Made by a program: the position numbers and the translations under genes
Origin: Psychrobacter sp. HD31
Lineage (GTDB): Bacteria > Pseudomonadota > Gammaproteobacteria > Pseudomonadales > Moraxellaceae
Reading direction: 5' to 3'
DNA length: 32,000 nucleotides
NCBI RefSeq assembly: GCF_051097895.1
Contig: NZ_CP142525.1
Location: 1,590,001 to 1,622,000, forward strand
In this document: positions 1 through 32,000 of the stretch, in pieces
How the letters are laid out: every line of letters starts with the position of its first letter
How positions within the stretch are numbered: the stretch's first letter is position 1
The notes under the pieces: model-generated
What the model was told of the DNA's origin: nothing
Databases searched by the model: none
The model's input: only the letters and a program-made list of their open reading frames with translations

Positions 1-12
1 TCTAAAAATTTA

Positions 13-57
13 AGTAGAGTGCGTTCTACGCACCAGCTTACTACTCACACTATAATT
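13..57. repeat. Palindromic-arm intergenic repeat, copy A (truncated form)
   Basis: 13-35 AGTAGAGTGCGTTCTACGCACCA is 22/23 identical to the reverse complement of the right arm of copy C (1683-1705). It matches the left arms of copies B and C at 19-20 of 23 positions. It lies directly 3' of the rsmB-fragment stop, as copy C lies 3' of intact rsmB. Confidence 0.7.
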
Positions 58-63
58 TAACTA

Positions 64-300
64 TCAAACCTTCCTCAATACCGCATAATAAAAGCCATCG
101 CCACCGCTTTTGTTTAAGTCGCTATCTATTGGCAAGCATTGGCGTCCAACTGCTTGTTCAATGCCTCAATCTGCGTCAATCTTGACCTCATTGGCATCGC
201 TATGGTCTGCCAAAAACGCCAACATTTGGGTCTCGTTTTCATCTTTTAAAATAGAGCAAGTGGCAATAATTAAAACCCCGTTTGGTTTTAATTATTGCCA
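64..300 (-). pseudogene. Duplicated 3'-terminal fragment of rsmB (last ~79 codons), inactivated
   Basis: 61-300 aligns without gaps to 1718-1957 (offset 1657 bp). I counted 17 mismatches in 240 nt by hand, with an 81-nt identical block at 185-265. The minus-strand frame reads ...GRQCLPIDSDLNKSGGDGFYYAVLRKV*, but the Trp codon of the intact copy is TGA here (+ strand tca at 166-168). Homology stops at ~300, so there is no N-terminal part. Confidence 0.85.
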
Positions 301-431
301 TGACATTGGTTATAAAGTCGACTACTTGTTTTTATTAAATTTTTTCCATATAGTTAACTGGTTATTTAATGATTTAAAGCTCAGTCAAAATGGCAGAGAA
401 GCCCACGTTATGAATTAAAAAAGGAAAATTT

Positions 432-920
432 ATGAGCATTCAAGAAAACTGGCAAAAAGTTAAAAAAGTCCTTGAAGAAGGTCAAGCATCTACGATTTAT
501 TGCTCTATCGCAACGGTTAACCCCGACGGTTCGCCACATATCACGCCAGTGGGTACGGTTTTTCTTCGTGACGATTTAACCGGATATTTTTTCGATCATT
601 ATGCTGTAAAAATGGGAGAAAATATCGACTCAAATCCTAATATTTGTATCATGGCAGTTAATGCAGGTCGTATGTTTTGGTTACGCTCACTGATTAAAGG
701 CAAGTTTGTATCACATCCTGGCGTTCGGCTTTATGGTAAAGCAGGACCAGTTAGACCAGCAACAAAAGAAGAAATAAAGAAAATTGAAGACCGTGTTAAA
801 CCTACAAAATGGCTTAAAGGTGCTGGCTTGCTTTGGACTGATTTTACCCATGTAAGAGATGTAGACTTTAGTGACTATAAGCCAATTACCTACCCTGTTA
901 TGATGGATGGAATGTGGTAA
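432..920 (+). CDS. Pyridoxamine 5'-phosphate oxidase-like (FMN-binding split-barrel) family protein
   Basis: 162-aa ORF with SD-like AAGGAA 8 nt upstream of the ATG. The N-terminal pattern ...IATVNPDGSPHITPVGTVF... is typical of the PNPOx-like fold family. It lies inside the insert bracketed by the rsmB duplication. Confidence 0.65.
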   Translation: MSIQENWQKVKKVLEEGQASTIYCSIATVNPDGSPHITPVGTVFLRDDLTGYFFDHYAVKMGENIDSNPNICIMAVNAGRMFWLRSLIKGKFVSHPGVRLYGKAGPVRPATKEEIKKIEDRVKPTKWLKGAGLLWTDFTHVRDVDFSDYKPITYPVMMDGMW

Positions 921-1033
921 ACATGCTAGAGTCATAACAAGTCAGGCACTGGATGAAAATGGTAATTTCGTTTAGTTTTGCCTGTGCTTTCATTGATATA
1001 AGTATCTACTGTTTTTTGAGGCAAAACGAGTTA

Positions 1034-1106
1034 AGTAAGATGCGCTCTACGCACCATTTTATGAGGAATAGCTAAGTTATTTTGCGGTGTGTGGAACGAA
1101 TGCTAC
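1034..1106. repeat. Palindromic-arm intergenic repeat, copy B
   Basis: The left arm is AGTAAGATGCGCTCTACGCACCA (1034-1056) and the right arm is CGGTGTGTGGAACGAATGCTAC (1085-1106), an imperfect inverted repeat. The central ACGCACCATTTtATGAG...ATTaTTTTG is shared with copy C but carries an extra ~11 nt. Confidence 0.7.
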
Positions 1107-1244
1107 AAGATTTTTCGATAAGATTATCTAAGCATTTATGCCCTTATAGTAAGGTATTAGGCGCAAGAGGAGAGGGCTATCAAATTCTTAAAAATTTTGT
1201 CTCTTAAAGTTAGATTAAGAGCTTTGTCTAAACAAGAAATATGT

Positions 1245-1646
1245 ATGCCAATAGAGATATTTTCATTATCTCGAGAAATGGAAAAGCTTTACCCAGATAT
1301 TAGAGTACAAGCTATATTTGAGGAGTTTAAGAGCAATAATAGTGCTTTTGTAAGGCGTGCAATGCTTACAGTAACAAGATTTATTGGTGCAGAATTTGCA
1401 CAAGACAATGTAGATTACATTAGAGAATCAATAAAAGACCAAGACGAATGGGTTGCTTATGATGCAATTTGGTCACTATCTGAAAATAATTTGTTAACTG
1501 CCAATGACTATACAACTCTGCTAGATTATGCAGAATCATACAGCGATTTGAGTTTAGAGGAACTAGAACAAATTTCTCCAAAATCTGCTGATGAATATCG
1601 TAATAAAATTGCCGCCGAGGCACTAATAAAACTAGCTAGTAAGTAG
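1245..1646 (+). CDS. Hypothetical protein (helical-repeat-like, function unknown)
   Basis: The ORF is open from a TTG at 1197. I placed the start at the first ATG (1245), but it is uncertain because no start has a strong SD. The sequence is AT-rich. The stop TAG (1644-1646) lies inside the left arm of repeat copy C. I do not recognise a family. Confidence 0.5.
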   Translation: MPIEIFSLSREMEKLYPDIRVQAIFEEFKSNNSAFVRRAMLTVTRFIGAEFAQDNVDYIRESIKDQDEWVAYDAIWSLSENNLLTANDYTTLLDYAESYSDLSLEELEQISPKSADEYRNKIAAEALIKLASK

Positions 1647-1705
1647 AGTGTTTTCCACGCACCATTTAATGAGATTGTTTTGTGGTGAGTAGAACGCACT
1701 CTACT
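1642..1705. repeat. Palindromic-arm intergenic repeat, copy C (complete form)
   Basis: The left arm is AGTAGAGTGTTTTCCACGCACCA (1642-1664) and the right arm is TGGTGAGTAGAACGCACTCTACT (1683-1705). The arms pair at 19/23 positions, the terminal 9 nt form a perfect inverted repeat, and the loop is 18 nt. It sits between the hypothetical ORF stop and the rsmB stop. Confidence 0.8.
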
Positions 1706-1720
1706 CACTTAATCGAACTA

Positions 1721-3208
1721 TCAACCCTTCCTCAACACCGCATAATAAAAGCCATCGCCACCACTTTTATTCAAGTCACCATCTATTGGCAAACATTGGC
1801 GTCCAACTGCTTGTTCAATGCCCCAATCTGCATTAATTTTAACCTCATTGGCATCGCTATGGTCTGCCAAAAACGCCAACATTTGGGTCTCGTTTTCATC
1901 TTTTAAAATAGAGCAAGTGGCATAAATCAAAACCCCGTTTGGTTTTAATTGTTGCCATAAGTTTTGCAAAATCTGTTTTTGCAGGCTTACCGTTTGTTCT
2001 ACATCATCTTCTTGACGAAGCAAACCAATATCAGGATGGCGGCGCATAACCCCTGTTGCCGTGCATGGCGCATCTAACAAAATAACATCAAACTGCTCAG
2101 TATTTTCTGTATCTGCTTGCCAACTGGTGGCATCAGCACAAATTAGCAATGCCTCATCAGTTAGTGCTAAACGCGCTAAAGTTTGCTTACTGCGTTCTAA
2201 TCTATTTGCCTCGCTGTCAATTGCCGTGAATGTGAGTTTAGACGGCGCCTCTGAATGAATCAACTTGACCTTATCATTGCCTGTTTTATCCACCCCAATT
2301 TTTTTGGCAACAACAGGGGTGATGTCTGTTTTGTCAAACAGCTCTAAACAATGCGCCAGCTTGCCACTTGGTGCGGTGCACGCATCTAATATGTGCAAAT
2401 GATTGTTAGGGTTGTTTGCAAGCATATCCTGAGCAATGGTTTTAACCATGCTACCTGCAATACTGGCATGCGCGTCCTGTACGCTCACCATACCGGTATC
2501 AAAGTTTGGTAGGTTAGAGATAGATTGAGACTGTGTTAGGCGGATAGGGCTTATAACGGCTTCTTGATTGTCATTAAGCCCATTTAAAGCAGTTGATAAC
2601 GTAAGTATCTCATGCTCTATTTCGGTTTGTTGTAGCTTATGGGCATAATCTTGCAAGCCTGACTGGCGGGCATTGACACGCAAAAACATGGGGGCAGGCA
2701 CACGTATGCCTTTGCATAACTCGTTATATTGGTCTCGCCAATCTTGTTTTAGCTGTTTAGCAAGCCAGTTTGGTAGGCTGTGTTTTTTATCGCAGGCTTT
2801 ACGGTACTTAGCTGGGTTTTTGGCAACTTTACGTAATATGGCATTGACCAAACCTGATGCACGCTCAAAGCCCAGTTGTTTAACCGATTCTACTGTTTCA
2901 AAAATTGAGGCATGGTCAGCCGTTTCAAGATAAATGAGCTGAGTAATGCCCACTTGAATGGTGGTACGAACCTCTATTTCGTCAATGGGCTTGTCGGCAA
3001 GGCTATCTAATAAGCGGGCAGTTGCGTGCCAATGGCGCAGGCTGGTAAGCAATAGGTTATGTACAAAACCTTTGCTATTTTCTGCCACTTCTGCCAGCAA
3101 GCCATCAAGCATGTTGCTAAGTGACAACCCCTGCTGGACGTTAATCAGGGTTTTTATCACCGCTGTGCGTGAATTATCTGTGTTGGTTGGGGTGTTTGGT
3201 GTTTTCAT
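1721..3208 (-). CDS. rsmB: 16S rRNA (cytosine967-C5)-methyltransferase RsmB/Sun
   Basis: 495 aa with an N-terminal NusB-like region. SAM methyltransferase motifs are present: ILDACTAPSGK, LLDAPCTATGVMRRHPD and YATCS. It lies immediately downstream of fmt on the same strand, the classic fmt-rsmB order. Confidence 0.93.
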   Translation of the reverse strand: MKTPNTPTNTDNSRTAVIKTLINVQQGLSLSNMLDGLLAEVAENSKGFVHNLLLTSLRHWHATARLLDSLADKPIDEIEVRTTIQVGITQLIYLETADHASIFETVESVKQLGFERASGLVNAILRKVAKNPAKYRKACDKKHSLPNWLAKQLKQDWRDQYNELCKGIRVPAPMFLRVNARQSGLQDYAHKLQQTEIEHEILTLSTALNGLNDNQEAVISPIRLTQSQSISNLPNFDTGMVSVQDAHASIAGSMVKTIAQDMLANNPNNHLHILDACTAPSGKLAHCLELFDKTDITPVVAKKIGVDKTGNDKVKLIHSEAPSKLTFTAIDSEANRLERSKQTLARLALTDEALLICADATSWQADTENTEQFDVILLDAPCTATGVMRRHPDIGLLRQEDDVEQTVSLQKQILQNLWQQLKPNGVLIYATCSILKDENETQMLAFLADHSDANEVKINADWGIEQAVGRQCLPIDGDLNKSGGDGFYYAVLRKG

Positions 3209-3232
3209 ACATTAAAACTCATTTATCAAAGC

Positions 3233-4225
3233 TTACAAATCAAATTTATCGCCATCATTTAGTTTATTACCAGTACAAATTTGTTCTGCCGTTAACGCTT
3301 TACCACCTGCAAACTGTAATTTGGTTAAACGCAGGGTTGTACCTTGATCATTTGAGTCTTTACCGCAAGCGACTAAAATGGCTTTTTTACCCACGCTGAT
3401 AATCGTCCCTGCCATCTCATCTGTTGGTTGGCTCTCATTTAATGGCAGTGACTCAATCACTTTAACACGTTTGCCATTAATAAAACTAAAAGTGCTTGGG
3501 TAAGGGAACATACCACGAATTTGGCGAGCAATCTCACCTGCTGGTTTGTTCCAGTCAATTTGTCCTTCTTCTTTGCTTAACTTGTCGGCATAATTGGCAA
3601 GGTTATCATCTTGTTTTTCAGCCTTTGCTTGGTAGCTTGGCAAATCAGCCAGTACGGTTTTAACCGCAGTAGCCCCAAGTTCTGCCAGTTTGTCGTGCAG
3701 GCTAGCTGTGGTGTCTGTCTCTGCAATGTCGCAAGCCAACTTATATAGCATATCACCTGTGTCTAGCCCTTTATCCATCTGCATGATGGTAATGCCCGTT
3801 TGCGTATCGCCGGCTAAAATAGCACGGTGGATAGGTGCAGCACCTCGCCAACGAGGTAATAATGAACCATGGATATTAATACAGCCCAGTTTAGGGGTGT
3901 TTAATACGCCAACTGGCAAAATTAAACCATAGGCAGCCACAACCATAACATCCGCATTATAGTTTGCTAAAGTTTCACGTGAAACTAAGCCGCCTTCTTT
4001 GGCTTTGCTAAAGGTTTCTGGTTGTTCAACACAGATACCATGTGCTAAGGCGACCTGCTTAACGGCAGACTGTGTTACTTTTTGTCCTCGCCCTGCCTTG
4101 CGGTCTGGCTGAGTATAAACGGCAACAATGTCGATGTTTAATTCGTCTTGGCTGTCGATTAAAGCTTGCAAGCTTACCGCAGCAAACTCGGGTGTGCCTG
4201 CAAATATTAGTTTGGTTTTTGGCAT
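3233..4225 (-). CDS. fmt: Methionyl-tRNA formyltransferase
   Basis: 330 aa. It has the N-terminal IFAGTPEFA and the catalytic motif NIHGSLLPRWRGAAPI. Confidence 0.95.
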   Translation of the reverse strand: MPKTKLIFAGTPEFAAVSLQALIDSQDELNIDIVAVYTQPDRKAGRGQKVTQSAVKQVALAHGICVEQPETFSKAKEGGLVSRETLANYNADVMVVAAYGLILPVGVLNTPKLGCINIHGSLLPRWRGAAPIHRAILAGDTQTGITIMQMDKGLDTGDMLYKLACDIAETDTTASLHDKLAELGATAVKTVLADLPSYQAKAEKQDDNLANYADKLSKEEGQIDWNKPAGEIARQIRGMFPYPSTFSFINGKRVKVIESLPLNESQPTDEMAGTIISVGKKAILVACGKDSNDQGTTLRLTKLQFAGGKALTAEQICTGNKLNDGDKFDL

Positions 4226-4509
4226 ATAATGACTTAAATGATAATAAGATGGATAGATAAAAGATTTTGCTATTTTGCGTTAATAAACACATTAATTATA
4301 CAATGATACGTGCGTGGCAACCATAAACTTTGTTTATTTATATAAATGTTTGTGGTGCATTTGTGTATCTTAAAGCGGTAAGCTATTAAACTGGTGTGAT
4401 TGGTGATAAGATAGAGCCATAAGAACAGACTAAATCAAGTAGCACTTTATAAACTTATCAACCCAAAAAGTTATAAACTTAAAAGTGTGCTAAACCTACA
4501 CGGTAAATT

Positions 4510-6798
4510 ATGGCAAAGTCAAACAAAAATAAAGTTAGTAATATCTGGAACGATCCAAACGCAAAAGCAGAAGCAAGTAAATATGATAATCCAATCCCAA
4601 GCCGATTGTTGATTATGCAAACGCTTGCCGGCTTGTGTGAATCTTCCAAGCATGGCGATGCGACTAAAAACCAACTTGCTGATGCCTTTGGTATTGACAA
4701 CAAACACCATGCCGAGCAGTTTGAAGCCCTTGGCAATCGACTAAAAGCGATGACCCGTGATGGACAAGTAATGTGCCAGTACGGTAAACGTGGTAAGCCA
4801 GACTTGTTTAAAGCCATTAAAGAAGAAGATGTGGTGACCGGTGTGGTTTCTGCCCATGCCAAAGGCTTTGGTTTTGTGGTGTTAGAAGACATGCCAGACC
4901 TGTTTTTGCATGAAAAACAAATGCGCTGGGTTTTTAATGGCGATATCGTTAACGCCGTGGCAACGCTAACCGACAATAAAGGACGCACCGAGGGGCGTGT
5001 GCTTGAAGTGGTTGAACGCTCACAAGACAACTTTATTGGGACACTGCAGCAAGATGATGACGGCTATTTAGTAGCGCTGGCTAGCCCTAACTCGCACCAG
5101 CCGATTATGGTCACAGAAGAAAGCGTAAAAAATACGGGTGCCATGTTAGACCATCCCGTTAAGGTTAAAATTAGCGATTACCCAACTCAGCAAGAATTTG
5201 CTAACGGCGAGATTACCGAGGCAATGACAGATGACAACGACCGTGAAGTAATCATCGAAACCACTTTGCTTAATTACGACATCCCACATGAGTTTAGCAA
5301 AGCGGTAATGAAACAAGCCAATGGCTATGTTGAGCCAAGCAATAAAGATTTTAAAGGGCGTAAAGACATACGAGAGTTGCCATTGGTTACCATTGATGGT
5401 GAGGACTCACGTGATTTTGATGATGCCGTGTTTGCCCAAAAACGTGCTGGCGGTAATTACCGTGTGGTGGTTGCCATTGCCGATGTCAGCCACTATGTCA
5501 CACCAAACTCACCGCTTGACCACGAGGCATACGAGCGTGGTACGTCGGTGTACTTCCCGCATCATGTTGTGCCAATGTTGCCAGAGGTTTTGTCTAACGG
5601 CTTATGCTCATTAAACCCAGAGATTGATCGATTATGTATGGTTGCTGATATCAAAGTGTCTCGTGCTGGTAACGTAACAGGTTATGAGTTTTATCCTGCA
5701 GTGATGCACTCGCAGGCTCGTTTAACCTATAACCAAGTTAACGACTATTTTGACGGTAAATTGGATACAGTACCTGATAGCCTAACAGGCAATAAAGACG
5801 TTAAGAAGTCGATAGACGTATTACACCAACTTTATGGCGTGCTCACTAAAAAACGAGAAGAACGCCATGCGATGGAGTTTGAAACGCCAGAGGTGTACAT
5901 CAAATTTGCTGAAGATGGCAAAATTGATGCCATTGTGCCGCGTACTCGTGGCGATGCGCATAAGCTGATTGAAGAATGTATGCTACTTGCTAATACGGCA
6001 GCGGCAAAATTTGGTTTAGAGCATGAGCTACCTGTGCTTTACCGCAATCATGACAAACCAGATGCAACTAAGTCTATGCGTGTGCATGAATATGCGAAGA
6101 ACTTTGGTATTAGCTTCCCTGAAGAAAACCCAACACAGGCAGATTACCAACGTATCATCGAGGCAACAAAAGAACGCCCAGATGCGGTTAGTATCCACAG
6201 TATGTTGCTACGGTCTATGATGCAAGCAAATTATGCACCAACCAATATTGGGCATTTTGGTTTGGCGTATGATGAATACAGCCACTTTACCTCGCCAATC
6301 CGCCGTTACCCTGACTTAATGTTGCACCGTGCCATTAAAGCGAAAGTAACCAAAAGCAAACAACCTGTAATGGACTTTGAATTGGACGAGGCAGGTGAGC
6401 AAACCTCAGATACCGAACGCCGAGCAGAAGAAGCCAGCCGATTTGTAGAAAGCTGGTTAAAATGCCACTACATGCGGGACCATTTGGGCGATGAGTTTGT
6501 GGGTACAGTATCTGCCGTTACGAGCTTTGGCTTGTTTGTTACCTTAGATAACTTGTTTGTAGATGGGCTTATTCATATATCCAACTTGGGTAATGACTAC
6601 TTTACTTTTGATGAAAAAACCCAGCAGCTATTGGGTGACGGTGGCACACTTTACGGCTTAGGCGATAGCCTAAAAATTAAGGTGGCAGGTGTGAATATGG
6701 ACAGTTTACAGATAGATTTTGATTTGGTTGCACACTTGCAGGCAAGTGAGATGAATAAACCTAAAAAGAAGCGTAGAGCCAGAAAAAAGAAAGGTTAA
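4510..6798 (+). CDS. rnr: Ribonuclease R (VacB)
   Basis: 762 aa. It has a cold-shock-like GFGFV segment, the RNB catalytic motif DGEDSRDFDDAV, a C-terminal S1 domain and a Lys/Arg tail (KPKKKRRARKKKG). Confidence 0.95.
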   Translation: MAKSNKNKVSNIWNDPNAKAEASKYDNPIPSRLLIMQTLAGLCESSKHGDATKNQLADAFGIDNKHHAEQFEALGNRLKAMTRDGQVMCQYGKRGKPDLFKAIKEEDVVTGVVSAHAKGFGFVVLEDMPDLFLHEKQMRWVFNGDIVNAVATLTDNKGRTEGRVLEVVERSQDNFIGTLQQDDDGYLVALASPNSHQPIMVTEESVKNTGAMLDHPVKVKISDYPTQQEFANGEITEAMTDDNDREVIIETTLLNYDIPHEFSKAVMKQANGYVEPSNKDFKGRKDIRELPLVTIDGEDSRDFDDAVFAQKRAGGNYRVVVAIADVSHYVTPNSPLDHEAYERGTSVYFPHHVVPMLPEVLSNGLCSLNPEIDRLCMVADIKVSRAGNVTGYEFYPAVMHSQARLTYNQVNDYFDGKLDTVPDSLTGNKDVKKSIDVLHQLYGVLTKKREERHAMEFETPEVYIKFAEDGKIDAIVPRTRGDAHKLIEECMLLANTAAAKFGLEHELPVLYRNHDKPDATKSMRVHEYAKNFGISFPEENPTQADYQRIIEATKERPDAVSIHSMLLRSMMQANYAPTNIGHFGLAYDEYSHFTSPIRRYPDLMLHRAIKAKVTKSKQPVMDFELDEAGEQTSDTERRAEEASRFVESWLKCHYMRDHLGDEFVGTVSAVTSFGLFVTLDNLFVDGLIHISNLGNDYFTFDEKTQQLLGDGGTLYGLGDSLKIKVAGVNMDSLQIDFDLVAHLQASEMNKPKKKRRARKKKG

Positions 6799-6812
6799 AA
6801 ACCTGGCTTAAT

Positions 6813-6826
6813 GTTTCATGTGAAAC
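6813..6826. repeat. 14-bp palindrome GTTTCA-TG-TGAAAC (copy 1)
   Basis: It has 6-bp perfect arms and a 2-nt spacer. The surrounding 18-mer ATGTTTCATGTGAAACTT (6811-6828) is identical to 14214-14231. Confidence 0.8.
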
Positions 6827-6852
6827 TTAGTGTTAATGATTGGTTTAAGTTA

Positions 6853-6888
6853 AAAAGATAAGGCTAAAAGCAGTCTTATCTTTTTTTA
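6853..6888 (+). terminator. Rho-independent terminator downstream of rnr
   Basis: The stem AAAAGATAAG / CTTATCTTTT is followed by a T7 run. The loop is rather large, about 12 nt. Confidence 0.6.
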
Positions 6889-6908
6889 TTATTTATTAGT
6901 GCCTACCA

Positions 6909-6935
6909 CTTGAAAAAACATTGCATTACCTATAT
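6909..6935 (+). promoter_or_regulatory. Sigma-32 (heat-shock) type promoter for grpE
   Basis: CTTGAAA (6909-6915), then 12 nt, then ACCTATAT (6928-6935). The consensus is CTTGAAA-N13-15-CCCCATNT. It lies ~70 nt upstream of the grpE ATG. Confidence 0.6.
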
Positions 6936-7004
6936 CAATTAGTCAGTAAAAAATTTTGTAATAAATGCATAAGCAAAAATATTTGTAAAAGCACAGGAGT
7001 TACC

Positions 7005-7583
7005 ATGAGCCAACAACAAAATGGCATAGAAAACGAAAACCTTGTAGAAGAAACCCAAGATATGGCAGAAAATACAGTTGATGAAACAACAGAGGAAGCA
7101 CAAGCAGAACCTGTAGAGCTAAGTGAAACTGAACAGCTACAAGCACGCATTGCCGAGTTAGAAGGCGAAGTGCAACAAGCTAAAGAAGGGCAAGCCCGTG
7201 CCAATGCCGAGTCTTACAATGCCATTAACCGCATGGAGCAAGAAACCGACAAAGCCAAAAAGTTTGCCTTACAAAAGTTTGCCAAAGAGCTTTTAGAAGT
7301 AGTCGATAACTTTGAGCGTGCGATTGCCAGTGCCGAGCAAAGCGGTGCAGAAGGTGCGGTTTTAGAAGGGTTACAGTTAACCCATAAGTCTTTGATATCT
7401 GTATTAACTAAAAATGGCTTAGAAGTGGTTGACCCATTGGGCGAGAAGTTTAACCCAGATTTTCATGAAGCGGTAGGCATCTTCCCAGATGCAGAGCCAG
7501 ATATGGTAGGCGTGGTACTACAAAAAGGTTATACACTGCATGGGCGCTCTATCCGCCCTGCAATGGTACAAGTTGGGGCTTAA
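7005..7583 (+). CDS. grpE: Nucleotide exchange factor GrpE
   Basis: The start is set at the ATG at 7005, with AGGAG at 6995-6999; the ORF-track start at 6921 is unlikely. It has an acidic N-terminus, a long coiled helix, and the C-terminal FNPDFHEAV...GYTLHGRSIRPAMV typical of GrpE. Confidence 0.93.
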   Translation: MSQQQNGIENENLVEETQDMAENTVDETTEEAQAEPVELSETEQLQARIAELEGEVQQAKEGQARANAESYNAINRMEQETDKAKKFALQKFAKELLEVVDNFERAIASAEQSGAEGAVLEGLQLTHKSLISVLTKNGLEVVDPLGEKFNPDFHEAVGIFPDAEPDMVGVVLQKGYTLHGRSIRPAMVQVGA

Positions 7584-7621
7584 TGTTAAATTACACCCTT
7601 GTTTAAAGTTTTTGATATGAT

Positions 7622-7652
7622 AAAAAGCCAGATTTAAAGTCTGGCTTTTTAT
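7622..7652 (+). terminator. Rho-independent terminator after grpE
   Basis: AAAAAGCCAGA-loop-TCTGGCTTTTT followed by a T-rich tail. Confidence 0.85.
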
Positions 7653-7678
7653 TTGGTTGGCGTGATAAAGGGTATCTA

Positions 7679-8296
7679 ATGCAAGTAGAACAAAAAATAA
7701 GTGAGATTGAAGTAGATAAAGAGATAGCCAGCTTATTTGAGCCGTTACTAGGTGATACTGAACATTTAATTTGGACAGGTCAGCCAAAGCAGGGTTTTGT
7801 TTTACGATTGTCAGATTTATTATTTTTCCCTTTAATGATTTTTATATTTATTTTTGCAGCGTTTTTATTATACATTTCTGTTAGTACAACGGATGGTATG
7901 GCAGTTACAGCGATATTTTTTCTATTTTTGTCAATCTCGATATTATATTCTAGATTAGTGGGTGATATTAAACGTAGAAAACAAACATATTATGTTCTGA
8001 GTAATCATCGAGTATTTATTCGTCAAGACTATCCGAAAGAGTTGCCTATAATAATTAGATATGAAGATTTACAAAGATTGGATCTAGTACAACAAGGTTC
8101 GGGATACGGTAAGATTTTATTAGATTATGTTGGTAAAGGGAGTCGTTTTTTAGCAAGCAGATATAATCAAGATGCTGCTTATCAAGCAATGGGTGCAAAA
8201 CGGCTTGAAGAAACGCCTGCATTCAAAGATATTGAAAACGCTCAAAAAGTTTATGACATTATTAAAACTTATAAAAATCAAATTAGTCGAAATTAA
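7679..8296 (+). CDS. Membrane protein with two TM helices and a bacterial PH-like (YdbS/YdbT-type) C-terminal domain
   Basis: 205 aa with two hydrophobic helices (LLFFPLMIFIFIFAAFLLYI and AVTAIFFLFLSISILY) followed by RRKQTYYVLSNHRVFI, as in bPH/DUF304-type proteins. The gene is visibly AT-rich and sits between the grpE terminator and the dnaK promoter. Confidence 0.55.
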   Translation: MQVEQKISEIEVDKEIASLFEPLLGDTEHLIWTGQPKQGFVLRLSDLLFFPLMIFIFIFAAFLLYISVSTTDGMAVTAIFFLFLSISILYSRLVGDIKRRKQTYYVLSNHRVFIRQDYPKELPIIIRYEDLQRLDLVQQGSGYGKILLDYVGKGSRFLASRYNQDAAYQAMGAKRLEETPAFKDIENAQKVYDIIKTYKNQISRN

Positions 8297-8460
8297 TTTT
8301 AAGAACCTAGGCTAAACATTCGGTACTACTCATAATAAAACATGGCTATTAGTCTTAGTGTAAGGCATTTAAAAAAGCCGTGAGACGAACAAGCAAAACC
8401 AGAAAAAATCCACTCATCCACACTTTTTGCCTATTTTTTTAACATTTTTTTCATATAAAA

Positions 8461-8489
8461 CTTGAAAACCAAACCCATAAAACCGATAT
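8461..8489 (+). promoter_or_regulatory. Sigma-32 (heat-shock) type promoter for dnaK
   Basis: CTTGAAA (8461-8467), then 14 nt, then ACCGATAT (8482-8489). The -10-like octamer follows the same pattern as at grpE. It lies ~120 nt upstream of the dnaK ATG. Confidence 0.6.
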
Positions 8490-8607
8490 AGGTATCATGC
8501 AAGCACAACGTCTAAGCAACATTCAATCATCATCGTATTGAATCGCCATAGACCTCTTGTTCTAACTTTTAAACCTAACAAATTTTAAAACAATTGGAGT
8601 ATTTATT

Positions 8608-10551
8608 ATGGGTAAAGTAATTGGTATCGATTTAGGTACAACCAACTCATGTGTATCAGTAATGGAAGGTGACAAAGTTAAAGTCATCGAAAACGCAGAA
8701 GGTGGTCGTACAACTCCGTCTATCGTTGCATTTAAAGATGGTGAAACTTTGGTAGGTCAGTCTGCAAAACGTCAGGCAGTTACCAACCCAACCAACACAT
8801 TATTTGCAGTTAAGCGTCTTATTGGTCGTCGTTTTGATGACAAAGCCGTACAAAAAGATATTGGCATGGTGCCATACAAAATTGTTAAAGCAGACAATGG
8901 CGATGCATGGGTAGAAATTGATGGCAAAAAACAAGCACCACCTCAAATCTCGGCAGAAGTTTTAAAGAAAATGAAGAAAACAGCCGAAGACTACCTTGGT
9001 GAAGCTGTAACAGAAGCAGTTGTGACTGTACCTGCTTATTTTAACGACAGCCAACGTCAAGCAACTAAAGATGCAGGTAAAATTGCTGGTCTAGATGTAA
9101 AACGTATCATCAACGAGCCAACAGCAGCAGCACTTGCTTATGGTAGCGACAAAAAATTTGCGGGCGATAGCACATTAGCTGTTTATGACTTAGGTGGTGG
9201 TACTTTTGACGTGTCAATCATTGAAGTGGCAGATGTAGATGGCGAGCAGCAGTTTGAAGTATTGGCAACCAATGGTGATACTTTCTTAGGTGGTGAAGAC
9301 TTTGACTTGGCGTTAATCGACTACCTAGTAGAAGAGTTCAAATCAGAAAATGACGTGAACCTAAAAGGTGATCCATTAGCGATGCAGCGTCTTAAAGAAG
9401 CGGCAGAAAAAGCAAAAATTGAACTGTCTAGCTCTACCAGTACCGAAGTAAACCTGCCATACATCACAGCAGATGCAAGTGGCCCTAAACACTTGGTAGT
9501 AACCATTAGCCGTGCTAAGTTAGAAAGCTTAACAGAAGAGCTAGTACAGCGTACGATTACGCCATGTAAAACTGCATTAGAAGACGCAGGTTTGTCTGCA
9601 AGTGATATCGATGACGTTATTTTAGTTGGTGGTCAAAGCCGTATGCCTAAAGTGCAAGAAGCGGTTAAAGCCTTCTTTGGTAAAGAGCCACGTAAAGATG
9701 TTAACCCTGATGAAGCGGTTGCGATGGGTGCGGCAATTCAAGGTGCGGTACTATCTGGTGATAAAACAGATGTACTACTACTTGATGTAACGCCACTAAC
9801 CTTAGGTATCGAAACCATGGGCGGTGTGATGACAGCGATTATTGAGAAAAACACCATGATTCCTACTAAGAAATCACAAGTGTTCTCAACAGCAGAAGAC
9901 AACCAGCCAGCGGTAACGATTCAGGTTTATCAAGGTGAGCGTAAAGTAGCTAAGCAAAACAAATTGCTAGGCAACTTTGACTTAACCGAGATTCCACCAG
10001 CACCACGTGGTGTTCCTCAAATTGAGGTTACCTTTGATATTAACGCTGATGGTATCATGAATATCTCAGCGACTGATAAAGGTACTGGTAAAGCGCAAAG
10101 CATCCAAATTAAAGCAGACTCTGGTTTGTCGGATGATGAAATCGAGCAAATGGTACGTGATGCAGAGGCAAATGCAGCAGAAGATGAAAAATTTGCAGAG
10201 CTTGCGCAAGTACGTAACGAAGCTGATGGACGTATCCACGCAGTACAAAAAGCACTAAAAGATGCTGAAGACAAAGTTACTGACGATGAGAAGTCAGCAG
10301 TTGAAGCGGCGATTAGTGAGTTAGAACTGGCAACAAAAGAAGATGATGTAGATGACATCAAAGCTAAGCTAGAAGCGTTAGATAATGCCTTCTTACCAAT
10401 TGGTCAGAAGATTTATGCAGAAGCTGGTGCAGGCGCAGAGGGTATGGATCCTAGTCAGTTTGCACAAGGTGCTGATGCGGATGCAGGTACTAGCAATGCC
10501 AATGATGACGTGGTAGATGCCGAGTTTACTGAAGTAAAAGAAGATAAATAA
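8608..10551 (+). CDS. dnaK: Molecular chaperone DnaK (Hsp70)
   Basis: 647 aa with the motifs [17 protein letters not shown] and [17 protein letters not shown] lies upstream of the ATG. Confidence 0.98.
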
Positions 10552-10572
10552 GCAACCGTTTAATAATCGATT

Positions 10573-10603
10573 AAAACGCTCTCATTTTGAGGGCGTTTTT
10601 TTT
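10573..10603 (+). terminator. Rho-independent terminator after dnaK
   Basis: AAAACGCTCTC-ATTTT-GAGGGCGTTTT (one G-U pair) followed by a T run to 10603. Confidence 0.85.
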
Positions 10604-10701
10604 AAACTATTTTTCATTAATTTTTAACATGATAGTGATTCTCAAGTATTAAAATATGGTAAAGTGTTAGTATCTAACTAAAATGGTAAAGAGGTATCAC
10701 A

Positions 10702-11151
10702 ATGATAATAGAACCTTGGCAGTGGTTTGCATTTGGTGTTGTTTTACTAATTGTAGAAATGTTTACGTTTACTTTTGCTACCCTTTGGTTTGGGGTTGCT
10801 GCAATTGCGGTTGCCATTATTGCTTGGCTATTACCGCTTTCTACAAGTGTAGAGGTCGTTTTGTGGTTAATACTATCAATCATTTGTGTGTTTGCTTGGT
10901 TTAAGTTTATAAAACCGCTGGCGGTAGATAAAACAAAAGCAGGTTTGGGTGCCAGTGTCATCATTGGCGAAACAGGTATTATCATCACAAAGCCGATGTC
11001 ACAAAAGGCTGGCACAGTCCGCTTTAGTGTACCAATGGCAGGTGCTACCGAATGGCAATGCCGTACCAATGGAGAAGAAATTAACATTGGTGATAAAGTG
11101 ATTGTGACTCAAATTTTGGGTAATGAGTTGGTTGTTGAGCTGACTAAATGA
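10702..11151 (+). CDS. NfeD-family membrane protein (YbbJ-like partner of SPFH protein)
   Basis: 149 aa with an N-terminal multi-TM region and a C-terminal soluble OB-like part (GTVRFSVPMAGATEWQCR...VIVTQILGNELVV). It lies directly upstream of an SPFH gene, the conserved NfeD-SPFH pairing. Confidence 0.85.
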   Translation: MIIEPWQWFAFGVVLLIVEMFTFTFATLWFGVAAIAVAIIAWLLPLSTSVEVVLWLILSIICVFAWFKFIKPLAVDKTKAGLGASVIIGETGIIITKPMSQKAGTVRFSVPMAGATEWQCRTNGEEINIGDKVIVTQILGNELVVELTK

Positions 11152-11216
11152 TACACAGCAAATGAGTTAAAGTTTCAAGCGAAACACAATATTTAGAATA
11201 ATTAAAGGATAATATC

Positions 11217-12074
11217 ATGGAATTTAGTTTTATTTTACTCGTACTGGTTGCCTTGGTCGTTGTGACAATTTTCAAAGGGGTGCGTATTGTACCTCAAGGT
11301 TATAAATGGATTGTACAACGGTTAGGTAAGTATCAAAAAACCTTAGAACCAGGGCTTAATATAGTCATCCCCTACATAGATGATGTTGCCTACAAAGTAA
11401 CTACCAAAGACATTGTATTGGATATCCCGTCGCAAGATGTGATTACGCGTGACAACGTGGTGATTATTGCCAATGCAGTGGCTTATATTAATATTGTGCA
11501 GCCAGAGCGTGCAGTTTATGGTATTGAGGATTATGAGCTCGGTATCCGTAACCTTGTGCAAACCTCGCTACGTTCTATTGTGGGTGAGATGAACCTAGAT
11601 GATGCATTATCTAACCGTGATCAGATTAAAGCAGAACTAAAGGCTGCCATTTCTAATGATATTGCAGATTGGGGTATCACCCTAAAAACAGTCGAGATTC
11701 AAGACATCAATCCATCATCTACCATGCAAATGGCGATGGAAGAACAAGCTGCGGCAGAACGCCAACGCCGTGCTACGGTTACCCGTGCCGATGGTCAAAA
11801 ACAAGCGGCTATTTTAGAGGCTGATGGTCGTCTTGAAGCATCTCGCCGTGATGCAGAGGCACAAGTTGTATTGGCAAAAGGTTCAGAAGAGTCTATCCGT
11901 TTGATTACTAATGCGGTGGGCGAAGAAGAAATGCCAATCATCTATTTATTGGGTGAAAAATACATTAAAGCCATGCGTGATATGGCTGAGTCTGACAATG
12001 CCAAAACAGTTGTATTGCCTGCCGATATTTTAAATACGGTGAAAGGCTTAGCCGGTGACAAGTTTAAGGCATAG
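11217..12074 (+). CDS. SPFH/band-7 (stomatin-like, QmcA/YbbK-type) protein
   Basis: 285 aa with an N-terminal TM helix, an SPFH core (VPQGYKWIVQRLGKY...VDIPSQDVITRDNV...) and an Ala/Glu/Arg-rich coiled region. Confidence 0.9.
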   Translation: MEFSFILLVLVALVVVTIFKGVRIVPQGYKWIVQRLGKYQKTLEPGLNIVIPYIDDVAYKVTTKDIVLDIPSQDVITRDNVVIIANAVAYINIVQPERAVYGIEDYELGIRNLVQTSLRSIVGEMNLDDALSNRDQIKAELKAAISNDIADWGITLKTVEIQDINPSSTMQMAMEEQAAAERQRRATVTRADGQKQAAILEADGRLEASRRDAEAQVVLAKGSEESIRLITNAVGEEEMPIIYLLGEKYIKAMRDMAESDNAKTVVLPADILNTVKGLAGDKFKA

Positions 12075-12152
12075 TTAATTAGCCATAGCTATCTAACTGA
12101 ATAGGCGGAATGTTTTTTTAAAAAAACCAGTATACAACTTGAGAATACGATT

Positions 12153-12974
12153 ATGAAAAACCATATTAAAACCTTGTTATCAACGAGCGCCCTTTTTTCA
12201 ACCTTATTTTTGAGCAGCAATATGGCGCAGGCTTCAGGCTTGTTAGTTAATGTACAGCAATATTATCATCAACTTCCTGATTCCGTTTCAGATGTTTGCT
12301 TAAAACATGATAACTGCCCAACAATAGAAGTAAGCTATATTAATAGTACGCAACCATGGATAAACACACTGATTAACCAAAATGTTAATCAACTTATAGC
12401 GGGAGATGCAAAGTACCAGCCGGTTAGTTTTGTTGACTATCATGTTAATGTACCCAAAGAAGTGCAAACAACATTAGATAACTTTGCTAAAAGTCAGATT
12501 GAAGATATGTCAGGAAGCCAAGGTCTGCCTTACTCTAAAAGTGTCGAACCTGCTTATTTAGGTCATGTGGGATCTTTAGAGTTATTCTCTATTGGTGGGT
12601 ATGATTACTTTGGTGGCGCTCATGGTATGGGGTTTGTGTTTTATTCAATACTCGATAGTGACTTAAAACAAGAAATTGGCTTAGATGATATATTAATAGC
12701 TAATCAAAAACCGGTATTAAGTAAGCTGGTTGAAGCAGAGTTTGATAAGTGGATTATTGAACAAGGTATGACGCCAAGTGAACACAAAGCGTACTGGAAA
12801 TTTAGATTAACTAATAATGTAACTTTTACGCCTGAGGGATTAAGTTTTTTACATCAACCATATGAGGTTGGACCTTATGCAGCCGGTATGCCCGAATTTA
12901 CTGTACCTTATGCCAAGTTAAAAGGCGTTTTAAAGCCTAAATATTTAAAGTTAGGTAAACAGTTTTCTGAGTGA
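12153..12974 (+). CDS. Secreted DUF3298/RsiV-like domain protein
   Basis: 273 aa with an N-terminal signal peptide (...SSNMAQA). The GGAHG motif (YFGGAHGMG) and the C-terminal 'QPYEVGPYAAGMPEFTVPY' are characteristic of DUF3298-type domains. Confidence 0.65.
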   Translation: MKNHIKTLLSTSALFSTLFLSSNMAQASGLLVNVQQYYHQLPDSVSDVCLKHDNCPTIEVSYINSTQPWINTLINQNVNQLIAGDAKYQPVSFVDYHVNVPKEVQTTLDNFAKSQIEDMSGSQGLPYSKSVEPAYLGHVGSLELFSIGGYDYFGGAHGMGFVFYSILDSDLKQEIGLDDILIANQKPVLSKLVEAEFDKWIIEQGMTPSEHKAYWKFRLTNNVTFTPEGLSFLHQPYEVGPYAAGMPEFTVPYAKLKGVLKPKYLKLGKQFSE

Positions 12975-12982
12975 TTAAAAGT

Positions 12983-13014
12983 AAAAAGCTGGGCTTTTTT
13001 TAGCCCAGCAAGAT
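12983..13014. terminator. Shared hairpin terminator between the convergent DUF3298 gene and dnaJ
   Basis: GCTGGGCT-TTTTTT-AGCCCAGC (12988-13009). An A run on the left gives a T tail when read on the minus strand, downstream of dnaJ. Confidence 0.7.
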
Positions 13015-13050
13015 ACAACCATTAACACTAATTAACTAATCGACTGGCTT

Positions 13051-14181
13051 TTAATCAAACAAATCACTTAACTTATCAAAAAATGATTTCTTCTGCGGCG
13101 ACTGTTTATGGGAGTTATCGCCATCTAAACTATCCTGAAACTGTTTTAATAGCTCTTTTTGTTCCTTGTTTAGGTTAACAGGGGTTTCAACAATCACACG
13201 GCAAATTAAATCACCTTTCATGCTGGTACGTACTGGGGTAACGCCTTTGCCACGCACACGCAATAACTTACCACTTTGGGTGCCTTCAGCAACTTTAATT
13301 TTAACCTTACCATCAAGGGTTGGTATTTCTACCTCTTTACCTAGCGTTGCATCGGCAATGCTTACTGGTACATCCATATACAGGTCTGCGCCCTGACGAG
13401 TGAATACACTGTGAGGTTTTACACGTACTTCTACAAACAAATCGCCATTTTGTACACCAGCACCACCGGCTTCACCTTCGCCAGCTAAGCGAACACGGTC
13501 ACCATCATCTACACCAGCAGGTATGCTAACTTCAAGGGTTTTAGACTTGTCTTTAACACCGCTACCATGGCAAGATTTACATGGATTTTTAATTTGTTTG
13601 CCAGAGCCACCACAAGTAGGACAGGTTTGTTGTACAGCAAAAAAGCCTTGCTGCATACGCACTTGACCCTGACCATGACAGGTGCCACATGTCACCACAT
13701 CGGATGGGTTTTCTGCACCTTTGCCATCACAAGTTTCGCAGGTTGCAGGGGCGGTAAAAGTGATTTCTTTCTTGCAGCCTTTAACCGCTTCTTCAAGTGT
13801 TAAGTCTAGCACATAGCGTAGGTCAGACCCACGGCGAGCTCTGCCGCCACCGCCACCACGTTGTTGACCAAAAATATCGCCAAAACTGCCAAAAATATCG
13901 CCAAAAATGTCATTAAAATTACCAGCACCGCCAAAACCGCCGCCGCCCATGCCGTTTTCAAAGGCTGCATGCCCCATACGATCATAAGCCGAGCGTTTTT
14001 CGGCATCGCTTAATACTTCATAGGCCATTGATGCTTCTTTAAATTTTTCTTCTGCTTCGGCATCATCTGGGTTACGGTCTGGGTGGTATTTCATTGCTAG
14101 CTTGCGGTAGGCACGCTTAATGGTCTTTTCATCAGCGTTTTTATCTACGCCCAAGACTTCATAAAAGTCACGCTTGCTCAT
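13051..14181 (-). CDS. dnaJ: Molecular chaperone DnaJ (Hsp40)
   Basis: 376 aa with a J domain carrying HPD (KYHPDRN), a Gly/Phe-rich region, and four CxxCxGxG zinc-finger motifs ([32 protein letters not shown]). Confidence 0.97.
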
Positions 14182-14215
14182 GTTTGAGTTTCTCCTATTA
14201 CTTAGTTGGCAGGAT

Positions 14216-14229
14216 GTTTCATGTGAAAC
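14216..14229. repeat. 14-bp palindrome GTTTCA-TG-TGAAAC (copy 2)
   Basis: The sequence is identical to 6813-6826. It lies 35-48 nt upstream of the dnaJ start codon, downstream of the predicted sigma-32 promoter. Confidence 0.8.
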
Positions 14230-14294
14230 TTTAACATCACTTATGCTATTTTAAGTAAAATAAGTCGTTGTAAAATTGATATAAGTTGGCATAT

Positions 14295-14323
14295 ACATGG
14301 TGGTTGCATGGATATTTATCAAG
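14295..14323 (-). promoter_or_regulatory. Sigma-32 (heat-shock) type promoter for dnaJ
   Basis: The minus strand reads CTTGATA, then 14 nt, then CACCATGT. This is the best match to CCCCATNT of the three sites. It lies ~110 nt upstream of the dnaJ ATG. Confidence 0.6.
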
Positions 14324-14358
14324 AGACTTAATGAAATTTGTGGTTAATTATTTACCTT

Positions 14359-14388
14359 AAAAAGCCAGCGATTAACAGCTGGCTTTTG
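14359..14388 (-). terminator. Rho-independent terminator after the lipoprotein gene
   Basis: AAAAGCCAGC-loop-GCTGGCTTTT. It is flanked by A/T runs on both sides, so it could work in either direction. Confidence 0.75.
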
Positions 14389-14432
14389 GGTGATGATAAA
14401 TTTTATTAGTAGGCATTTACGATATTGTGCTA

Positions 14433-15149
14433 CTAGTCCAGTATTTGTAATGGCAAAGTAATCACATCAAATGCCAACGCAAATGGTAGCAATACTAGCT
14501 TTTGGGCTGCGTTTGTTCCCTCTTTTTTTACCACTTTTTGTGATGTGCTGGTTGTGTAAATAGACACAGAATAAGGTTTGGTTAATGTTTGGAACTTAGA
14601 TTGCAATAATCTTAAATTGCTAACCTGTGGGAATACCCCGCCTTTAATAGGGATGCTAAAGCAAAAACGTTGTGCACCAATACGTTTATCACTTGCAGTT
14701 GAGCATTCTTTTCCATCTTCTTGTAAAAAAAACTGCAAATCTGAGCGTTTAAATTCATCTTTTAATTTGGCATAAGACAACTTCATTGTGCCACTAAAAT
14801 AGCCGTCATTTTTAGGGGAATAAAACTTTAGTGCTTTATCGACACTGATGCTTTTGGCATCTAGGGTGCTTAATAGATTAACTAAGTCTAAACCACCTTC
14901 GGATAACACGTAACTGTTTTTTTCGCCCACAATCACAACACTGTTTGCAGGCATGTTGGGTAATTTGGTGGTTGGTTTACCAAAAGCAACGACTTGATCT
15001 TCTACTAAGGTTTGTTCAACTGTATTGGTAGAAACATGACTGTTTGAGCTTAACAGCTCTGACGTAGCACAGCCAGTAACGAGTAGGCTACTTGTTAGAG
15101 CGGTTGTTAATGCTATTTTATTTAAGTTTTTTAAGAATGTTTTAGCCAT
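14433..15149 (-). CDS. Hypothetical lipoprotein
   Basis: 238 aa with a signal peptide and lipobox LLVTGC. The C-terminus has a hydrophobic segment (LVLLPFALAFDVITLPLQIL). I do not recognise a family. Confidence 0.6.
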   Translation of the reverse strand: MAKTFLKNLNKIALTTALTSSLLVTGCATSELLSSNSHVSTNTVEQTLVEDQVVAFGKPTTKLPNMPANSVVIVGEKNSYVLSEGGLDLVNLLSTLDAKSISVDKALKFYSPKNDGYFSGTMKLSYAKLKDEFKRSDLQFFLQEDGKECSTASDKRIGAQRFCFSIPIKGGVFPQVSNLRLLQSKFQTLTKPYSVSIYTTSTSQKVVKKEGTNAAQKLVLLPFALAFDVITLPLQILD

Positions 15150-15228
15150 AATGACCTCCTTGTGCTATTAAACTTTTTACCGTTTTGATAAAAACAGAAT
15201 CTCTTTATTCAAATTCTACACTGCCATA

Positions 15229-15269
15229 AAAAAATAAACCCCATTATTTTGTATGGGGTTTGTTTTTTT
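15229..15269 (-). terminator. Rho-independent terminator after guaA
   Basis: AAACCCCAT-TATTTTGT-ATGGGGTTT flanked by an A7 run and a T7 run. Confidence 0.85.
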
Positions 15270-15327
15270 ATTACGGCTATGTTTCCATTGATGTGTGGCA
15301 GATGCTATCAGCCATTTTTATCTGGTG

Positions 15328-16914
15328 TTATTCCCACTCAATGGTCGCAGGTGGTTTGCTTGATACATCATAAGTAACGCGAGAAACCTCGGCAATCTCA
15401 TTCATAATGCGGTTAGATACCGTCTCAATCAGCTCATATGGTAAGTGAGCAAAACGTGCGGTCATAAAGTCCACCGTTTCTACCGCACGCAGGGCAATGA
15501 CCCAAGCATAGCGGCGGGCATCACCTACCACACCAACGGACTTAACTGGTTGGAATACAGCAAATGCTTGCGCGGTTTTATCATACCAATCAAAACGTTC
15601 CAACTCTTGCATAAAGATGGCATCTGCCAGGCGTAGAATATCGGCATATTCTTTTTTAACTTCACCAAGGATACGTACCCCCAAACCAGGACCAGGGAAC
15701 GGATGACGGTAAATCATTTTGTGCGGTAGCCCAAGCGTGATACCTAATTTACGAACCTCATCTTTAAATAAGTCACGCAATGGTTCTACCAACTCAAATG
15801 CGAGGTCATCCGGCAATCCGCCCACATTGTGGTGCGATTTAATCACATGAGCTTTGCCTTGGTGTGACTTTGCTGATTCAATGACATCAGGGTAGATTGT
15901 GCCTTGCGCTAAGAAGTCGACTCCCACGCCACTGCCATCGTCATTTTTTAGCTCGCGTGCCGTATCGCTAAATACATCAATAAATGTTTTACCAATAATT
16001 TTGCGTTTGGCTTCTGGCTCAGGCTCACCGGCAAGGGCGGTTAAAAAGCGTTCTTCTGCATCAACACGCACAACTTTAACGCCCATGTTTTCGGCAAATA
16101 TTTGCATGACTTGGTCGCCTTCGTGTAAACGAAGCAAACCATTATCAACAAATACGCAAGTGAGCTGGTCACCAATGGCTTTGTGAAGTAAGGCGGCAAC
16201 AACCGAGCTGTCTACCCCACCAGATAAACCAAGCATGACGTGTTTATCACCCACCTGTTCACGGATTTGTTCAACACGCATGTCGATAATGTTTTCTGGT
16301 GTCCAGGCATTGGTACAGCCACAAATTTGATGTACAAATCGTGCTAATAAGGCTTCCCCTTGCAGGGTGTGGGTGACTTCTGGATGAAATTGCATGCCGT
16401 AATATTGTTTGTCTTCATTTGCCATCACCGCAATTGGGCAACTAGGGGTGCTTGCAACGACTTTAAAATCCGTCGGTGCTTCAATCACTTTATCACCATG
16501 GCTCATCCAAACATCCAGTTTGGCAGGGGCATCTTCAATGCCATCAAGCAAAGCAGAGCTTGTGATGACATCAATGCTTGCTGCGCCAAACTCATGTACA
16601 TCACTTGCGTGAACTTTGCCTCCAAAACGGCTTGCCATGGCTTGCATGCCATAACAAATACCCAATACGGGCACATTCAAATCAAAAATAGCCTCATTGA
16701 TTTTAGGGCTTCCCTCGGCATGGACACTTTCTGGTCCACCAGATAAAATCACGCCTTTTGCATTAAACTCTTTGATACGTTGCGTGTCGATATCGTAAGG
16801 GTACATCTCACAAAAAACGCCTGCCTCACGTACACGGCGGGCAATGAGCTGGCTGTATTGTGAGCCATAATCGATGATTAAAATACGGTCTTGTTTGATG
16901 ATAGGTGTGGTCAT
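15328..16914 (-). CDS. guaA: GMP synthase (glutamine-hydrolysing)
   Basis: 528 aa with an N-terminal class I GATase (GICYGMQ), the ATP-pyrophosphatase P-loop SGGVDSS, and the C-terminal ...KPPATIEWE. Confidence 0.97.
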
Positions 16915-17099
16915 AAGTTGGCGCTCATTGGTTATATGATTTGGGTATTGAATTAACTTACTATTTTAACAAAAAAATAGCGATGAATGGCAGTTGATTT
17001 TATGATTTTAAACCATGAAAAAATGCAAATTTTCAGATAGCTTCTGCTATGCTATGACGAGCTGATTAATAAATGATTTAAAATAGTATAAGGATAAAG

Positions 17100-17765
17100 A
17101 TGAACAAACAATTACTTATTTTTGATTTAGACGGTACTTTAATTGACAGTGTACCGGATATTGCAGATGCAACTAACGCCATGCTAGCCGAGTTGGGTTT
17201 ACAAACTTTTGGGGTTGATGACGTACGTAACTGGGTAGGTAATGGTTCACGAAAGTTAATTGAACGGGCTTTAAAGTGTGCAAAAGATGCTGAACCAACC
17301 GATGCCCAAGTGGATGATGCACAAGCGTTGTTTTTTGAGCATTATGCCAAACAAACCGCATTGCATACAACTGCCTATGAAGGTGTAAGTGAGGGTTTAA
17401 AACAGTTAGCAGCGCATGGATATACCATGGCATTGGTTACCAATAAGCCTTATCGGTATGTACCAACAATTTTAGACTTTTTTGGTTGGACAGAGTTTTT
17501 TGCAATCTCATTAGGTGGTGATAGCATTAGCGAAAAAAAACCAAACCCAATGGCGTTAAACCATGTATGTAAACAGTTGAATATATCCGCCAATAACAGC
17601 TATATGATAGGTGATTCGCTTAATGATATTTATGCTGGGAAAAACGCTGGTATGGAAACACTTGGGTTGTCTTATGGTTATAACTATGGGCAAGATATCC
17701 GAGATTTTAACCCAACACATGTGTTTGATACATTTGGCGAGATGGTTGCGTTTTTATTAAAATAA
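17100..17765 (+). CDS. gph: Phosphoglycolate phosphatase (HAD superfamily)
   Basis: 221 aa with HAD motif I (FDLDGTL), LVTNKP and GDSLNDI. Overall it resembles Gph-type proteins. Confidence 0.8.
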   Translation: MNKQLLIFDLDGTLIDSVPDIADATNAMLAELGLQTFGVDDVRNWVGNGSRKLIERALKCAKDAEPTDAQVDDAQALFFEHYAKQTALHTTAYEGVSEGLKQLAAHGYTMALVTNKPYRYVPTILDFFGWTEFFAISLGGDSISEKKPNPMALNHVCKQLNISANNSYMIGDSLNDIYAGKNAGMETLGLSYGYNYGQDIRDFNPTHVFDTFGEMVAFLLK

Positions 17766-17786
17766 ATTTAAAAGTTGAGGTGTGTT

Positions 17787-17981
17787 ATGCGCTTATTAAT
17801 TGCGTTCTTTTTCCCTTGGTTGACATTTTTTACGATTGGCAGACCATTTGCAGGCATTGTTTGTCTAATTTTACAAATTACAATACTTGGCTGGTTGCCT
17901 GCAACTATTTGGGCGGTTTATGCGTTAAGCCAATACAAAACGGATAAAAAAATTGAAGCAATGAAGCGTGAAAATAATTAG
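17787..17981 (+). CDS. Small two-TM hydrophobic protein (YqaE/Pmp3-like)
   Basis: I moved the start to the ATG at 17787, with GAGG 6 nt upstream. There are two predicted TM helices, and GWLPATIWAVYAL resembles the Pmp3 family signature. Family assignment is tentative. Confidence 0.45.
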   Translation: MRLLIAFFFPWLTFFTIGRPFAGIVCLILQITILGWLPATIWAVYALSQYKTDKKIEAMKRENN

Positions 17982-17987
17982 GTTGCT

Positions 17988-19535
17988 TTAACCACGGTAA
18001 CTTAACGCTTCGGTTAAATGCGGTGTTTGAATTTGTTCACTTGCTGCTAAATCAGCAATAGTGCGAGCAATGCGTAAAACACGGTGATAACCCCGTGCCG
18101 ATAAGTTTAAACGACTTTGTGCAGTTGCAATCAGTTGTTTTTCGGTATCGCCAAGCTGGGCAATGTCATCTAACTGGGCAGGCGTTAACTCATTATTGGC
18201 TTTGCCTTGCCGATTAATTTGACGCTCATAAGCCAATACCACGCGCTCGCGGACAACGGCAGAAGTTTCACCTGCTTTGGCGTTTTGTAAGTCACTAATG
18301 GGTATGGCTGGTACGTTGATGTGTAAATCAATACGGTCAAGTAAAGGCCCCGATAGTTTGTCTTGATAACGTTGGATTTGTTCTGGTCGGCAATTGCATC
18401 GGTTTGATGTATCGCCGTGGTATCCGCATGGGCATGGGTTCATAGCTGCAATGAGCTGAAAGTTAGCAGGGAAAGTTGATTGCTGATTGGCACGGCTAAT
18501 GGTAATGGTTTTAGACTCGAGTGGCTGGCGTAAAACTTCTAATACTTTGCGGTCAAACTCTGGCATCTCGTCTAAAAATAGCACACCTTTATCTGCCAAA
18601 GTTATTTCGCCAGGTTTGGGGCGAGAGCCACCGCCAACAAGCGCAACCGCACTGATGGTGTGATGTACTTCCCTAAATGGGCGTGTACCAAAATCATATT
18701 CTGTATTTGCTACCGAATAGGTGCTCGCAACCTCTAATGCCTCATCGTCTGTCAGTTCTGGCAAAATGTTTGGCAAACGAGATGCCATTAATGTTTTGCC
18801 AGAGCCAGGAGGACCTTTAAATAAAATAGAATGTCCACCAGCTGCTGCTATTTCTAAAGCGCGCCTTGCGTGGTGTTGTCCTTTAACGTCTGCTAAATCT
18901 ACTTTATAGGCAGCGTGTCTTTGCGGCAAATTTGCTACAAAGGGTTGTAAAATTACATCTGCTGTATTGTTACCAAAATTAATCCCACCATGCTGTGCTT
19001 GTAAGTGGTTGCATACAGCCTGCAAGTTTTTAGCGCCAAGTACACTTACCCCTTGTACTCGGCTGGCTTCATTTGCATTGTTAAAAGGAACAATTAGATT
19101 TCTGGGCGTGTGTTCTTGCCCTTCTAAAGGCTTGTTTTTAGAGGTTTTAACGGCACGTGCAACGGCCAGACTCCCTGCCACAGGTCGCAGATCGCCATTT
19201 AAAGCAAGCTCACCAATAAACTCATAATTGTTGACCCAGTCTGGCTCTAGCTGACCACTGGCAGCCAATATGCCAATGGCAATGGGCAGATCTAGCCTTG
19301 CGCCATCTTTGGGTAAATCAGCAGGCGCAAGGTTAATTGTTAAACGGCGGTTAGGAAACTGGAACCCAGAATTAATAATGGCAGAGCGCACACGATCTTT
19401 GCTTTCTCTTACTGCGGCTTCTGGCAAACCAACAATGGTTAATGCTGGTAACCCTTGTGATAAATGCACCTCCACCATCACGGCTGGCGCATGCAAACCA
19501 ACAACCGAGCGTGTGTTTACTTGGGCAAATGACAT
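17988..19535 (-). CDS. comM: YifB/ComM family Mg-chelatase-like AAA+ ATPase
   Basis: 515 aa with an N-terminal Lon-protease-like fold, Walker A (GPPGSGKT), Walker B (LFLDEMPEF) and the Cys cluster CPCGYHGD...CNC. The gene is uninterrupted. Confidence 0.93.
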   Translation of the reverse strand: MSFAQVNTRSVVGLHAPAVMVEVHLSQGLPALTIVGLPEAAVRESKDRVRSAIINSGFQFPNRRLTINLAPADLPKDGARLDLPIAIGILAASGQLEPDWVNNYEFIGELALNGDLRPVAGSLAVARAVKTSKNKPLEGQEHTPRNLIVPFNNANEASRVQGVSVLGAKNLQAVCNHLQAQHGGINFGNNTADVILQPFVANLPQRHAAYKVDLADVKGQHHARRALEIAAAGGHSILFKGPPGSGKTLMASRLPNILPELTDDEALEVASTYSVANTEYDFGTRPFREVHHTISAVALVGGGSRPKPGEITLADKGVLFLDEMPEFDRKVLEVLRQPLESKTITISRANQQSTFPANFQLIAAMNPCPCGYHGDTSNRCNCRPEQIQRYQDKLSGPLLDRIDLHINVPAIPISDLQNAKAGETSAVVRERVVLAYERQINRQGKANNELTPAQLDDIAQLGDTEKQLIATAQSRLNLSARGYHRVLRIARTIADLAASEQIQTPHLTEALSYRG

Positions 19536-19628
19536 AATTTTTGGATATCCTTATCCCTCAAAATAGTCTTATATCATAGGGGATTATTTAAAAACCTGCA
19601 AACATAGCTAACCCCCTAGTGGTATAGA

Positions 19629-19642
19629 TTTGATATAATACA
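19629..19642 (+). promoter_or_regulatory. Candidate extended -10 promoter (TGATATAAT), which also resembles an FNR-like half-site, upstream of hemN
   Basis: 19631-19639 reads TGaTATAAT. The same stretch reads TTGAT-ATAA-TACAA, against the FNR consensus TTGAT-N4-ATCAA. It is ambiguous. Confidence 0.35.
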
Positions 19643-19667
19643 AAAAAATATTTAGTCGAGCTTTCTC

Positions 19668-21110
19668 ATGTCCTTAGCCAGTACTCAAATAAATCCATAC
19701 GCCAACCCTAATATTGCAAAGCAGCAAACAAGTGCTAAGCAAATGCATTTGTTTGATGAAGCAATGATTCATAAATACAATCGCTCTGGTCCTCGTTATA
19801 CCTCTTATCCAACGGCATTGGAGTTTGCGCCGATTGAAACAGGCGGCGAACAAAAAATTCTTGAAGGGCGTCAACAAGATGTGCCAGTATCTTTATATTT
19901 TCATATTCCATTTTGTCGTCACCTTTGTTATTACTGCGGATGCAATAAAATCATTACTAAAAAAAATGCAGATGCGGGCGATTACCTAGAGTATTTATTT
20001 GCTGAAATTAAGCACAAACGACGTTTGATGAAAGGCAACCCGGTAGTTAAGCAGTTGCATTTGGGTGGTGGAACACCGACCTTTTTTGCTGATGAAGAAA
20101 TAGTCGCACTATGGAATTTTTTGCAAGATGAGTTTGATTTTGTACTAGAAAACGAGGGTGATTTTTCTATAGAAATTGACCCAAGAGAGCTGGGTGAAAA
20201 TACGCTTAAAACATTGCGAACGCTTGGGTTTAACCGTGTGAGCTTTGGGGTGCAGGACCTTGAAGAAACTGTACAGATTGCAGTTAACCGAGTACAGTCA
20301 GAATCTTTAATACGCTCGGTAATGTCAGAGTCACGCCAGCTTGGCTATCATTCTATTAATATTGATTTGATTTATGGTTTGCCACATCAAACGGTAGAAA
20401 CTTTAGCCAATACAGTAGAGCGTATTATTGATATCTCACCAGATAGATTGTCTGTATTTAATTATGCCCATTTGCCAGAGCGTTTTCCTGCGCAACGCAA
20501 AATTAAAGATGAGGACTTACCAAGCCCAGCTGATAAGCTTGTTATGCTGGGTAATACCATTAATACATTAACAGATAGTGGCTATCAGTATATCGGTATT
20601 GACCATTTTGCTAAACCTGACGATGAGTTGGCTGTGGCGCAGCAACAAGGTAATTTGCATCGTAATTTTCAGGGATATACGATACTGGGTGACTGTGATT
20701 TATTGGGTTTTGGGGTGTCTTCTATTAGCCAAATTGGAAATCATATATTACAAAACAATACTGACTTAAAGGCTTACAAAAAAGCGATTGAAGTCAAACA
20801 ATTGCCAGCGATTAAACAAATTGAGGCAACTGCTGAAGATGAGCTAAGATGCTATATCATCATGAACTTGCTATGCCATGATTATATGGACTTTGCTGAT
20901 ATTGAAGCAAAATTTGCAATAAATGCACAAGCCCACTTTGCGCAACAAATTGAGCAACTTAAAGACATGCAAGCAGATGAACTTGTTGCCATTGATGACA
21001 AGGGAATTCGTATTTTGCCAAAAGGTAGATTACTTGGGCGTAATGTAGCAATGGTATTTGATGAATATTTAGAGAACAAACATAAAAATCGGTTTAGCAA
21101 GGTTATATAG
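19668..21110 (+). CDS. hemN: Oxygen-independent coproporphyrinogen III oxidase (radical SAM)
   Basis: 480 aa with YNRSGPRYTSYPTA and the radical-SAM motif CRHLCYYCGC. By comparison with the usual HemN N-terminus, the true start may be the internal ATG at 19743 (MHLFDEAMIHKYN...). Confidence 0.92.
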   Translation: MSLASTQINPYANPNIAKQQTSAKQMHLFDEAMIHKYNRSGPRYTSYPTALEFAPIETGGEQKILEGRQQDVPVSLYFHIPFCRHLCYYCGCNKIITKKNADAGDYLEYLFAEIKHKRRLMKGNPVVKQLHLGGGTPTFFADEEIVALWNFLQDEFDFVLENEGDFSIEIDPRELGENTLKTLRTLGFNRVSFGVQDLEETVQIAVNRVQSESLIRSVMSESRQLGYHSINIDLIYGLPHQTVETLANTVERIIDISPDRLSVFNYAHLPERFPAQRKIKDEDLPSPADKLVMLGNTINTLTDSGYQYIGIDHFAKPDDELAVAQQQGNLHRNFQGYTILGDCDLLGFGVSSISQIGNHILQNNTDLKAYKKAIEVKQLPAIKQIEATAEDELRCYIIMNLLCHDYMDFADIEAKFAINAQAHFAQQIEQLKDMQADELVAIDDKGIRILPKGRLLGRNVAMVFDEYLENKHKNRFSKVI

Positions 21111-21157
21111 GTTTCACGTGGAACTGCCTTGATAAGTTGTATGTTCCACGCGAAACC
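21110..21157. repeat. Long hairpin built from two inverted copies of a GTTYCAYGYGRAAC-type motif
   Basis: GGTTTCACGTGGAAC (21110-21124) and GTTCCACGCGAAACC (21143-21157) pair at 14/15 positions with an 18-nt loop. No T tail follows. The half-sites resemble the 14-mer at 6813 and 14216. Confidence 0.75.
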
Positions 21158-21205
21158 AAAAAATTGAAAATTTAATTAATATGTTTTTATAAATAAGGTA
21201 AAAAA

Positions 21206-22024
21206 ATGACACAGAATAGTTTAACTAAAGTTGGCGTGATTGGTGCTGGTGGACGTATGGGAAGAATGCTAGTTCAGGCAATTATAGATAACCCTGCAAC
21301 TACTTTATCAGCAACCATTGACCATAAAGACTCTAGCTTAATTGGTGTGGATGCTGGTGAGCTTGTGGGCGTTGGTAAATTAAATATCAATTTAGTAGAT
21401 AACCTAGAACAAGTGATTAACGACATTGATGTGTTGATTGATTTTAGCCTACCTCAAGCAACCGAAAAAAATGTACAAGTTTGTCAACAATATGGCAAAG
21501 CAATGGTAATAGGCACAACGGGCTTGAGTGATGAGCAAAACGCTTTGGTTGATAATGCGAGTAAAGAGATTGCCATTGTGTATGCTGGCAACTATTCTAC
21601 AGGGGTTAACCTGTCATTAAAACTAATTGAAATGGCAGCAAAAGCTTTTGGCGATACCGCAGATATTGAGGTGATAGAAGCCCACCATAAACACAAAGTG
21701 GATGCGCCATCTGGCACGGCATATATGATGGCAGAAGCTGCTGCTGCTGGGCGTGGACAAAACCTAAAAGAGGTTGCCGTGTATGGGCGAGAAGGGCAAA
21801 CAGGCGCTCGTAAACAAGGCGAGATTGGCATACATGCCATACGTGGTGGTGAAATTATTGGCGACCATACAGTGATGTTTATTGCCGATGGCGAGATGGT
21901 AGAAATTACCCACAAAGCACGAGAGCGTATGACTTTTGCAGCAGGTGCTGTGCGAGCAGCAACTTGGGCGGTTAGCCAAACTGCTGGATTAAATGATATG
22001 CAAGATGTGCTGGGTTTGAAATAA
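21206..22024 (+). CDS. dapB: 4-hydroxy-tetrahydrodipicolinate reductase
   Basis: 272 aa with the N-terminal NAD(P)-binding motif GAGGRMG and the catalytic EAHHKHKVDAPSGTA. Confidence 0.96.
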   Translation: MTQNSLTKVGVIGAGGRMGRMLVQAIIDNPATTLSATIDHKDSSLIGVDAGELVGVGKLNINLVDNLEQVINDIDVLIDFSLPQATEKNVQVCQQYGKAMVIGTTGLSDEQNALVDNASKEIAIVYAGNYSTGVNLSLKLIEMAAKAFGDTADIEVIEAHHKHKVDAPSGTAYMMAEAAAAGRGQNLKEVAVYGREGQTGARKQGEIGIHAIRGGEIIGDHTVMFIADGEMVEITHKARERMTFAAGAVRAATWAVSQTAGLNDMQDVLGLK

Positions 22025-22046
22025 TCAAGGAAGCTTATTTAACGTT

Positions 22047-22078
22047 TAGGCATTATTTTCTGTTTTATGCCTATTTTA
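22047..22078 (+). terminator. Possible weak terminator after dapB
   Basis: TAGGCAT-13 nt-ATGCCTA followed by TTTTACGTTTTT. The stem is short and the loop is large. Confidence 0.35.
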
Positions 22079-22223
22079 CGTTTTTATTTTTGAAATTAGT
22101 ATAAATAACATTGAAGTACTCACACCGATTTTACCAATACTTATATTGGTTTTCGGTACTTGTATTTAAAACTTTTGTATAAAATTTAATTGTAAGATAT
22201 AAAAAATAAATGGATGACGGCTA

Positions 22224-22751
22224 ATGAAAAACGCATTACAAGCACAACTGCTAAAAGCAGGTTTAGTTGATAAAAAGAAAGCTAAAAAAATTAATAAGCA
22301 AACAGCCCATGCTAAACGAACAGGCGATGCTTCGGTTGATGAAGCACGCAAAGCGGTGGAAGAAGCAAAAGCCAAAAAGCTGGCAAAAGACCAACAGCTA
22401 AACAAGCAAAAACAGCAAGCGTTAGAAGAAAAAACGCTAAAAGCCAATATTGAGCAAATGATTAACCAGCATCAAATTGAGGATATAACTGGAGATGTTG
22501 AGTACCAGTTTGTTGATGGCACTAAGGTTAAAAAACTATATATTAACCAAAAAATGTATGACCAGTTAGTGGCAGGGCATCTGGTAATTGCTAGAAAAAA
22601 AGAGGGGTATGCTTTATTACCACACCCATTGGCAGAACGTATCAACCAAAAACAAGCAGGGTTTATTATTGAAACCGCCAATAAAAATGACACGCCAGCA
22701 GAAGATGACCCCTATGCTGCTTATGTGATTCCTGATGATTTGATGTGGTAA
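22224..22751 (+). CDS. DUF2058 (YaiL-like) basic protein
   Basis: 175 aa with the N-terminal LQAQLLKAGLVDKKKAKK and a Lys-rich region, as in the DUF2058 family. The last 9 codons are part of direct repeat DR1. Confidence 0.65.
   Translation: MKNALQAQLLKAGLVDKKKAKKINKQTAHAKRTGDASVDEARKAVEEAKAKKLAKDQQLNKQKQQALEEKTLKANIEQMINQHQIEDITGDVEYQFVDGTKVKKLYINQKMYDQLVAGHLVIARKKEGYALLPHPLAERINQKQAGFIIETANKNDTPAEDDPYAAYVIPDDLMW
22722..22749 (+). repeat. 28-bp direct repeat DR1 (3' end of the DUF2058 gene)
   Basis: TATGTGATTCCTGATGATTTGATGTGGT is identical to 23689-23716. It is followed here by the rest of a TAA stop. Confidence 0.95.
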
Positions 22752-22792
22752 ATAAGATAAAAGGTAAATTTATCTATATGTATCTTTTTATT

Positions 22793-23602
22793 TTAGAATG
22801 ACTTTATTTTCTTTTTTAAGTTCCAAGAGTTTAATTCACAATCACAATTATAAATTTCTATATTTTGGTTGTACCAACTGTTGATCAATGAATCGAACTC
22901 TTCTCTAGTGAGTAAGTTGGTTCTTGATATGTTTTTATAAATATTTTTACCTAAGTAAACTTCTGTTATTGCTCCCTTTGGTAGCGAAAAACAATACAAT
23001 GGTCTTCCTTCTATTCTTACAATATTAAAGTTTCCAAACCTTCCTTTAGAAGAGTGATAGGTTGAACCTAAATTACTAATTTTTTTAACAACTCTTACTT
23101 CTTCTTCATATGCCCACTCTGATGATTTATATAAAAACGCACGTTTTGCAAGATTAAAAAAATCACTTTGAAAGGAAATATGTTTACCAATACTGAGTAA
23201 CTCTTCTTCATTGATAATATTTAAATCATTGTTAGGTTTAGTTGATGTGTAAATAACTTCCCCCACTTGATAGGGAATAAAGTTTTCTGAAGTTGAGTTA
23301 AAGTTAGCTTTATTGACATCAATGCCAATTACCACACCTTTATGTGAATCGCCATAATGAGACCACATTAATGAATTTAATGGTTGTCTCGTTAGAGATA
23401 GAACGCCATAGTTTCTTGAAAACCTATTAAAGCAAGCATTTTTTGCAATAGAAGGTGTAAGTACTGAATTTGAATTTTCTTTAAAGCCATATGAAGTACC
23501 TTCAAATGGGTCGTTAAAGTCCTCTAAATGTGTAAAACCAATGGAAGATGTTTCAATAGCTTTTATCGCACCTGCTAATGACATGTATTTATATAAAATC
23601 AT
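22793..23602 (-). CDS. DUF2971 family protein
   Basis: 269 aa. The N-terminus LYKYMSL...FTHLEDFNDPFEG matches the DUF2971 signature (LYKY...FNDPFE). The gene is very AT-rich: 20% and 33% G+C in the two 60-nt lines I counted by hand, against 43-55% in dnaK and recG lines. Confidence 0.75.
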   Translation of the reverse strand: MILYKYMSLAGAIKAIETSSIGFTHLEDFNDPFEGTSYGFKENSNSVLTPSIAKNACFNRFSRNYGVLSLTRQPLNSLMWSHYGDSHKGVVIGIDVNKANFNSTSENFIPYQVGEVIYTSTKPNNDLNIINEEELLSIGKHISFQSDFFNLAKRAFLYKSSEWAYEEEVRVVKKISNLGSTYHSSKGRFGNFNIVRIEGRPLYCFSLPKGAITEVYLGKNIYKNISRTNLLTREEFDSLINSWYNQNIEIYNCDCELNSWNLKKKIKSF

Positions 23603-23688
23603 GACTTATCCTATGAGTACGGTTTCCTGTTTTCATTATAGTGTAAAAGTCCCAATCAATTTTAAATCAATGTATCTCATATATTGTA

Positions 23689-23716
23689 TATGTGATTCCT
23701 GATGATTTGATGTGGT
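23689..23716 (+). repeat. 28-bp direct repeat DR2 (orphan copy)
   Basis: The sequence is identical to 22722-22749 and is followed by the rest of a TGA stop. It lies 14 bp from the stop of the convergent MerR-family gene. Confidence 0.95.
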
Positions 23717-23731
23717 GATTTTGACTAAAAT

Positions 23732-24094
23732 TTAGTTATCTAATAACTTTTGGAAAGACTCGCATTCAAAGTGGTCTTTCTTTGGGCATTTTGCCATGTG
23801 TTGTAAGGTATCACTCACTTTGGCTAATTCTTCAATCTTTTTTTCTATTTCTTCTACCTTGTTTAATAAAAAGCACCTATCTAACAAATTGGTTTGGGTT
23901 AGGTGTTTTATCTCATCTAGCGAGAAGTGATTGCGTTTCAGTAAGCGAATTAACTGTAGCTTTTTAATAACACTTGCAGAAAAGGTTCTTCTTAAACCAT
24001 TGCGTCCATTGGATTTAATTAAGCCTACTTTTTCATAGTATCTTAATGCAGAAGGGGAAATGCCTGTTTGTTGTGCCACTTTACCTATATCCAT
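23732..24094 (-). CDS. MerR-family transcriptional regulator, CueR-like (C-X7-C loop)
   Basis: 120 aa with an N-terminal HTH (IGKVAQQTGISPSALRYYEKVGLI) and a long dimerisation helix (VEEIEKKIEELAKVSDTLQHMAK). The helix is followed by CPKKDHFEC, the same C-X7-C spacing as the CueR metal-binding loop (CPGDDSADC). Confidence 0.8.
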   Translation of the reverse strand: MDIGKVAQQTGISPSALRYYEKVGLIKSNGRNGLRRTFSASVIKKLQLIRLLKRNHFSLDEIKHLTQTNLLDRCFLLNKVEEIEKKIEELAKVSDTLQHMAKCPKKDHFECESFQKLLDN

Positions 24095-24139
24095 ATTAAT
24101 CTCTTTTCTACTCTTTTTTATATTTTTTAGAAAACATGC

Positions 24140-24170
24140 TTGACTTAAAGTTTACTTTAAGTAGTAAGCT
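24140..24170 (+). promoter_or_regulatory. MerR-type promoter/operator: TTGACT, 19-bp spacer, TAAGCT, with an embedded perfect palindrome
   Basis: The -35 is TTGACT (24140-24145) and the -10 is TAAGCT (24165-24170), with a 19-nt spacer. The palindrome ACTTAAAGT-TT-ACTTTAAGT (24143-24162) overlaps the -35 and fills the spacer, as at CueR/MerR-regulated promoters. Confidence 0.75.
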
Positions 24171-24213
24171 GTGACAATCAGATTGAATCAGGGCTACTTA
24201 AGTGGGTGTGCCA

Positions 24214-25026
24214 ATGCAAAATTTATTATTAGACGTATTTTCATATTTAAGTTTGGGTGCCGTTGTCGGTTTTTTGTCTGGTTTGTTAGGTGTGGGTGGT
24301 GGCGGTATATTAGTGCCCATTTTAGCAAGTATTTTTTCATATCGGTTTATTGGTGGTACAAATTACTTGCAGGTGGCGTTGGCAACCTCGTTAGCTTGCT
24401 CGATACCAACCACTGCTATGAGTACGTATACGCATCATAAAAAAGGGGCGGTGCAATGGCGTATTGTTAAATTTATGGGTGTGGGCGTTATTATTGGTTC
24501 AGGTGTTGGGGTAATGATTGCTACTAGGATACAAGGAGTGTATTTGGCAGCATTTTTTTGTTTATTTATGCTATTTGCAGCGATTAAGTTATTTTCTAAT
24601 TGGCAACCAAAACCAAAAACCACGCCTATTTCTATAAATACCACAGTGCTTACAGGTGCGGTTATAGGATGTGTGTCTGCGCTCATCTCTGTTGGTGGTG
24701 CATTTTTTACGGTGTTATATCTTACTTATAACAATGTTGAACTAAAAAAAGCGATAGGCACGTCTTCAGCCATTGGATTTTTAGCGGTACTGTTCTCAAC
24801 GGTTGGTTATGCGTTGTCTAACTCAACCAGTGCGGTTAAAATGCCTGCTTATAGTATGGGTTACGTGTATTTGCCGGCGGTAGTTTTGGTTGTTTTTGCT
24901 AGTTTGTTATTAGTGCCTGTCGGTACAAATATGGCGCATAAACTAGATGATAAAAAATTAAAAAAGATATTTGGTGTACTATGTATTCTGTTGAGTTTAA
25001 AAATGCTGGTATCTATGCTGCCATAG
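24214..25026 (+). CDS. TauE/SafE-family (sulfite exporter-type) permease
   Basis: About 270 aa and polytopic, with the Gly-rich motif GLLGVGGGGILVPIL repeated in degenerate form in the second half (SALISVGGAFFTV). The start is either the ATG at 24214 or the GTG at 24202. Confidence 0.8.
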   Translation: MQNLLLDVFSYLSLGAVVGFLSGLLGVGGGGILVPILASIFSYRFIGGTNYLQVALATSLACSIPTTAMSTYTHHKKGAVQWRIVKFMGVGVIIGSGVGVMIATRIQGVYLAAFFCLFMLFAAIKLFSNWQPKPKTTPISINTTVLTGAVIGCVSALISVGGAFFTVLYLTYNNVELKKAIGTSSAIGFLAVLFSTVGYALSNSTSAVKMPAYSMGYVYLPAVVLVVFASLLLVPVGTNMAHKLDDKKLKKIFGVLCILLSLKMLVSMLP

Positions 25027-25043
25027 GTTTTTAGGTAAAAGAA

Positions 25044-27281
25044 TTACACATTAGTATATTTACTTGCATCAGGCATCCAGCGTTCAATCAGCAGGCTTAC
25101 GTCCGCTTTGCGGCTATTGTCTTGTATCAATCTTTTTGCCAACGCGCGGGCAATGGTTAGCAATAGTTCATCACGGGTTAAGTCACTGAGGTAATAGCCC
25201 ACATTGCCTGTTTGGCGTTTGCCTAACAGTTCACCTGGTCCTCTTATTTGTAGATCTTTTTGGGCAATTACAAAGCCATCGTTACTTTTGGCAAGTACGT
25301 TTAGGCGTTCTATCCCTGTTTCAGAAAGTGGCGTTTGGTAAAGCAGTACGCAAAAACTTTTTTCGCTGCCTCTGCCAACACGCCCACGCAGCTGATGCAA
25401 TTGCGACAGCCCCAAACGCTCGGCGTTTTCTATTACCATTAGCGATGCATTGGGCACATCTACGCCTACCTCAATTACGGTGGTAGATATAAGCAGGTCT
25501 AAATCTCCTTGTTTAAAGGTTTGCATGGTGGTTTGTTTTTCGCTTGGTTTCATTTTTCCATGCACCAAACCAATGCGTATGTCTAACCGTTCGCTGACAT
25601 CAGCAAAAGTCGCTTCGGCAGATTGCGCATCCAGCTCGCTGCTTTCTTCTACCAATGGGCAAACCCAATACGCTTGCTTACCTTGTTTGCAGTTTGCTTC
25701 AATGCGTTCTAGCACTTCGTCACGGCGGTTTCGGTCTATGGTTACGGTTTTAACGGGGGTACGCCCTGGTGGTAACTCATCAATAATAGAGGTGTCCATA
25801 TCGCCATAGGCACTCATGGCAAGGGTGCGTGGTATGGGCGTTGCTGTCATCACTAGTTGATGCGGTGTGCTGTTTGCCACGCCTTTGTTGGTTAATGCCA
25901 TGCGTTGCTCAACCCCAAAGCGGTGTTGTTCATCAATGATGGCTAACCCAAGTTTGGCAAATTTAACCTGTTCCTGAAACAATGCATGGGTGCCAACCAC
26001 AATCTGCACTTCGTTTTCACTAATGGCGGCTAGTGCTTCTTTACGTTCACTTGTTTTTTGTTTGCCTGCAAGCCACCCCACGCCAATGCCTAAAGGTTCA
26101 AACCAGTTTTTAAAGTTTATCAGGTGTTGCTCGGCAAGTATTTCAGTTGGTGCCATTATGGCGACTTGCCAACCGCTGTCTAACGCATAGCAAGCAGCCA
26201 ATGCCGCTACCAAAGTTTTGCCTGCGCCTACATCGCCCTGTACCAAACGTAGCATGGGTATGGAGGTGGTTAGGTCATTTTTTATTTCATTTACAACCCT
26301 TTGCTGTGCACCCGTTAGCGCAAATGGCAGGTTATCTAGTAGGTGCTTTGCAAGCGGGCTGCTACTTTCACACTTTGGTGCTTTGTGTTGATGCAACTGT
26401 TGGCGGCGGTACAACAGGCTTAGTTGATGGGCAGTTAGCTCCTCAATAATAATGCGCTGGCAAGCGGGGTGCTGGCGGTTTTTAATTTGTTCTAACAGCT
26501 CAAACTGGTTGGTTAAGTCGGTATGGTTAGGTGGGGTGTGTAGCAGGGTTAGTGCTTCAAATAGGCTTAGGTAGCTTATGGCGTGCGTACTGCTAATTTG
26601 TGCTTGGTTGTTTTGGTACCCTAAAAAGCTTGCCTGACTTACTTGTACTTTGGCTTGTACATTGGCTTGAGTAATAAGCGTTTGCCAATCTAGCGATTGC
26701 CAGTCAGTATCCTGAAAAATGCTGAGGATTTGCCCTTGTTTATCGTAGTTTTGTACTGTTTGTAGGGCAAGCTTTACAAGGGTGCGCAGTTTGTTTTGGT
26801 GTAAACCTTTAACCGTTGGGTAAATGGGTTGCAAGCCTGTGCTTTCCATCGTCATCCCAGCGGTTACCACTTGGTATTCTGGGTGGTGCATTTGCACGCC
26901 GTAGCGGCTTATTTTTACCTCGCCAAATACACGCAGTGTTGTGCCAACCATCATGGTTTGGGTTAGCCCGCGGTACACTTTAAAAAACCTGAGGGATACC
27001 GTGCCTGTGTCATCCTCTAACAGCACGCTCATGCCACCGCGGCCTTTGTTGTCTACGCTTACTATTTCACCCTCCACCAAGGCAGACTGCCCATTGGCAA
27101 GGGTGTTTATGTTGACGACACGGCTACGGTCTTCGTAGTCTCTTGGCAGATGCAAAACCAAGTCAAACAAACGCTTTATGCCAAGCTGTGCTAATTGCTC
27201 GGCAACTTTGGTGCCAACGCCAGCTAAGCTGGTTACAGGCATATCAAGCGGGTTTGGTTTATTTGATTGCATATTTGGCAT
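25044..27281 (-). CDS. recG: ATP-dependent DNA helicase RecG
   Basis: 745 aa with an N-terminal wedge/OB region and helicase motifs GDVGAGKT, DEQHRFGV and QLRGRVGRG. A Gln-rich insertion lies between the wedge and helicase domains. Confidence 0.95.
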   Translation of the reverse strand: MPNMQSNKPNPLDMPVTSLAGVGTKVAEQLAQLGIKRLFDLVLHLPRDYEDRSRVVNINTLANGQSALVEGEIVSVDNKGRGGMSVLLEDDTGTVSLRFFKVYRGLTQTMMVGTTLRVFGEVKISRYGVQMHHPEYQVVTAGMTMESTGLQPIYPTVKGLHQNKLRTLVKLALQTVQNYDKQGQILSIFQDTDWQSLDWQTLITQANVQAKVQVSQASFLGYQNNQAQISSTHAISYLSLFEALTLLHTPPNHTDLTNQFELLEQIKNRQHPACQRIIIEELTAHQLSLLYRRQQLHQHKAPKCESSSPLAKHLLDNLPFALTGAQQRVVNEIKNDLTTSIPMLRLVQGDVGAGKTLVAALAACYALDSGWQVAIMAPTEILAEQHLINFKNWFEPLGIGVGWLAGKQKTSERKEALAAISENEVQIVVGTHALFQEQVKFAKLGLAIIDEQHRFGVEQRMALTNKGVANSTPHQLVMTATPIPRTLAMSAYGDMDTSIIDELPPGRTPVKTVTIDRNRRDEVLERIEANCKQGKQAYWVCPLVEESSELDAQSAEATFADVSERLDIRIGLVHGKMKPSEKQTTMQTFKQGDLDLLISTTVIEVGVDVPNASLMVIENAERLGLSQLHQLRGRVGRGSEKSFCVLLYQTPLSETGIERLNVLAKSNDGFVIAQKDLQIRGPGELLGKRQTGNVGYYLSDLTRDELLLTIARALAKRLIQDNSRKADVSLLIERWMPDASKYTNV

Positions 27282-27296
27282 ATAAAATAACGCCTA

Positions 27297-27797
27297 TTAA
27301 TTACTACTTGGACTTAATACTGGGCATTGTAAGTTTGGATTATACGCATCATTTTTTATACGTATTGGTAAATTGACATAGCCTGAAACTGGTTGACCAT
27401 TAGCTTTGAATGGTGCCAGTTTGCTTCGTTTTAATGAACGTACAATTCTTCTCTCTATACGACTATCTGCATCTGATTTTAAAATTTTGACAGAATTTAC
27501 ATTACCTTGTTTATTAATCTGCATCCTAGCAGTAACTGACCACCTTTTTTTATAGCAACCTTTTGATGGCTTGCCGGATGCAGTACAGAAACATGGTTTT
27601 ATTTTGATGGCTGGTTTTTTTATCCAATATGCGTCACTAGCAAAGAGTTCATGTACGTTATTTGTCTGTTTGGCTTTTTGAGCAACATCACTGCCAACGG
27701 TTGAGATTTTTTTATTAGTGTTTAAGTCTGTTAATTCTGCAATTGCAGTGCTAGATAAGGCAACACACATCAGGCTAGTAAATAATACTTTTTTCAT
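27297..27797 (-). CDS. Secreted protein with TonB C-terminal-like domain
   Basis: 166 aa with a signal peptide (...SSTAIA). The C-terminal ~80 aa follow the TonB_C pattern (WSVTARMQINKQGNVNSVKILKS...RIERRIVRSLKRSKLAPFKANGQPVSGYVNLPIRI). It ends 15 bp upstream of the recG start on the same strand. Confidence 0.5.
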   Translation of the reverse strand: MKKVLFTSLMCVALSSTAIAELTDLNTNKKISTVGSDVAQKAKQTNNVHELFASDAYWIKKPAIKIKPCFCTASGKPSKGCYKKRWSVTARMQINKQGNVNSVKILKSDADSRIERRIVRSLKRSKLAPFKANGQPVSGYVNLPIRIKNDAYNPNLQCPVLSPSSN

Positions 27798-27929
27798 GTC
27801 TATCTCTTTTAGCTAAGCAAGGTATAAATGTTAAATCTGATTGTAGCATAAAGCCATGATAGTGACTTTATGGTAGGCTTGTTGTTATTATATTTTAATA
27901 CCCATCTTTTATGATAAATCAGGAACACA

Positions 27930-28460
27930 ATGTACCCTAATATTTGCCCTTGCCAACATAACCCGAGTGGTAATAACAAACTCGCAAATCAGCTAATAGA
28001 GCAAATGAGCTATGCCAACTGCTGCCAACCGTACCATACTGGTAATGCAATACCGCAAACTGCCGAGGCGTTAATGCGTTCTCGCTATGCGGCTTATGTA
28101 CTACAAAACATAGATTACATTGTTACAACCACGGTGCCCGCCCAGCAGCCTTTGTTAGACAGACAAGCCGTGACAGATTGGGCAAAGCAAACGGATTGGG
28201 CAGGGCTTGAGATTATTAATCACATGCCAAAGCTAGGTAAACGCCATGCCAGTGTTGAGTTTAAAGCCTTTTTTAATACACCAGATGGCATGCAAGCACA
28301 CCATGAGCTATCTGCTTTTGTGAAAGTCCATGACAATAAGTCTGGTATTGTACGTTGGTATTTTATTGACCCAACGGTTAGCATGTTGGTTACTCAAAAG
28401 CAGCCTTGTATTTGTGGCAGTGGCGAAAAGTTTAAACGATGTTGTGGTCAGTTTTTATGA
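27930..28460 (+). CDS. ychJ: YchJ-family (UPF0225) SEC-C motif protein
   Basis: 176 aa with LMRSRYAAYV and a canonical C-terminal SEC-C motif (CICGSGEKFKRCCGQ). The N-terminal SEC-C-like motif is split by an insertion (CPCQ...22 aa...CC). Confidence 0.8.
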   Translation: MYPNICPCQHNPSGNNKLANQLIEQMSYANCCQPYHTGNAIPQTAEALMRSRYAAYVLQNIDYIVTTTVPAQQPLLDRQAVTDWAKQTDWAGLEIINHMPKLGKRHASVEFKAFFNTPDGMQAHHELSAFVKVHDNKSGIVRWYFIDPTVSMLVTQKQPCICGSGEKFKRCCGQFL

Positions 28461-28490
28461 TGACAAAAAATGTTGCACATAAAGCCTAAA

Positions 28491-29417
28491 CTAAACGCTC
28501 GCCCCAACTTTTCGTGCCAATGCAATGCCTTCTTCAATACTCAAGTATTCTTTTTTACTTGGTAAATCTTGCAAAATCACATCACCATCTTTAAAAATCA
28601 CACATTCATTGACGGCAAGCTGTTGCCAATGCTCATTGTCTGTTAGGGGGATGGTGGTGAGTATGGTAACTTTATCTTTGTCGGTGGTGACATCGCTAAA
28701 ATTGATGGACATGTCCTCATCGGCCAGTACTGCCTCACCAAAGGGTGCTTGGCGAGTTAAATAAAATAACAAACTGCCAGCATAAGCCAGTTGCCAATCA
28801 CCGTTAGATAATAAGCAATTAAACAGGCCATTAGCTGCTAAAAAACGACACTGTGTTATTAAAAAGCGATGTAACTCATTGTCTGTTGGTTTTTGCTTAA
28901 AGGTGGATTTTAAGCGGTTTAGTAAGTAACAAAAAGCGATTTCTGAATCGGTATCGCCCACAGGTTGGTAGTGCTCGGCATTGCCATTGGCTTGCAAACG
29001 CTGGCAACGTTTTACAAAATCGGCATTGAGTTGTCCGTTATGGGCAAAAACCCATTGTTCCCCCCAAACCTCTCGTACAAATGGGTGGGTATTAGCCAAA
29101 CAGTTTTTCCCTTGCGTTGCTTTGCGGATATGGGCAATGACATTCATAGCTTTAATAGGGTAATGACTGATTAAGTCAGCAACGGGAGACGCATGGCTAG
29201 GCTTGTTGTCATGAAAAATACGTAAGCCTACGTTGGGTAGGTTATCATCATTATCTTGCTGGGTGTTATCATTCGGGTCACAAGTATTTTGCTCAAAAAA
29301 GGCGATACCAAACCCATCTGTATGATGGTCGGTGTTACCACCACGTTGCCTAAAGCCACTAAAGCTAAAGCTTATGTCGGTTGGGGTGTTGCAGTTCATA
29401 CCTAACAGTTGGCACAT
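28491..29417 (-). CDS. Class II (Ntn-type) glutamine amidotransferase, YafJ-like
   Basis: 308 aa with the N-terminal MCQLLGMNCN (Cys2 nucleophile) and HIRKATQG...NTHPF. Confidence 0.8.
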   Translation of the reverse strand: MCQLLGMNCNTPTDISFSFSGFRQRGGNTDHHTDGFGIAFFEQNTCDPNDNTQQDNDDNLPNVGLRIFHDNKPSHASPVADLISHYPIKAMNVIAHIRKATQGKNCLANTHPFVREVWGEQWVFAHNGQLNADFVKRCQRLQANGNAEHYQPVGDTDSEIAFCYLLNRLKSTFKQKPTDNELHRFLITQCRFLAANGLFNCLLSNGDWQLAYAGSLLFYLTRQAPFGEAVLADEDMSINFSDVTTDKDKVTILTTIPLTDNEHWQQLAVNECVIFKDGDVILQDLPSKKEYLSIEEGIALARKVGASV

Positions 29418-29437
29418 TTTGTTTTATTCCTATCTTA

Positions 29438-30031
29438 TTACTTGCAAACATCTTTAATTTTAACGTTAATGTCTTCCCAGTTTTCACCCAATAATTGCAT
29501 TGTCAAATCATTGCCCACAAATTTAGCCTCGTTTACAACGTTATCAATAATAACGGACTGGTACATATCTATCCCTGTATAAATTACTTTTGAATTTTGG
29601 TTAAATAAAGTACGAGCGGTAAAAGTTACGTTATTGTTTTCGTTAAAATCATACTCAACCAAACATTGATTTTGTGGGTTGAATGCAACCAAGGTATCTG
29701 TGCTGTCTGATTTGGTTGCAGACCAAAACTCATGAGCACGGCAATAGTTACCACAGCTATACTTTACAAGATACAAGTTATCTGATAATTTTTTGACTAT
29801 GGGCTGTTTGGGGTAGTCTTCCATTAATAGTAAGTTGGAGCCATCAATATTGGTTTTGACAACATTGTAGCCTGTACAAACAGTCACATCATCAGACAAC
29901 CAAGACACACACTCTGACCCTACAGAAAACCTCGCGGTAGCTTGATTAGTTTTTACAGTATCGGTGGTTTGGCAGCCAATAGCAAAAATTGTGAATAAGC
30001 ACGTTAAAAGGAAGGTCAAGTTTTTTATCAT
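29438..30031 (-). CDS. Hypothetical lipoprotein
   Basis: I set the start at the ATG at 30031 (MIKNLTFLLTCLFTIFAIGCQ; lipobox AIGC). The longer ORF-track start at 30082 would overlap the thrB 3' end. I do not recognise a family. Confidence 0.55.
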   Translation of the reverse strand: MIKNLTFLLTCLFTIFAIGCQTTDTVKTNQATARFSVGSECVSWLSDDVTVCTGYNVVKTNIDGSNLLLMEDYPKQPIVKKLSDNLYLVKYSCGNYCRAHEFWSATKSDSTDTLVAFNPQNQCLVEYDFNENNNVTFTARTLFNQNSKVIYTGIDMYQSVIIDNVVNEAKFVGNDLTMQLLGENWEDINVKIKDVCK

Positions 30032-30063
30032 AGTTGTGATGTCTGTAAAACTGTCCGTTTTAA

Positions 30064-31074
30064 TCAATGTGCATTTGCCCAATGATACGCTGCTAACCGT
30101 TTCATTAAATCAGGGTTTTTAACCATGATATTATCGCCGGTGCGACCACCAATGCGGTTATAATGAATCACGTTTAAACGCAGTAGCCAAAAAATAACCG
30201 CCGCTTTAGCTAGCATAATTGGCAATGCATTGCGCTCAGTTTCGGTTAATGGTCGCTCGCTTTCATATCCTTTGATAAAGGCATCCATTTTGGTGCTATC
30301 AAAATTTACTGACTCGCCATTTTCGGCATCGCCCCAGGTGGTGCTAAAGTCATTAATGGTAATGGCAATGTCCATTAAATAGTTGTCAACACTCACTTCA
30401 GTAAAATCTAGTAAACCCGTTAATTTTGCTTCGTTTTTGGTTAAATCCCACAAGGTGTTGTCTGCAAACATATCTAAATGACATAAGCCTTTTGGCATTT
30501 TATCATTATGATCAAGAGGTAGGTTTTCATACGCTTGCCAAATATCAAGCATGAGCTGGGCTTCATCGGCTGGCATAAACTTTGTTTCACGGTCACGCAC
30601 GGCATGCCAAGGATAAAGAGGCACGCCGTAGTCTTCGGCAGGTTTTAGTGTTTGCAACGTTTTGTGCAAAATGGCTAATGCGATGCCCATGTCTTCGCAC
30701 ATTTTAGGGGTGGTGGCAGTGGGGTGCGCGCCCGATAAACAGGGCACTAAAGTAATGGCTTTATCTTCATAATGGATAATGTAATCATCGCTACCATCTT
30801 GTTTTTTTCTGGTTTTTGCAAGTGGCGGCGCGACGGGTAAATCATCTTTTAGCTGATTAAGGATAATTGCCATTTTTTCTACGTCTTGTGGTGGTCGTTC
30901 TTCAAATAAGGTAAAAACGTAACTGTATTTGCCCTCGGCATCATCGGCTGTTTGAATAAACCAGTTTGAGTTTTTAACGCCTTGAGTGATGGGAATCGCC
31001 TTGGTAAAAGTTACACCAAAAGCATGGCAAAAGGCAGAAAATTGATCTTCGGTAAGGTGGGTATAGACTGACAT
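30064..31074 (-). CDS. thrB: Homoserine kinase, type II (APH-fold ThrB, Pseudomonas type)
   Basis: 336 aa from the ATG at 31074 (MSVYTHLTEDQ...). It has an aminoglycoside-phosphotransferase-like catalytic loop (CHLDMFADN) and LLDFTE. Confidence 0.8.
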   Translation of the reverse strand: MSVYTHLTEDQFSAFCHAFGVTFTKAIPITQGVKNSNWFIQTADDAEGKYSYVFTLFEERPPQDVEKMAIILNQLKDDLPVAPPLAKTRKKQDGSDDYIIHYEDKAITLVPCLSGAHPTATTPKMCEDMGIALAILHKTLQTLKPAEDYGVPLYPWHAVRDRETKFMPADEAQLMLDIWQAYENLPLDHNDKMPKGLCHLDMFADNTLWDLTKNEAKLTGLLDFTEVSVDNYLMDIAITINDFSTTWGDAENGESVNFDSTKMDAFIKGYESERPLTETERNALPIMLAKAAVIFWLLRLNVIHYNRIGGRTGDNIMVKNPDLMKRLAAYHWANAH

Positions 31075-31162
31075 AAAACTTCTCAATAACTTTCTAAATA
31101 ATAGGGGCTTTTTCTGTTAAAATGGCAAACATTAATCTTACTATTATAAAGTGAAATTTACC

Positions 31163-31933
31163 ATGTTAGCAAAACGAATTATTCCTTGCCTAGATGTTGA
31201 TAATGGCAGAGTTGTAAAAGGTGTCCAATTTGTTGATATTAAAGATGCTGGAGACCCTGTTGAAGTTGCCAAGCGTTATAATGAGCAAGGGGCGGATGAA
31301 ATCACCTTTTTGGATATTACAGCAACGCATCATGGCAGAGATACAACGTACCATACAGTCGAGCGGATGGCAGAAACCGTTTTTGTACCGCTTACTGTGG
31401 GTGGTGGCGTACGTAAAGTTGAAGATATCCGTAACCTGTTAAATGCCGGTGCAGATAAAGTGGCTATTAATTCAGCAGCGGTATTTACGCCAGAGTTTGT
31501 TGGCGAGGCATCGCAAAGATTTGGCGCGCAATGTATTGTTGTCGCCATTGACGCTAAGCGTGTTGCCGATGTTGACGGCATGCCAAGATGGGAAATTTTT
31601 ACCCACGGCGGGCGCAAACCAACAGGCATTAATGCCGTAGAGTGGGCAAGCAAGATGGCTGGGCTGGGTGCCGGAGAGTTGTTAGTTACCAGTATGGATG
31701 GCGATGGTACCAAAAAAGGTTATGATCTTGAACTGATGAAAGCAATTACCAGCTCGGTGAATGTCCCTGTGATTGCGTCAGGTGGGGTTGGTAATCTTGA
31801 GCATTTGGCAGAAGGCGTGCTGCAAGGGGGCGCAGATGCCGTATTGGCTGCTAGCATATTCCATTTTGGTGAGTATACCGTGCAAGAGGCAAAACAGTAT
31901 ATGGCAAGTCAAGGAATAGAAATGCGCTTGTAG
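31163..31933 (+). CDS. hisF: Imidazole glycerol phosphate synthase cyclase subunit HisF
   Basis: I set the start at the ATG at 31163 ([12 protein letters not shown]). Motifs present: [22 protein letters not shown] and ASGGVG. Confidence 0.96.
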
Positions 31934-32000
31934 TGCCAAAAAAATGGTATGATATACAAAACAAAAACTTTTTATTATTTTGAAAATTAACAGGAAAAAC

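Follow-up and report, generated by a model that had tools for sequence, protein, structure and literature searches.

The window analysed here (the whole stretch of 32,000 nucleotides) derives from the genome of Psychrobacter sp. HD31, designated G000 below, and carries at its left end part of a small island of accessory genes located between rsmB and thrC. The island includes palindromic repeats and a second copy of the rsmB 3' end (Table 1). Most of ORF267 lies to the left of the window (genome positions 1589202-1590005), preceded by an ORF of ~242-260 aa without a Pfam match (ORF260) and then by thrC. The first-pass annotation of the window had suggested that further cassettes or a recombinase may be encoded on this side. 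Extension of the contig indeed added these two accessory ORFs ahead of thrC; neither an integrase nor additional repeat modules were found there.

Table 1 Features of the island and its rsmB flank; positions refer to the window
Feature	Positions	Strand	Basis or remark
K+-channel-domain ORF (ORF267), 267 aa; last codons and stop	1..5	+	Ion_trans_2, E 4e-13
REP singlet (GTAG head and GTGCG/CGCAC hairpin) with second-arm remnant	11..60	+	MAFFT, repeat search
Pseudo-rsmB 3' end, 79 codons and stop	62..301	-	Repeat search, MAFFT, translation
Putative illegitimate joint, ATTATTGCCAT	291..301	.	Identical in strain C contig L017
PNPOx upstream region	302..431	+	96-97% common to strains A, B and C
PNPOx-like flavoprotein gene, 162 aa	432..920	+	PNPOx_N, E 6e-15
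Degenerate REPIN (inverted REP doublet), 3' of the PNPOx gene	1032..1105	+	Kept in strains A, B and C
AT-rich ORF, 133 aa (ATG 1245) or 149 aa (TTG 1197)	1245..1646	+	Sub-threshold HEAT_2 match only
REPIN flanked by the HEAT-like ORF and rsmB, which are convergent	1640..1710	+	Long hairpin
Intact rsmB, 495 aa	1721..3208	-	Inner repeat copy forms the last 240 nt (1721-1960)
fmt, conserved flank	3233..4225	-	fmt-rsmB(-thrC) unit, seen in relatives

The duplicated rsmB end forms a direct repeat of 249 nt (53-301 and 1710-1958; offset 1657, 92-93% identity; repeat search and MAFFT). The two copies are colinear and without indels in the MAFFT alignment, and a whole-genome blastn search detected no others. 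A recount of 61-300 against the inner copy gave exactly 17 mismatches in 240 nt (7.1%), and the longest perfect run between the tails comprises 81 nt (185-265), in agreement with the duplication, offset, mismatch count and perfect block reported in the first-pass annotation. The inner copy completes an intact gene, as had been proposed: RsmB matches the Pfam profile Methyltr_RsmB-F through the last profile position, and the inner copy is its end. On the minus strand the outer copy contains two nonsense codons, the previously noticed change of Trp to TGA at 166-168 and a TAA at 292-294, as well as eight changes found in none of the functional alleles compared. Past the stops of both tails lie members of the same palindrome family, again as first described, a singlet (11-44) and an inverted doublet (1640-1710). 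The junction between the pseudo-tail and the PNPOx region was also present on L017, an independent contig from another sample (strain C), and is therefore no assembly artefact.

The prediction of a PNPOx-like and an AT-rich ORF between the two copies agrees with the domain matches in Table 1. The closest homologs of the PNPOx protein (75-77% amino acid identity) are encoded by integron gene cassettes of Marinobacter and Thalassolituus. In Marinobacter, the gene constitutes an ORF-plus-attC cassette, a unit of ~530 bp which is 91-94% identical across species and occurs in varied contexts. The motif GTTATGA at 407-413 is the positional homolog of the integron core site GTTATGC preceding the same gene in Marinobacter, and TCATAAC at 932-938 is the relic of an attC R'' box. 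The locus resembles integron cassettes and CALINs in that its PNPOx gene is a bona fide Marinobacter cassette and G000 keeps positional relics of the core sites. In contrast to these systems, G000 has no IntI (PF00589 profile search) and no foldable attC, and the palindromes between the ORFs are REPs. While the Marinobacter attC folds canonically, neither 921-1040 nor the PNPOx upstream region folded better than shuffled sequences. The segment 291-412, considered as the attC of a preceding cassette, does not fold.

The closest homolog of ORF267 (82% nucleotide identity) is located between IS110 and IS66 transposase genes on unrelated JGI contigs; the homology stops 3 nt past the stop codon, and the homolog there lacks a REP. 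A tRNA/tmRNA scan and Rfam models at gathering thresholds yielded no match in 10 kb comprising the island and its left flank, and the island is therefore not located at a tRNA or tmRNA gene. PADLOC returned only noise-level matches for the four island proteins, and an exact-protein look-up for RsmB, ThrC, the HEAT ORF, ORF267 and the barstar-like ORF of the second REP locus returned no records.

The palindromes are GTAG-headed REP and REPIN elements with the consensus AGTAGGGTGCGTTCCACGCACCA. Nine copies were found at up to five mismatches and about 11 with nhmmer, all of them intergenic, and related copies are present in congeners. Two accessory-gene clusters and the RAYT locus account for all REPs but one, and each ORF of the island has a REP or REPIN behind it. 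The singlet with its arm remnant (11-60) corresponds to the REPIN at 1640-1710, but its loop and the greater part of one arm have been deleted. The REPIN at 1640-1710 folds well (1636-1712: -12.9 kcal/mol, z -3.98, 0/200 shuffles as good), and the REPIN 3' of the PNPOx gene is degenerate (1030-1112: z -0.45) and retained although the ORF following it varies between strains. The cognate RAYT is encoded 146 kb from the island and bracketed by inverted REPs at genome positions 1735879(+) and 1736499(-). Its ORFs match NF047646 (E 1.5e-26 and 1.2e-10) and PDB 4er8 (E 6e-19); this sole RAYT is frameshifted, with the gene split over two frames. The GTAG head, the GC-rich hairpin, the inverted doublet and the RAYT between inverted REPs correspond to REP/REPIN-RAYT systems (PMC3733652, PMC3337134). 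The present system differs from these in its ~11 copies, its frameshifted RAYT and a placement in accessory clusters and at the RAYT locus rather than dispersed over the genome. An identity of the palindromes as attC sites was rejected in view of the missing RYYYAAC/GTTRRRY boxes, the GTAG head and the association with a RAYT.

Four arrangements of the site were identified within the species, in G000 and in strains A (contigs L016 and L020), B (L021, L018) and C (L017), with different ORFs between conserved REPINs. The strain arrays rest on short Logan contigs found via the PNPOx protein, the strains being those behind runs SRR29889417/19/23 and SRR33677572, and the arrangements therefore carry an ascertainment bias; for strain A, two contigs were connected through an overlap of 25 nt, which yields one continuous ORF of 226 aa. 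Strains A and B possess REPIN-PNPOx-REPIN without a pseudo-tail, in strain B together with the HEAT ORF; the two-gene insert of the first-pass annotation is thus not gained and lost as a unit with the duplication. Strain C shares the junction of G000 and continues with a different cassette. At the position of the HEAT ORF, strain A encodes the 226-aa ORF and strain C an ORF of 81 aa, and the cassette differences between strains start and stop at or within REPINs. In the sister lineages L019 and L049, rsmB is followed by entirely different gene sets, of which that of L019 is bounded by thrC. Empty sites, which the first-pass annotation had suggested seeking in related genomes, are common in the genus: thrC starts 35-68 bp (~50) after rsmB in at least 18 of 24 Psychrobacter species and at most 625 bp after it in 22 of the 24. 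The predicted parental arrangement, ORF267-REPIN followed by an intact rsmB, was not found in any database, the ORF267 homolog search included, and the junction sequence had 0 matches in JGI metagenome contigs. Altogether, the rsmB-thrC spacer appears, on comparative sequence grounds, to be a recombinase-free hotspot which exchanges small accessory genes in this Psychrobacter-like lineage with a reduced genome.

At the joint between the outer tail and the cassette DNA, the sequence is AATTGTTGCCATAAG in rsmB and ACATTGTTGCCATGAT upstream of the PNPOx gene in strain B, where this region has not been rearranged. Common to both is ATTGTTGCCAT, a perfect microhomology of 11 nt which is located in rsmB 240 nt ahead of the stop. 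Third codon positions hold 11 of the 17 differences between the tails (P=0.008), and the differences affect 14 codons of the repeat (15 if the first codon, just beyond the joint, is counted), eight of them synonymously; most of the divergence thus dates from a time when both copies were functional. Pairwise differences among the functional tails of G000, A and C amount to 7-10%, a range that includes the 7.1% between outer and inner copy. At four sites the outer copy has the variant common to A and C and the inner copy a private one. In the comparison of outer copy, inner copy and strains, shared variants are intermingled with private ones over the full length of the tail, which rules out picking the resident tail by sequence similarity. 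The 7% divergence is allelic divergence between strains. The 81-nt perfect block (P about 0.01) covers the conserved segment of the catalytic Cys, in which strains A and C are only 1-2 nt apart; it could also stem from later gene conversion between the copies. Along rnr-fmt-rsmB, the identity between G000 and strain A is a mosaic of 91-100% that falls towards the island, a pattern compatible with incorporation by homologous recombination in the flanks.

The pseudo-tail is probably the scar of an inter-strain recombination with one illegitimate joint, of the type known as homology-facilitated illegitimate recombination (HFIR) during natural transformation. The rsmB-thrC spacer would have become a hotspot at which small accessory genes between REP/REPIN palindromes, among them the former integron cassette and the K+-channel gene, are swapped among strains. 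A segment donated by a strain whose array differed would have been anchored by ordinary homology in a conserved flank, while its other end would have been joined illegitimately at the 11-nt microhomology. Two alleles of the rsmB tail would thereby have been brought into one chromosome, of which one was kept attached to the gene and the other, deprived of the gene body, later gained stop codons. The anchor may have been located on either side. With an anchor on the thrC side, ORF260-ORF267-REP-tail would have been imported, replacing ORF142-REPIN (variant 1); with an anchor on the rsmB side, the import would have comprised PNPOx...HEAT-REPIN-tail (variant 2). We infer that the DNA entered by natural transformation and was incorporated by an HFIR-type mechanism; the genes for ComEC and DprA are intact, and both also occur in non-transformable control genomes.

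Among the alternatives, a Campbell-type insertion would yield exactly the observed direct-repeat geometry. In this case, a fragment with the PNPOx upstream region at one end and the rsmB tail at the other would have been circularised by end-joining at the same 11-nt microhomology and then inserted by a single homologous crossover in the tail, with RecA and without the need for an integrase or another site-specific recombinase. The present data fit either this route or the linear HFIR variant 2. Nonetheless, the insertion demands two rare steps, circularisation and then integration via ~250 bp of homology diverged by 7-10%, and it predicts tails that are chimeric around one crossover, whereas the variants are interspersed along the whole tail; hence it is considered unlikely.

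The REPINs themselves have also to be considered. That they serve, beyond a function as passive terminators, as portable recombination sites for an integrase-free, integron-like array of single-gene modules shuffled between strains seems quite unlikely; if true, such a role would explain the occurrence of REPs in accessory clusters, the bounding of strain differences by REPINs and the REP in the duplicated unit. An active movement of ORF-plus-REPIN modules by the RAYT or by REPIN-REPIN recombination, with the rsmB tail dragged along, would agree with the REP or REPIN behind every island ORF, the confinement of REPs mostly to accessory clusters, the cassette boundaries at or within REPINs, and the extension of the repeat unit into the REP (11-301 versus 1640-1958). 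However, the only RAYT is frameshifted, the breakpoints have no fixed position relative to the REPINs, the homolog of the K+-channel gene occurs elsewhere without a REP and the decisive joint at 291-301 does not coincide with one, which renders this agency very improbable. No movement of cargo genes is known for RAYTs.

Direct repeats of a gene 3' end around foreign genes are the classical signature of a site-specifically inserted element, and SCC elements, which lie at the 3' end of rlmH, an rRNA methyltransferase gene, provide an example. The attL/attR geometry suggested by the first-pass annotation holds as far as the direct repeats and an accessory island without a recombinase are concerned; the att site itself does not, since the repeat ends in a microhomology on one side and in a REP on the other. 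A small element once inserted at the rsmB 3' end, whose integrase was lost or is encoded elsewhere, would also agree with the differing content of the site between lineages. Yet no recombinase was detected by PF00589 and Pfam profiles among the ORFs from thrC to rnr, the tyrosine type being covered genome-wide. The tyrosine recombinases of the genome are XerC, XerD and one P4-type (phage-type) integrase only (PF00589 matches at 167.6 kb, 988.7 kb and 1733 kb), of which XerD is the nearest at ~143 kb and the P4-type integrase lies 1.4 Mb away. Instead of a short identical core, the repeat comprises 249 nt at 93% identity, and the 11 nt at its boundary are shared with cassette DNA which in other strains adjoins a REPIN with no rsmB sequence. 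Moreover, the PNPOx gene in A and B and the HEAT ORF in B occur without the duplication, strain C combines the junction with another cassette, and individual ORFs vary independently of each other. An origin by site-specific insertion is thus very unlikely. Compared with 3'-end islands in general (SCC at rlmH, tRNA/tmRNA islands), the locus shares foreign genes after an rRNA methyltransferase gene and direct end repeats, and it differs from them by the missing recombinase, the missing short identical core and the lack of co-variation between repeat and insert.

Colinear copies without indels would also be accounted for if the rsmB end had been duplicated in tandem in situ, had diverged for a long time and had later received the two genes between the copies. 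This origin is extremely unlikely in view of the third-position bias, a divergence equal to that between strains, the joint with cassette DNA at a microhomology and, in the short data available, variants of other strains' functional alleles in the outer copy where the inner copy is private.

An inter-strain scar of the favoured kind belongs to an event type that is already known, namely HFIR at a hotspot resembling minimal mobile elements (MMEs). HFIR with microhomologies of 3-10 bp has been documented in transformable Acinetobacter, Pseudomonas stutzeri and pneumococcus, and the Moraxellaceae are among the taxa in which it was defined (PMC6382021). As in the HFIR of Acinetobacter baylyi, P. 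stutzeri and Streptococcus pneumoniae, the proposed event involves no recombinase, one homologous anchor and one microhomology joint. It differs from the reported cases in a microhomology of 11 nt, at the long end of reports, in the retention of a duplicated gene end, in a donor that would be a strain of the same species instead of a foreign species, and in being deduced from sequence comparison. Similar to the MMEs of Neisseria, two conserved genes, here rsmB and thrC, bracket strain-specific whole-gene cassettes without mobility genes, the presumed incorporation being by homologous recombination in a transformable bacterium according to the definition as quoted in PMC3082526. The site is occupied by four arrays within the species and by two further gene sets in L019 and L049, and is empty in congeners. 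In contrast to the Neisseria MMEs, it harbours multi-gene arrays with REPINs between the ORFs and a gene-fragment scar, and it belongs to the Moraxellaceae and not to the Neisseriaceae.

Current concepts remain unchanged by these observations, and their value is mainly one of annotation and of a case study. A duplicated 3' gene end around foreign genes is by itself no evidence of a site-specific element. A Marinobacter-like integron cassette persists in a genome without an integron, and the rsmB-thrC hotspot would have arisen inside a tight, operon-like gene pair of a genome-reduced lineage. The pseudo-tail, present in two strains (G000 and C), would represent a clean natural example, from the Moraxellaceae, of the datable scar that is left behind when genes are gained without a recombinase.

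The genome of Psychrobacter sp. HD31 (G000; single contig, 2.17 Mb, 39% G+C) contains, according to blastn, only two copies of the rsmB 3' end. A repeat search of the window placed them at 53-301 and 1710-1958 (92% identity, offset 1657), colinear and with zero indels in the MAFFT alignment. The first-pass annotation's observation of a duplicated rsmB tail is confirmed, including its 17 mismatches within 61-300, an 81-nt perfect block (185-265), an intact RsmB ending in the inner copy, and an outer copy in which a Trp codon has become TGA (166-168, rsmB frame). RsmB has complete Pfam domains. In the outer copy, a further in-frame stop codon lies at 292-294. The duplicated tail appears to be a recombination scar within a REP-punctuated accessory-gene hotspot.

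Features of the rsmB-thrC region, related sites in G000 and gene orders in same-species strains
Feature	Position	Strand	Remark
rsmB	1721-3208	-	window; intact, 495 aa; inner copy is its end
fmt	3233-4225		window; next after rsmB
REP palindromes	11-44; 1032-1105; 1640-1710		window
REP palindromes	889.9-891.8 kb; 2,067,897; 1735879/1736499		genome; 2,067,897 single, E 5.7e-05
REP-like element/module	1588341-1588440; 221350-221439; 222694; 1148171-1148262; 1561190		genome
XerD	1733 kb		genome; PF00589 match
XerC	988.7 kb		genome; PF00589 match
P4-type integrase	167.6 kb		genome; PF00589 match
G000 order			ORF260 - ORF267 - REP - pseudo-tail - PNPOx - REPIN - HEAT - REPIN - rsmB
Strain A order (L016+L020)			thrC - ORF142 - REPIN - PNPOx - REPIN - ORFx - REPIN - rsmB
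Strain B order (L021; L018 similar)			ORF142 - REPIN - PNPOx - REPIN - HEAT-like ORF
Strain C order (L017)			pseudo-tail - PNPOx - REPIN - ORF81 - REPIN - rsmB

Logan contigs from other samples contain exact matches to the PNPOx protein and 90%-cluster matches to RsmB, and the DNA they share with G000 is 96-97% identical. The strain A array joins two contigs of one sample by a 25-nt overlap yielding one continuous 226-aa ORF. These arrangements show that both genes lying between the tails in G000 occur without the duplication, that the duplication junction occurs beside a different cassette (strain C), and that the inter-REPIN ORFs vary independently of one another; they come from short contigs retrieved through PNPOx and hence carry an ascertainment bias. 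To the left of the PNPOx upstream region, strains A and B have unrelated DNA and then a REPIN; the rsmB tail takes over at 291-301 in both G000 and strain C. The joint region reads AATTGTTGCCATAAG in rsmB and ACATTGTTGCCATGAT in the strain B cassette, and the 11 nt common to both (ATTGTTGCCAT) are the signature of an illegitimate joint guided by microhomology. An att core at this position was rejected in favour of the microhomology.

Third codon positions hold 11 of the 17 differences between outer and inner copy (binomial P=0.008), and eight of the 14 differing codons inside the repeat are synonymous (15 codons differ if the first one compared, just past the joint, is included). The two copies differ by 7.1%; between G000, A and C, the functional tails differ pairwise by 7-10%. 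At four sites the inner copy is private and the outer agrees with A and C, eight sites including the TGA are private to the outer copy, and seven have a mixed pattern. The third-position bias, the between-strain level of divergence and this sharing of sites indicate that two population alleles were united and that the orphan decayed afterwards. Along rnr-fmt-rsmB, identity between G000 and strain A is mosaic (91-100%) with its minimum beside the island, the outcome to be expected if recombination recurred at the border of a hotspot. The perfect block of 81 nt spans the conserved catalytic-Cys segment, in which A and C, too, are only 1-2 nt apart; later gene conversion between the copies could be its source.

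RsmB of G000 shares ~52% aa identity with named Psychrobacter species and 81% with a MAG, which places the organism in Moraxellaceae alongside Psychrobacter. Empty sites, for which the first-pass annotation had proposed a search, exist in relatives: combining rsmB DNA matches with thrC protein matches in 24 congeneric species gave a gap between rsmB stop and thrC start of 35-68 bp in 18 and of 168-625 bp in four, the genes being on separate contigs in two. Such short spacing indicates that the ancestral site was empty. In the nearest MAG (L019), eight quite different genes, ParDE, LysE, HNH and PhyH among them, lie between rnr-fmt-rsmB and thrC-aldolase-ABC, and another contig (L049, RsmB 77% identical) carries yet another gene set beyond rsmB, which makes rsmB|thrC a hotspot in the G000 clade. 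The site behaves like the minimal mobile element of Neisseria, as defined in PMC3082526.

Leftward of the window follow ORF267 (ending at window 5), an ORF of ~242-260 aa without Pfam match (ORF260), a non-coding stretch of ~350 bp, and then thrC, which shares its strand with rsmB. The pair (G000 1588461-1590005, 12-nt gap) encodes a ~242-aa soluble protein plus one of 267 aa whose sole domain is a C-terminal K+-channel pore; PADLOC gave no real match. Channel homologues are patchy (Vibrio 54%, Pseudoalteromonas 39%) and adjoin IS elements. In unrelated metagenome contigs, an 82%-nt homologue lies between IS110 and IS66 genes, and homology stops 3 nt past the stop codon, so the REP was not carried along. 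A second GTAG-headed REP-like element (GTAGGTTGGCGTCGAGGTAACGAGACCCAAC, three copies) precedes a conserved promoter-like module (TTGTYA-N17-TAGGAT...ATAATAAATTGTTA; five copies, each before different accessory ORFs); the site at 1588341-1588440, 100-160 nt to the left of the island's first ORF, marks exactly where the variable region begins on that side. In congener G018, a full doublet of the GTAGGTTGGCGTCGAGGTAACGAGACCCAAC element fills the spacer between rsmB and thrC (L007 280-350). A 155-bp hairpin repeat (1588162-1588316 and 1561388-1561543; inverted, 93% identical) is located upstream of thrC; it is retained in strain A and falls outside the variable segment.

The palindromes (consensus AGTAGGGTGCGTTCCACGCACCA, GTAG head plus GTGCG/CGCAC hairpin) number ~11 genome-wide. 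The inverted copies at 1735879/1736499 bracket ORFs matching the REP-associated tyrosine transposase NF047646 of NCBIfam (E 1.5e-26, 1.2e-10) and structure 4er8 (TnpA-REP of E. coli); the gene itself is split across two frames. The palindromes are thus REP/REPIN elements with a pseudogene as cognate RAYT. Related REPs are present in several congeners. The doublet at 1636-1712 folds into one long hairpin (z -3.98) and sits between convergent genes, the usual position of REPs. In strain C (L017 1137-1200), the pre-rsmB REPIN has an extra GC-poor hairpin GATGCATGCTTGGGCAAGAAACATGCATTC replacing the usual left arm, and remodelling seems to affect the REPIN arms themselves. Between polA and the gene of a DEAD-box helicase (889.9-893 kb; L014 5896-9070), small orphan ORFs form another REPIN-punctuated cluster, which includes two immunity-like proteins of the Barstar family and, at 890033-890146, a tiny remnant of a RAYT.

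The nearest PNPOx homologues, from Marinobacter and Thalassolituus (75-77% aa), form a ~530-bp ORF-plus-attC unit, 91-94% identical across species in varied contexts (loci L033-L048), GTTATGC-bounded and with a foldable attC behind. This unit is an integron gene cassette. G000 retains the relics GTTATGA (407-413, 18 nt ahead of the PNPOx ATG) and TCATAAC (complement; 932-938, 11 nt past the stop); folding revealed no foldable attC at the gene, and a PF00589 search of the genome no IntI. An integron cassette appears to have escaped into an integron-less genome.

The best-supported origin of the duplicated tail, judged from these comparisons, is inter-strain recombination of the HFIR type, described in transformable Acinetobacter, P. 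stutzeri and pneumococcus (PMC6382021). One end of the incoming strain DNA would be anchored homologously in a conserved flank and the other joined illegitimately at the 11-nt microhomology. ComEC and DprA are intact in G000. Anchoring in thrC would import ORF260-ORF267-REP-tail, anchoring in rsmB PNPOx...REPIN-tail, and both directions fit equally well. Exact-protein look-ups, an ORF267 homologue search and a scan of JGI metagenome contigs for the junction did not turn up the parental arrangement that is predicted. A Campbell-type variant via a circularised fragment is possible but requires more steps. The first-pass annotation had proposed an att-flanked element integrated into the rsmB 3' end and bringing a replacement end: the replacement matches import from the rsmB anchor, with the thrC anchor fitting equally, but the element is not supported, since the joint is a microhomology, its genes occur without the duplication, and no integrase lies within the insert, as it had noted, or near the island, the only PF00589 matches (XerD, XerC and the P4-type integrase) being far away. 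The scar would be a fresh instance of already known processes, and of modest interest.

Follow-up and report, generated by a model that had tools for sequence, protein, structure and literature searches.

DUF2971 (PF11185) has been described as a DarT/AbiGi-like ADP-ribosyltransferase family and placed beside DarT and AbiGi, with a characteristic ExE motif, an aromatic residue in motif II, and a motif I histidine that is poorly conserved (PMC12522546). One member, the lactococcal plasmid protein Aristaios (pUCCL641_199), confers an anti-phage phenotype of the abortive-infection type (PMC11381338). The PDC systems, among them PDC-S31, have candidate status, and “guilt by embedding” is the principle behind their prediction (bioRxiv 10.1101/2024.01.29.577857). 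Homology-facilitated illegitimate recombination (HFIR) is known from Acinetobacter, Pseudomonas, and Streptococcus; in rhs and T6SS loci, 3′ ends that have been orphaned are described (PMC5361080). The acquisitions favored by transformation are short and lie in spots bordered by recombining core genes (PMC12359135). The minimal mobile elements of Neisseria, in the definition quoted in PMC3787668, are exchanged by transformation and flanking homology. CIME-like elements and integron cassettes are likewise small, recombinase-less cargo, the former with direct repeats that duplicate a gene end.

We analyzed a 32-kb stretch of the genome of Psychrobacter sp. HD31 (hereafter, the window), in which a single DUF2971 gene is bracketed by two copies of a 28-bp direct repeat. 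The features of the locus are as follows.

22224..22751, + strand: DUF2058 gene, 175 aa (PF09831, 196 bits), conserved gene that bounds the variable spot on the left
22722..22749, + strand: direct repeat copy 1 (TATGTGATTCCTGATGATTTGATGTGGT), the 3′-terminal 28 nt of the DUF2058 gene ahead of the stop, followed by AA to give TAA
22750..22792, no strand: AT-rich spacer of 43 nt between the convergent stops of DUF2058 and DUF2971
22793..23602, − strand: DUF2971 gene, 269 aa (PF11185, 60.6 bits), the single cargo gene
23603..23688, − strand: DUF2971 upstream region of 86 nt, with AGGA at 23612-23609 and TATAAT at 23640-23635
23689..23716, + strand: direct repeat copy 2, an orphan DUF2058 3′ end, followed by GA to give TGA
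23732..24094, − strand: MerR-family regulator, 120 aa (Pfam MerR_1, MerR, and MerR-DNA-bind), a co-resident accessory gene
24202..25026, + strand: TauE/SafE-family permease, 274 aa (PF01925, 165 bits, with the alignment reaching residue 268 of 274)
25044..27281, − strand: recG, conserved gene that bounds the variable spot on the right

The anatomy given in the original prediction was confirmed, with small corrections. The two copies of TATGTGATTCCTGATGATTTGATGTGGT are exact (0 mismatches), lie on the same strand, and bracket 939 bp with DUF2971 as the only gene, on the opposite strand; copy 1 forms the final nine codons of the DUF2058 gene (...YVIPDDLMW) and leads into TAA, and copy 2 leads into TGA. 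Apart from DUF2971, whose ORF alone has a match in the databases, the 939 bp hold no gene, be it a recombinase or another, and by Pfam the neighboring genes are not recombinases either, as had been stated. The distance to the MerR gene, put at 14 bp, measures 15 nt from copy 2 to the end of the ORF and 13 nt from TGA to the stop codon. The view that copy 2 is the original gene end is not demonstrable: the stop codon of DUF2058 in the relatives is TAG, compared with TAA after copy 1 and TGA after copy 2. Beyond the 28 nt, the copies are weakly alike (5/9 positions upstream and 7/13 downstream, 12/22 together), and a short similarity, TATnnTGnn, precedes both. Copy 1 is preceded by GCTGCT; copy 2 is preceded by ATTGTA and followed, towards merR, by GATTTTGAC. 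We found no tRNA, tmRNA, or Rfam element in the window that might have served as a target of integration.

A chance match or an assembly artifact is next to impossible as an explanation of the repeat. None of 100 dinucleotide-preserving shuffles reproduced a two-copy match, and the repeat is not an assembly artifact because independent metagenome contigs, assembled from several samples, carry the same structure. Four of these contigs (L039-41 and L146) contain copy 1, the cassette, and the first 15 nt only of copy 2; another (L149) contains copy 2 together with merR and ends at the exact outer edge of the repeat.

The bracketed segment is low in G+C, as had been noted from the sequence: 29.3% for 22750-23688 and 30.1% for the gene, compared with 40.5% for the window and a mean of 41.3% for the 25 other ORFs (z = −2.8), which makes DUF2971 the lowest-G+C gene of the window. 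Elsewhere, the G+C content of the DUF2971 gene lies below that of its flanks in nearly all of 37 homologue loci. The predicted AGGA and TATAAT are both present on the minus strand, the former six nt before the ATG, but a promoter scan found no more promoter-like sites than in shuffles, and the TATAAT at 23640-23635 was not listed. The 43-nt spacer includes a 7-bp stem (AGATAAA at 22755-22761 and TTTATCT at 22769-22775) that could serve as a terminator. Both the spacer and the 86-nt upstream region stay with the DUF2971 gene in L039-41 and L146.

The DUF2971 protein matches PF11185 well above the cut-off (60.6 bits vs 22), residues 79-171 spanning the whole 89-position model, and phrog_1762 with an E value of 1e-45. 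In PADLOC, all five PDC-S31 models match it (E values 2.2e-26 to 5.1e-6), in agreement with the proposal of a candidate anti-phage family, but no known defense system adjoins the gene: the neighbors are dapB, DUF2058, merR, tauE, and recG, and the models hitting DUF2058 and MerR give a weak HTH match only (mad1, E value 2e-7). AF2 modeling yielded a structure with a pLDDT of 88.4, for which a search of PDB folds returned DarT (7yk3_C) as the best match, followed by Tpt1; these matches are weak (E value 5.5e-3, TM 0.26-0.30), and a profile search of PDB sequences retrieved nothing. Across 39 sequences, W80, H82, Y83, and E166-E167-E168-x-R170 are invariant; the YEEEVR motif conserved in the family contains the ExE (E166-x-E168). 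The motif I histidine is replaced in the window protein (LYKY). The protein is predicted to be ADP-ribosyltransferase-like and is a candidate for anti-phage activity; its most likely role would be that of a stand-alone toxin-like effector whose target, upon infection, is a nucleic acid or some essential protein. It had been singled out as the best candidate for something undescribed, which does not hold: DUF2971 is already on record under PDC-S31, Aristaios, and the DarT-like family (PMC11381338, PMC12522546).

Among the described relatives, Aristaios is also a stand-alone, mobile DUF2971 protein with a predicted ADP-ribosyltransferase fold. Its effect has been shown experimentally, whereas the window protein is known from sequence, and the relation is a distant, family-level one between a 316-aa protein of a Gram-positive host and a 269-aa protein of Psychrobacter. 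The PDC-S31 systems are single-gene units like the one in the window, but the gene in the window is neither in nor beside any known defense system, the setting from which PDC candidates were predicted. With DarT and other ADP-ribosyltransferases of the HYE clade, the window protein shares the ExE and the aromatic/His block (W80, H82, and Y83), but it resembles DarT weakly in structure (TM about 0.3) and has no gene for a DarG-like antitoxin beside it. A search returned 672 homologues of the protein; 297 plasmids and 9 phage records carry homologues, and members of the family move as lone genes on plasmids, in prophages, and in integron cassettes. The plasmid and phage homologues are less than 50% identical to the window protein, and those from viral contigs and phages reach at most 48%; no plasmid or phage with this cassette was found. 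Homologues of the same subfamily as the window gene (in L069 and L070, from marine bacteria) belong to integron cassette arrays with attC-like repeats at cassette spacing.

The relatives of the locus were gathered by protein search and contig look-ups; a scan of genome contigs with the DUF2058 protein, which is identical to WP_434352957.1 (Psychrobacter sp. HD31), retrieved distant relatives only, with at most 44% identity. In the close relatives, DUF2058 orthologues are 85-92% identical and lie in a common dapB...recG synteny, the recG product is 86-97% identical at the amino acid level in L039, L042, L044, and L046, and the RecG Pfam families are recorded for the recG orthologues. We identified five haplotypes of the gap between DUF2058 and recG. 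In L042/43 and L150/51, the gap is empty, with the TAG stop of DUF2058 followed by a tauE remnant and recG; these are the empty-site alleles whose existence had been anticipated. Alternative content, also anticipated, occurs in L044-46 and L147, where a different ORF, encoding a 158-aa protein with a signal peptide, fills the gap; throughout L042-L047, the 28-mer is single-copy, and other content at the spot comes without the repeat. In L146 and L039-41, the cassette is present at 95-97% identity, and among the relatives it occurs in decayed forms, with either merR-tauE or the conserved core of DUF2971 deleted. The gap is empty, differently filled, or occupied by a decayed cassette in the relatives; therefore, the cassette is an insertion into a strain-variable spot. 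Psychrobacter sp. HD31 gained the segment 22750-23688 by horizontal transfer, as a module of one gene, as had been proposed from its composition and anatomy; vertical inheritance with normal composition across the clade is not what we found. The description of its setting as lying between conserved genes is accurate on the left, where DUF2058 is conserved, but not on the right: merR-tauE is missing from every related locus found, and for MerR the exact matches are confined to Psychrobacter sp. HD31 and a single metagenome contig, after which identity falls to 55% in the next homologue. With its variable whole-gene content between conserved genes, in five haplotypes and without mobility genes, the gap resembles the Neisseria minimal mobile elements and could, like them, be exchanged through transformation and homology in the flanks, but those are not defined by flanking direct repeats. 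Neither the DUF2971 family nor a variable gap of this kind is new.

The origin that we prefer for the repeat, tentatively and with somewhat less than even confidence, is one-sided homologous plus illegitimate recombination that left a displaced gene end, so that the repeat would be the scar of the acquisition of a DUF2971 defense effector. DNA of a close relative would have brought an allele in which the DUF2058 end, with TAA, is followed by the convergent DUF2971 gene. Homologous recombination would have taken place upstream, in DUF2058 or dapB, and illegitimate joining would have fused the far end to the resident DUF2058 end at a point 28 nt inside it. The resident end, with its TGA, would have been displaced downstream and orphaned next to merR. 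This route is HFIR, alias 3′-end displacement, and would require neither a recombinase nor a specific site. What we infer is the donor allele, the way in which the ends were joined, and the role in defense. The host family is, we assume, naturally transformable, and we presume competence of HD31 from that of Psychrobacter and the Moraxellaceae at large; the ComM/YifB-type gene at 17988-19535 is not diagnostic of transformability.

The anatomy fits such a course of events in that a full-length gene is contiguous with the cargo and an orphan 3′ end lies downstream of it, and different stop codons after the two copies are expected if two alleles are involved. The same anatomy recurs at a second place in the window: the last ~255 nt of rsmB with the hairpin that follows (1686-1976) recur at 29-319 with 92% identity over ~290 nt, including an in-frame stop, and between the two copies lie 1.37 kb that hold two convergent ORFs but no recombinase. 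This orphan end, with the same topology as that of DUF2058, points to scars of illegitimate recombination. In rhs, CDI, and Vibrio T6SS arrays, too, an incoming end anchored upstream arrives with cargo and the old end is orphaned without a recombinase (PMC5361080). Those loci vary in their toxin tips and gain a new toxin/immunity pair, whereas here the ends are identical or near-identical ends of housekeeping genes, the cargo is a convergent accessory gene, the orphan is 28 nt long, and the mechanism is read from anatomy alone. Among the relatives retrieved, neither the donor-type allele (DUF2058-TAA-DUF2971 without copy 2) nor the exact empty allele (DUF2058-TGA-merR) was found, the end of L149 at the repeat edge being a weak hint of the latter; k-mers at other contig ends (L146) did not agree consistently with a model of excision. 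At the putative illegitimate joint, the similarity upstream (5/9 nt) is barely above chance, and an att core, too, would be expected to match at 28/28 positions and to break off sharply at the stop codon.

We consider att-type integration unlikely. In that case, the cassette would be a small integrative or CIME-like, trans-mobilized element with an attP equal to the last 28 nt of DUF2058; the two copies would be attL and attR, the gene end would have been regenerated on integration, and the recombinase would have been lost or be encoded elsewhere. Integrases classically insert at the 3′ ends of genes and restore the gene in doing so, and here a duplication that stops exactly at the stop codon leaves the gene intact with a replacement stop, the weak extra similarity extends to both sides, and the end of L149 is compatible with the coexistence of occupied and precisely empty alleles. 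The att-type crossover of the original prediction retains its identical core, but the 939 bp neither contain nor adjoin a recombinase gene and leave no room for one, and direct reading finds no dyad symmetry in the 28-mer. Nor was reuse of the site seen: L044-46 have one copy, and none of 43 DUF2058 loci has a second copy of the gene end, the sole match being a chance 12-13-mer in two Marinomonas genomes, located inside another gene and encoding PDDL, so that we rejected recurrent use of the DUF2058 end as an att site. No copy of the 28-mer occurs in 2.9 million viral contigs, and the viral homologues of the gene are distant, which argues against a phage or viral origin of the site. Flanking repeats above background are absent from 37 other DUF2971 loci, integron attC repeats excepted, which rules them out as a property of DUF2971 genes, and the orphan end of rsmB (~290 nt, 92%) is likewise without a recombinase. 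In its strongest form, which we hold to be highly unlikely, the 28-mer would be a true attachment site of a 967-bp recombinase-less “defense cassette” moved by an enzyme encoded elsewhere, with rsmB as a second example and L149 as a sign of ongoing precise excision. The window cassette differs from CIME-like elements and integron cassettes in having no cognate integrase, attC, site reuse, or evidence of excision.

Other routes that need no recombinase are decidedly unlikely, namely, a Campbell-type single crossover with a circular DNA consisting of the DUF2971 gene and about 28-37 nt of the DUF2058 end, or template switching at microhomology, whereby foreign DNA would have been copied and the chromosome re-entered 28 nt upstream. 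The TATnnTGnn in front of both copies and the slippage-type deletions active at the locus are consistent with such routes. A shared segment of 28 bp is about the lower limit for a RecA-dependent crossover. Circles duplicate the segment that they share with the chromosome, and duplications of 109-950 bp by this route have been documented in E. coli (PMC3240628), but the only known source of such a circle is excision from an already repeat-flanked copy, and the cassette is on no plasmid or phage, where homologues are below 50% identity. A transposable element or an integron cassette, with the repeat as a target-site duplication, is extremely improbable even though other marine bacteria have homologues of the same subfamily as integron cassettes. 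No terminal inverted repeats join the cassette ends and there is no transposase, so that an IS or MITE was rejected, also in view of the length of the duplication (28 bp vs 2-14 bp); to our knowledge, all duplications made by transposases are far shorter than 28 bp. An integron cassette was rejected in the same way: there is no attC in the window, the 43 nt from the stop codon to the repeat have no RYYYAAC/GTTRRRY cores, and integron insertion produces no duplication. A XerCD/dif module, suggested by the 28-bp length, was discarded as well, with neither dyad symmetry nor dif-like 11-bp arms; the 28-mer does not resemble the dif consensus.

The cassette adds a Psychrobacter member to the widespread but barely studied DUF2971/PDC-S31/Aristaios group of ADP-ribosyltransferase-like candidates. 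We judge the anatomy to be more useful than the additional family member: with two orphan gene ends and small cargo within 32 kb, the window is a natural record of how a transformable bacterium may gain one or two genes without mobile-element machinery. Should the scars be genuine, acquisitions might be counted, dated, and oriented across whole genomes by means of their orphan gene ends; should the 28-mer be an att site, the cassette would represent a new kind of minimal single-gene mobile cassette that targets gene ends.

The later history of the locus can be followed in the relatives, where deletions between short repeats are demonstrably active and account for the subsequent decay. One deletion removed 285 nt between TGAGTAA repeats, and another removed ~1280 nt, with its breakpoints midway through copy 2 and at the end of tauE. 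The last 43 nt of tauE (24984-25026) remain beside recG in L042, L150, L039, and L146 without the gene. We rejected the L146 form, allele (b), as the primary product of insertion: allele (a), which carries merR-tauE, would then need precise re-insertion of these genes. The order from (a) through (b) to the further decayed allele (c), by two deletions, is simpler. In three samples, the DUF2971 gene is present as a loss-of-function allele with residues 135-229 removed, and such natural alleles suggest that the gene carries a cost.

The 28-nt sequence TATGTGATTCCTGATGATTTGATGTGGT was found exactly twice in the window, both times on the + strand and with 0 mismatches, and such a repeat was obtained in 0 of 100 dinucleotide-preserving shuffles. 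The two copies and the genes around them are arranged as follows:

22224-22751, + strand, DUF2058 gene, 175 aa (PF09831, 196 bits)
22722-22749, + strand, repeat copy 1
22793-23602, - strand, DUF2971 gene, 269 aa (PF11185, 60.6 bits against a cut-off of 22)
23689-23716, + strand, repeat copy 2
23732-24094, MerR-family open reading frame (ORF), convergent to copy 2

Copy 1 consists of the final nine codons of the DUF2058 gene, followed by TAA; copy 2 reads into TGA, with 15 nt separating it from the end of the convergent MerR-family ORF (14 bp in the original prediction). Beyond the 28 nt, similarity between the copies is weak (5/9 positions upstream, 7/13 downstream). As predicted, the 939-bp segment between them encodes a single gene, DUF2971, on the minus strand, and is poor in G+C (29.3%, compared with 40.5% for the window). 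The gene itself (30.1%) has the lowest G+C in the window, where the 25 other ORFs average 41.3% (z = -2.8). Both proposed expression signals are present, namely, AGGA six nt ahead of the ATG and TATAAT at 23640-23635 on the minus strand, but a scan for consensus promoters upstream of the gene did not rise above background.

We gathered the dapB-DUF2058...recG neighborhoods of relatives through protein searches and contig look-ups. Among the recovered loci (contigs with L-numbers), the DUF2058-recG gap exists in at least five states:

Allele (a), the window: DUF2058, copy 1, DUF2971, copy 2, merR, tauE, recG
Allele (b), L146, 97% identical: copy 1, DUF2971 at full length, and copy 2 cut down to its first 15 nt
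Allele (c), L039-41, ~95% identical, three samples: as (b), with a 285-nt in-frame deletion
Allele (d), L042/43 and L150/51, ~87% identical, two MAGs: gap empty
Allele (e), L044-46 and L147, 85-90% protein identity: unrelated small signal-peptide ORF after the DUF2058 TAG

In allele (b), the 15-nt remainder of copy 2 is joined to the terminal 43 nt of tauE (TATTTTGTTGAG...) through a deletion of ~1280 nt that removed merR and nearly all of tauE. The additional deletion in allele (c) lies between two TGAGTAA repeats (22909 and 23194) and eliminates protein residues 135-229. In allele (d), the DUF2058 TAG is followed by a tauE remnant and then recG, and the 28-mer is present in a single copy with one mismatch. 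The ORF of allele (e) encodes 158 aa in L044 and is followed by recG in L044-46, whereas L147 stops within it; none of these loci contains a second 28-mer copy. In more distant Psychrobacter, DUF2058 is located between ackA and pta. The existence of both empty-site and alternative-content alleles favors insertion. Both the repeat and the insertion are confirmed, as are the comparative predictions made from the sequence. As to whether other cargo occupies the same 28-bp site, allele (e) carries different content in the gap, and the 28-mer there is single-copy. The MerR gene turned out not to be a conserved neighbor, its best relative beyond HD31 and contig L149 being 55% identical, and both merR and tauE are absent from every related locus. 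The dapB-DUF2058 intergenic region is also variable: it comprises 199 nt with ~27% G+C in the window (22025-22223) and L039, and contains a 102-108-aa ORF in relatives (L042 5600-6000, L044 3467-3827, L045 2032-3468), with an additional 356-aa RDD-domain gene in L045.

The tauE remnant, corresponding to the last 43 nt of the gene (window 24984-25026), lies beside recG in relatives without tauE and was detected in alleles (b), (c), and (d) (L146, L039, L042 at 6531-6590, and L150). Because the Pfam TauE model aligns this stretch as the native C-terminus, tauE must once have been more widespread at this spot and has since been lost repeatedly. The left breakpoint, immediately before TATTTTGTTGAG, falls at an identical nucleotide position whether the allele carries the cassette, as (b) and (c) do, or is empty, as (d) is, yet the allele (d) species is ~13% divergent from the cassette-bearing ones. 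It is improbable that two deletions independently hit one breakpoint; instead, recombination may have exchanged the right-hand part, or the haplotypes may have a common history.

Homologs of the DUF2971 protein are numerous (672 at E <= 1e-3), most of them single-domain proteins of ~270 aa whose hosts are marine Gammaproteobacteria, for example, Vibrio, Vreelandella, Alcanivorax, Photobacterium, and Psychrobacter. Beyond the HD31 lineage, the nearest homolog shares 72% identity and occupies another chromosomal context. With tblastn, relatives were identified in nine phage or phage-plasmid records, SSU5 among them, and on 297 plasmids, including plasmids of Klebsiella, Enterobacter, Acinetobacter, and Aliivibrio; phrog_1762 matches the protein with E 1e-45. 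Homologs in L069 and L070 reside within integron cassette arrays, with attC-like repeats, CTAAC/GTTAGC cores, and cassette spacing. These homologs are ~48-54% identical and are bounded on both sides by imperfect attC-like repeats of ~100 nt (L070 58-161, 961-1073, and 1703-1817; L069 1776-1860 and 3227-3311); L059 is probably another such array with a DUF2971 homolog. In almost all of 37 DUF2971 loci, the gene has a lower G+C than its flanks. Apart from the attC sites, no flanking repeat above background was found in these 37 loci, so having such a repeat is not a family trait.

As predicted, no recombinase is present between the repeats, nor is a transposase or any further ORF with a database match; tRNAs and known RNA elements are likewise absent. 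We rejected an IS- or transposon-type insertion (no terminal inverted repeats link the cassette ends), an integron cassette in the window (no attC), and a dif-type site (the 28-mer lacks dyad symmetry and dif-like arms). A Marinomonas 12-13-mer considered as a reused site is a coding coincidence. A second copy of the DUF2058 gene end occurs in 0 of 43 DUF2058 loci, which, with the allele (e) loci, shows that the site is not reused, and a search of 2.9 million viral contigs for the 28-mer gave no hit.

The window contains a second gene-end duplication, involving rsmB:

29-319, far, extra copy ("orphan") of the rsmB end, with an in-frame stop codon
432-920, PNPOx-like ORF, convergent to rsmB
1197-1646, 149-aa ORF, convergent to rsmB
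1686-1976, last ~255 nt of rsmB and the downstream hairpin
1721-3208, - strand, rsmB, the gene whose end is duplicated

The two copies are ~92% identical and ~1.66 kb apart; the cargo between them (320-1685, 1.37 kb) comprises the two convergent ORFs and no recombinase. The topology is identical to that of the DUF2058/DUF2971 case. Homology-facilitated illegitimate recombination (HFIR) is established in Acinetobacter, a sister genus. Given that a full gene, convergent cargo, and an orphan end are found in both cases, we rank displacement via one-sided homologous and illegitimate recombination first, tentatively and at slightly below an even chance. Incoming DNA would be anchored by upstream homology and its far end joined illegitimately inside the resident gene end, leaving the full gene, followed by the newly gained convergent cargo and then by the orphaned extra end. 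The stop codons differ (TAA in copy 1, TGA in copy 2, and TAG in relatives), as expected if two alleles of the gene end were the source of the copies. Illegitimate events at short repeats are active at the locus, the deletions in (b) and (c) having occurred at 7-nt or weaker similarities. The stop differences, these deletions, and the rsmB case point to a recombinase-free scar. Neither a DUF2058-TGA-merR allele nor a donor allele without copy 2 was present among the recovered loci.

An att-type crossover, as originally proposed, is rather unlikely. The perfect core ending at a stop codon has the expected att appearance, and contig L149 (Logan SRR29889421), identical to the window over recG-tauE-merR, terminates exactly at the outer edge of copy 2 (locus coordinates 1775-1817; window 23689), where a k = 31 graph would be expected to branch between "occupied" and "empty" alleles; however, there is no recombinase between the repeats, and the 28-mer lacks dyad symmetry, is not reused, and is missing from viral contigs. 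Duplication of the segment could likewise result if a circle integrated by a single, Campbell-type crossover or if replication switched templates (PMC3240628), and we consider the two, even taken jointly, less probable again, with a minimal att-flanked cassette the most doubtful, residual possibility. A recombination scar is the best reading of the flanking repeat, ahead of a new mobile element. The product of HFIR goes by the name of 3'-end or C-terminal displacement at rhs, CDI, and Vibrio T6SS loci (PMC5361080), and in Acinetobacter and Legionella genomes, transformation favors short gains in spots between recombining core genes (PMC12359135). The variable DUF2058-recG gap fits the definition of the Neisseria minimal mobile element (PMC3787668), and in its behavior the locus resembles variable spots of a kind already known. 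The main value lies in the two orphan gene ends of the window, as a natural record of small-gene acquisition, and in the residual possibility of a minimal att-flanked cassette.

The cargo protein belongs to the DUF2971 family. A published classification puts this family among the ADP-ribosyltransferases, in the vicinity of DarT and AbiGi, and describes an ExE motif and a tyrosine as conserved (PMC12522546). In a 39-sequence alignment, invariant positions include W80, H82, Y83, K153, F156, L157, K159, and E166-E167-E168-x-R170. A sequence-profile search for solved relatives found none. The AlphaFold model is confident (pLDDT 88.4, pTM 0.88), and its best PDB matches, albeit with weak scores, are DarT (7yk3_C, E 5.5e-3) and tRNA 2'-phosphotransferase, two proteins that have the ADP-ribosyltransferase fold. 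The suggested anti-phage candidacy gained support from PADLOC, where all five PDC-S31 models match the protein (E down to 2e-26); PDC systems are untested candidates from "guilt by embedding" (bioRxiv 10.1101/2024.01.29.577857). DUF2971 is also the sole domain recognized in Aristaios, which consists of one gene on a lactococcal plasmid and has been demonstrated to block phages with an abortive-infection phenotype (PMC11381338). The function is thus not undescribed, as had been supposed: the family is already cataloged as a defense candidate and has been validated once. We read the protein as a putative stand-alone, toxin-like ADP-ribosyltransferase that most likely serves in phage defense; its place in the family is shown, whereas activity, target, and phenotype are inferred. 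The natural deletion in allele (c) takes out exactly the invariant block, the pattern expected of a dispensable, possibly costly gene.

Elsewhere in the window, a 205-aa ORF (7679-8296; 31% G+C, GC3 19%) separates grpE and dnaK, which are usually adjacent. Its sole match is a sub-threshold bacterial PH domain, and no flanking repeat of at least 18 nt was found around it; possibly it represents one more small gene gained from outside. A 25-nt direct repeat (6804-6828 and 14207-14231, 88% identical) contains the palindrome GTTTCATGTGAAAC; with copies directly past the gene for RNase R and close to dnaJ, it may be a terminator common to both sites or an extragenic repeat element. The dnaJ coding region (13051-14181, - strand) includes a 21-nt tandem duplication (13868-13909, two copies of CCAAAAATATCGCCAAAA[C/A]TG) that probably encodes a repeated Gly/Phe-rich segment.
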